From Thalia democratica (Eukaryota), in NCBI GenBank assembly GCA_965202585.1, contig OZ241830.1, positions 39,122,001-39,186,000 on the forward strand: a DNA stretch of 64,000 nt, read 5' to 3'. Of the stretch, positions 1 through 64,000 are shown one piece after another; positions within the stretch are counted from its first letter, which is position 1; each line of letters opens with the position of its first letter. The notes under the pieces are model-generated. The model was not told the origin of the DNA, searched no databases, and saw only the letters and a program-made list of their open reading frames with translations. The position numbers were made by a program, and so were the translations under genes.

Positions 1-2389
1 AAGTTCAAAATACTTCAAAATCCGATACAACAATTTCAGTTTTAGACTTTAAGCTTATTTATTTTACAAATTGCTTTTTTTCTAGACAAGTTTCTGCTAT
101 GTATTGAAACTACATGCTACTTATAAAATTATTGTGTAAGTAGTACGCAGTGAGAAATTATGTGGAAATATTCTACTACGAATATTAAATAAGCTAAACT
201 AACTTTAAAATTGATGGTCTGTACTTTTATTCGTATTTTCTGTTATTGAATTTTTTTTGTTTTTTTTTTTGTTTAACAATCTAATCTCTTGTTAAAATAA
301 ATACTTAACATAAAACTATGTGAATTGAAGACTTTTATAAGTTATTTGAAATTCTTTTGAAAAAATTACAAATTACCGAAGAATGACCCATTTATTTTTT
401 AACTTATAATGTTCAGGAGAAATGTTAAAACTTAAACTATTTCATTTACTATACAAACACAAGTTCTAGACATTTTTTTACACATTCATAGTTCTATGAT
501 TAATTACTTTTAAGACTTTTTGTTAGATGTTTAAGTCAATTAAACGTTTTTTAACTTCTTATAAAACAATTTGATATAAGCTTTTGTGTTTTCTATATAC
601 TTTTTTTCGATCTACAGTGCATAAACGAAAGCTCATGTAGAAATTGTGTAACTGAAAAGTAAAAAATGAGAGACAGAAAAAATAGATTTTGAAAATAGAA
701 GAGTTGAACTTATGGAATTTGAACATTTTGTTTTTATTTAGTTATGTGTCACAGTACGATGTACAATGTTTAAAAAAAAGCATTGTGTATTTTAGTCTGA
801 TTATTAGTATAATAGTTTATGAATTTTAAGAAGTTTAAAAACTTAGCTTATGTTTTTAAAAACTTTGATTAATTTTTAGCTTTGTTTATATTATCAAAAA
901 AATAGTTGGTAAAAATACTACTTTAATATAGTTTTGGTTTAAATTAAAAAAATTCAAGTATTTAACATTTCTTTTGAACAATTATTACTATATTTTTTTA
1001 AGGTAAAAAAAACGTCAACTTGAATAGTAATCTATGTTATTTAAAATATATTTCGTTTTATATAAATATGAGCAAACTTTCAAGCTAGCATAATTAGTGA
1101 GAAGACTAACATCATGCTTGTGTACTTTTGTTTATTTAAACTAATAAAAAAATATGATACCTTTTATTCAAGTTTAGTAATTTAGGTTCTAAATACTTTT
1201 AAAACATTTTTTATATAGTTATAAGGAAAGAACGAAAATAATTAATAAATATTAGTAAACTCAACAGTTGTAGTAATAATTGTTTTGAATACTAATTTAA
1301 TCCAACTCATTCGAAAAGTTCTTTTTATTTAGAGCTTTCAACATAAAACTTGGTCGAAACAAGGTCGCTATTAATTTTAATTTTTTTTTGAAAACCAAAT
1401 TAAACTTTTCTCAAATTTATTTTCGGCTAGCATAAAGTATGTTATTTTTTTATCAATAAGTTTACTAACTTAGATAGATCTACTTGAATATATAGTAAGT
1501 TTGGTTAATTTTTTAACGAAAAAGTCTAGCAAGTATATTTTAAACTTTTTCATTATATAACTTAGAACTGATTTATTTTCAAAACAGGAAAATACCTAAT
1601 TTCCGCTCTTTAATACACAAAAATTCTTGAGAGTATAAAAAAAACTTTCAAAGGATTGCAATACTTTACATAAATGTTTAAGCTTTTTTGAAAGGTATAC
1701 GGCTAACAATTTTTAAAATTTACTATAAGTTTTGACACAAACCTTATTAACTTTAAAAAAAATGTACAGTGTAAAAATTGAGTAGATTTCTATGATGCTA
1801 TTGTAATTATCAAAAACAATGCATAAACTAAGCATTTATAAAACGTCTTTAAACGAACTGTACCTAGTCATTTAAAATAAACTAAAAAATATATTATAAA
1901 TTTTAATATCAATTACATAAATACTAACTAAATTATTTTTAATTACAATTTTTATTAATTTCTCATTATTTTTTGGATTTATTTCCAAAATATAGAACAT
2001 TTTTCTTTACCAAAATATGTGGTTTAGACAAAGTAAACAAAAAAAGTATAAGAAAATTATAAAATGATCAACCTAAAATTGTTGTTTTAGTCTTTGATTT
2101 CTTACACTTATGTACGTTTTTTCCACTACTAAAAAATTACTAACTTACAAGACTAAGAAAATAAATGTAATCTAAATCATCGATTACTATATAATTAATA
2201 TCTTATAGTAAATATCTTACAGTAAAAGCTAATATTGTTTTTGTTTTAGCTTAAATAAGCGTTAGAAAGTTTAATAAGCTTGAAAATCAGTTTAGCGAAG
2301 AAACTAATAAATATTGTAGCTAATTAGTTCATTCAAAGTTTAAAAAAATAGTATTTGAAATTTAAACAAAAACAATAAGACTAGTGACA

Positions 2390-2515
2390 ATGCAACCCCA
2401 AGAAGTTATACCAAGCGCCCGAATTCAAATGCCTTCAATTCAAAGCAACCAAGCTACTGAAATTAGTGAAAATAAAAACACAAAGTACTTTAAAACCACA
2501 GTTCGAGGTCTTGGG
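2390..2515 (+). CDS. MS4A-like exon 1
   Basis: ATG at 2390, 42 open codons, donor GGG|GTTAGA at 2516. Confidence 0.7.
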
Positions 2516-5500
2516 GTTAGAAATAGTTACATCAGTACTAATCAAAAAAATTAAAATACATCATAAAATTAATTGTGTAAATATTTTTTGAATTTTTTTT
2601 TTTATTATTTATTGACATTTTTGTTCATCGCAGTTTACAACAATACTTCTATCTGCTGTTGTGTTTTGCATGAGCACAGCTGAAGTTGCAATTGAAGCTT
2701 GCAGAAAGGTAAGCTACTATGACTACGGTTATTCTAAAGCAGTAACTCATTGCTATCCTTATGTTTCCTGGGGAGCTGGTATCTGGTGCTCTGCTTTAGT
2801 TAGTTTTTATAACAAAAACCTTGTTTATTTTAGTACGTTATACATAGTATAGCCTATATTTTGGTTGATTTATACATGTTTACTTAAAAATTTTCTTGTT
2901 TACTAAAGCTTATTTTTAAGGCTATTTTGTAAATCATAGATATATTAATGACAACAGAATATGTTTATGCATTTTATCTAACAGGTTGGCCTTTTATTTA
3001 AAACGAGTCAGAATTAGAAGTCAGTGACTTCTATATTCCGCTTTTTATTGTAGGCTTTTGATAAAAAAATATATTTGTTTATAACCCACTAAGATGTCAG
3101 GTTATTCTAGTTTATAAAATAGATAAACTTGCTTATCTTATTAAGTGGAAACTTTTTCACTGCTTTTATTCAACTTTAACTGCATCCAGAGACGTAGCTA
3201 CAGCGTTTCAGTTTTCTTATTAGTAACACTTATGGTTCATACTTAAAAAGAAACACTGATGTGAGTTTTCGATAAAGTACTAACTAAAAAAATTTAAGCG
3301 CAGCAGTTTTGTACCAAGCTACGTCCCTGGTTCCAACTAAACTTGAACCATGATTTTAAACTTACAATTTTCAAATATTAAAACTTGTTGGAATAAAGTC
3401 GTCTAAGTTTCTAAGAAATTTGATAGTTTTTAGATTGGTGCAGTGTTCACTAGTTTTTAATAATTAGCCAGTAAAAAACTTTATGTACAGTAACCTGTCA
3501 CCACCTAAGTACTCACTTTGAACCCAGTGCAAAAGTTCGTACTAAACCGGCAGTGCGTATTTAGTAAACTTTGGTCTATAAAAAGCCATATGATATATAA
3601 AAAGTTTATACAAAAGCAAACATATTCAAAGCCACTAAAGTGTACAATATTATATTTATGAAAACATTGATCGCGCTGTTATCAAATTGTGTAAATTCTA
3701 AAAAACTAGTTTAGGGTTCTAAAATTTAAAAACAAAAACTACTGTTAAAACCAAACTACAAGCTACACTAACAGACATGTTTTCAAAAGCTTCTGATTCT
3801 AAATGAATCTCAATTGCAAGGTTTTTTAATTTTGTTAATATCGCTATTTTATAAACTTTTTACATTTATGTTGCAATCATTGGGCATGTATATATTAACT
3901 GCACTCTTCATTGTTATCTCTTATCTAAATTTTTATGAATTTTTAAGCATTTTTTAATCCTATGTTATAATCATGGATTATAACTTAGGAATAAAAATCG
4001 CAAATTTAAACTGCATCGTTCGTTATTTTCGTTACAAAAAATTGTAATATGTTGGTTTAAAATATTGGATTTGATATACAGTTTGTAAGTTTATAACATA
4101 TTTTATGGCTCCTTTAGTTTTGACTAAATTCGAATTAGTGCAATTTGATTTTTAAGTTGATACTTTTTTATAACTAATTAAAAGCTTGTTTTCTTTTAAT
4201 TTCAAAGCAAATAAAAATTATATTTTGAACACAAAGCTTTTTAAATAAAAATACGTGCCATACCGGTACTTCGTACCTTGGAATTGCGTGGTCGCAGGTG
4301 GCAGGTTACTGAACTGATTTAAAAATGGTTCAGACTAGGATTCAGAATAAATATTTCAACCAGATTATCTATAAAATAACAGTTGGTTTTTAAAAAATAA
4401 TCCAACACTAGTTCTTTTACATTCTTATACTTTTAATAACAGATAATATTTTATTATTATTCAGCCTTTTCTTGCCGGGGTTTTCGGAGTTTTTGCTGGA
4501 TCTAAGTCATCATCTCAAAAGAAGGTATGTTTATAAAAAAATATTAATTGTTTATATTGTTCGGTTAATGAAATATTAACAAACAGATATTTCCTATTTT
4601 TGATTAACGCATAGAGTAATTTTAATTTTAGCTTTAAAGGTTTAAAAAAGTTAATAAATGAATTATGTAAAAAAAAAAGTTGTTTGTAGTAAAACAATGA
4701 TTTAGAATAGAATATGATGAATAAAAGCATTAGTGCAAAGAATTTATTTACAGTATATTTTTCCGATTGTTTTACCACATAAAAAATATAAGTTTTAATA
4801 AATCAAAAACACAAAGTTAGACTTAGATAAAAGTGTTCAAAGCGTATTTTTTTTAGTAAAACCATATTTTTGAAATCAAAATAAAATGTTCTAGAACGGA
4901 CTATTGATGGGGTTTAGTATCGCAGGAGCTGTCATGTCGTTTGTTCTAATCGTAATTCAATCTATCTTAACTGTTGTTTATAGATGGGTTAGTTGTTTCG
5001 TTGCTAAAAACTCATGTATTGTACCTAGAATAGCAACAGTTTTGTATAAAGAATAAAGATATCTTATTTTTGATATGATTTTGATTTGTTTTGGGTACTT
5101 AACTGTTTTAGTTTGCGAATTATAAAAAACTTGTAGTTGTAACATTTATATTACTTACCCAAAACTTGTACCTGTGACAAAATTATGCACATTTTTTTTT
5201 TAATTTTCATTGAAAACTAATAAACTAGTTTGAAAAGTTAATTTAAAAGATAAATATAATACAATTACCATTTAAAATACTGTTATTTAGATTTTTATTT
5301 ATGTTGTTAGTAAATGCATTTAAGTATTTTATGTTCGTCGTTCTACATAAATAAGTAGTACTAAATAACTATAAGTTAGTGGCTTAAAATTTTGCTTTTT
5401 ATGTTAGTATATAAATTTTATGTATATTATATTAAAAAATGTTTTTATACTTGTTTAAAAAAAAATGAATTTTTTGTGTAATTTTATTTTTTGTTTTGTT

Positions 5501-7797
5501 ATGTGTCTTTCTGTTTAAGTGGCCTAGGTTTTGATGCCTAGGTCCATCATATGGAAAATAAGTTTACAATAACAATAATAATAATACTTTTAAGTAAGCT
5601 AAAAAAAAACAAGTAGCCAGCGGAATTTTACAATAGTTTAAAATAAAGAAGGCGTTAATATTTCTATACTAATTATTAACTAAATACATTTGTACGCTCA
5701 TGTTATTTTATAGTCCACTCTATGCAAAGTTTATCTAAAAACTTAACTGCCACTAAAAATAAATACGTTTTTAAAGCCTAATACTAAAAAATTTTATTTT
5801 AGGAAGTTTATGCATCAACTTCAAAATATAGACTGCAAGTAGCCATAATGGGCACCACTGGTTTAAACTTCATTTTATTAATAATTTCTTCTGCTTATAG
5901 CTGCTGTCTGTGTAAATCCTGCTGCTGTAGACAGGTAAAATTTGTATTATTATAACAGTTTATTTATTAATATTAATTTACTACTATCAGCTTAAAACTT
6001 TCATTCTATAATTTTTTTTTAAGTTATTTCTTTGATCTGCTATTATAAAAATTGTAAACACTTTTAATAAAATTTTAATTAATTTTAGCAAGAAACAAGT
6101 TTTAATATCTGGCTAGTGCAGTTTTCTTATAATTTTACATTTGTGTCCTTTTAGTTTTATATTTTGTAAGTACTGTTGTTTAAGGCATGTTTTTCACTTT
6201 TAAGCTACTAAATTACATAACAAAAAAAAGCTTTCATCAAAAATTCAAGCTGACGCATTTTGACGCGCTATCATAAGACCACGATAAATCGAACTCATGT
6301 CATGATAAGCAATTTGATAACATAGATTACAACTAACAGTTGTATAAAACTATTAATAAACTTTAAAACTTGTTTCTTATTTATTAACTTTATATTTATT
6401 TTACGTTTAACAAAAAAACAAACTTCCTTAAAATTTATGTTTATATGTATGTAAGTATATATCTTCTTATTATATAGTATTATTATGTAAACTGAATGAT
6501 CTATACAATGTTTATATTTCAATAACAATTAAATTTTAATTACAATAAATTGCAAATTTCTTAGAAAGTTAAGCTGTGTTAAAGGTTATGAAAAAATATG
6601 TTTAAGTATATTTCTAGCATGGTTTGAATTCCACAAAAAAAAACTTAATAACTCAAGGTAGTAATTAAACTAATGAAAAAAGTAAAATCATAGTTGATAT
6701 TAAGAACAGCTATATTTATATACTTTGGTTTAATATTTTTTGATAACGTTCTATTTATAAAACTCACATATAGTTAATATAGTAAAATAATTAAAACTAC
6801 AAACATGTAAATAGTAACTTAAGTTTGTCGGAGTCAGTCAGTTTAAAAACCGTTTTAATACTGCAACTCAACTTTTAATGGGTTATTATTTTAATTATTA
6901 ATATTTAAACTTAAAACTATTAAACACAAAAGCTTTATGACTTAAAGTTCTCAATCTGATTAATAAAAAGTAATTAATATTTTATAAACAAACTATAAAT
7001 CAAAGTGTGCAAATTTATTGTTATTAAAAATCTAATTAAATATTTATACCATTAAGTAATTAAAATTTTTATCAGTATCTTGCTAGATATTTATTAAAAC
7101 TTATGCTTGAGCTAATTAAAGTCTATTTTTTCATATGAAACAAAAAAAACACAGTCAAGGAAATCAGTTGAACAAAGAGTGGTATATGTACCTTATAATC
7201 CGAATCAACAAGTAAACTACCAACCTACACAAGGTATAACGGCTTTTAATTTTTTTCTTGTTAAAATTAATTTTATTATAGTCGTTAATTTTGTTATGTA
7301 AGCTTTTAGAAATGGTTGTTGTAAAATTATTCTAAAAGAACTAAGATTAAGTTTTAAAGTTGCTGTGTTATTTAATGCATGCATTTGTTATCTACAACTA
7401 GTAAATGAATTTTTTTTAAACTTACAATCTTAAAGTATTTGATAAATAAAATTCAAAAGTTATGATTCATTTTGTTTTTGTTTAATCAAAAAAAAATTTC
7501 AAGCATATTGTTTTTACTCAAATGCGTTTTTTTTTTTAATAAGCTTGCTTTTATTTAAAATCTAACTATTTAATTACTAAGTCTAACGTGTTCAGAAAAA
7601 TAATATTAATTTATTTACATTACCTAAACGTATTAGGTACTTTTAATTATCCTCAAGAAAGTCAAACTTTTTTAGTCAATCAGCAACAACAACTGATGAC
7701 AAATGTTCAACCAAATCATCAAGCTTCAAGTGTAGAACCCATGACTTATACAAGCCCTCCGCAGTATGATCAACTTGATTCTAAGATGCCATTGTAA
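2390..7797 (+). CDS. MS4A/CD20-like four-transmembrane protein, 7 coding exons, ~271 aa
   Basis: Exons 2390-2515, 2634-2798, 4465-4524, 4895-4987, 5803-5934, 7155-7233 and 7637-7797 are all GT-AG and phase-compatible, giving one open frame: MQPQEV...RGLG/FTTILLSAVVF...WGAGIWCSAL/PFLAGVFGVFAG...KK/NGLLMGFSIAGAVMSFVLIVIQSILTVVYRW/EVY...SCCLCKSCCCRQ/SRKS...TQ/GTF...PPQYDQLDSKMPL*. Four hydrophobic segments plus the LG...GIW...LAG pattern suggest the CD20-like family (recognition by eye, no HMM run). Confidence 0.8.
2634..2798 (+). CDS. MS4A-like exon 2 (TM1 to start of TM2)
   Basis: Acceptor CATCGCAG|, donor TTA|GTTAGT; overlaps ORF-track entry 2661-2852. Confidence 0.8.
3186..3330. mobile_element. 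Small MITE-like element with 14-bp terminal inverted repeats
   Basis: CCAGAGACGTAGCT (3186) vs AGCTACGTCCCTGG (ends 3330), 13/14 complementary; termini resemble the CAGGGGCGTAG ends of the element at 19858; no TSD seen. Confidence 0.5.
3488..4311. mobile_element. Non-autonomous TIR DNA element in MS4A-like intron 2
   Basis: CAGTAACCTGTCACC at 3488 vs GGTGGCAGGTTACTG ending 4311 (14/15); left flank ends in TA, right TSD not intact; no ORF. Confidence 0.55.
4465..4524 (+). CDS. MS4A-like exon 3
   Basis: TTCAG| acceptor, PFLAGVFGVFAGSKSSSQKK, AAG|GTATGT donor. Confidence 0.8.
4895..4987 (+). CDS. MS4A-like exon 4 (TM3)
   Basis: TTCTAG| acceptor, hydrophobic segment, TGG|GTTAGT donor (donor choice less certain). 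Confidence 0.7.
5803..5934 (+). CDS. MS4A-like exon 5 (TM4 and Cys cluster)
   Basis: TTTTAG| acceptor, CAG|GTAAAA donor, 44 open codons. Confidence 0.8.
7155..7233 (+). CDS. MS4A-like exon 6
   Basis: ACACAG| acceptor, AAG|GTATAA phase-1 donor matching exon 7. Confidence 0.7.
7637..7797 (+). CDS. MS4A-like exon 7 (Q-rich tail with PPxY)
   Basis: TATTAG| acceptor, same frame as ORF-track 7588-7797, stop TAA at 7795-7797. Confidence 0.8.
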
Positions 7798-8242
7798 AGT
7801 ATTCGATAACTATTATTGAAATTGGTGTGAAGCAAAGTAATTTGTTTTTGTTGATTAAGATTTTTTTATTTAATTTCGGAAGAATTTTAATCTATAAACT
7901 TTTTTATAAGCTTATATTAACAAAATTCAAAATTCAAATATTTTTTAAGCTGTATTCGACAATTATAAAACTAAGAAAAACTGAATTATGATTTCGAACA
8001 TTTAAGCTTGTGTATTCTCTTTATTTCATAGAATTTATTTAGCATTGTCTTACTATTAATAAACAATAAAAGTTTTCAAACTGTAAAGGTTATTAAATTT
8101 AACTTGATAATTCGTTGAACAATCGTGTTAATAATGTATGTAGCATGCGGTTATTCAAGCAGACTGTACGATCAGAGATTCAAAAGAAGACATTTCTTGT
8201 TACTCGTACTTGCATCTTCACACCACATGAAATTAAAATGAG

Positions 8243-8322
8243 CCAATGAGAATGCAACACGTGAAAGTTAAACCAATCAAATATTGTCTGCATGTATATA
8301 TATTCGCAGATAGTTTATATAA
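8243..8322 (+). promoter_or_regulatory. CCAAT / E-box / CCAAT / TATA promoter-like cluster
   Basis: CCAAT at 8243 and 8273 (30 bp apart), CACGTG at 8258, TATATAA at 8316; sequence motifs only. Confidence 0.4.
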
Positions 8323-8565
8323 GCGTGTGTGCTTTGAATTTTATTTCTTATCTGTTTTGTGTTAACTGCTTAATATAAAGTATTTTGTTTACACAAGTAA
8401 AACTTTTTTATAATCTCTTAAATTTTACTATTAATATTTTACTCCAGATTTTCATAATAGGTTTGCTAAGCTTTAATAACTAATAACTATTGATAATTTT
8501 TAGAGATTTTTATAAGTATATTATGCTTAGATAAGAACAAATTATTGTAAAAAAAAACGGCTGAA

Positions 8566-8672
8566 AAACGGCTGAAACTATATACACAGTTAACAGTAAC
8601 AAATTTATAAACTTTATTTTGTTTACTTTATAAACTTGTTACTAACAGTTGTGTGTATTTTTTCAGCCGTTT
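8566..8672. repeat. Imperfect 45-bp inverted repeat (hairpin or small foldback element)
   Basis: AAACGGCTGAAA...AGTAACAAATTTATAA pairs with TTATAAACTTGTTACT...TTTCAGCCGTTT. Confidence 0.7.
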
Positions 8673-11037
8673 ATCACTTAAAATGTTTAAAATAAAAGAA
8701 AGTACTTGTGAAACAAAAGTGATTTTTGTTCATTTTTTAAAAGACAGTAGAAGTAATATTGTATTTTTTTAAATAATTTTGTTCTTACTAAAAATTTAAA
8801 AGTTTACTGTCTAAACAAAGAAGTTTTTATTGTCTTGGACACTGGAAATAAAAAACCGTTTAAAATTTATCAAATTATACTTAAATAGTATGAAGTTTCT
8901 TAATATTTGTTTAGCTGATTTCTTTAAATTATCCATATACATCTGTGCCTAGTTTTTATGTAGTAGTAAGTAGCTCCTACCATTTAAGAGATATTAGTTT
9001 ATAAGTAAGTCCCTACAATGTTATAAGTAGTAGTAAAAATCAATTTAGTGACTTTCACTATCTCTATGTTGTTTTAATATGCACTTTGTACCAAACTATA
9101 TTTTTATAGCAACATTAATTAGTAAACAGCTCTTACAAAGCTATTTAAATCTGAAAAAGATACTAAAAACTTTTATAAACACATAATTGTCTACTGTAAT
9201 AACTCTAAACAAAAAGTGTCTTATTGTTAATACTGTGCTTGACTTGCACAGCACTTTTCCACTTCTTTATATGATTATTTTGTCAGCAATATCATTATAT
9301 ACGACTTACCTTACATTCTTAACATTCAAAACAATGAAACTGCAAGTAAAATCAGCATTACTTTTACACTTTGGTCTGAATGTTCACAAAATATTGAAAC
9401 ATTCTAAGTAAGTTTTTAAGATGTAATATTATAAAATTGTCCTTGATTTTATAGAATTGAAGTCATTATTATTACTTTTTGAAACTAAAACTAGCCTAAA
9501 TAAAGTGAGTTTGTAAAAAGTCAATTTATTTAAGGCTTCAGTGTTTTATTCTATAGCTAATTTATAGTTTTTTCAAAGCTAAGATCTTGCCGGCTTCGGA
9601 TCCAGTAAATTAAAAAAAAACAAGAGCCACCAGCTCAATCTTGCAAAAGTAAATCTTTGCAGTCCGTAGATTGTTATGTTAACAACCCATTTCTTCTAAC
9701 GCTTCATTACAAATCCCAAGAAAATTTAGTGCAAGTTTCGAATTCAAGACCCCAGAACATTTAGTCAAAGTTTAAAATATTTCGTTAATAAAACTAAAGA
9801 TTTTTATATTTACTGCTCATTACAAACTGTGGTGTACCTATTGGTAGTTTTATGGATTTCAAAAATATCAAAAAGCAATATGCGATTGTTTTAATTTGTT
9901 ATTAAAACGTTTTGCAGAATTACAAACAGGGTTGCCATAGTATTAAATAATTCGAAAGATAATGGATTTGAAAACTATATATTGTTAAAAGTTTATAAAA
10001 TGTCTTGTATTTATAATTTTTCCGTTAATAAAGTAACTGTTTAAGTAATTAAGTATATATTTTTCGTATCAACGAATACCATTGAAAAATATTAAATATG
10101 TATTAGTTAATTTTTTTAAATTAAAAAACAAAGGACAATTTAAAATTGAGACCAAATCAGATTTATACAAAGTTTTAATAAATGCGTCACATTGGATTAA
10201 CTTCTCTTAGCAAACTACTTTAAAATTTTAAGCAACATATTATCATGAGATATTTAGATTAATCTTTTTTGTCATTAAATTCCTAGGAATCTATTGCTTA
10301 TTATTAAAATGTTTTGTACGTTTTATTTATTATTTAGTTTTCTTTTAAATTTATTTAGCATTTTAGTACTTAAATAAAAGTTCGTTTGTTAAGTTCTATT
10401 TGTTATTAACAAAGTTTTTTATGAAATCAAAATGATACGAGCTTTCATTTTATTCTTATCGTTTTTGAACAAAAAATGTTTACTCAACAGGAAGTACGTA
10501 CTAAAGAAATGCTTTAGGTGATTCTTCATTTTTAGTTGTTTTACGTAACACCAAATGATTATACTTTTATTTTATTCGAAATGGACTGTACAATCAAAAA
10601 GATATATGTTTTCATTGGACGTTGTTAGTTTGCTCATTACTCATATAATAGGTGTAGATAAACAGCCCTTAATTAAGTAGATTTCTAAACTACGTCTTTT
10701 CACTGAATTTTTGATATTAATATGGCATTAACTAATTTAAAATGAAAAACTAATAATAAAATTTCTATTTAAAGTCGGTTTATTACACATTGACAAAAAC
10801 TACCTAAAACTATTGTTTAAAAAAAGCTATTAGAAAAAGCCAGCGAAAGTCATCAGAGCCGAAGCCTGGACTTTTGTGTGCAATAAGTTAAGCTCAAGTT
10901 TTCTAACTGAAGTTTCGGTCATATCACTTTGAACATCAGACGTCAAGCTTTCAGTATTAGACTACCAAAAGCATGTTGTCTTATGAAACAAACTGTATAA
11001 TCAAAACTTTATGTTAGCTTGAGCTAAACAAGAGCTT

Positions 11038-11271
11038 TTAAGACATACTAGACTTGTTAAGAAGGGAAATGATGGCATTTTGCACGTTTCCTGCGCATTC
11101 CTTCAGTTCTTTTATTGCACTGGATCGAGAGAAACCCATGTTAGTTATTTGCTTCAGTTTCTCCTCGTCAACGTATTTACTGGTTTCAGCAGATGGCGAG
11201 TCACCAGCCGAGTCTGTCAGAGCTTCACATGATTTTTTCTTATCTTCAGGCGAAGCCTCCTTGGTTGAAAC
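11038..11271 (-). CDS. DDI1: DDI1 exon 6 (UBA domain)
   Basis: Minus-strand frame [10 protein letters not shown]...[33 protein letters not shown]; contains the UBA MGF motif. Confidence 0.85.
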   Translation of the reverse strand, partial: VSTKEASPEDKKKSCEALTDSAGDSPSAETSKYVDEEKLKQITNMGFSRSSAIKELKECAGNVQNAIISLLNKSSMS

Positions 11272-14240
11272 CTTGGTTACAATGTAAAAATAATAAGATA
11301 TGAAATAAAAAGCTAGAACTAATGAAATTATAAATAATACATATTTTCCTTTTACACGTCTGTTTTTGGTTGATTTAAACTATGTGTACAACTTTAAAAA
11401 CCATCTAAACATTATAACGTATTGTAGTTTTATATCACAAAGTTTGAGAGTTTTGTCTCGCAAAACAAACAGGAAACAATTTAAAAAATTATAACAACTC
11501 TTAAAAACAAAAACAAACTTTACTTAACTTTACCAAAAAAGCTTTTTAGCTGAGACAAATATAGCTGTTAAGCTAAAACGTTTATTGTAGCGTTCTTAAT
11601 TTTTGTTTAAAAAGTAAAGGCAAACTTTATTTCAATTTATAAATCTTACTGTTTATTTATCTTTTAAATACAACAAGTCCTACTGTTTGTTCAGAAAAAG
11701 CACTCGAACTCTTGGGTTGTTCTTGTTGTTTTGTTAAATCTTCGGCTTGTCCTATACTTTGTCTTTTCGGAATTTCAGCTTCAGCAAGAAACGGGGTGTT
11801 TGTCACTCCGTGGGATGTTATAATCGAAAGGCAGTTGTCCTTCAAATTGATTGAACACTGATGTCTGTGATTTATAAGCTCAGTAATTAAAAAAACAAAC
11901 TTGTAAAATATGGAACAAATTATTTAAATTTAGGTAAACTACGGTGAGCATCAAAACGTTTGATTTAAGAAGAAAGTTGTTAAAAAATTGTTTTTATACA
12001 TTAAAATTTCATATTTTGGCTGACAGAGTATTTTATAAGAAAAAATAATTTGAAAATAATGTTATTTATATTTTTTTTTTATAACGCATTTTTCAATAAA
12101 CTCATAAAATTTGTAGAAAAACTGTTTTACCACCTAAAAATAATTGAATGATGAATAGTTTTATGGTCGTACTATACAATCTAATGCTTACACCACTAGA
12201 ATTATTTAAAATATTGTGAAGTAATTTCTTTATCTGATACAAGTTAATAAACATATTTAACAACCTTCGTAACATATCAAGCCCAATCAACAGTTGCATT
12301 GATTGCTCAGGCATTATTGAAAAAGAAACGGGTAGATGAATGTCTTCAATCTGCAGTTGGGCCAAGTGAACCTTGCCGAGTATCTTTTGCGTGCCGACAC
12401 CTTGAGCCATTCCGCTGAAGCGTTTGTCGAGTAAGCGCATGATGTTGCAGCGTTTTGCGCATTCTGCGCTCATTATTGTCACTTGTGCTCCAGAGTCAAC
12501 GAATGCTGAAAGTAAAAAAATGCCTAGTAAGTTTAAAGATAATTTAGTTTAAAATTTAAGATAAAAATTTAATTTTTAGTTGTAATATAACTATTGGACT
12601 GAAAACCGAAAGTATGTAGTAATGTAAATAAAAGTGTTTAAAATAAACCATATCAAGATTTCAGCGTTAGATAATTGAAAAAAAACTTAAACATATGAAC
12701 ACGAATTTTTAACTATGCTTGTTTTTTAAGCTTTATGAAAAACAAGTATGTTTTGTATACAACTCATAAGTATATCAACTCATGTGCTATTACATATATA
12801 ATTTACCTTTAAAATGATATCCATTGACTTTGACGTTAATCCACAACATTACAACGCTACCAAAACTTTCTGGTGCAGTTTCCATTGCCAGCTCAAAATT
12901 TTCATTTACGTTTCGCTGTTCTAATACATTTGTCATCTTTTCAATATTCAAAAGGTCCATAGCGTTTGAACTTGTAATTTTTCTTTTTGTATTCGTAACC
13001 TTAAAGGTTGACAAATAAGTTAAAGTAACAGAGTTCTTTAACATAATTAAATTTTTTTTACAGCAAATAAATGTTATAACTAGGGACAATGTTTTAAAAA
13101 ATTTAAATCCGGTTTTTATTAGTAATAATTTGTATACAAGTTACAACATTCAACTGCTGGTATTTTATAAAGTTTAACTCATTCATTTGTACTGAACATT
13201 CGTCTTGTCTCGGACAAGACGATCCGATAGCCAAAAAGTTTTTTTGTACACCAGATCTTAAAACCAAATAATTTGAGATGATATTTTTGTCGTTTATCAA
13301 ACAACATGCATCAACAATGAAAATTTATAACTGCTAACCAAAAATTCTATAGTTATAAGTAGCTTAGACCATTAAAATTAAGCAGCCTATTTACTGTCTT
13401 AATTAGAGATTAAATAAAAGAACTTTTAGTATTTTATTAACTTTTAGCAGTCTTAGTCATTGAAAAATAGAACTTCTATTTCATGTCATTGAAGATATTT
13501 AAAAATGGTTACCTTTACATTGGAGAAATCAAGTGCAGGAGCTACATCCATTTCTTCGATGTTCTCTTTTTCCTTTTCTTCCGCCACCTTTACTTTACTC
13601 TGAACATTTGTAAGATTTGAGTTCATGGTTTTTTTATCTGATCCGGGAACCTTAATTGTTTTATTAAAAGTTTTGATGATTCTCATTTATATTTTTAAAA
13701 TAAAGACTAAATAAAAGTGTTTTACTTTTTATACACTCGGTTAAGCTGTTTTATTTTAGTATATTTATATTACTAACACTATGAGGTTAGTAAAACACAA
13801 AAATGATTAAAGAATTATACAAATAGTTTTAGTAAAAAAAGTATTAAAGTTGGATATTGACTTACTTAAAATTGATTAACTTACTTAATTAAAAATCGAA
13901 AAATTGCAAACTGTTATTACTATACAAATTATTTTAACATATTTACCTTTACATTAGAAAAGTCAATCGTAGCGGCTGCATTGGTGGGCAAAGAGGAGTT
14001 TGCTAAAAAACTTTGTTTTATGTTAAGTACTAATAAGTCATCGTTAACAATGTTGAATTCTTTCAACATTTTGTCATTTCCTATCATTTCATTCCCATCC
14101 TTGGAAATTGCTATTTTCTGAACGTCATAAGTCGACGTTTTCTCGCAGCATACTTGTTTCAACTTCAACAAAGTATCACTGCTCGAAACACTGACTTGCA
14201 AAACCTCGTGGGTGCTTTCGTTGTAAATTGTTATATTCAT
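11038..14240 (-). CDS. DDI1: DDI1/DDI2-family protein (UBL - retroviral-like aspartyl protease - UBA), 6 exons, ~426 aa
   Basis: Exons 14240-13947, 13650-13513, 12999-12807, 12505-12265, 11864-11684 and 11271-11038 splice in frame. Hallmarks: N-terminal [22 protein letters not shown], catalytic [37 protein letters not shown], and C-terminal UBA ([34 protein letters not shown]). Confidence 0.95.
11684..11864 (-). CDS. DDI1: DDI1 exon 5
   Basis: CACAG| acceptor gives [15 protein letters not shown]; ACA|GTAGGA donor. Confidence 0.85.
12265..12505 (-). CDS. DDI1: DDI1 exon 4 (RVP catalytic core, DSGAQ)
   Basis: TTTCAG| acceptor restores A-F-V-D-S-G-A-Q upstream of ORF-track 12102-12482. Confidence 0.95.
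12807..12999 (-). CDS. DDI1: DDI1 exon 3
   Basis: Encodes [35 protein letters not shown]; phase-1 donor; acceptor position slightly uncertain. Confidence 0.9.
13150..13305 (-). repeat. Dispersed repeat family C, copy in DDI1 intron 2
   Basis: Shares TGTTT.ATAAACGACAAAAA...ATTTGGT....GA(T/C)CTGGTG(T/C)AC and CGTCTTGTCC with 23285-23450 and 40395-40480; perfect 9-bp hairpin at 13201-13221. Confidence 0.6.
13513..13650 (-). CDS. DDI1: DDI1 exon 2 (linker ending in a second DFSNVK motif)
   Basis: TTAAG| acceptor, AAG|GTAACC donor, 138 nt, phase 0-0. Confidence 0.75.
13947..14240 (-). CDS. DDI1: DDI1 exon 1 (UBL domain)
   Basis: ATG at 14240, ubiquitin-like sequence, AAG|GTAAAT donor. Confidence 0.9.
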
Positions 14241-16717
14241 ATTTATAATTTAATATGTTACTGTTGATTGAGTGTTAAATCGTTAGTTAATTAGGTAAAT
14301 AAATAATACTAAGTCTAATTAGCTTTAAAGAGCTGTAAATTATTGTAAAAATTAAGAAAAAACAAACGTATATGTAGATAAAAATGAGATTCACAAAAAA
14401 AAATTAATTACAAAAGAAATAAAAAAGTAAAGTTTTAACTGTCGAAGAACAACAACTTTAGAACATTAAAAGTTCACGTGTAGCTGCATTTAACATTTAA
14501 TACTATTTGATATCTTTTTTGTTTCCTACAGATGTCTAGTGAACAGAAAACATTGTGTATTATAAACTAAGAACTTTAAACCTAAAGTGCATGCAAGTTA
14601 TATCAGTTGTAGTTATTTTAAATCTTTATTAAAATTTGAATACCGATTCAATTAACAGTCTACAATAAAATATTCTCTAAATACCTAACAAGTAGGTTTT
14701 TGATTTATTTTAAATATTTTTAAATGATATATGAAGACTTTGTATCTAAAATTAAATAAAGTGTTTCATTACCGCAGTTGGCAGGTCAAAATTACCTGAA
14801 ACTTTCTATCGCGGAACAAACTTGTTATTAAAAAAACTTATTGAAAGACTATCAGCAATAACGCCAAAACTTAACGAAATTTTAAAAATGATACTAAAAA
14901 AATTTTAACCACCTAAAAGGAATGACTTAATATCAAACACTATTTTTACTCAAATCCAAAATTTTAGCGCTTTTTGAAGTACCTATTAAAAGAAAGTTAA
15001 AAATTGCTATATTTTGCACAGTGATCTGTCACAGTTCAGAGGTTTTGTTAAGAGGAACCGGTCTGTGGTGTTGTGTTGCCTGTACCTGAAAAAAAAAGCA
15101 ATTTGAATGAATATATATATGTATATATAAAAATATATATCTTAAAGCATAGTTATCTTATAAGTGAAAATTCGGTAAATAGATACTGTCAATAAAATCT
15201 TTTGTTTTAGCTTGTTTAAGTTTTATTAACAGCTAGAAGTCTTTAAATACTTAGTGGTAGCAATAGGTATTTAAATTTTACTTTTTGTAAAACTAGTAAA
15301 AAATAGAACAAAGAACGTTTTATATATATTATTAAACTTTAATTACTTTGTATAATATAAAATTTATAAGTGTTTACTGCTACTATGTAGTTTTTGTTTG
15401 TTAAATTAGTAATATAGTTAAAGTTTACAGGGTTTTTAAACATTTTGAAACTAAAAAGTATGCCTGAGTTAAAAAATCTCACCAAAATATCAGCCTTAGT
15501 TTAAGAAAAAACCGAAAAACTAGAACTAAGAACTAAGAATAGCTAATAACTTTTTTGCAGTTATTTAAATTAGGCTTAATCACTTAATATAACAATAATT
15601 ATAAAAATGAACTTAAGGTCTATAAAGACACAATTTTTAATTAGAAATTATTTTAAGACATTGATACTAGCCTGAATTTTATGAGAAAACACAAACTAAC
15701 CTGAAAAACCCTTAATCAGCCTAAACTTCTACAAAATTTTAAAGTCTTTATTTTGTTTTAAAAGCAGTTAAAGTTATATTCCACAAATTAATTTCATAAA
15801 ATGTTAAATATTTTTAAAAACTAGCTAAACAAAAAGTTCTACAGGTAAAACATCTTTAAAGTAAGTCAATGCTATCAACTATCATTTTAGATATTTACTT
15901 TTTACCCGAGTTAGTTTAGATGAAAGTGAGGAAAGTAAAAAATATGAAAATAGGAAACTCATAATCAAATAATAAATATACTAATGAAATATAGAAATGA
16001 AGTTTTTTTATATCCATAGCTATCTACAAAGACATAAAATTAATATTTAAATTTATAACAAAAACTTGAACTTAAAATATTTCTTTTAGCTTTACATCTT
16101 AAACTGTTGCTCTCTTAGCTACAACGGATTCAATAAAATGTTTTCTGCTACAATACAGCTTCATTTTCATAATTTACTTGTAAAAAGTTCCTAATTAGCT
16201 CCCATTAATGAACAGTTCAAAAAGATCAATCATTTCATCAAAATTTTTTATCCTTGAAAAAGTTATACATAGAATTTGTTTTTTTTTAATTTATCATTAA
16301 ATGACTGTCAAAAATAGATAGCCTGCTAATTATCAAATTATATTCAATATTTCCTGTTTTTTTCTTACTCAATACATTTTTTTTTTTTCAGAGTTATTCA
16401 GTTCAGCAGAATCAAAGCATATTTGAAAAAGATACTATATAAATACTTTTAGTAAAGTGATTTACAAATGCTAATACTGTACGTAGATTTTAAGTAACGT
16501 ACTGTTTTAACTTTTTTAATTTTTAATGACACATTACTTTTATGACTCGTTTCTTTATTCTTAATATTGGTGAATGAAATAAAATAAAGTGCATCACTCT
16601 TTGAAAAAGTTATACTAACTGATTATAAAAATCATTAGTAAAAAACTATAACTTATTCTTTTAAGCTTAAATAAAGAATCTAAACCAAAGAAATTTTTCT
16701 TAATATTGAAGAATAAT

Positions 16718-17129
16718 CAAGGTTGTCACTCGCTTTTTCAATTTTTGTTCCAGGTTTTTCAAATTTCTTCCAGGTTTTCAAAAGTATACATTTTTTGATC
16801 TATTTTTAGTTTAATGTTAAGTTTAAGGTAAGAAATTTTGTTAAATAATATAAAAACATTGAATAGATGCTGTAAAGCTACTTTAAGTATGTTTTTTACC
16901 AAAATAATTTTTTTGATGATGACAGAACTTTTCTATTTACATAGTAGATTTTTTGAGTCAAATCAAAATTTTACTACTGAACATGTGAAAATGGTTAAAC
17001 ACATTCCAAATTTTTCCAGGTTTTTTTTTTTTTCAATTTTGTTCAAAATTCCAGGTTTTTTTTTGCCTAAATTGTCAAATCCAGGTTTTCAAAGGATTTT
17101 CCAGGTTTCTAGGTAAAGTGGCAACCCTG
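16718..17129. mobile_element. MITE with CAGGGTTGCCAC-type TIRs and internal CCAGGTTTT repeats
   Basis: CAAGGTTGTCACT at 16718 vs AGTGGCAACCCTG ending 17129; at least 7 CCAGGTTT units near both ends. Confidence 0.75.
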
Positions 17130-18093
17130 AATAAAACAATTTTTTTAAATAAATATCTTAATATGTAACTGTTTTTTTATATCTAGTCCAACATATACCA
17201 ACTACTTGCTAAATACAGACTTTTCTTTATAAGATTTACTTTATACATTTCAGTATTACTGTTCATAAAACAATAAAGTAATTATTCTTATTTTATATCC
17301 ATTTTCTAAAATCATTTTTAACATATTTCTTTATTGAATAAAATTAGTTGTAGCTCTTTATAAAAGCTTTTAATTATGTTAAATACTTCATATATTATTT
17401 AGTTAAGATTCAATATTTAAAATAATCGTAAAAATAAAAATGATCTTAATATCTAAAAAAACATCTTTTTATGAGAAATTTATTTATTATAATCATCTGT
17501 ACATTATATTATATAAAAAATATTTTTATAATTAAGATTGAATACTTGATTTTTATTATTTTTATTATTGTCATTACTTTAACTTAAAAACACAACTTTT
17601 GGTAAGATACTGATTTTCAAGTCCAAGGAAGTAGCCTAATATTTTCGTGAAAATACTACTTAATCTGAATTTAGCAAACAGTTGAAAACAAGCCTGAGTT
17701 TTTATAAAATGAGAGATTCTATATCTTTATATACAAAGCGCAGGCTATCAATTTATATCCCACACATATATTAAATTATGTTAGTATTTTTAAATTTTTA
17801 ACACTAACCCAGATAAAAAATACTACTGGTAAAAATAGAGTGTAAATTTAATATTGTCAACTAACTTTTCAAATCTTCACTTATGACTTAAGTTCTTTTA
17901 TTTCAAAATTAAAAAGTAAAATAAAAAATATCAAATCAATATTATAGTACTAAATGTATTATTTAGATATAGATACCAAATTTGTTAAAATAACTTATTT
18001 CAACATAACTATATACACATTTGTAAAACTATTATTTAAATTGATTAAAAAAAGATTTAGACTTTAACTTATAATAATTTTGTTAGTTTGACA

Positions 18094-18135
18094 CAAGGGC
18101 GTGTCTAAATATTTTTCAAAGGGGGTGCACATTTT
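18094..18135. mobile_element. Isolated hAT-like terminal fragment
   Basis: CAAGGGCGTGTC...GGGGGTGCACATTTT resembles the reverse complement of the right end of 19858-23262. Confidence 0.35.
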
Positions 18136-20929
18136 ATTTTATGCATTAAAAGATTTAGTTTTATATTAGTTTTTAATAATTTTAGAAAAAGACTAAACTG
18201 GCTAGTAGTAGAGCTAACTAAGTGTTATTCTTAAACATAATTTTCAACTCTTTTAATTGAATTTTATAGGTCATTTAGTCCAAACATTGACTTAAACCAC
18301 CAACCTTTAAAAATAGTTACTAAATTTTTTTAATCACTTTTCAAACACTATAAATTAAAACTTCCCAATATCTTAATTAACTTTGTTGTTTTTAAACATT
18401 TTATTTCATGGTTTAGATTTATTTATTATAGTACTTTTACTAAAAAGTATTAAAAAACTAAACTAACCTTTTTCTTTGGTAATTTAAACATTAGGAGTTG
18501 TTTTTCCTTTAATCTTTATTTGATTTTTTACTTCCAATGAAAGGTCTGAAAAACAAAGATTTTTTATTTCTATAACTTTTACAGACATAACTAACTTATT
18601 TTACTTTACCAAAAGCCTTTTAGTTAGGAAATAATAATATAAAATGATTAAAACTGTGATAAATGTTTAAAAGAGAATTTCAAGTGAGATTAAATTTTAC
18701 TACAGATGGTGTTCTTCCATTTTTTTTTAATTTGAATTTTTAACTCCTTTACATTTATTTCAAAGTAACTTAATCTATAAAAGTTGAAATGTCACATGAA
18801 AAAATAATGGTAAAACTTATATAATAAAATAAAATATCTTTAAATTATAATTAAGGTAGTGGAGGGGTTTTAATGATGGTTTTGAAATATCTTTAAGTAA
18901 AAAATTTCAAGAATCAGACCCTTTGGTCAACATATATAGAAAACTAAACCACTTAAGCAATAATGTTAAAACACCATTAAATGATAATAGAATATGTTGC
19001 CTGGTAATGTAGGGGTCTAATGATGATTTTTAAAACTCTCTGAATTGAATTTTTCAAGATTTAAACCCACACATAAACAAATAATATAAATGTTTAAAGA
19101 CAAAAGCTTCACACAACCTTATTTTACACAAGCAACTTAGTAAAATTAAAATTGTGATTATATTTAAGATTTTTTAAGTAAAATTGTACTTACAAGTGCA
19201 AAAACAATCACTAGTTAGTTACATTTAATGGCATGTTCTAAGAGAAATTTAAAACGTCTTAATATTTTTTTTTTAAACTGCTCTGCTAAAACATTAACTT
19301 ATTGTTAAATTACAATTAAATTTTTAATGTAAAATCTATTGCTGCCATCTATTCACAACTGAAGATTAAACATGCTGTTAGACTCTAAATTTGTCATTAG
19401 TAAAACAACCAAAATGTTACTATCTAAAAAGCCTAGATTAAAGACTCTAGATCAGGGTTGCTAGAATGCTAGTGTTGCTAAGCCAACTGAACACTGAATT
19501 CCAAGTAAACTTTAATTGTTTTAAAACAATATGTCAAGCTAAAGTATTTGTGTGGCTATCTAATCATTGAGTTCTGGTAATCCTTATTAAAAGCAGAGTT
19601 TCCAAAGTTTATTTTCATACTCGTCAGCTTTGCAAAATTTAAAAACATAATTACCCCGTATTACTATTAAAACAGCTAATTACTTTTTGAACCTTTTAAT
19701 AGTTTCTGTCCCTAAGAACTGTTATTGCCAACTTTTGAAATTCCAGTTCTATAGTTACAGTGTTTAAAATTGCACAGTCTGTTTTATAAAAAGTTTTAAT
19801 CATAATAATATTTAAACGACACAACGCTAACTACTGAAAAATTATGTATTTGCACTGCAGGGGCGTAGAGTGGGGAGAGACACTGACGCATGCGTGTCAC
19901 CTAAAAAAAAGAATGTATTATCTTTATTATTTATTTTCTCTGTTTAATTTGCTTTTTTCAACTATGTTTATCTAGTATTCGAAAAGTTAAACGAATTTTT
20001 GAATACCAGATACCAAATATACTGATTCGGTGCGTAAGCGCAAGTGTGCACCGATTTTGATGAAAAACTCCATAAGGTAAACTTTATAACTTCATAAACT
20101 TCATAACAATTTAGACTCATAAAGAACGCAACGAGAGTAGTGCACCGCAGTAGTAAAACATTTATGATATATTTTTCTACAAGGACAAAACTAACATTCT
20201 GTAAACAAATCGTAAAGCTAAACCTATCTTATAGAGATAATGATTCAAGAATTAACAAATTGTAGTAAAAATAGCAATAAACAACTGTTAATAAAATAAA
20301 AGTAAATTTATAAAAAAAAATTAATAATATTAACTACATAATTTTATAAAACAAATAACAAAAAACAAAAATTAATAGTAATAAAAAAAATCAAATAATA
20401 AATAAACTTATCATACTGTGATTACAGTGTTAATCTCAAATTACAATAAGATTTGTTTAAAATTTCAGTAAACTTGTAATTTTTAGTAAAAATAGTTTCT
20501 TTTTTATTAATACAATAAACAAATCAAGGGTTGTTATTCTATCAGCCATGGAGTTTAAAAATTTATCAATTTTTGTAGTAAGTTATTTAAAAACATCTTC
20601 AGTCACATCATGAATAAATTTAAAGCAATTTGTAAAAACAGGTCTTTTACAATCAATTTTTAATCTAAAAGACATAATTAATTAATTTTAAATTTAAATT
20701 TATTTAGTTTTAAGTTATATTTTAAATGGTATTTTTTAACTCTTCTTTTTACCAACTTTTTGTAAAATTTAAAAAAATGCTATTCCCTAAAGATCTTAGA
20801 TAAACCGATTTTAAGATAAGTGGAAAAATTATATTTCTTCTAAATTTAAAAAAATTTGAATAAATTGACCTTTAAACATTTATCTTTTAAACATTTTGTT
20901 TTGTATTAGACACCTTTAGTAAACTTTTT

Positions 20930-21305
20930 TTTGACACTCAGGATAACTCAGGATTTTGTGAAGTTTTTGAAAACTTCAGTATGACTCAGTAGAGATCAGG
21001 ATAAACCAGAACATTTTAACTGACTTAGGATAGATTTGTATTTTTTTAACTCAGGATAGTCTTAGTGTTTTTAAATGCTTTCATGAAAGTTTTTTAGGGA
21101 TTATGAATGACATCTAGTTAATTTAGTTGCATTTTATGTTGTTGTCTAACCAATTTTGTTAAAGAGCGTAGTTTCTATTAGTTTAAAAAACAAAATAAAA
21201 ATTTTAAAGGTTGATAAAAAAATGTTTATGATGACTCATGAAATTTAAACTAACTCAGGATTAGGACAGTTATTTTGAATCAAAGGGTGGCAAGGCAGTC
21301 CTGAT
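20930..21305. repeat. ACTCAGGAT subterminal-repeat MITE remnant nested in the hAT-like element
   Basis: Multiple (A)CTCAGGA(T) units; degenerate right end GTGGCAA...CCTG. Confidence 0.55.
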
Positions 21306-22351
21306 ATCTTCAAAGATAATTCTTTTTAGTTATTTCTTTGTAAAGTGTGTTTTATATTATTTTAAAAAAAGTAAAAATTTGTTTTGATTAAGTTTTAGAT
21401 TGTTACTAAAAAAATATGCAAAGTAATATTGTATGGAACGTTGCAAATCTAAAAAAAAGTCAGGTAGGAAAATTATCTGAAGTTGTAAAGCTTAAATTGA
21501 AAAATTGCAGACCAACACCAGATATTGCTATTACTCAAAACTGCAGTTCAAGTGGTAAGAAATTTTTATTTTTAGTATTGTTAATATTTTAGATTTACTA
21601 CATTTGTTAAGATTTATTTTACAGTTTTATATTGTAATATAGCTAAAAATGTATATATTAAAACAAAAAAAGGACTTTTAGATTTCTTATACAAAAACAT
21701 TTAAAACTTTTAATTTTAATACTGAAGATTTTACATTTTTGTTTAAAAGATAAAGATAGTATACTTAAAGCTGCAACATACTAAAAGTATGAGTTATTTT
21801 GAGTTTAAAACAATTCTTTTTTATTGATTTAAAATATATATTGAACATTAACTAGAAGTTGCATAGAGAAAAATGTTTAGAGATTTTAATTGTTGTACTT
21901 AGTTGACTATTTATTTAAGTTTATGCACTTTTAAACTAAATTAGTTAGTTAGTTATACTAAATAAATTTTATAGATATAATTATATTGTTGGTTGAGTCA
22001 TAAAGGATTTTATTTACTTTTGATTACCAACAAAAATAGACAATGAAATACTTATTTTAAAGCTGTACTTTTAAAATAACTTTAATAAAGAAAATAAAAT
22101 TGTTATTTTTCTCAGAAATTTTAAAAGTTTACTAAAAAATAGTTTTCTTCATTTTAAAGCTATCTGTGCAAGTTATCAGGAAACGGTAAATTTCATAATA
22201 CAAAAAATATTATATTAATAACTAATTAAAATTACATGAGTGTTTTGTATGTTTTAAAATTTAATGAGTTTTTAGAAATAAAACCCCTTAAAAGTTATTA
22301 AAGACTTTAATTGTCAGAAATTGAAGTGACAAGTTGTTTTTAATAGTATGT

Positions 22352-22470
22352 CAGGGTTACCACACACTCAGGATAACTCAGGACAATTCGAACTTTTTGA
22401 AAATATAAGAATTCAGGTTAGCTTGAAACTTTTAACTTAACTCAGAATAACTCAGGCCAGTTTCAAGTTG
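22352..22470. repeat. Second ACTCAGGAT-family end with CAGGGTTACCAC TIR
   Basis: CAGGGTTACCACACACTCAGGATAACTCAGGA matches the motif at 20933-20953. Confidence 0.6.
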
Positions 22471-23284
22471 TTTGCAATAGAATATTTTTCAGAATATAAA
22501 AACTTTGTATATTATTAACTCGTTAAAAAAGTATTTATTATGCTTTTTCTAGTTTTTTAGATATTCAGTTTTGCTGTCATTAAGTATTACGTTTCAAACT
22601 TGCCATAAAACTGTTTTTCACTATGTTTGTGTTTTACATTTTTAATTTAATGTTTTTTTTTTTGACATCTTTTGATTTGCATTTAATTAAAATTCAAAAA
22701 AAAAAGCAATAAGCCAAGTTTATCTTCCTTTAACTTTGTTATAATTCAGGTTTAGTTTTCTAGCATTAGTACCTAACTTACATTAGATAAGCAAGAAACC
22801 TATTCTATTTCACTTTCGTTTACTAAAAAATAATTTTGTTTAAATAATGTCACTTTCTAAAATAATGTGCAATGAGGTGTTGTTATCACTGTTGTATTGT
22901 ATATTAAAAAGATTGATATTTTTTTATAAATAAAACAGACACTTTCGTTTTATTAAATATATTAATTTTTAAAGATATAAAGTTTACTGTAAGTAGTAAA
23001 ACCAATTTTTATTTAGTAAGTTTATATTTGTGCAAGTATAAGTAATTCTAATGAAGTTTATACTTTTTTTAATTGTTTTATTTTGTAGTACATAACAGTT
23101 TTTTAAAACAGTAACTTCGAACTTATTTTATTAAATGAATTTAATTCAATTATATTACTTATAAAAAGATCTTAATATACCTAATTACAAAAGTACTAAG
23201 TTAGGGATTTTTTGAAAAAAAAATTGCGCACCCCCTGACCAAAGTACCACGCTACGCCACTGATGCACTGTACACTAAACCTGA

Positions 23285-23450
23285 GTTTTACCTAAAGTGA
23301 AAACATTTATATTGTTTATAAAACGACAAAAAAAAAACGGTCAAAATATTTGGTCCTGGGACCTGGTGCACTACAAACCTGTCAGTTATCGAATCACATT
23401 CAACTGATACCTTTTAACGTCTTGTCCAGAACAATGACCGCTTTCAATAA
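23285..23450 (+). repeat. Dispersed repeat family C copy
   Basis: TATATTGTTTATAAAACGAC...TTTGGTCCTGGGACCTGGTGCAC...CGTCTTGTCCAGAACAA. Confidence 0.6.
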
Positions 23451-24287
23451 AAAATTAAAAACTTTTTATAATAACTTATAATTATGTTGCTGAATTCAAA
23501 ATCTATTGAATAAGCCGCAAATAATAGTTTAACCAATGATTTTACTTCATAATACAGTTATTAATATAATAAAGTTATTTTTACCCTAATAATAATCTAG
23601 TAAAACAATATTTAGATCTAAAGGTTTGTACATGAGATTTGCTTTTTTAATGATTTCTTAATACAAAGATTAAGCTGAGCTTTTGACTTTTAAATCTTTA
23701 ACTTTTAACAACCGCAAGAAAAAAATCTTTAACCCTGAGTTTTTTAAATATTTTTTTTACTTATATTTATTTAAACAATTATCAATTTAACTTTTAACAG
23801 CTACTTATTACAGTAAAATCAATCATAGGTTCGTTATAGTACAACGTTTCTACCTATCAGCAACGTCAGTTTCAATATTTCGTATAAATAATTTCAAACA
23901 GCAAAAAAAAATATTAAGGCTTAACATAAATTAATGAACTATAATTAGAAGGTAATGTGAAGAATTTAAAAGTAAAATTCAAAACTTAATTAAAAACTGT
24001 ACAAGTTTACAAAAAATACATTATAAACTAATGAAAGCATAACTATGCTGCAACTATGAGTAATTACTTCAAACTAGTCACATTTTAAGTGTCATGCAGT
24101 TAGAAATTTTCAAACAGTGTAAATTACACGACAATCATTCTAAAATAAATGAAAACTGTAGTCACTTTTCTGAACTCAAATAGTTGAAAACACAATATTT
24201 TCTTTATTCTTTGGTTTAAAAATATTTTTTTACAGAATATAATAGCTTAATGATAAAGATTATGTTAAATATGTTTCGTATTGGGTT

Positions 24288-25011
24288 TGAGTTTATTGGG
24301 TTGGTGCAAGAGCTTATAGAGAGAGTAGGACATTTTGTTTTTTTTTCAGTGTTTGAATCTATCTCAAAAAATACACTTTTTATTTTACAAGTTTAAAAAA
24401 ACATGTTCTTAAGAGAATGAACTTTAAAAGTCAGTGTTTTGTTTTTTATATAAACTTTATACTTTTTAAGAAATAAGTCTTTTTTTTCAGTTTTAGTCTT
24501 TAACTATGGTATTCTTACTTAGTCAAAAACATTTTTTAAGAAAATCTGAATTCACTGACTAATAATGATTTTTTTTCTTAAACATAAAAAAATGAATATT
24601 TTAATCTTTTGTTTAAAAATATGGTGCAAGAACTGAGAAACCACAAAAGAAGCTTTAAGTGTTTTTTTAGTTCTCGCACCGTATTTAAAAAAATGTATAT
24701 GAAAAAAGCATTTATTTTATTTTATAATGTTTATTAAAAACATCTTTATTACTCAGTAAATTTAGATATTCTTACAAATGATTTTTTTTTGTCTAAGCAG
24801 AAAGACCATATTTAAAAATCGAATTTGGAAAAACTATAAGTGGTCTATACCTCAAAGAGTATTAAGTTTATATGAAAACAACGACACTGACCAATGTTCA
24901 TTCACTTAAGAATAAAAAATTATAAAAAATAAAAAATATATTTGTATTTGAGATATGCACCAAAACGTCACACTTTTTGTATAAGCTCTAGCATCAACCC
25001 AATAAACTCAA
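24288..25011. mobile_element. Mariner-like foldback element (~720-bp imperfect palindrome)
   Basis: Outer arms 30/33 complementary (TGAGTTTATTGGGTTGGTGCAAGAGCTTATAGA); further nested IR pairs near 24395/24910, 24505/24800 and 24623/24680; TA-TTGGGTTGGTGCAA resembles the Hsmar1/MADE1 TIR. Confidence 0.75.
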
Positions 25012-27799
25012 AAAAAAATATTTGAGATCTATCTTTTAGCTTTTACATTCTGTAAAAAAAATTACTTTAAGACTAAGAACAAAGAGTTTTAAAGTATTGA
25101 ATTTTTAATTAAAGAAGAATAACTTAAATTTTCCCTTAATGTAAATAAATCTAGTTAAATAAATCGAATAATTATTTCAATTACAAAACTATTTAAATTT
25201 AAAACTATTTGAAATTAGTTTTTCATTTAAAATTAAACATAATTCTATTCAAGTTTCACGGCATGTATATAAACAGTTTGAGTGCACGACTATTTAAATT
25301 CATACAACTCAAATCCCTATAACTCAAATTTTCAAACGAATGTTTAAGAAGAATCTTGAATAATTCTAAAAATAGCGGTTGTATATTTATTTAATACCTG
25401 AAACGTTTTTTTTTTACGAAGTTTAAGTTATTATTTTTTAAGAGTTTTCGACTTTAATAACCTTTCTAAAATAGTAATTTTAAATACAATCTTTAAACAA
25501 CTAATATTTTGCAAATGTTTTTTTACTATAATGATCTTTTTTATTAGATCTACCTCCTCTGTTTTAATTCTTGAATATGTACCACTTTTTGATACATGTC
25601 CTCTTAAATTTGTTTTTAAGAATTAGAATTATCGGAATGTGAATTTTTCGAACTTGAATTGCCATATAACCAAACAAATTAAGAAGAAAACACTAAAACA
25701 TTAAAACTACCAAGTTTTTTTTTTCTTCACGAAAAAGCATTACATTTTTTATAACTTAAAAGTATTGTTAAGTATCGAACAGTTTAAACATAAAAAATTA
25801 GTTATCTGAATTTTATAAAAAAAAAATAGATTTCTATGTGTGGTAATAAAATAAGAAAAACTATCTATGCAAAATGTCTGAAATTTTTTATTATTCAAAA
25901 CTATTATGTAACTAATATACAAGGCTTTCATAGTTTGCAGCTAATAACAGTGTTTAGAATCTATGTTAGAAAAAGTTGGTACACTTTACAATAATATCGT
26001 TTCTTATGTTATTTTATATACTAAATACAACTTTAAGTTTTAAGATTTATTTTTAACGTTCTATGATTACAAGTAACGTAGTTAGTCTAAAACCTATTTG
26101 TAAAAAAATAATTTTTGCTATTAACAACAAATTATCTAAAATTATCATGATGAAATTCTAAAACAAAAACTATATTTAAAACCTTAGTTTATGTAGAAAA
26201 TACTTGAAAAAAAATTAAACACATTAAAAAGAATTAATAAAAGATAATACAATGGTACATAAGTTTTTAAAGTTATTTTAACTAGATCAAAGACTATAAA
26301 CTTTTTTTATACAATGGCCCTTCAACATGATTTAATAATGTGAAACATACAATTACGGGTTTTAAATAAAGGCTTCTTACCAAAAACTAGTCATAATTAA
26401 GTTTTGTTTTTAATAAAGTCGAAAGTTTTTTAAATTAAAAATTAAATAAATATAAAAACTAATCAATATATGTAGATTACATTTACAATACAAAAAATAT
26501 GTTTCCCTATTTCTTTGTTATGGTATTGAAAGAATCTTAATTAAATTAAAACTACAAAACATCGTATAATCTACAGTACTATGACAATTATAACCATATT
26601 TAGCAAATTTAATCTAGATTCAAGGCTTATGAACTAAAATCTACTACAAATTATAGTATTAAATTATATGATACTAAAGAAAGAGTAAAGTTTTACATAA
26701 AAAAACTTTAAAATTAAACAAAAAGTTTTAAATTTTCAAAATAAACAAACTTTTATGTCAAATTAATTTTCTTAATATGAATTATATCAAAGTTAATTTG
26801 TGCTTATAACGTCAGCTCTAAAAAAAATTGTTTATAAACAAGATTAAGAATAAATTGATTTTGAGTTTTGAAATTATAAGATTGTTTACAGTTTATGTAA
26901 ACTATGTTATTATATAACGTTTTTAATGTAACGAAGAAAATTTAATTGGTGTTTCTAAATTATATTAAATTTAGATAGTTATAACCTTTTTTTTGTTATA
27001 TGCTTAGCTACTAATAAATCTTGTATGGAACATAAAATACTAAAATTTAGCTTAATTAAATGAATTTTTTACCCTGAAAACTAAAGTCTGGTTTAAGAAA
27101 AAACAATTATTTTATATAAAATAATATTTTGGTTTTTTTATGAGTAATAAGCTCATCAAATAATCAATCATTTTAATTAAAAAAAATGTTTTGTAGTTCC
27201 GACAAGAAACAAATCAGGACTATTTAAATCTCATATAAAGTGACAATGAATTAAATGAAACTAGATTAGATTTTAGAAGAAAAAATGTTAAAATTAATAG
27301 CTAAATATTGATTTAATCACAAAAAATTAAAGCATGTGGTATTTTTTTAATGAGGTGCATTTTATTATAAAAATATTTACCAAGATATTTTTAAATTTTT
27401 AATCTTTCTTAAATAATGATTAGTTGATAATACAGGCTTAAACTTACTTTTAAATAAAACTGTGTTTTACTTTGTTTTATAGTGTTTTACAACTAAGTTT
27501 AATCTTTCTAAAACTTAAAAGAACGAATAAAGTAAATCGGAATCATTTATAAACTGATTGCAATAACTATGTTAGTATCAATAATATTAATGGTATAATC
27601 ATTTGTTATCTTTTTCTTACTTATCATAGATTACTAAAAAAACTCAATCATCTAAAATAAAAGTTAAAAAAAAAAAGATTTGAAAATATGACATCTTAAT
27701 ATAATTTCTACACATTAAACCACATTGTTTATTCACGTTTTCTACTTTTATGTTAAATAAAACAATTTCAATACAAACTCAGCAATGTTTACGTTCAAA

Positions 27800-28030
27800 C
27801 TTAATCAAATATTTCCGCACACACAATCGCCTGCATGCAATTATTTCGCAATTAATTCGGAGAGACATGTGAACATATCCTTTCAAGTTTGACGACCCGC
27901 ACCACAAACACACCTGGTCATTGTTGTTGGTAGCAACTTAATGCCTTGTTACAATCACACTACTGTTCGGTGAACAAAAGTATTATCTCTTTGCAAGTCT
28001 TATCAGTAACAAGTTGTGGAAGTCTTAACG
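27800..28030 (+). repeat. Dispersed repeat family A, copy 1
   Basis: TTCAAGT..GACGAC..CACACCTG..TGGTAGCAA.TTAATGC..ACAAGTTGTGGAA shared with other copies. Confidence 0.7.
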
Positions 28031-31000
28031 AACGAGTTAAGCTGCTCAAATTAGCAGACTTTTTATCTTGACGTCTAAAAATATTTAGAACTTAAATTTT
28101 TATGGTTGTCTTTGGTTGATGTTTGAGCTGCTAGAATTTTAACTGTTGTTTTAGTTTTAATTGAAAATTGATAGTTATAACATAAATGAATGAAGATACT
28201 TCAAAATTTATATACAAAGTTTTAAAAATAGTTTTTATGCTGTTTTAATTTTAAAAAAAGTTAGTGATTTAACATACCTACTCTAATTTATATTACAAAT
28301 TATAAGAAAAAAAAGTCTTCAACTTTCGTACCAACTCTCATGTCTATTGAATAAAGCTTTTTCAACCTAAAAATAAATATTAAATAAAAACTCGACAGTT
28401 GGTATGTAATCTAAAGTTAGGTGTACTTTGTTTAAACATTTCGTTTCAACATAACCATAACATAACACAAATTATTATTTAATAGAAAATGTTTAATTCC
28501 TACTAATTACTTTATATAAAAATTTATAAAAATAAGAGACATACTATCAATTAAAAATTAGTTAAAAGAATGGTTAAAAACCGTTGCTGTCAATTATAAA
28601 TTTGGTTAACAAAAAAAAAAGTAAACAGCTTATTTTTTAGCAGAAACCATAACAAAGATAGGATCGTGAAATTAAACTGAAACTTATAATTAATAAAAAC
28701 AATAAAGTAAAATGAACAAATAATTTTTAATAAAAGCATCTGAATTTCATGGTCTAATTTTAAAAGTTTGAGGTGATAAATTTTAAGCTATTTATCTTAA
28801 TGTTTTAATCAAGTTTATCTGAAGTTTCAATTTGTCAAAAAGCATTAACATTTTATCATAAACAAAAACAAACATTTGTAACTGCACTTAAAAAATAAAT
28901 TTAAAAAGTATTCAAGTTTCAGGGGTTTAGATTGATTTGTAAATTATTTAATTTGTTTGTGTTCAATTGTTTATACACTATGTTGATATATTTATGAACT
29001 AAAAATTAGTTTTTAGTATTCAAATGTTATTATTGATTTTTGACATATATGCTAAACATAACTTAATTAAACAGAAAAAATTTAAAGTATGCTTTTGTTT
29101 AAATATACAATTTAAGCAACTTAACTAAACTTATAGCAATTATTAACAAGTATGTCAATTAAATACTTTAACATAATAAGTTTAACTAAAATCATAAGTT
29201 CAAAAAACAGTAATTCAAAAATGTTTGCTTTAGAAATTGTTTAAGAGACTTTAAATCGTTTATAATAAAAATTAGTGTAAGTAGTTTCATAATATAGTTA
29301 TTTTAATAATAGAGAAAAATGAATATAAAAATAGTAGAATAATTAATTGTGACTGTATTTACTTATACGACCTAGTATAACTATACTACTTTAGATCTTT
29401 AAGCTATTACCTTAAAAAATTAACTACATATAAATAAGTTAAACTATTAGTTTTTTAATACATTTGTAAATAAACTTTGATTGTTAAGTCTAACGAAGTA
29501 AACTTTTTCGCTTTAAAGCTTGATATATTAGTTTTTTTTAAAATAAATATATATAGCTCAAACTAATTAGTATGTTTTAAACTGACAAAAGCAGCCAAAA
29601 TACATTGTAGCATAATAAAGTATGATGAAACAAGCAGATTTAAAACATTATTTTAACTCTAAAACATTAATGTTTAAACATTTCTATTTTAAGTTCGTCA
29701 TCAAACTTTAAAACTTACTTCTTTCAACTTAGTATAAACACTATTTAAGATAAGAAAGTTTCTCATACTAAGTTTGTTTTTAAAGTTTTTCAGTCACAGT
29801 TTTAAGCAAAGAAGAAGTTTTGTTATTTATAGAGTCTAGCTAAAAATATGTTTATACTACTGTTTTAAATTTTAGATAAAATTTTCTGACTGCTTAATTT
29901 TAAAAATATTGCTTGTATTTTTAGTTTACGAGAAAAAAAAAAACTTTTATCATAAACATGGTTAAAGATGAAATCTATTGAAAGTTTAATTTTGCTTTCT
30001 AATAAGCTTTCAATTAACGTTAGAAAATTTTTCAACATAAAAGGTAGTTGAAGTTTTTTTAACATACCATTAAACCTTTAATTTTGATTTAATACTTAGT
30101 ATACTAAATCATTTTAACAGGTAAAAGTTTTCGGTTTTTCACAGAATTTAAATAGTTATTTATAAGTTTAAAGTAATGCATACCGTTGGTTCTGAAGTTT
30201 GTTTTAAAGTTAAGCACGGTAATTTTCCGAAGGAATTTTTTTTGTGCAATTTATACAGCTTACTTTTTTTTTCAATCACTTATAGTATTCTTATAGTATT
30301 TTATAAATCTTTTTTAATATACTTGATTATTGTTTATGGTGTACTTCTTTTAAAGAAAAGTTATAAAAATTTATGAAAGTATAGATTTATATTACATGTT
30401 TTTTCCCGAAATAATTTTTTAGTAATCTAAATTTCCGTTTACAGTAAAACAAATTACTTTTTTTCACACTACTATGTAATTTAAAAAAGCTCTAACTGCA
30501 ACTAACAAATAAACAAAACTGATTTTCAATAAAAACAACAACAAATAATGTTTAGTCATCTGGTTTTAAATGGTAGCTAGGACTTAAAAATACGTTCCGA
30601 ATCGCTAAACAATAAATTTATATCCTTATAGAAGTATAGAAAATGTTAATTAATTGTTTATTTAACTTTTCACAATATAAATGTTTTAAAATGTTCGTTA
30701 TTTTTAAAGATATAACAGAAAAGTCATGGAAATCGGTTTAGTAAAATCAAAAATCAAATTGTTTATTGAAATAAGTTGATAACTCGAATACTTTTTGGTA
30801 ATAAAAATGGAAGCAGTCGAATTTATATCCTAAAACTTTCATATGCTTATATTTTAATATAAAACTTCTTATAATGATTATACTAAGAAGTTTGTGTTAA
30901 TATAAATGATGTGTTCTTCCTGTTATATAGTGTAAATATGCTTTAATTTGTAGAAAAATAGTTTAGTAATTTTCATTTTCGAGCATTCAAACATGTATGA

Positions 31001-31194
31001 ACTTTTTTTATGTATTTCTACATTTTAACTATTTCAAGCAATTTAATCCTATTAAGCTATATTTTGGCTCAAAATTACTTTATAAAAACGGAAAAAAACT
31101 ACTTTGATAGTTCGCACCTTTGTCTTTTTCAGTTCAACAACTGTTTACACTAACAACTTAACAAATGCACATGCTTAAAAAAAGCAATATTTCT

Positions 31195-31410
31195 GCAACT
31201 AATCCAATATTTACCCACACAACAGCCCATACCTGCAGGTTCTTATAATCGAATTAGCTGCGCCGCCTCTTTCAAGTCAGCAGCCAACCGACGACTCGCT
31301 GCAGAAACACCTGCGTGACATTTGTGACAGCATAAAATCATCTCTTTATCGAAATAAATTGTCGTTGGGTGGGCAAATCGTTTCGGTTTGCAACAAGTGG
31401 TGGAAACGAA
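31195..31410 (+). repeat. Dispersed repeat family A, copy 2
   Basis: TTATAATCGAATTAG.TGCG..TTCAAGT..GACGACT..GCAGAAACACCTG..ACAAGTGGTGGAA. Confidence 0.7.
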
Positions 31411-32662
31411 AAAGTAGAAAAAGTAAACTGGCGTGGTTTTGAACTTTTTTGACTAATTCACTGCTTGTCTATTTCAACGCTTTTTTCTAACAGTTTAAAA
31501 ATTACTAAAAAAATTTTTTAAGAAGTTAAAAAACTTAAATGAAAAGTAGTAGATAGATACTCATAAGTTTAATGTAAATTAACACATATTAAAAAAGAAT
31601 AATTTATCAACATTCAAAGATATTAAGTTTTTTTTTAGTCTACAGACAATGTTTAGTATAAGTTAAAGATACTATCTGAGAGCTGATTAATCTAAGACTC
31701 TAAAAAGTCTCAGTTTATAATCTTTACTCTAAAGTTGTTAGCATACAATAGAAATAATAATTTTTAAACAAAATTAAACTAGTATAAACATAAAACAAAG
31801 TTAAATGATTAATTGTTTGAAATAGTTCGCTTTTTTTTTTGATTAAAAAAACGTTTTTAAAACGTTATTTGAACTAAATAAAAACATGATAAAATTAAAA
31901 AACAAAACCAGTAGAACCTTATAATTATTCTATAAACAAGAAATTTATACAAAAATATTTCAATCAAAGTTCTATAATAAGACACTTTAAGTTCAAGCGT
32001 TAACAATGTAAATTTTCTTTACATTCCGATAAAAACCTTAATTTTCATGGTTTAATTTATAATTTTAACGTGACAATTTTTAGGATTTTTTATTCGTAAC
32101 TTAATCAATTTATCTAATGTTTTATTAAGTCATAAAACGTTCTTAAAATCCTATCAAAAGACAAATCATAAACCTCATAAAAGTTATTAAAAATGTTACA
32201 AACAAGTTTCAAGCTTTAAGTTGCTTACTGCTTCATAGTATTTATTGTTTTTTAAACTGTTTAAGATTTTTATAATACTTTTTTATATTTTTGTTATAGT
32301 TTATTGACCGATTATAAACTTCAATGTAATAAAATATCAAAATTAAAATGATTGATATTACCTACATCAAGTTGCTTAAAAAGTATGTTGTAAATATCCA
32401 AAAGTGTTTACAACGTGGAACTTTATCATATCAATAAATATTTTTTTAATTTTCAATTCTCGATTTTAACAGTATAAAACCCTTTTAAAGTAACTAATAG
32501 AACTGATCATCGTAACAATAAGTGTTTACGCTTAATTTTTGTTATTTTAAACACAACGTTACGTAAGGCAGAGTCAAACAAAATATTTTCCCATAAAGAT
32601 ATTCGAGTTTGAGCTACGATCGTATTTTAATGAAATATTTTAAGTTTGACTGTTTCGCTTTC

Positions 32663-32780
32663 ATTGGCAACCGCATGGGCTTTTGTGTACGGCTATCATG
32701 TAAATTAGCCCGCCTTCAAAACCTGGCTGGCGAGTATTAAGCTAATCCGGTTGCTTATAAAACAGCTGCTTGGGTGGGGA
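32663..32780 (+). repeat. Duplicated non-coding block B, copy 1 (promoter/enhancer-like)
   Basis: ATTGGCAA..TTTGTGTAC.G.TATCATGTAAATTA..GTATTAAG.TAATCCGGTT..TTATAAAA.A.CTGCTTGGGTGGGGA, also at 42143-42268. Confidence 0.75.
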
Positions 32781-35700
32781 CTCGCTCGGTACGTTTCAGC
32801 AGCTTTGTAGAAACTTGAGTTGCTGCGCGTTCGTTAGTGACACGAATTGTTACCGAATTTCGAACGATTAAACGTTAACCAACCTTAATTTAGTTTTTTA
32901 ACAGGTTGAAAATTTCAAAAATTTCAGTATTTTTCGTGTTTAATTGTTGCTCAAACTTCAAACTTAACAGAAAAATTTACTCAAACACATCTTACTAAAA
33001 GTAACTTTTATCTTAAAAATTGTTGAAAATTTAATAAATTTTGATTTCTAAAACAAAGTAATCGTAAAAAATTGTTTTAGTAGTTACAAAAGTACAAAAA
33101 GACTTTTTAAATCGCATATTATAAAAAATATTAATTGCGAAGTCTTTTTTAATAACTAAGTTTAATTTTTTACTAGTTTATTGATTTTACATTAGTTTAG
33201 CTATTTATACAAATTTTTAAAAGCGGAATGTTTTTTTTTACTCTACTTTCGTTTAAATATCTTTTTTAGACTTCCATAATTTTAACTATGTTTGCAAAAT
33301 TAAGAAACAACTTCTAACTTGTTAATTAAAGCCTTAATTTAATTCCTATAGTTTAAGAACCATTATTAAGTTACACATAACTGTTTAAAAATTAAAAAAT
33401 ATACTAAGTTTTTCTATCTAACTGAAGTACGAGCAATAATAAACTATAATTAAAGTAAAAAAATATAAGTAATTGATACTTTAATGTGTTTCAAAAGCTT
33501 CATGGTTGTGTATCAGAACGGAAATAGTTAAAAGTCTTTAAATGCTCTGTTTTTGGTCTGCTTAAAATATCTACTGGTCGCTACATGATATGAATTATTT
33601 TTATATTTTTTGAAAAATTAACTGACAGCTTGGTTCCACGGAACGGGAATGAATTTTAAAATTTATTTTTAATGTTTTTACTGCCTTTTTGAGAAAAAAA
33701 AACTTTTCAACCGTAGTCTTTGAATTGTTTATAATCAACCTTTTACTTAATTTTGTTTTATGTAGCGTTTAATTTATTTTTAATAGTTTCCTTAAAACGA
33801 AGTTATGATAAAGTGTTTATCAAATATGTTTTGTCTTTGCAAGTTGAACTTAAAAACATTTTCTAAAATACTTAAACTAATTAGAAAACAAATGGTGTTA
33901 AGCGAGCTTTTTTTAACTACTTTAAATTTTAAATTATATAATTTAACTAAAAGGTCACAAAATTTAAAAAATCTTAGTTGCTATCAACCTAACAAAATTA
34001 AAATTTAACTAAAAAACTAAACATATTTTTTATAAGTTAATACTGCACATTTGATAAATATTTGTAGTCTAATAAAGTGTCCAGTAATAAATCTTTTAGG
34101 CTATTTTTTAGTAAAACACTTTATTTATACAAACAAAAAAGTTAATAAAAATGTCGAAAAAATGTCTAGATCAAAGCTTAAAAGTTTAAAAAGTACACAA
34201 TATAACCAAATGTTTGTGTACTATATGTTTTAAGTTTAAAAGAATGATTTATTAAAGTTCAGTTCAAACAAAAGGTTTGATAGCTTTTAAATCTATTGGT
34301 TTATAATAACTTATGACATAACATACTGTTTTGTGAAGATATACTTGATTGATATACACTGCCTAAAACGTATATTTTAAAGCTACTACAATGTAAACTT
34401 TATTAGTTTTTCTATAACTCATATTTTAAATCTAAAAACAGAAAAAGAATATCTTTAGTTTTTCAGAAACAAAGTTCTAGGATTTTAAACACTTGGTATT
34501 TATTTGCACAAATAATAGTTTTTTTTCATCAACTTAGCTTAACTTTGTTTTGACAGTTGAATGAAAAATAGAAACTTATTGTTATGAAGTATTAGTTTAA
34601 CAATAAACTTATTTACAACTATGTAATGTGAATATTTTATTGCTGTTTTTAACTAACTCGATTATTACACAATTGTTTCGTGAACATAATAACCAGAAAA
34701 AATCAAAAAAGTACACTGATCAAACTAAACATCCATGAAACTGTAATTTTTTGTTGATCATTTGAAATCAATTATCTTATTATCAGCACAAAAAAGCTTT
34801 TATTAATTCATGTTTGATAAATAACGAAGTTAAACTCTTATAAAACGATTAAGGAACGACTCAACTTATTTTGTATATAATTGCTTTAGTAAAAATTTAA
34901 TGCATAAGTTAATTTTGTTATCAATCAAATAAATTTAAAAGATTTGTCAATTTCACTATTAGCCTTGCAAAATTAAAAATAATTTTATCTTACAGACATG
35001 CATCTACATGTAACATAATAATTACTTATTATAGTTATATTCATACTTAATTTTTATGTTTATTTTAGTTTATTTTACTTATTTACAGTAGAGTTTTAAA
35101 AAAATCTAACTTAATCGGGCTAAATAAGACAATGATTTTTGTAAAAACGCTTAATCAAAATCTTAACAAAGACATCGAAATTTAGAACTTTTTAATAAAG
35201 CATAATGGTATTTTGACTTTAACACAATAACGTATATTTTACATATGCATTATAGACAGACAAGTTTAAAAATAAAACAAAATGAAATAAAAATAAATAA
35301 AATAAACAAAATATCTTTAAATAAGTAAGATTGTTTTATTATTTTAAAACATTTTATAACAGTTGCGTAAACCTAAGCAAAACAAATTATTATCTTGAAA
35401 CAGAAAGCTTAGATTACAATAATGTTAATGACAGATTTAAATAAACATTACAAGTTTAATTGTTTTAATGTTTTTCAAATTGTTTCAATGATATATAACA
35501 CTATTTTATAAAATATAATTACTTATCAATAACTTACGAAAAACCTTATCTATATCCTTCAACTATTTTAACTTTACACTTTTGAAGTTTTTTTCTAGTT
35601 TTGGTAAAATAATCAATACAAATAAAAAAAGTAAATAAATATAATAGTTTTTTAGTTGTTCCCCATCAAAATAGTTTTAACATATCTAAAACAAGATATA

Positions 35701-37350
35701 CAAATTTTTCAATAAAACATAAAATTGTAGACAAGTTTTTTCGATAGAAAATAATTTGCAGCTTGCCAATAAAACTCAGAAAAATTAAAAAGCTTGCAAA
35801 AATACCTACTTTGAGTCAGTCAACAAAGTAAACACATTTTTGTTAACTTAGTAACAAATTAGTCAGTTATCTTGTTAGTGCAAAAATTAAGTCTGATAAT
35901 TATCACGTTTCGCAAGTATTGAACGATTAGAGATAACAGGCTTAAAACTTGTTCTCTAATTAACATTTTTCAAGTTTAAGTATTTTCAAGCGTTATTTTC
36001 AACTTCACTGTACTGCACTTATACATTATACAGCTTGTAAGACTAACTGTAAAGTCAGTTTTTTACTCAAGTCTTTGATTAACTAATACTTTATATGCTC
36101 TTTTAAACTGCATCATTAACACTCTTTTTAATAATTTATAAAACCTTTAAATAGTTTTTTCTTTGCTTTCATTAGATTTGAAAGCTTCATTTTGTTTTGT
36201 ATTTTTTTTAAATAAAGGCATTCACCCGGAGATAAACAAAACTAATAAATAGTCGCATAACCTAAGAGCTTAATTTATACGCATCAGAAATTTTTTTTAA
36301 TACATATTTTAAATGCTATTTGTTTTGGAAAAATTATTTTCGTATGACTTTACTAAAATCTGGAAATATAAAATTAAGATTTTTTTAAATAATTACTACA
36401 ACTACTAAGTAAATATATGTGATGTTGTAGTTTTATACATACATTACAACTTAATGTAGTAATATGTTAGTAGTTTTTTTTTTAATACAAAGTTTTTCAG
36501 TTAAATTAATTTTGTGATTACTAGTTACAAAATATTAACTTTTTTTTACAACAAGCTTAGTTAAATTAACATGTTTAAGTAAATATCTTAGTCTAATAGA
36601 ATCGATAACCAGCTGTAAAAGTACTCCGGAAATATACAACCAATATGTTTTGCAATTTGTCAAGCGACTTTGATTCAATTTGTTCTAAAACATAACGTAT
36701 AGAAAGTTAATCAAAAACTACTAGTCTAATAAACTTTTATGTTTTAGTAACTTTTTATGAATATTTGTAGCAAAAAACAAAATTGGCAGTCAAAGTCTGT
36801 TAAACCAGTACAAAACGTTTTTTGCCTTTACATAACTGTTTTGGAATTTTAATACAAAAAAAAAGTATTAAACGTATTGTCACAAAAGTTTTTGAATTAA
36901 AGTGAAAATCTTAATTTATCAAGGATAAAAATCAGGAACAAACAAGTATTCATTCTATAAGAACTTACAAATGTATTTTAGAAGTTCCGAGCTCGTAAAT
37001 ATCAAATACTAACATCTTAAAGTTTTAATAAAGTGATACAATACAACATTTTTTCTTACTCTAAATTTTTAATAATCTGTTAAAATTTGTTTAGTCTAAA
37101 ACTGTTTTAGCAGTTAAAATCAATTATTTAAACAAACTATTTCAATTGAAATAAGTATTACTTTTCTTAACGGTTATTTATTTATATTTCTTACTTTAAG
37201 TTTATAGCACTTCTACTTGGCTGAAACTTTAATTTTTTAGAAATTCAACTAGTATATTATGTTATTTCATCATCGAAATATTTTTAGCCGGTATTTATTT
37301 CGGCCATCATCAACACAATTCGGATGCTTTCGCCTTCGATATAAACAATG

Positions 37351-37436
37351 AAGTTCACCACACGACCAACAATAACAACATCCGAGACAACCTATAACCT
37401 AATCTCGGATGCTGTTGTTGGTCGTTTAGTGAAGTT
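37351..37436 (-). ncRNA. Candidate pre-miRNA-like hairpin
   Basis: On the minus strand: 23-bp upper stem with one 3-nt bulge and a G-U pair, 15-nt loop, imperfect basal stem; no known family recognised. Confidence 0.4.
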
Positions 37437-40194
37437 GATGGTTTATTAAATTGACAAAAACTCATTTGTTTTAAAACGATGTGACATAAAAGTATTTAAT
37501 TTCTAGTTAAAATTTAATTCTAACTAAACAACACATCTATTTAGCAGCATTTTTTAAGTGTATGATAATATATAATTAAATAAGATCTTTAATTTAATTT
37601 TTATTATAAATTAATAGCAGTTTACGACAATATCCTTTGTGAATTAGTTAACACGAAATTAACAAGACGTTGCAGTCTTATTAACACATAAGTTAGTTTG
37701 TTTAAATCAAGATTAGTCGATTTTATTTTTTAAGCATGTTAAAATATTAAAAATTATTTACCAACTGTTGATTAATAGTTTTAATTTACATAATTTACTT
37801 ATAATTATCTTGCAAGAAATTAAATAGTAAGCTTTGATAATTTTAGAAATCTCTATTTTTTATCACAGTAAATTTTAGATAAAGGATTTTTTTATGTAGT
37901 CTGTCACTCATTTTTAGATATTAAACTTTTTTATAAGTTTATGTTTACTTCGATTATAAATAAATAAATCAAACTAATTTAAAACAAATAGATTTAGTAC
38001 TTCCTATTCTAATAAAATCATCAATCAAAATATTGGATTAAGCTATGATTATATTAATTTAAGAACAAAGTTTAAAGTAATAATATACATTTTTTATAGA
38101 AACTAAAATCTTACATATTCTTATTACTATTAAAAAAGTATTAAAAGCTAATTTTATGTAGAAAAATTATACCTTCAACTTTAATTAAAAATTTATTGCT
38201 TTTTTTATAATTCTTTTCTTACAACTAGCTAAAAGTTTTGAAATTATATAACATCGTTTTTAAAACTCTTTTACAAATTAAAAACTTTTTTAATGGCAAG
38301 TTAGACAGCCAGAAAATCAATTTAAATTAGGCTTATGCGTTTTTGTATGTAAATAATCATCTTTTACAGCTTTAATCAAATTTTAAAATCTTAACTTATA
38401 AACATTTACTTTGTGTTTGATTAATATACAACAAATTACCAAATACTTGAAAACTAATGCAATAGTTGTTAACTTTTTCTAGTAATATAGTCATTACCAT
38501 TAGTAACATAACAAAAGTATTTTGTCTTCTTCTGCTTTTTGTTGTAACTCACCACAATGGGTTAGTAGTGTGTTAAACCTCTTTCTTGATTTTATGCACT
38601 TAATTATTTTTAATTGTTTCAAACAAAATATAGTTTCAAGGTTTGAGGTTTTTAAGATAAATTTTTTGTCTTTTTACTTACTGTACTCGTTAACAAAATA
38701 AAGTTCAATTTTTAAATAACAAATTAAACTGTATTCAATACTTTATTATATACATGAAAAAGTTATCCGAACTTAAGAAAAAAGTTTCAAACACTTAAAA
38801 GAAACAAAATTGGCATACAAAATTATATCACAAAGATACTTTAAACATGTCAAAAATTTAATGAATCAAAAGAAAAATTATATTAGTATTAGAAAAAATA
38901 CTCATTTATTTTACACTTATAACTATAATTAGTTTTACACATATATATTTAATGTTTAAATAAGTATTAAACCTAACTTAAATTTTCTACTTATTTTTAA
39001 CAAGTTTAAGCAAAGATAAATACAAACTTCTGTAATTAAACACATTATTAAGCCAACAACATTTATAGATACAACTAAAGTACTATTTTAAAAGGTCTAT
39101 GTGTATTTTTGTTAAAAAAATACAATGACTTTCCTTTTTTATATAATTGCTTTTAATTCGTGGAAAAACTATAAGACCTAATAAAGTTTAATAGATAGGA
39201 AGCTTATATCTCTTTTAATTGTAGAGCTTTTAATTGTAGATCACATTTTTTTAAAAGTATTTGACTACATAAAAGTTCTCGAAATTAAAACCTCAAGTTT
39301 TACGGCTATTTGTAAAAGAAATAACTATAAAACAAAATTGTTGGGGAAAATGAATAATTTTTTATTAGTTTTTTAAAACTTATTTAAAAGAAAAAACATA
39401 AGTAAAACATTTTATTTTTAAACTTTAAGTCTCTTCTAGAGAAAATTTCAACTCGTAAATGCTAAACATTTTTAATAAAAACACACTTGTTGCTAATTTT
39501 TTCAGTTATTTAAAACATCTAAAAATTCTGAATGATAATGTGTCGGTAAGCTGAGAACAACGATAATGATAAGTTATCTCAAAGTCAGCAGATTGAGGGT
39601 GCAAATAAAATACCTGAGAATTATTAAAATCTCATTCAATTTTACATTGTTCAATTGAAGTAAAGTAGGTATTTTTTGAGTAATTTTTTACAAGCTAATG
39701 TCAGAAAAAAAATCGAACATCTGGTAATAAAAAAGTACAATGAATAATGACATCTGGTAATGTCTTTAATGATCAAGGTCAGAGGTTAAGTGCTTTTTAT
39801 TCTTTTTAAATCGAAACGTTGTCAGTTTATTTATTGTTAAATACAAATTGTCGTAATTACGATCAATAAATCTTTTTTGGTAAAATAAATTACAAAAAAC
39901 CCAATATAATTAGCAACATAATAAAACATCGACTCTTTATAACTGCCCAACAAGATATGGGAGATAATAATTTTTTTTATTAACAGCAGTTGTTTTAACT
40001 AAAAATAAACAATGATATTAGTATTAGATTTTTAACAACAGACGATATCGTTCTTCCAAAAATCGGTAAGTACATTCGTAATCACAAGCAATATTAGTAA
40101 CAATGTGATTAAATTAAAGCACAATATAAAAGCATATTCTTTTGTTAAAGATGCCAAATGTAATGCGTGCAAGTTTCAGAAACTAATAAAGTGC

Positions 40195-40330
40195 TCGCGT
40201 GAACTACACATGCGAGTATTTTATAATCGAATTAGTTGCGCACTTGTGCAGCTTCTTTAAAGTTTGCAGCGCTGACGACTTGCCGCAGACACACCTGTAC
40301 AATGTTTTGGTAGCAATTTTAATGCATTTT
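40195..40330 (+). repeat. Dispersed repeat family A, copy 3
   Basis: TTATAATCGAATTAGTTGCG..GCTGACGACTTGCCGCAGACACACCTG..TGGTAGCAATTTTAATGC. Confidence 0.75.
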
Positions 40331-40394
40331 ATATTTGTATATGAATCTTATTTTAGCAGTCAATTTTTTTAATAAATACTTTACTACCTTAACG

Positions 40395-40480
40395 TATAAT
40401 GTACACCAGGTTCTAGGACCAAATGTTTGAGCCCTTTTTTATCGTTCAATAAACAATATATACCTTAAAAGGTGAGTTAG
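40395..40480 (-). repeat. Dispersed repeat family C copy
   Basis: GTACACCAGGTTCTAGGACCAAATG is the reverse complement of the 23348-23372 motif. Confidence 0.65.
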
Positions 40481-42142
40481 GTTGTTTAATAAACAAATTT
40501 TCAAAGTAGATATTTTACTAGGCTTAAATTTTTGTAATTACGTATCTATTGTACATTGATTATAGCTAAAATCGATAGCTGAAGATTTATTTATTTTTAG
40601 TTTTATAATATAATAAATCTTTAGTTTTAAATATTTATCAGTAAAATTTTGAGTTAAACTATTAATATAGAAAATATAAATATTTCTTGAAATATAAAAG
40701 AATAATACCAATTTTGTATTTCAAGTTAAACACTTAGTTCATTTGTTTAAAGCTTAAAAACTAGAAGAAATAGTTTATTTACCTAAAGTCAGCTTAAAAT
40801 TTTATAAGAGTGATTGATTTTTAAATAAAACTTTTGCTTTAATTTCCAATTTAAAAAGTTTGTTAATGTTTGCTTTACTTTCTGTAAACTTTACTTCATA
40901 ATTTGAGAAAAACAATATTTTTTACGTTTTAAGAAAGCTTGTAAATGATTAAAAAAGATTACATGGTTAACGTACTGTTTACATATAAAACAATGTTTAC
41001 TTATTTTAAAATTTATGATTAAAAACATCGTTTAAAGAGATGTATCTAGAATCTAGATTCTAGATTTATGCAGTGTAGTTTAATTTATATTAGTAAATAT
41101 AACATAATTTCATACACTAACTGGTTTTAGATAATTTTCTAATCTAATAATAAAATTCATCTATTATTAATATATAAAAGTTAATCAAAATTGATAATTT
41201 TTGAAATTAGTTTATACGCAGAAATTTTTAGTTTTTATGAAAAATATATTGGTGAGTAAAATAAGTAAGAAGTTTCTTAACTTGGCTATTCTTTTATTTT
41301 TTTTCCTTAACTAATTCTCAAAATTTCAATTGTATTGTAAACTTCAACGTGACATACCATAAATCTATGGTTTGATAACTTAATTCATTTATATAATTTT
41401 GAAATGTCAAAAAGGTTTCCACAACTTTGCCGTAAATATACTTAAAAGTTTTATAAGTGGATTATAAAGTCCGCTAATTAAACCTTTGGTTTCATGTTGT
41501 TTTGTGCTTCATAAAATTGTAAACTTCAAAATATTGAATTTTAACCGAAAAATAATTTTTGATACTTTAAAGTATATTAATTTCTTAATAAAGATCGTCG
41601 TGTTTTATATTTGTTATATCGTGTTTTATGTACAACCGATTTCTTAAATTTTACAGCCTCTTTATAATTATGTTCAACTTAGAATTCTGCTATTAAGTTG
41701 AAATGTATTTTCAATGTATATCTTCTATAAACAAAAAATAAACAAAGGTTAAAACAATCATTAAAACTAGTACTACAAAAGCAGCAGTTTTAATAAAATT
41801 TTAAGTTTTATTAATGTTTTTCTGCAGCATTTAGATGACTTTATAGTATACATAGTAAAAGTTAACATACAATTTAAAAAATTGATCTACTCTCTGATTT
41901 TATACTTTATACTTAATGTTGATGTTATTGTATGGCTATTTTTTTTTTAACCAAATTAAAATTATAAACAACTTAGTCTTTTTTTAGGCTTTAGAACCTT
42001 AACAAAAACAACTCACGAATTCACACAAATTCACGAGTTTTGCAAAATATACTTTAGGCTTTGAGTCATCATTTTTTCATAATTAATATGAGTAAATACT
42101 CCTTTGATAAAAAAGCTTTAGTATATATGTTTACTGCTATTT

Positions 42143-42268
42143 ATTGGCAAACAAAATTGCATTTGTGTACAGTTATCATGTAAATTAAGTCGCCCTGAAA
42201 TATGTTTGTATGAGCAAGCAGGTATTAAGATAATCCGGTTATTTATAAAATACCTGCTTGGGTGGGGA
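42143..42268 (+). repeat. Duplicated non-coding block B, copy 2
   Basis: Same ordered motifs as 32663-32780. Confidence 0.75.
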
Positions 42269-42971
42269 TACAATTTCACCATTATTATTACCTTATCTTC
42301 AGGTCAGTAAAATTATATGCAGTCGTTATGATTCGAAATTTAGAAAATGTTGTTTTATTAAAAACTATTGAAATTTTAGTAATATATTTGTACATCGTTA
42401 AACAATAACTTGAAACTAAAATACGAAAATTTTTGTAATTTTTTTATTATATATGAAACATTTTATTCTAATCTATATATTAATGTAACAAAAGTGTCTA
42501 ATTATTACAACACTGATTATTATCAAAAGCAAATTAGATAAAGATCAGAAGATTACTTTGCTTGTTATGAGAACAATTAAATTCAAACCTTAATACTTGA
42601 TCAGTATCAAAATCAAAGAAAGTTTAAAATAAAAGATATATTAATTAGCCGAAAACAATAATAGTCTAACCTTAACTAATTAGTTCCTTACTTTAAAAGT
42701 ACTATAATTAAAACACAAGAACTGTTGAAAATAAAAATTTGACGTTGTAAATTATTTAAAAATTTATTGAAAAGTGTTCAAATACTATGATTGATGGTAA
42801 TAAAAACTAAACAATGAAAAAATAAAGTATTTAATTACCTTGAAAATTAACAAAAAATGTTTTTAAGGCACGAAAACGCGCTCAAAGCAGTAGCAGGCTC
42901 AAAGCAGTGCAAGTCACAATAAAAAACAATTGCCTAAAAAATTTAAAAATATTTGAGTGTCACCGGATTCG

Positions 42972-44282
42972 TCATAAGCCAGTAACTTGGAAGTCAGCAA
43001 CGACCGGGTAGTGGTCTGAAATTCTTCCGATTTCGTCGGCAACAAAGGCTTTGGAAAGTTTCAAATTTTTGTAGAATATGTGGTCGACGTTGGCAAACCT
43101 GTTCAGCAACGTCGAGTGACTGCTCGCCTTTCTGTCTCCATGGAAACCGCATTTCAACCCCGCCGCCCACAACCAGTCCAGTTGAGATTCTTCCGGGTTC
43201 AAGTTGAAGTCGCCCATCACGACCACGGGGTTGCCAAGTGCACCGGAAGACAGGTTGGCGACCCTGGCTATTTCCTGCATGTGTTCTTCGGACAAGTGCG
43301 TCAAGTTTCCGATCGTCCAGTTTTTGTAGACTGCGTGAACGTTTATGACGTGAAGCTGCCTGTCACCGAGACCGATGTCAAAAACTGTCCTCGTGTACCC
43401 GTAATGGGGCGTCTGCACGTCTTTCTCGACCCCTAAAAGTTTTCCTTCGTGACCCAAAACAGGCAGCTGGCTCACAACACCGACACCTAGCGTTGACTTT
43501 ATCGGAAGGATACCGTCTTGTGCCCTGTACCCAGACAATTGCGCTTCGATTGACCCCATTACGTCCTTGCTTCCCCACATAACCGGCAAGGGATCAGACT
43601 CCTGCAGACCCGCGACGTCGGCCCCTAACTTTTCTACCACCTTGGCAACGCAAGCCGTGTTGTCGCGACCCGTGTAGGTGTGCCCCAGCAACAAGTTCCA
43701 CGTCATCATTCTCAGCGTTCCATTATTTGAGTTTTTCTTCATATTACCCGCAGAAATCTTGCACTCGTGGCGGCATGCGAGCGGAGAAAAACCAAACTGT
43801 GACGTCACAACAGCGATGAGTAACACCGCTACAACGACTGCAATCAAAACAAAAGTTTGACCTTTGCCTCGCTCCGCTCCGTCCCTTTCATGTGCCCGCC
43901 GTTCCCCGCTGATCGCGTGCTTACCGTCGCAAAAGGTCACCGTCGCCAACGACAGCCACATGAAGAGGGCCATGAACAGGATGACGAGTTCGATTCGAGC
44001 GAAAAAGAAGCTGGTCACCTGCCCCAAGCTGAAAGAAATGACGGAGATCAGGTAAGCCAGAAAGCACGCCGCCCCTACGAAATGGGATATTGCTTTGGGG
44101 ACTTTCCCGCTACTGGCGCAAACTCTCGTGTAGGCGTCGATGAGCAGAGGCAGGGAGAAGGGAATGGTGGCTGCTACCATGACAACTGCCTCGCGTCTCC
44201 TCGAGTTGAACGCGAGAACGATCGCGATGGTGACGCACAAAATACAAGCAAATGACGTCATTGACCTTTGAACCGCTCGAAC
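42972..44282 (-). CDS. CWH43-like exon 2 (TM helices plus EEP domain)
   Basis: ORF-track 42972-44294; acceptor TTTTCACAG|; EEP motifs present. Confidence 0.9.
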   Translation of the reverse strand, partial: VRAVQRSMTSFACILCVTIAIVLAFNSRRREAVVMVAATIPFSLPLLIDAYTRVCASSGKVPKAISHFVGAACFLAYLISVISFSLGQVTSFFFARIELVILFMALFMWLSLATVTFCDGKHAISGERRAHERDGAERGKGQTFVLIAVVVAVLLIAVVTSQFGFSPLACRHECKISAGNMKKNSNNGTLRMMTWNLLLGHTYTGRDNTACVAKVVEKLGADVAGLQESDPLPVMWGSKDVMGSIEAQLSGYRAQDGILPIKSTLGVGVVSQLPVLGHEGKLLGVEKDVQTPHYGYTRTVFDIGLGDRQLHVINVHAVYKNWTIGNLTHLSEEHMQEIARVANLSSGALGNPVVVMGDFNLNPEESQLDWLWAAGLKCGFHGDRKASSHSTLLNRFANVDHIFYKNLKLSKAFVADEIGRISDHYPVVADFQVTGL

Positions 44283-46777
44283 CTGTGAAAACAAATGTGT
44301 TAAGTAATTTTAGTTAGATTATTGTGACAAACTTGCAATTTTTTTAATCATACATACTTTTACCTTCTCAGCTTAAACGTATTTTTTTTCATAGTCAATC
44401 ATCTTTAGGTATAACAGTTTTTCAATATTAGATATTTAAGAAAATTATTTTTGAGTTTTCTCTTTAAAAAACATTTTACAGAGTTATAAATAATTAAATT
44501 TTTTGACATATACTGTCTTGTGTAGAATCAACAAAGTTGCTTTTTGTTTTTTAATTAAAAAATACATCGTGGGAATTCTTTTACGAAAAACAAAAAGCTA
44601 ACCACAAGCAGTTGTGGATTTCAACGCGAAAAATATTTTATTTTTCCAAATGTTTAAAACCTGACAATCTTAAACTAATCAAAAATAATCTTGTTAAAAT
44701 TTAAAGCAAGAAGTACAAAAGCAATTAGTTACTTGAATTTTGTATGCAAATGAGTTTTTTTAGTACTATTTAATTGATAATGAAGTTTTCAATAATCAAT
44801 CGAAAATATTGCGCTTTTTTAAGTTAAATATGTAAAAAAGTTCAATTTATTTTTGATGCTTAGTGTCTGCTGAAATTAGTTGTATAATTCAGTTAGTGTT
44901 TCATAATTTAGTATTGTAGTTTGTAAGGTTTTTAACAAAGAGATGCTAATCTTAAATACTAAAAACGAGTTTTAAAAAGTATAATCGTTAACAAAAAAAG
45001 AAATGAATATATTTATATATATGTTTATTCTGAAAGTTTTAGGTTATCATCGTTACATTGCAAATAAGTTTGCAGAACGGTTTATTAATTTAAAATTAAA
45101 CAGGTACTTTAAAAAATGTTTAAGTAAGAAGTTTATGCTATATAAATATTTTGATGATATGTTTTGAGACGTTATTTTGTCTTTGTTAAAAAAACAATGT
45201 AATAACTTAATAACTTTTAGAAACAGTTTAATCTTTAAATACGTTTATCAACTACGTATTTTAATACTAAAAAACAAATGTTAGAAAACATAGCACTGAA
45301 TTTAAATATTTTTCATTAATTAAAATTTATAAGCAAATAAAATTTCCTTTGTTATGAAATATTTCTACCAATTACTGAATTTTATGTGTTCGCACGGAAA
45401 CATCAGAAAGCTTTTAAATACTTTGAAACTTTTCTTAATTCACAGGTGTAAATTGTTTCTCATTGGATTAATATGTGCTTTAAAGTGCATTTAAATGCAA
45501 AAAGTTTAAACATGCTTTGAATAGTTAAAATAATGTATTTACATGTATACACTCGATTACCAGTTTAGATTAAATAAGCCCGTTTTTTTTTTGTGAAAAA
45601 TAATTAAATTTTGTGAAATAAAGCTCACTAAATTACAACTAAAAAGTAAGTGACTTATAACCAAGTACAAAAAACTAACGTTTACGAAAGTCTTCGTTTG
45701 GTTCCCGTCGTCGGCTTTCAAGACTTTGAACTTTCTCGGCGCGCAGTGGGAAAACAGAACGAGGAGCGTCATCAGGGTGTGGAAAGCCACCACGAGCGTC
45801 GCGTTGAGGGGGGTTCTTCCGAGTCCCGACCACCTCAGCAGCTGGTTGGGTGACGACGAGAACTGGCAGAAGAACATGAGGTAGGAAGCGATTCCCGGTG
45901 GTAACACGAACAACACGAAGGAGGTGCCAGCGGCTTTGGTGACGTCATAATCGTCAAACCTCGGTTTCTCGTACAAACTCGACGTTTGGTCCTCGCTGTT
46001 GTAGCCGCTGCTCAAAGACAAACTGCTTTCTCTTGACTTGCCTTTTTTGCCGAGAGATTGCTTTTCCTTCAGGTCGACCAAGACGCTTTCTTCCTGGGTT
46101 TCCATGGAAAGTTCGGTTTTGAGGGTTATGCTTCTGACTTTGACCAGCCCTTCTTCTTCCAGCGAGCTGTTGAGTTGCAGCGAGCTCACGATTTCTAACT
46201 TCTCGGAAAACCTGCCGTTCAAAAGCAACTCAGCGACAGATATCGCTACAACTAGAACCAGAAGAAAAGCAGTCAAGTGCCATTCTTCATACAAAACGTT
46301 GACGGAGCGAGACGTCCACCTCACGCAAACTGAAACGTACAAAACGACCGACACTTTAACAGCCGTGTCGTCCTCGAGTATCGAGCTCTTGTAACGAATG
46401 ACCGAGGGGAGCAGGAACGTGGCTGTTCCCAGAACAACCGTCCTGTAGGAAGCCGTTTCATCGAGGCAGGGAAGCGACGAGGCGAGAAGCAGGCAGGGCT
46501 CGACGAGCGCCCAAAAAACCTGAACATTTTTGTGAAATTTCAAGCGGGTGAGGTGCTCGTTGAATGAAAGCGAGGACGGCGCCACCAAGCACGCCACCAG
46601 CGTCACGACCGGAACCAGCCTGAAACCGAGGGCTGACGGCTCGGTGAGGTGCCAGAAGCAGGCCTCGATGAAGGAAACTGCGGCGTTGAACCCGCACAAG
46701 AGTACGATGACGTCACCCAGCGTTGACAAGCTTGATTGCGCTCTTCCGAGCTTCGAATGCTTTTTTACGCATTCCAT
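42972..46777 (-). CDS. PGAP2-interacting protein / CWH43-like multi-TM protein with C-terminal EEP (exonuclease-endonuclease-phosphatase) domain, 2 exons, ~800 aa
   Basis: Exon 46777-45686 (or -45680; both donors are phase 0) joins CACAG|GTT at 44282 and runs to the stop at 42972. The N-terminal TM region resembles human CWH43 as recalled (VRWTSRSVNVLY vs LRIWYTSLNPIW). The C-terminus has TWN, LQESD, NVH, GDFN, VDHIFY and SDH motifs. Orthology is not established, so no symbol is given. Confidence 0.8.
45686..46777 (-). CDS. CWH43-like exon 1 (TM region plus Ser/Glu-rich loop)
   Basis: ORF-track 45557-46777; GC-rich composition ends at TTC|GTAAAC / AAC|GTTAGT donors; upstream TTTCAG acceptor near 46843. 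Confidence 0.8.
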
Positions 46778-48389
46778 TTTCTCAGAAGTTTGGCAAAATG
46801 TGAAGTTTAGAACTTTTTGGAATCTTAACTATTTTAACTTTCTGAAATAACATGCGTTTTATATACAAATGTTAATTTTTAACGTTTAAAAGCAACTTAG
46901 ATACAGCATTTAACTAAAATACAGTTTTTCGTATTGTAAAGTATCTTGTTTAAATGGACATTATTTGAAGTAAAGACTAAACTTGTACTAATAAAAATGT
47001 ACTTTGTTGTTTTCGGTTTTCTGGATCCAAATTAGAAAACTGTTGACTTAATATAACTTAAAGTACTTATTTTGTCATTTCGCATGCGCTTAAGTAAAGT
47101 TTATGTATGAACAAAATCGAATTACCGTTCGTTACAAGTTTAAATTTCAAAGTAAAAAGTGCAATAAAGTTTCTATGCAGTGTTTTGTTATTCATATGAT
47201 GTTGTTTGAAATTGTTATTTACATGCATGATTAATTTGTTTTTATTTTTAATCTTGTTTATTGTCTTTAACTTGTCTAAACACAAAGCTTCTACTTAACA
47301 AAACTGTTTTTGTTTTTGAGCAATATAAAATACGTAATACAATTTAAAATTTAAAGTCTTTGTTTTCGATTAATGTAACTGCTTGTTTTAATTCAATTTA
47401 ATTTAAGACCATAAAGTCTAAACTTTGACAATTAGTTTTCATACTGTATAGAGGTAGAACTAAAAGCTAATTTTGAAAATAAAGCAAAATGCTGTGAACA
47501 ATTTAAACAGTAATTTAAGATTTAGCTTGAAATCCGAACAGACAATTTCATATAATTTATCAGTTTAATTAGACAAACTCAAGGTTACTGCGACGAATTC
47601 ACTGCCGATAGAAGACTGGTTTGAATTGGAAATTACATAAATCATTCTAATAACTCATGTATCAACTTCAATCACTCTTGTTTTGTCAAGGTTTTACGAA
47701 TTTCAGTAAAAAAGCTTTGAGATCAAAGTAACGAAAGTTATAATTAAATTTGTAAATGTATGAGTTGATTTAATTAAAATTTTTATGAAATATTGAAAAC
47801 ATGCCTTAACGGTATGATTTTATGTACTAAAGTTATAAAGGCCAACTTTTGTGTTTTACAGAAGACTTTAATTAAAGCAATTTGTTTTCAAAATACAAAA
47901 GCTTGCTTAAAATTATACAACTGTTTAGTAGCCTGAAGCAACGAAACAAATTTAAACCAATTTTTTAAAGCCATTACACAGCTTTAGATAATGCTTAAGT
48001 CCTTTATAAGTATGTTCTGAAAATTTTGTAGCGGATTATATACAAATTAAAGTTTTTGTATGGTTTACTACTGCTATTTACAATTTGACTCGTAAGTTAA
48101 ACTAAATGCAAACAGTTTTAAACTTTGTTAATAAAGCTGTCATAATTTATATCTAAATGAAAATATTCAGTTAACTAGCTTTTGAATAAACTTTTACATA
48201 CAAACTAGCATACAACTCGTTGGACCTTTTTTTCAAATGAAATCAAACCTTATAATACCTAGTCAAAACTTTTGAAACCGTGAGCACTAAAAGTAAAGCA
48301 AAAGTAGCAGTTATGAAACGTTAGTTTAATCTTGACAAATTTAAACTTTATTAAATGGGCTTCTATTCAAATCATTCTCACTTAAACAT

Positions 48390-49150
48390 GGTATTTTTAA
48401 GCGGCCGCGAAACACCAACAGCTTTTTGTTGTGTGAACTTTCGAAAACTTTTTAAACCCAAGTAGCACGCGCTTTGCAGTAACAACAATTACGCCGGCCA
48501 GGTGCTGTTTACTAAAACAAACAAAAGAAAAAAAAAACCAAAACAATGACCATCCTTCATCAAGCTGAAATTAAAGCCGCGCACTTTTTTCCTCTCATCA
48601 AAATTAAAACAGTAGCGGGCTTTTAAGCGGCGGAAAAACGCAAGTCCCCGTCTTTGCTGCTAATGTTTGTCAAGGATTTCAAAGAATGATAACTTTCGGC
48701 TAATTGCGAGCAGCACAAAAGCAAAAGCACTGCGCTCCTTTTAACGCGGCAGCAGTTGATTTAATTAAGCGTTTCCGTAAAATCTCGTACCGTGACAACG
48801 TATAAAATGATCAAATTATCTCAATGCTCCTTTAAATCGGTCCATTCATTGCCTCTTTCTTGTGAACTCGAGCTACTTGTTATCTATGAGAAACTTTCAT
48901 CAACATTTGATTGGAAACTTGGTGAAATTTTATAACCAAACATTGTTTTAATTTATATTTTCTTAGCAGTGCCGGTGCGGTTGTTTTATTCAGTTGGCGT
49001 TTTGCTCAAAACTTTGCGGCTCAGCTTTTCTCAGTAAAAGCTTAAACTTTTAAAGTTTCGTAATCCGCTTTTTCAAATATTTATTTTAGTTTTTAGAAGT
49101 ATAATCCCGTCTTGCAACCCAAACAAGCACCGGTTGACTCATGAAATTTT
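48390..49150. promoter_or_regulatory. CpG-rich non-coding island upstream of the CWH43-like gene
   Basis: Dense CpG (GCGGCCGCG, GCCGCGC, GCGGCGG) with no ORF, in an otherwise very AT-rich background. Confidence 0.4.
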
Positions 49151-52100
49151 CTTTAATGACTAATGAGTTTTTTATTAATCTTAGTCCAATGACTAACCTA
49201 AGAAAACAAGTTGTCTTTGAAAAGTGTACATTTTTTTGATAATTTATAGGGAATCCGTGCGGTTATGAGAACGAATTTTGTAGATTTTAAAATACCTTAG
49301 AAACTAATAAAGTTTTAATTTAGAAAAATTAAAAAACTAAAATTATGAGTTTATATAGACGAGTTGTGTTCGATACAATTTTCAATAAATAACAATAAAA
49401 AATAAACTGTAATGGTAAAATTTAGTAACTTAAACTAAAAATTTGTTATTAAAAAGATGCTAAAAAGAGTCGTTTGTAAAAAAGTATTTTGAATAAAACG
49501 CTTATTGATAAGCAGTCACCTTAACTATTACTTGAATAGGCTTTAAAGTGAACAATGATCGAGTAATTTATTGAGTTATTGATATCACTTTATTTGCACT
49601 CCATAAAGAACTTATTTGTACAGTCACAGAATAGTTTATAACAACAAAAAGGGTATATCTTTACAAAGAGAAGTTTTGATGAATATCTTGTTTGTAAAGC
49701 AAATAGTGCAACAAAAGAAACTAGCAATTTTTAAAATTGATATTTTGAATGTTCGACTCTTGTGACCTGTTATGTTGACAAAATTATTTTTAGTCATAAT
49801 TTTAAATGAAATTTATTTTTAGTTATTTCAAGACTTTTTTTTTCTTAATATCTAAAACCTTAAACTGTCTTGATGTAGCATGTTCTTTTTAATTTACGTA
49901 ATGTTTGTATATAGCAAGCTAAATTAACACAAACTTGAGAAATTATATAAATATATAAAGCTATCACCATGACTTAAAAGTAATTACTAATATAAATGCT
50001 TATCTTCGTTTATATAAATATCCTTACTTTAAGTACTAAAGAGTCTTAAGTTATATCTTCGCTATAAATCGTTTCTATATAAAATTTTTCTAAAAATTAA
50101 GAGAGTAACATTGTAAGAAATCAAACAGACTTTAGTTAGTTATAATCTAAGAAAAAACAATTTTCCGAATAAAAGCTGAAACTTGAAACTGATATTAACG
50201 TATATATTTTAGAAAAAACAATTTAACCTTTATAGTATTTTTTTTTAATTGTTTACAAATTTTAGTTTGACTTCCAATTCCAGCAACGCTCAACAAAGAC
50301 AACTTAAAACTGTCGCTCACACTCAAGCCTTGAAAAAAATATCTGATCTCAAATCGTAAACAAAACGCTCGAAACTTCTGACTGGCCAACAACAACTTAG
50401 GACAGATCTGTCTGGCGACTGGAGCGACGCTAATGCACTTCAACAACTACAGCAACGAAATAAAAACGAGCAGTCGCCAAAAAAGAGAGAAGAGAGACAA
50501 AAGGCAGCAGCGATAAGCGACGCATTAGCCGACAGTTTAGCCACTCAGCAGTCGAAACATGAAAGTGGGCAGCGACATCGCAATAAGCTTAAGTATACAT
50601 CTCAAGTCGGCCTCTTTCCGCTTTCAACTTGAAATGCGCTCCCAACGCGCGTAAGTGGTCAACAAATTTTTCGAACTTGCTTGCGTTGCACGCTTTTTTG
50701 TGATTTTTTTTTGTTTCGGCTGGCGTATCTTTGCCGCTTTCTCATTTAGCTGTAAATTTTTTGAATTGTTGTGCACACAAGTTCTTTTTGAAATATTTTG
50801 TCTTTTGAACGTTTCGTAATACATTGTAAAGTTTAAAAACTATTATTTGAAAGTAACTTTTTTTTCCATTAAAAGCATTATTGACTTCCGCCAATGCACT
50901 ACTTTGTGTTTTGAAAAGCTTAAAATATTTCGAAGCGTCGTGATAGTTTAGTTCGCGTTCAAGCAGCAAAGTCTGACAACTCACAGTTATCTTTAAACTA
51001 ATACTTCATTATTGGTGATCGATAGATGGTTAAGTATGACAATATCTCTTTAAATCTTTACTGACTTATCTAAAAATATATTTTTGAAGCAGATTTGTTT
51101 CCCAAGTTGTTCAAGCTGAACTGATTCGAAAAAACTATAAAGTTATGTTTCTAATACAATGAATAACATATTTTGTCAATAATAAGATTAAGTTGTTGAT
51201 GTACTCGCTTTTTTCTATCAAGAAGATTAACTAAAATTTTGTCTCTATTTTTTTATTGATATAAAACTTAAAAGCTGAAAATTGAGTTTTGTATAAAAAA
51301 TGTTCAAAAAATAAATGTCTTTTAAAAAATGAAAACAAATTTAACAAGTGACTCCAGTTGCTTTGACTAAACTTAAAATAAAATACTGATGTGAATAGTA
51401 GTAAAAATTTATTAAACTGATTTGTTTAACCGAAAATTATTTTTTAATTTTTTTTATTTGTTTAGTACTTTCACAAATAAAAATGTTATTTAGAACAATG
51501 TTATAACTAGAGGTTTTATTAGTAAATTAAAAACAAACTTTCAACATTCAATTATAAAAATGTTTTGTTCAAACTGTTATGCAATGAAATTTTATTCAAA
51601 ACCTGTATCAAATATATTAAAAATATTATCTATATAGAATACAGGAAAAAGTATATAGTAAAAATAAAAAAGTAACATAGATACTTCATTAAACTAGCAA
51701 AAACAACAAACATTTAGTAAATTTTGTGTTAAGCAGCTCTCACATTTTTACAAAATCTGTTTAACCAACTACACAACGAAATTAAACTGTCAATACAATT
51801 TAGTAAAGCTTGCATATACTGAATGATCTAATACGAACGTCTGTTCTTATGGTAAAAGGAGAGAATTACTAACTTGAGAGAGCATTAAATAGAAAAAACG
51901 CTCGATGTAAAATCTTCAAGCCATTTAGAAAGATAATGGTAAAATACGTGATCAATGATTATCATATATTTACTTACTAATTTAAGTTTAAGTGTTCAAA
52001 ATTCAGAAACCATAAACGGCTATCACATTAAACTTGGTTTAACTTTAACTTAAACTGAAAAAACTTTTAAAACGAAAAGTTTTACTTAGTATACACCGTT

Positions 52101-53397
52101 ATATCTTTTTCAAGTATTATAAAATATAATTTGTTTTAAAATATTTTTTCAAGTCAAAATGAAGTTCTTAAAACTTTATATATAGTTCACAGTAAGAGTA
52201 TAAAAATACTATACTTGAATCTCAAATACAAATTTTCATTTATAACTTAAACGCTTTTTTACCTTATTTATAATAATATATAAAATTTTCTAGTGTTAGT
52301 CTAAAGTTTTTATAAAGTTCCTAGAAATTTTTTTTTAAGGATTAGGTGATTAATATTGGCAATGACGGAACTTTGAGTTTATAATTAGACAAACGACATT
52401 TTTAATTACTGACAATAGTGCTTTTTTAAGCAGTTTAATTTAACTCGGTAGCTTAAAAAAAAACGGCATTAAAAGCATTAGTTCAAAGTAAATAAAGATA
52501 AAAACGCTAGTTTAAGGTTAATTGGGTGAATTACAGAAAAAAAGCAAAATCTCATTTCACCTTGTAGCATCTTGAAATATGTTACATGTCAAAAGCATTT
52601 GCGTAGGTTAGACTTTTTAATCTTGTAAAAATTGGGGAAAGCTGTTTTTCGGACAAATATCAATTTGTATTAGGTGAACTAATTGATTTTGTAGCGACGA
52701 GCCTCTGAACAAGTGCGTATGTATTGCGTAACAACACAACTTTTCTCTGAACACCTTTAGTAATTTTCTATTCGATGTAATTAATTTAAAACTAGTTTGT
52801 AAGAAATACTTATTGTAAAATTAATTATGAAGTACTTTCATAAAAACTTAATCAATACTTAACATGTAAACGGTATATTTTCCGGTATTATTTGCATACA
52901 GTTGTTTTAATTGTTTTTTTTACGTATTCAAGCAAGCAAGCTTTTTATTCAGTACTTTGTAAAAAACTTATTTACTTGAAATTAAGTTGTAACAAGTTTT
53001 ATCGGTGGTTTTATTTGCAAGCAAGTGACAAAGACAAAATATGAACGATTTATAACTAACTAAAAATATCGTCTTAACCTCAAAAAAAACTTTTTGTATG
53101 TATGATTTGCAATTGGGTTTAACATTTTTGATCGTCATTAGCCCTTTATAATTTAGCTTTTCTTATAAAAAAAAATCTGTTTTGACATTTACTCGGATAA
53201 AAATTTATTAAAAATAATTTTAATACCTCATAAACTTTTTTTTTTACTTTGTCATCTCAAACAACTTAAACCTTTAAAACGACATTAAAGTTGTATAACA
53301 AAACATAGCGTCATAAGAAGTTGTAAAATGTAGGTCGTGTGAATAAAAAATATTAATTTTCTGCTTGTCTAATACTTCATACACATTGTAACTTAAT

Positions 53398-53633
53398 TTA
53401 AAAGTTTGTAAGAAATATACTTTCATATATTCAGTGACCAAACGTTTGCTAGTACAACTATAGTTTCATTGCCTTACGGCAGATCATCAGGTAACATAAT
53501 TAAACGACAATCTTAGGCACTTTATATAACCTACAGTCATGAAGATCTTTCATAACGCAGTGAAACTATAGTTGTACTAGTAAACGTTTGGTCACTAAGT
53601 ATATGAAAGCATATTTCTTACAAAACTTTTTAA
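53398..53633. mobile_element. Young foldback MITE with ~72-bp near-perfect TIRs
   Basis: 53401-53472 is the reverse complement of ~53558-53629 with about 4 substitutions and 1 indel; TTAA at both outer edges. Confidence 0.85.
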
Positions 53634-56600
53634 TTTTTTAAATAAAACGTTCAAATACATTAATTTTTAATTGGGAAGATGTAGTTTCAAAACATTTTAA
53701 AGTAACTCATTTTTGTAATGCAATGTTAGTTCTTACAGAAACATAGGTACGTTGAATTTTCTAAATAAAATTAATTTATGAAGATATAAAAATTTTCTTA
53801 GCAATCATAAACATTAACATTTCAGATTCACATAACAACAAAACTAACAGTAGTGTATACGTTAGTTTTAATAACTTAAAAAATTATATAAAAATATATT
53901 TATTTGGTCAAAATTGATCGCCTAATGATGTTAAAATGAATAACAAAGTCCTAAAGTTTCTCAAAAATATTATAATAAGAAATAGCAGAAAAATTTAATC
54001 GTAATGAATGATCACAAATCTGGTTATCTTAATTGACTCAAAACTTTAATAATCTGATAATTACCAACTTTCAACTTTGCAGAAACAAGATAACAAAGTT
54101 ACTAGTTTTGACTAAGTGAAAGAAAATAACTTTACGTCGGTTAATGACTCATTACAAGTAATGCTTGGTTTTTTTATTTTGTACATTAGTTTATAACTCT
54201 GTAGCTTGTTTATTTTTATACTTTTTAAATAGATTTATTAAATTTATGGTGTTTCTAAGTTTCTATACAAAACAAGCTGTTGTTTAGTGAAAGAAATAAA
54301 CCTACACAGTTCGAAACTTAAAATAAAAGGTAATAAAGTAAGTGGTTAAAAAATTTGACGAAAGCTTCCTGAGTTTGTAAATAAAACAAATATATTTTTT
54401 TTTATAAAATGTTTTAAACTTTAGTTTATACAAATGTAACAAATATATTAACAATATTAATACATAAACTGATAACTGTAGCTACTTTGTTTTGTTTAAT
54501 GTTCATTTGAAAATTACAATAACAATAAAACATATCTATTAACTTTTACTATGACTGTTAATGGGCAATAAGACATTTTGTTGTTTTGTAAATGCTTTAT
54601 AATTCTATTTCTTAGAAGTTTTATTTTAATACTTAATTATTTAATTTTTATACCTTAAAAAAAGTGTAGAAACTATTTTGCTTCCTATTGAATCCATAAA
54701 CTAAAGATAAAAAATTAGTTGTGAAGTCTTATTTTCGATAAAGCTAACTAAAAGTAAGTTAGAAAGTTACAGGTCATTAAAAATTGTAAAAATTATTTTC
54801 GATCTCGATTATTCGTATTACTTTTAAATTAAAATTAAAATTTCAAAATAAAATAAAATTAAAAAAATAAATAAAACATCATATTTTGATATTAAACCTC
54901 AAGGAACCAATAAACTGCTTTAATTAAGTTGCAAAAAAAAAAGTTAATCTTTATATTTAACGAGTACCACGAATAAATTTAAACAATAAAAATGTATATC
55001 CATTCCTAAAAGCTTTTAAATATTCAAGCGCTTCGTAAAAAACTCTGTTTAATTTCAACTTAGAAAATAAATTGAGTAATATGTGTGTACATAAATCTTT
55101 CTTTATTAATCATTAAACTAAAAAAAGATTTATCACTAAACTTTTTATTAGTATGTACCATAGTTTAGTTTTCTTATCTGGAAGACGCCTGTTTTAAGCA
55201 AAAAAATAAAATGATGTACACATAAACTATTAAAGATTTCAAAAATATAAAAATTTTGTACACTTGTATTAATTTTTAGGGCTTGAATATTAGGTTAAAA
55301 AACATAAGTGTTACAATTTAATAACAGAATGTTTATTTAGATAATAATTTTGATTACTTACTCTTAGTTTATTTTTAAGATAAAAAACTTAGTTAAAAAA
55401 CAGTATAGTTTAGGAATTTTTATATTTTTTAGCTCCTATAAATCACGTTTATTTTATCAAAACTATTTTTTTTACAAATTAATTCTTAACACTTTAGTTG
55501 TTTTACGAGTAAAACGTTGTCAAAAGTCTGATTCGTTCTTTAAACGAAATAAACTTTCATACGAAACTTCAATGATCTAAAAGTTTTAATTTTTATAAAA
55601 AATAACAAAAATAAGAGCTAAAACGTAATAAATTAACACATTTTAGATGCTTATACATTAGACATGCATGAAAAATACTGCAAAGTTTGTTTAAACATGC
55701 ATTTTCTAAAATTATAATATAAACTCGATCATACCGTAAATGTGGTTATAGTAAATTTATAAATTAGTTGTTGACAACGTTAAACAAGTTTAATTCAGAA
55801 AATATAAGATCAAATATACTTTTATAAAGAACTGAATACTGAATCAACCAAAATTTTATTTTAAAGTATAAAAAAACAGTCTATAATTTTTACTGCATAT
55901 TTGCATGTTCAGTTTATTATCTGTTGACAGTTTAAAAAGATTTTGTTTTTAAATAAAGTTTATAAACACAATTTTAAGCTGAATTTAACCTTAATATCAT
56001 TAAGTAACTTTAATATCTTGTTAAACTGATAAAAATAAACATTGGCACTTACGATGCACTTTTACTAGCATCAAGAGTATGTAAATTAATCTATTTAGTT
56101 TATTTTTTAATATAAATACTTTTAAGGCTTTTGTTTTTAAGTTAACTACAGCTCAGAAATAATCGAATTAATAAGTAAATAAATTAATTATTAACCTGGC
56201 CGTTATTTCAAAAGTACGCTTTTAAAATTTCTTTTTTTTTTTCTTAATTTATACATGTAGATATAAAGTGTACACAATTTACTTCGTATTTTAAAACTAT
56301 ACTAAATGTTATCAAAAATTTTTTATTCAATACAGTAAACTTAAGAACTATTATATAACATTTTATCAAAGTTCTATTCAGAACCTCAAAAGTTAAACTA
56401 CAATTATTTTAGATAAAACTTAAAAATTAGTGATTCTTTTTTTTTAATGGAAGCATATTATATTTAACTAATCGTAGACCTTTTTTAAATTTTGACCTAA
56501 ATTGCTTATAAAGCTGCAAACAATTACTAATCAATGGTTTTAGTAAAAGTGATAAGAAGTTTTCTAATAGACATAACTACAGTTTCTTTTTTAATCAATA

Positions 56601-59600
56601 TAAGCTAAAGACAAAAAACTTCTGAATCTATTACTTCTATAACTTATAAAAATTGCGCAATGTAGTTTTGCTGTTATGTTTTACTCTTTTTTTTTATGAA
56701 CTGTCTTTTATGTTTTATATTTTGCTTAGTATCAAATTAAATCTTAGAGACACCAAAAATGTTATTTGTAAATTACTTCGTAAGAAAATATTTACGTTGT
56801 AGTATAACATGGTTTAATACTGAAAGTTAAGAAAAATAATTTAAGTGTTAAATAAAGTTTTTTCGAAATTATTTATTCTTGCAGTTTTAAAATGCTTTAA
56901 AAATTTATCAAAATACTTGATTTGAATGTGAATAGCTACAAAGTCAGTTTTTTGACATATGTATTACTTAATAACTTACTCAAGATTATTTAATAATTCA
57001 AAGGTGTGTTTAAATTTTGCAATATTACAACTATGGTGTGAAAAAATAGTAATTGTTAAAAATATAGTGAGTAATATATATTTAAATTTAAATATTTTAA
57101 ATTGGATTATAATTCAAAACTAAAACGTGGATGTGTTCGTTATATATTTAACAGTAATAAAATTCAAGTTACTATAGTATTTTACTAAACTGTTATCAAG
57201 AAAGTTAGTTACGTTTTAATTAGCAAATTTGTGTAAACTTTAAATACAAATGTGTTTAAGCTAGGCGGATAAAACTAAATGTCAATCAATTTAATCTCTT
57301 GTGCAGATATATGTTAAGTTAAAATATGGCAAAATACAAACCTAGTAATTTAAATACAAAGATGTCTAAAAAAATAGTTTTTAGTTATTTTGAGTTTCTC
57401 AATAGATTAATGATAATATAGCATTGTTATAGAAGATAAAATTTAGAACTAACTCTAACTTTAACCTGCTAATTTTTTGAGTTTTCCTTATTTTCTTTAA
57501 AAATAAATTAAAAATAAAGTTCTAAGACCTATGTAGTTAAAAGAAGTTTAAAAAAAAAACTAGTTTTAATATTATTTACAAAGAGTGCCAAAAATTTAAT
57601 AAACACTGCTTAAATGATAAGCACTTTACCAAATAACATATTAATCGCTATCAAACATTAAAACATTCACAACCTTAACGACTAAAGTAAGTTTGTTATA
57701 AAAAGAGTAAAATAAGCTAAACCTCATAGTAAAACATTTTATTGAATAAAACCTCAAATTGAAAACCTTACAGTAAAATGTAAAAAATAATTTTATGCCA
57801 GTTACACTTGTTTTTAACCTAAAAGTTTTATAAAAATTAAATGCATTAAAGTAAGAAATAAGATCTGGTACTTACTTTTGATGTATTGCTATAGTGATTC
57901 AACTATTTTAGTTAACTTATTGGTAGTTAATTAACTTACTGAGTTAACTACGAAAAAATTTTTAAACACTATGATGTTAAAATCTTAACAACATCTTGAC
58001 TCTAAAGTAAAAACATAGTAGTTGCTTAGAACCGCATAGCCTCATAAATAAACAGTTTAAATTATATACATGGTGACACAAAACAAACGTTCATTACCAA
58101 AACTGGAAAAAATTTCGAAGCTATATTTATCGAAATATAAATTTTTTCTCGAGTAAATTTTTGTAGATGTTTATTTATAACAATTTTACTTGTTGATAAA
58201 TCAGAAAGCGGAAATAAAAGGTTATTTTTTCAAACAACATTAAAACTTAATAATAACTGTTTTTAGTTTATTTTGTACAGTCTATCACTTGAAGGTCAGT
58301 TTCAACATGTTTACTGAAAGTAGTTATTACGAATTTGTAAAATGTCAAAAAACACACATGTAAAAAAGTTTGTGGAAAAATAAAAAAATAGTTTTGTTAT
58401 TGTTTTAAAAATGCAATAAATAGAATAAAAATAATTCTACTGCTTTATAAACAAAGTATACTGAATAAAATTAACTTACAAGTTTATTTATCAACTCAGG
58501 TAAAATCATTCTGTATGTTTTTTACAATGACAAAAAAAAACCTTAATGTGTAGAATATTACTCGTTTTAATTTATGTGAATGTCAGAAGGTATAATTTAC
58601 ATCATTTAGTTTAAGTCTATTAAACTTTGAAAAAATTCATATAGAACCTGCTGTATTAAAATTTTTTGGATATCAAGTCATCATCACAAAAACAGCTTAA
58701 TGTCTTGTCCAGGACACTAAAAACTAGCTTAACAAATGTCTATGAATAACTTACTTTGTTTAAAATACCTCTAGACTTTATGTTTTTTCAATATCGAAAA
58801 ATCTAAAGTTGTTTTTTTTAAGTATTTGTTTTGAAGTCATGGTTTTGAAATAACTATAATATAATACAACATTTAAACAAAAACTAGTTTTATCAATTTT
58901 AAAGGAAACTTGTTTATAGCTATTTATTTTTGATAAAACTTTACTTTTAAGTTTAACAAGTAATTAACTCTGTTTGGAAAACATAGAATTCTATTGAGTA
59001 TAAGTAGTTTACATAAACTGTAAACAATCTTCGTACCTAAAACTTAAAAGAATTTTCTTAGTACTTTTGTTTGTAAACAAAGAATTTTAGCAGTTAGCGT
59101 TATAAGTTAAACAAACTCTTTTTGCAATTAATTACTAAGAAATCTAAATTAAACTTCTTTTCAGAGATTTTTTGTAGTTTTAATTGTATTTTTGATCGCT
59201 TGTGTAATCATATGTTAAGTGTTCTATGCTTTATCCGTTATTCATAATTCTAACTAAACAAAACAAATAATTTGATAGCTAAAGTAAGAGTTTGCTTTTT
59301 TTGTTTGTTTATTTCTATTATGATTAATTGACACGGAAGTAATTAATTTTAACCTAATCCGAACTTAAATGTAGTGTAAGCAGATATTTATTTACTGCTA
59401 ACAAAAAAGACAAGAAAAATAAAAACGCTAAAAATAATTTCATAAATTAGTTTATTTCTCTAAATCAAGCTTTAAGTTTCTAAAAAAATCTTTACTCTTT
59501 TAGTTATCATCCTTATAGTTTGTTTTATGATGACAGTCTTGCTAAAACATGTTGTACGTTTTGTTTTGTAATATTTATTTTACATGTTTAATAGTTTTCA

Positions 59601-61714
59601 ATAGAAAAATTTCATATTTAAATTGCAATATTTTAAATAACAGACGTACTAAGTTAAATAAATTTTACTAAGATTTAAGAGGTTGTCTATAACAAATTTG
59701 TTTTTAAGTTGTGTTTTTCAAAGAATTGATTGTAAAAAACTACGTTCTTGCAAACAAAAAAATTTTAGAGCTCAGCTTTAAACTTTTAAAAAAAGATCTA
59801 GAAAATCTCAAGTGTTAATCGTATACACTATAATAAAGTTTTATGATTTGATTATATATATTTATTTATATGATAAAAGCCAATTATTCATAAAGCTTTT
59901 AACAAAATTAAATATATTTTATAAACTAATTTGCAAAGTAAATAGCAACAGAATACTGTTTACAACAAAAGTCGGCAGCATTTAATAAATAATTGACTTT
60001 ATTTACTAAAAATTAAACTTTTTCTGATCAAATCTTTTGTGGACCATAATATTTAATTGTTTGTAGCAAGAAACTTTTTGAAAAACAAATAGATAGTTAT
60101 ACATCCTGAAGGAATAAATTAAATAATCAGCTAAATCTTTTTTGGTAAGGTTTTTTTTCAAATAAACAATCATTTGTGGTTAAAATGTTTTAATTTTTGT
60201 AAACATGTTGTCAAAAACCATTTTAAATTAAATCAAATGAGTTAAAATGATAGAATTCTTTAAAAATCAGAGCAGAATTATATATAACTATTTCAAATTT
60301 AATATTAAAACAGTATAGACGATATAACAATTAGTTTTAAACGCAAACTAGACCAGTATGTAGCTTATTATTAAATTGAAAATAACTGTTTAAAATACTT
60401 ATAGTTCTACAAGTATCATAAAAACTTCCACTCTTAAGTTTCTCTAAATGTGATTATAGTTTGAATTTGAAGCTAGAGTTAAAATTCTATAGTCAAAACA
60501 AAATCAAAATAAAAAATGTTTTTATGTTTATTTTTTCAGGTGGTTAATAGGTTATAAAAACCATTAAACATTATGTTTCTACCGTAACAACAATTTCCTG
60601 CATTAATATCATCAGCTTGAAACACATTTTTTGTTCACTATATTTTATACAACATCCTTGTGGCAAATTCAAAAAAAAATAATATTGTAAGAAAGTCTCC
60701 AATTAGTTATCTCTTTTTTTATCATGGAAAACTGTTCTGTTCTTAGAAGGTTTTATATTTTTTTTACTTCAGAAAAGTTTATTGCATTTGTTTTTTCTCT
60801 ACAACTAGATAGTTATAGTTATGTTTTCGTTAACAGCAACGACCTTTATGTGAAACAAACTAAATAATATATTTGAAAAAATTACTGAACTAAAATAATT
60901 TATTTTGACAAAAAAAAAACGATTTCAAGTTTATGTTAAAAATTTTCAATGTTTGTTCACAAAGTTAAAACTTATAATAATTTAAACCTATGCTTTTGAA
61001 TTAGCTTCTAAACTTTAAAACTGTAAAGTTAGTTATTATGAATTATGACATGCCTATTGCCTACACATCAAATTTAGTTTTTATGCTTGTTAAAATTACT
61101 TTAATATTAAAGCATCGTAGTAGTAATTAAAGTTTGATAAGTTATATTTATTAAAATATTTTTGGCACTTTTCCATTTGGAAGTTAGGAACAAATTAACA
61201 CTCATTATAATACAGTTTGATAAATGATAACACACTTATAACATATAAAACTGATTCGTACGTTTTTAATCGCAATAATGTTAGTAGTTAATTTACCTGA
61301 ATGTAATAGGATTTAGTTTTGTTGTAAACTTTGATGCTATCAAAAAAATTGTTAACTTATAACTGTAGTACTTACAGCTAAAACTTAAATTGGCTGTTTA
61401 GTTACTGTTTCTTTAGTGTACCATTTAAAATTTTTTATAGTAGTTTTTGTAACAACTAAAAAACTAACAAAATAAAGTTAATATAGTAGTCAATGACTAC
61501 ATTGCACTCTTTTGAGCTTTAAAATACGAAAGCGGTAGGTTTAATATGAAAAATTATTTATTTTTAATTATACATACTTTTTTATACTTCTACAAACTGA
61601 ATAAGTGTTTTTAGTCGTAAGTCTAAAACGCAGTTTCAACATTTTTACAACCCTGTTTGACTTTTAATCCTTTCGCAATTCAGTAGTTAATATTTGTTGT
61701 CAGTTCACCAATTA

Positions 61715-61870
61715 TTTGTCAACTGAACAGTAGTGAACTTGTAAGAAGGTATTAAAATACCAACAACAACATCATGCTGCCTGTGGGAGGTCCTCAGCGC
61801 TGCAAACTTGAAAGCAGTTTAAAATTTTCGAAATAAATTGATTATAAATTACTTGCATGCATGTAGTGTT
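61715..61870 (-). repeat. Dispersed repeat family A, copy 4 (inverted)
   Basis: TCAGCGCTGCAAACTT(G/T)AAAG matches the reverse complement of copy 3; GAACAGTAGTG..TTGTAA.AAGG.ATTAA..TACCAACAACAA matches the reverse complement of copy 1. Confidence 0.75.
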
Positions 61871-63149
61871 TAGTACAAAAAGTTTAATTTACTTAAATGT
61901 TGAAGCTAATGACAAGTTTTTTATACTCTCTTAAATTGAGTTGTAACTGAACAGTTACTTAAAACAGAATTTACCAAAGTTGATTCTATGTTTAAAAAAT
62001 ATTGTTGAATAAGAAATTTTCTTCAAAACTAAGTTGATTCACAGTCACTAATTAAGATTAAGATTAGACTTAACTAGCTAAACTTAAAAAATGAAGTTTA
62101 CGCATATAGTTTACATTTCCTTAAAAAACATAAATCATTTTATTTAAGTACCTTAACATAAAGAATACAATTAAAAAAAATCATACTTTTGATTTATAGA
62201 TATATACTATCAAGTATGAATAAATGATTAATTTTAATCGAACAACAAAATTAAACAATCTATTTTTACAACATAACTGTTTGAGTTTAAAGTTTAGTTT
62301 AAAATCTATAATTTAAACCATTATAATTATTTAATACTTTCTGTAAAAAATATTTACATTAAGATTTAAAGTTTATACTGTTTTGAGCACTTACTGTTTA
62401 TATTGGTAAATTATAGCATGCATAAAAGAACGATTTGACATGCAAAAAAAAATTTAAACACTAAAATATAGTTAAAAGCTGAATAATGTTGTTATGAAAT
62501 TTCAGCACAGTGGTGTAAACATTCTACTTTTTGGTCACGTGAGAAAAATATTTTTTTTAAGACTTTGCTAAATGTATTTATAAATAAATAAAAAAAATAT
62601 TTTGAAACCACACTCCATGTTTAAATGCAGATGGAGATTTAGTTTCTCCTTCTAGATTGAAACAAAATAAGAGAAGTATAATTATACTCTAAAAGAAAGA
62701 TTTTTTAATGATAAAGTAGTTAGAAATACTTATAGATGTTATAATTTTTTTTAATAAAGTTATCAAAAAAGTGTTTTAGACAAGCAGAATTGCATATTAT
62801 TTATAAAAACTTATGAAGAAACTGATTTATAGTCGTCAGGCTAAAACTATGAAAGATTGAGTTTAAAGTTATTGCAAACTTGTACTTTGTTAAAACCTTA
62901 TAACTTAAAACTTGTTTAACTGTACAAGTGAGCAAGCTGCTTTGAATACCAAATAAAAAACATATTTAACAGTTTAGCAAGGTTTGACTTTACAAATATC
63001 TTTGTTAGTCTTTTTGTTTATTTTTTTTTTACTTTTTATAAACAAAAACAACGAGGTTTATATTCCAATCAAAGTTTTACGTACTGGGATTAGAAGTTGT
63101 TACTACTCAACTTTAATTTTAAGAGTTTAAAACGTTTAGCTTTACTTAA

Positions 63150-63250
63150 AAAAGGCTACTAATTTTGGTCAAAAATGTACAAAGGAGCCTTTCGGTTATC
63201 ATTTCGTACATCACTTGTTTACAGTTTAACGTCTTTGTCCAGAACAAAAT
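63150..63250 (+). repeat. Degenerate family C copy
   Basis: TTTTGGTC...GTTATC...TTTAACGTCTTTGTCCAGAACAA resembles 23350-23435. Confidence 0.45.
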
Positions 63251-63271
63251 AATAAATATTCCTGAAAAGTA

Positions 63272-63290
63272 ATATATATATATATATATA
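63272..63290. repeat. (TA)n microsatellite
   Basis: ATATATATATATATATATA. Confidence 0.8.
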
Positions 63291-63889
63291 GACATATATA
63301 CTATATGATTAGATAAACTAAATCACCTTCAACAGAGCCCATTTAAAAAATACGAACTTTTTTTTTGAATTCAATTATTTGCAATAAAGCCCATAATTAC
63401 TAAACCACTTCTAGTAGTTTATCTGTAAAAACTATAATATGTTTTTTTGTTTAATTATTAATAAGCTTAACACAATGTTAAGGTCATTTAACAGTAAACA
63501 AATATCAAAATCTAGATAAAGTATATAATTATTTATTAAAATTTTTAAATTAGGTTATAAGTTTTTGTTTTAATTTAGAAAGTATGTAATATTAAATTAT
63601 ATATAAATAACAAAAATTACTTATAAAAGTTCTTTTTAGATAATCTTGATCAGATAAAACTTGAACTTTTCTTTCCTTTTCGATAGATTTGTTTAAACTT
63701 TTTTTGCAACTTTTTTTTTATGTATTTAAGTGCTTCGAAGTTTACAAATCAAAAAAAATATTAACTATTAAACTATAATTGTGAATCATACCACTAACTT
63801 TAATTTCTTTCTATAAACATTGTTTACCATAATCATTTAACATTAAATATGATTTATTATATAAATTTTGTCGCACTAGTTACTAACCA

Positions 63890-63975
63890 ATTTCAAACAG
63901 TAGGCTGTTTGTAAAACAGTGTTAGAAAAGCAACAGAAAAAGTTGAACAGGTGTGTTTGTTGTAAGTATTAACTG
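63890..63975 (-). repeat. Partial family A copy 5 (inverted)
   Basis: AACAGTAG..TTGTAA..CAGGTGTGTTTGT matches the reverse complement of copy 1. Confidence 0.45.
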
Positions 63976-64000
63976 GTGAAGGAGGTTTTTAAATTTATCT

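Follow-up and report, generated by a model that had tools for sequence, protein, structure and literature searches.

A transcribed Thalia democratica gene with PGAP2IP-like layout belongs to a separate tunicate clade and encodes a complete set of EEP catalytic residues

Cwh43p is required for the incorporation of ceramide into the GPI anchors of yeast, and variants of human CWH43 have been linked to normal-pressure hydrocephalus. We know of no study that has resolved the chemistry of Cwh43p/PGAP2IP, and our literature search on the catalytic state of CWH43/PGAP2IP found no usable statement. The only biochemically characterised enzyme of the EEP sequence cluster containing both Cwh43p and PGAP2IP is GlcNAc-PDase, which strips phosphorylcholine or phosphoethanolamine from GlcNAc-6-P and needs all of its six metal-site residues for activity except the Glu (PMC10704324). 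An 'Asgard/Chloroflexota group' is mentioned, without being studied, in the same work (PMC10704324); it is the group of multi-TM EEP proteins with PGAP2IP-type domains from MAGs and protists that we compare with our protein below.

Here we describe a gene found in a 64,000-nucleotide stretch of the Thalia democratica genome (the window; contig OZ241830.1, positions 39,122,001 to 39,186,000). It is a transcribed gene with the PGAP2IP layout, it falls in a separate tunicate clade, and its product is likely to be an active metal-dependent phosphodiesterase whose target is a membrane lipid or glycolipid, where activity, topology and substrate class are what we infer. What the sequences show is a clade of PGAP2IP architecture carrying all eight catalytic residues, with intact relatives in protists and prokaryotes.

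The gene lies on the minus strand and its two exons (46777-45680 and 44282-42975; Table 1) encode a protein of 802 aa, 366 from exon 1 and 436 from exon 2, in line with the spliced product of ~800 aa anticipated by the preliminary description of this DNA. The open frame bearing the motifs spans 440 codons (42972-44294), and the donor of exon 1 (AAC/GTTAGT, after 45680) is in phase 0. The exon junction, KTFVN/VRAVQ, is backed by a marine metatranscriptome contig (run X1, record 6, 1125 nt) that joins 44279 to 45677 with exactly 1397 bases missing ('skips 1397, cut +3'), and an intron-less relative of 693 aa, P0144, aligns colinearly and free of gaps over this junction. RNA contigs also overlap exon 1 at 45677-46198 and 46301-46721, and its N-terminus is colinear with the paralogues and with the Ciona, Clavelina and Styela proteins. 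Moreover, none of the 13 nucleotide differences listed for the EEP domain changes an amino acid, and 26 of the 40 overall are synonymous. This is a gene that is transcribed, spliced and kept under purifying selection; on the evidence of the RNA, the splicing and the synonymous changes we reject a pseudogene or an annotation artefact. No RNA families were found in the window (Rfam).

Table 1. Positions of the gene and its parts in the window.
Feature	Coordinates	Strand	Basis or comment
Coding exon 1	45680..46777	-	ATG at 46777; 366 codons; ORF and translation
Intron	44283..45679	-	1397 bases, GT..AG, AT-rich
Coding exon 2	42972..44282	-	436 codons plus stop (42972-42974); acceptor ttttcacag/GTT
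D1, first TM domain	46208..46777	-	residues 1-190, about 6 helices; hydropathy; probable counterpart of 6TM_1st_PGAP2IP
Linker	45923..46207	-	residues 191-285; hydrophilic, Ser/Glu/Lys-rich; sequence composition
D2, second TM domain	43800..45922	-	residues 286-527; intron-split; coding 45680-45922 and 43800-44282
EEP domain	42975..43748	-	residues 545-802; PF03372; AF2 model; Foldseek
TWN motif	43695..43703	-	N562, metal-binding Asn; alignment column N15 nearly invariant
LQESD motif	43593..43607	-	E594, metal-binding Glu; alignment column E47 invariant
NVH motif	43335..43343	-	H682; alignment column H135 nearly invariant
KNWT sequon	43314-43325	-	next after NVH; clade-typical, retained in most tunicate sequences
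GDFN motif	43203..43214	-	D724, N726; canonical clade: G-Y-V-V
VDHIF motif	43074..43088	-	D766; canonical clade: C-E-Y-I-F
SDH motif	43011..43019	-	D789 and catalytic H790; canonical clade: T-D-T or S-D-T

A hydropathy scan found about 13 hydrophobic segments or TM helices in the 802-aa protein, the multi-TM region that had been noticed next to the EEP domain from the start. Exon 1 encodes the first TM domain (D1), then a linker rich in Ser and Glu, and finally the opening two helices of the second TM domain (D2); exon 2 adds five TM helices ahead of the EEP domain. D2 is the counterpart of 6TM_2nd_PGAP2IP plus one additional helix ahead of the EEP domain. Pfam gave no match in exon 1, and neither of the PGAP2IP TM domains (PF23022, PF23021) was seen directly by hmmscan. 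Profile-profile comparison (hhalign) gave a mixed result for D1 and a clear one for D2: the tunicate D1 profile aligned with PGAP2IP-like MAG proteins where these match PF23022 (88.5%, E 2.7e-6), with no significant match to the canonical PGAP2IP profile, and D2 matched both the MAG proteins at their PF23021 region (95.1%, E 3.2e-8) and the canonical profile (92.3%, E 5.4e-7) at residues 190-349 of P0135, whose own PF23021 match covers 186-348. With the TM region alone, the match to MAG proteins carrying PF23022 and PF23021 extended over 337 colinear columns (97.6%, E 3.4e-12), and the reversed control was not significant. The likeness of this region to CWH43 is therefore significant, both through the PGAP2IP-like MAG proteins and, for D2, through the canonical profile. 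The AF2 model of the exon-2 product (mean pLDDT 86.7) shows helices at 2-26, 31-57, 60-85, 97-125 and 129-162 followed by the EEP fold, and query residues 4-436 match a chordate PGAP2IP cluster with TM 0.68 over 374 aligned residues. These profile-profile and structural matches indicate that the protein has the three-module layout of PGAP2IP/CWH43-C, namely two successive 6-TM domains followed by a C-terminal EEP domain, which is also the order in PGAP2IP (Q9H720, human CWH43) and in the C-terminal portion of fungal Cwh43p. Fungal Cwh43p, however, carries a Frag1 domain, which the window protein lacks.

The EEP domain matches the PF03372 (Exo_endo_phos) profile over its full length (positions 1-225 of 225) with an E of 7e-15 and a score of 55.8 bits, where the cut-off is 24.5, and its AF2 model (pLDDT 93.5) adopts the four-layer alpha/beta sandwich fold. 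Foldseek returned 297 PDB matches at E <= 0.001, the top ones all EEP enzymes, and the best four EEP matches in Swiss-Prot were S. pombe cwh43, S. cerevisiae CWH43, mouse PGAP2IP and human PGAP2IP. These are the best structural matches there (TM 0.79-0.80), yet identity to the CWH43/PGAP2IP EEP domains is only 16-19%. By sequence, a single-sequence phmmer search of PDB sequences with the EEP domain gave nothing at E <= 1, and solved structures were reached only by the family profile.

All six motifs listed in the preliminary description were recovered where it had placed them when they were mapped by script on the minus strand, and the catalytic set is full: N562, E594, H682, D724, N726, D766, D789 and H790. 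The eight residues are nearly invariant among 112 aligned homologues, and the combination N-E-H-D-N-D-D-H is found in all but one of the 25 tunicate-clade sequences (24 of 25); among the other homologues it occurs in 84 of 93. Since the residues are nearly invariant in this alignment and identical in 24 of the 25 sequences of the clade, the motif set is not due to chance. Intact residues alone, as they stand in the sequence, would be no proof of enzyme activity.

A homologue search against 1.84 billion representatives returned only 143 matches. Those of the best matches that bear a name are uncharacterised Ciona, Clavelina and Styela proteins, and the other top matches are unnamed ORFs of the same tree group; the Ciona orthologue, when used as the homologue-search query, returned itself alone. 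In an ML tree the tunicate clade received support of 100/99, apart from the canonical clade, and was joined with intact protist proteins at 99/95, with modest support (81-92) at the deep nodes. The window protein did not fall inside the canonical clade, which is represented only by 15 Agaricomycete CWH43 and the metagenomic P0135. Its side of the tree also holds the MAG/protist multi-TM EEP proteins (the P0025/P0055 group, Acrasis KAL0488617.1 and Mastigamoeba), which have the intact catalytic set and the TM+TM+EEP order seen here at an identity of 20-30%; we term the P0025/P0055 group prokaryotic MAG proteins because the records are MAGs named 'Candidatus ...'. The tunicate clade differs from these relatives in three hallmarks, the HAVYKNWT sequon, a long acidic/Ser linker and the D1 motif FIEAxxWHxTEP. 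The homologue search, the TM-profile match and the tree place the protein closer to the intact TM-EEP proteins of protists and prokaryotes than to canonical sequences, in keeping with the earlier suggestion of a tie to prokaryotic multi-TM EEP proteins. Since the named members are all tunicates, this is apparently a separate gene family restricted to tunicates.

Such a family could have reached the tunicate stem horizontally, with a protist or a prokaryote as donor, or it could be an old eukaryotic paralogue that was lost in other animals. Tunicate cellulose synthase is an accepted case of horizontal transfer, and for the present family the same origin would agree with tunicates being the only animals among the named sequences of the search, with nearest outgroups drawn from protists, unassigned metagenomic proteins and MAGs, and with a simple gene structure of two large exons and one phase-0 intron. 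However, the closest nameable outgroups (Mastigamoeba and Acrasis) are eukaryotic and the structural neighbours include long eukaryote-type EEP proteins (AlphaFold DB clusters), so that vertical descent with losses is equally possible. There is also no nameable donor, and the modest support at the deep nodes likewise speaks against transfer, which we regard as a possible but rather unlikely origin.

The relation to canonical CWH43/PGAP2IP was assessed with 15 Agaricomycete CWH43, all of which carry Frag1, the two PGAP2IP TM domains and an EEP domain of PGAP2IP type, and with the metagenomic protein P0135; in the comparison of catalytic residues these stand as proxies for the human and S. cerevisiae proteins. 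At the eight positions the canonical sequences read T-E-H-Y-V-E-D-T (15/15 basidiomycete CWH43 and P0135) as against N-E-H-D-N-D-D-H here, so five of the eight catalytic positions are replaced in the canonical sequences sampled. The equivalents of GDFN and SDH are G-Y-V-V and T-D-T in 15/15 Agaricomycete CWH43 and G-Y-V-V and S-D-T in P0135, and the statement in the preliminary description that both motifs are degenerate in human and yeast CWH43 holds for these proxies. The substitutions in human CWH43/PGAP2IP are presumably of the P0135 kind, a point that we did not use as evidence.

The PGAP2IP C-terminal nuclease-like profile, PF23226, scored 25.6 bits on the window protein, just below its cut-off of 27 and over profile positions 4-96 only; it scored 38.3 bits on the Ciona orthologue and 243.5 bits on canonical P0135. 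The idea that the PF23226 matches of intact proteins end before the GDFN position was dropped, as position mapping shows that they continue past GDFN.

In the T. democratica genome the family has six intact paralogues, besides one that is catalytically dead and one fragment. The separate canonical CWH43 that the preliminary description had proposed looking for did not turn up: canonical PGAP2IP was not detected in the 802-Mb assembly, in which PF23021, PF23022, fungal CWH43 and P0135 found nothing else, and in which PF10277, as a positive control, recovered multi-exon genes. Since no other PGAP2IP-like gene was found in this genome, the tunicate family may fill the PGAP2IP role. This would suit a fast-evolving tunicate orthologue of animal PGAP2IP that does the canonical GPI-remodelling job and whose separation in the tree is a long-branch or sampling artefact. 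Such an orthologue would be expected to have the same three modules and the structural match to the chordate PGAP2IP cluster; tunicate proteins evolve fast, and the tree lacked animal PGAP2IP. Against it, the five catalytic-site substitutions common to the 15 fungal CWH43 and P0135 are missing in all intact tunicate proteins, so that descent from a degenerate ancestor would require five reversions. Moreover, an AU test, for which the clades were defined after inspection of the tree, rejected a joint tunicate and canonical clade (p 7e-7; 4.5e-4 with P0024 included), and the grouping of the tunicate clade with intact protist proteins also argues against this explanation, which we consider improbable. 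The clade support and the AU test favour instead the distinct, catalytically intact subfamily that had been proposed from the DNA. Nesting among canonical orthologues and a lack of significant TM similarity to CWH43 had been named as grounds for giving that proposal up, and neither was found.

A bolder reading, which we put forward tentatively and as doubtful, is that canonical PGAP2IP is absent in tunicates and has been replaced by an old or horizontally acquired sister lineage, catalytically competent and multiplied, that would carry out, on GPI anchors, sphingophospholipids or PC/PE-decorated glycoconjugates, a hydrolytic step for which this fold serves in no other animal. If the replacement were true, tunicates would offer a natural 'active' PGAP2IP scaffold, useful for finding the ligand of the scaffold.

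For the function we favour, the EEP domain would act as an Mg2+-dependent phosphodiesterase, an activity predicted from the intact residues, and would hydrolyse a phosphodiester in the head group of a membrane lipid or glycolipid. Candidate targets are the phosphoinositol or the ethanolamine-phosphate of GPI, a sphingophospholipid, or a PC/PE-substituted glycoconjugate. N60, E89, D204, N206, D266 and H267 of GlcNAc-PDase would correspond to N562, E594, D724, N726, D789 and H790. GlcNAc-PDase, however, is bacterial, secreted and soluble and has no TM segments; a single-domain EEP with a signal peptide is typical of its group, whereas the window protein has about 13 TM segments before its EEP domain. 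The EEP fold and the catalytic residues are also those of neutral sphingomyelinases and bacterial SMase C/beta-hemolysin (8j2f, 2ddr, 3k55), to which the family profile matched at E 1e-10 to 1e-20 with a Foldseek TM of about 0.7. The sphingomyelinases act on a lipid phosphodiester and associate with membranes, but they resemble the window protein in mechanism only, rank below CWH43/PGAP2IP structurally and are anchored to the membrane differently. That the domain is instead a membrane-tethered nuclease or phosphatase acting on nucleic acid or a soluble phosphoester is very improbable: nucleases, deadenylases and TDP2 do use the EEP fold and the same residues, and the structural matches in the PDB include Nocturnin, TDP2 and CNOT6L, but the nearest neighbours in structure and sequence are CWH43/PGAP2IP, TM-EEP proteins, sphingomyelinases and sugar-phosphodiesterases (PMC10704324), and the domain is fused to a bundle of 12-13 helices that packs on it in the model, so that a membrane substrate fits better.

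Active and degenerate versions of one scaffold, including an intact and a dead paralogue within a single genome, form a paired system. It offers an approach to the identity of the substrate that the TM bundle delivers into the EEP pocket, and to whether the canonical proteins are non-hydrolytic derivatives, either transferase-like or binding. The family is also a new candidate for the short list of tunicate-only gene families among animals.

Under the phosphodiesterase reading, the catalytic domain would be on the lumenal or exoplasmic side of the membrane and lie against its own TM bundle. Three features hint at this topology, namely a Lys/Arg-rich loop before the last TM helix, the conserved NWT sequon of the EEP domain and a Cys pair after the last helix; the middle loops do not follow the positive-inside rule uniformly, and the placement of the EEP domain on the lumenal or exoplasmic side is suggested only by charge and sequons. 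With this orientation the Ser/Glu/Lys-rich linker would probably be cytosolic, and its length differs between the paralogues.

The window gene belongs to the PGAP2IP-like superfamily, in which transmembrane (TM) domains are joined to an endonuclease/exonuclease/phosphatase (EEP) domain, and within it to a lineage that has kept its catalytic residues; the named members of this lineage are all tunicates, and a dead paralogue accompanies it in this genome. G+C content is very low across the window, at about 22%, but approaches 50% in two blocks (43-44 kb and 46-47 kb); these are the two coding exons of the gene and give a spliced product of 802 aa. Two independent sequences cross the junction: a homologous protein of 693 aa (P0144, encoded by a JGI contig of 2196 nt and sharing 75% identity with the window protein) aligns without gaps across KTFVN/VRAVQ, and a 1125-nt marine metatranscriptome contig (run X1) covers 43678-44279 and 45677-46198 while omitting exactly 1397 bases, bounded by GT..AG on the minus strand. 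The remaining RNA contigs matching the gene all fall on its exons. Divergence of the RNA contigs from the window is about 5%; of the 40 differences listed, 26 are synonymous, including all 13 of those within the EEP domain. Taken together, these results indicate that the gene is real, transcribed, spliced and under purifying selection.

Comparison of the run X1 contigs with window positions 42900-46850 gave a tally of 86 differences, 52 of them A>G or T>C; with so many of the listed differences synonymous, this pattern reads more readily as population or sister-species divergence than as editing. Upstream of the gene, two patches richer in G+C (about 34% in kb bins, where the background is about 22%) lie at 48400-48800 and 50300-50700, without long open frames. 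A good acceptor-like match, ttatttcag, stands just ahead of the ATG exon, and one of the patches may thus be a 5' non-coding exon or a promoter.

Features of the window gene, its product and its relatives in the 802-Mb assembly
Feature	Position	Strand	Identity to copy A	Remarks
EEP-bearing open frame	42972-44294	minus		440 codons
Exon 1	46777 (ATG) to 45680	minus		donor AAC/GTTAGT, phase 0
Exon 2	44282 to stop at 42972-42974	minus		acceptor ttttcacag/GTT, phase 0
First TM domain (D1)	residues 1-190			hydropathy
Linker	residues 191-285			Ser/Glu/Lys-rich
Second TM domain (D2) plus one extra helix	residues 286-527			
EEP domain	residues 545-802			
TWN	43695-43703	minus		
LQESD	43593-43607	minus		
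NVH	43335-43343	minus		
GDFN	43203-43214	minus		
VDHIF	43074-43088	minus		
SDH	43011-43019	minus		
Copy A (window)	C6:39.165 Mb		reference	intact
Putative haplotig	C657:17524-21305 (L008, L018)		98-99%	both exons, small contig; intact
Copy B	C1:12.318 Mb (C1:12317819-12320772, L026)		57%	intact
Copy C	C1:12.519 Mb (C1:12518508-12521977, L027)		56%	intact
Copy D	C1:72.84 Mb		40%	intact
Copy E	C1:47.85 Mb		32%	intact
Copy F	C6:42.32 Mb		28%	intact
Copy G	C1:49.53 Mb (C1:49531500-49535400, L031)	minus	22%	open frame; EEP reads N-N-E-N-N-gap-K-E
Fragment	C9:50.03 Mb (C9:50029158-50029593; L014, L015, L032)		62%	stop-interrupted

A hydropathy scan gave about 13 TM segments in the window protein. 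All six EEP motifs were recovered on the minus strand where the preliminary description had placed them, and its claim of a complete catalytic set is borne out by the presence of N562, E594, H682, D724, N726, D766, D789 and H790. The 440-codon frame matches the whole PF03372 (Exo_endo_phos) profile (E 7e-15; 55.8 bits, cut-off 24.5). AF2 modelled the EEP domain alone with confidence (pLDDT 93.5), and in the model of the whole exon-2 product (pLDDT 86.7, pTM 0.83) five long helices pack ahead of the EEP fold. A Lys/Arg-rich loop immediately N-terminal of the last TM helix, an NWT sequon within the EEP domain that is conserved across the tunicate clade, and a Cys pair just after that helix suggest a lumenal or extracellular position for the EEP domain.

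The likeness to PGAP2IP/CWH43 extends over the TM, TM and EEP layout, and emerged from profile-profile and structure comparison. The PGAP2IP nuclease-like model PF23226 scored 25.6 bits, just below its cut-off of 27, and the TM domains had no Pfam match. With the EEP domain removed, the tunicate TM region was colinear with that of prokaryotic multi-TM EEP proteins carrying PF23022 and PF23021, the first and second 6TM domains of PGAP2IP (the MAG group; 97.6%, E 3.4e-12, 337 columns), D1 landing on the former region and D2 on the latter. Against a canonical profile of fungal CWH43 and P0135, a 653-aa metagenomic protein, D2 matched exactly at the PF23021 position (92.3%, E 5.4e-7), while D1 found no match and the reversed control gave nothing. 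The CWH43-like character proposed for the TM region is supported for D2. Moreover, the four best Swiss-Prot matches of the EEP model in Foldseek were S. pombe cwh43, S. cerevisiae CWH43, mouse PGAP2IP and human PGAP2IP (TM 0.79-0.80, identity 16-19%), and, among ESM Atlas clusters, the exon-2 model aligned with that of chordate PGAP2IP (TM 0.68 over 374 residues) and an actinobacterial TM-EEP cluster (TM 0.70 over 379 residues). A language-model search indicated the same families.

An exhaustive phmmer search over 1.84 billion representative proteins returned 143 matches at E <= 1e-3, 16 of them at E <= 1e-30. The best named matches were 'uncharacterized' ascidian proteins from Ciona intestinalis (LOC100186503, 813 aa), Clavelina lepadiformis (894 and 803 aa) and Styela clava (954 aa), the full-length ones being colinear with both exons, including an N-terminal FIEAxxWHxTEP motif; other top matches were unnamed ORFs of 400-460 aa equivalent to exon 2. 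Weaker matches comprised multi-TM EEP proteins of prokaryotic MAGs and protists (Mastigamoeba, Acrasis) and short soluble bacterial EEPs, nearly all keeping GDxN and SDH.

The canonical proteins examined read differently. A profile search led to Laccaria CWH43 and a follow-up search to 120 Agaricomycete CWH43 proteins, nearly all with Frag1, both 6TM domains and the PGAP2IP EEP domain. In all 15 added to the family alignment, the eight catalytic positions are occupied by T, E, H, Y, V, E, D, T, with IWT for TWN, GYVV for GDFN, EY for DH and TDT for SDH. P0135 (locus L033), which lacks Frag1 and matches all three PGAP2IP models (PF23226, 243.5 bits; PF23021, 102 bits; PF23022, 69.5 bits), follows the same pattern (IWT, LLE, AHF, GYVV, CEY, SDT). 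The degeneracy described earlier for human and yeast CWH43 at GDFN and SDH is thus seen in these 16 proteins, taken as proxies for the human and S. cerevisiae ones.

We inferred a quick tree from 122 EEP domains and, with IQ-TREE, a more careful one from 50 D2+EEP sequences, the canonical side being represented by fungal CWH43 and P0135 only. Both trees recovered a single tunicate clade (100/99 in the careful tree), placed among intact protist and unassigned proteins (99/95), and nesting inside canonical orthologues was not seen with respect to fungal CWH43 and P0135. Forcing tunicate and canonical proteins into one clade cost 49.6 log-likelihood units (p-AU 7e-7), or 29.8 units (p-AU 4.5e-4) with the metagenomic protein P0024 included, the tested clades having been named only after tree inspection and the tree containing long branches. 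The distinct, intact subfamily put forward earlier is supported by these results, and had the intact tunicate proteins come from a canonical-type ancestor, five catalytic positions would have had to revert.

P0024 itself sits on a long branch within the tunicate clade of the careful tree. With P0029, P0031 and P0113 (metagenomic; locus L034) it forms a small group of intact TM-EEP proteins that the quick tree places beside the tunicate clade, as its sister, and the careful tree within it; should this group prove not to come from tunicates, the clade would not be confined strictly to them. The degenerate canonical clade (100/100) pairs with intact proteins of the MAG group (P0025/P0055; 82/77) rather than with intact eukaryotic proteins, which hints at two old lineages of the TM-TM-EEP architecture within eukaryotes.

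Searching the 802-Mb assembly with both exons revealed a gene family, all copies sharing the two-exon, phase-0 structure, with one further N-terminal split in D. The C657 copy most likely represents the second haplotype at the window locus and not a separate gene, and the near-identical B and C, which share a contig and have about 200 kb between them, are a recent duplication. In the quick tree, copies A-F form one clade with unnamed orthologues of related organisms, apart from the ascidian sequences, which points to expansion within the Thalia democratica lineage. Copy G, a 732-aa open frame, has undergone E594->N, H682->E, D724->N, D766->gap, D789->K and H790->E and looks like a pseudoenzyme beside six intact copies, its degeneration having arisen independently of the canonical pattern. 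The C9 fragment, which matches the C-terminal 145 residues of the window protein in two frames with an internal TAA, is probably a decayed copy. The separate canonical CWH43 whose presence was to be checked did not appear: PF23021 and PF23022 had no match anywhere in the assembly, and fungal CWH43 and P0135 queries matched the window-gene family only. Exon-wise detection works, since the positive control PF10277 recovered multi-exon genes. The intact lineage has thus expanded in a genome where the canonical gene went undetected.

DNase I, APE1 and Bc-SMase exemplify the established EEP chemistry from which a mechanism can be proposed. Because the full N/E/H/D/N/D/D-H set lies in a confident EEP fold, the window protein would be expected to carry out Mg2+-dependent in-line hydrolysis of a phosphodiester, with H790 as general base, oriented by D766, and N562, E594, D724, N726 and D789 holding the metal. 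We consider it probable that it is an active membrane phosphodiesterase of a PGAP2IP-like, non-canonical lineage. Since the protein joins the EEP domain to a bundle of 12-13 helices, against which it packs in the model, the most likely substrate would be a phosphodiester in the head group of a membrane lipid or glycolipid, be it GPI, a sphingophospholipid or a glycoconjugate bearing PC or PE, each of these classes being unlikely when taken singly. PDB neighbours include human neutral sphingomyelinase and Bacteroides mannosyl-6-phosphatase. In the related GlcNAc-PDase, whose six metal-site positions are equivalent to those of the window protein, alanine at five of the six removes most activity (PMC10704324). 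Cwh43p and PGAP2IP share an EEP sequence cluster, adjoining the sphingomyelinases, with enzymes that cleave phosphorylcholine or phosphoethanolamine off sugars (PMC10704324).

Elsewhere in the window, three minus-strand open frames at 12102-14240 jointly carry two domains, one ubiquitin-like (PF00240) and one a retropepsin-like Asp_protease (PF09668, E 2.6e-30), the arrangement of a DDI1-type gene.
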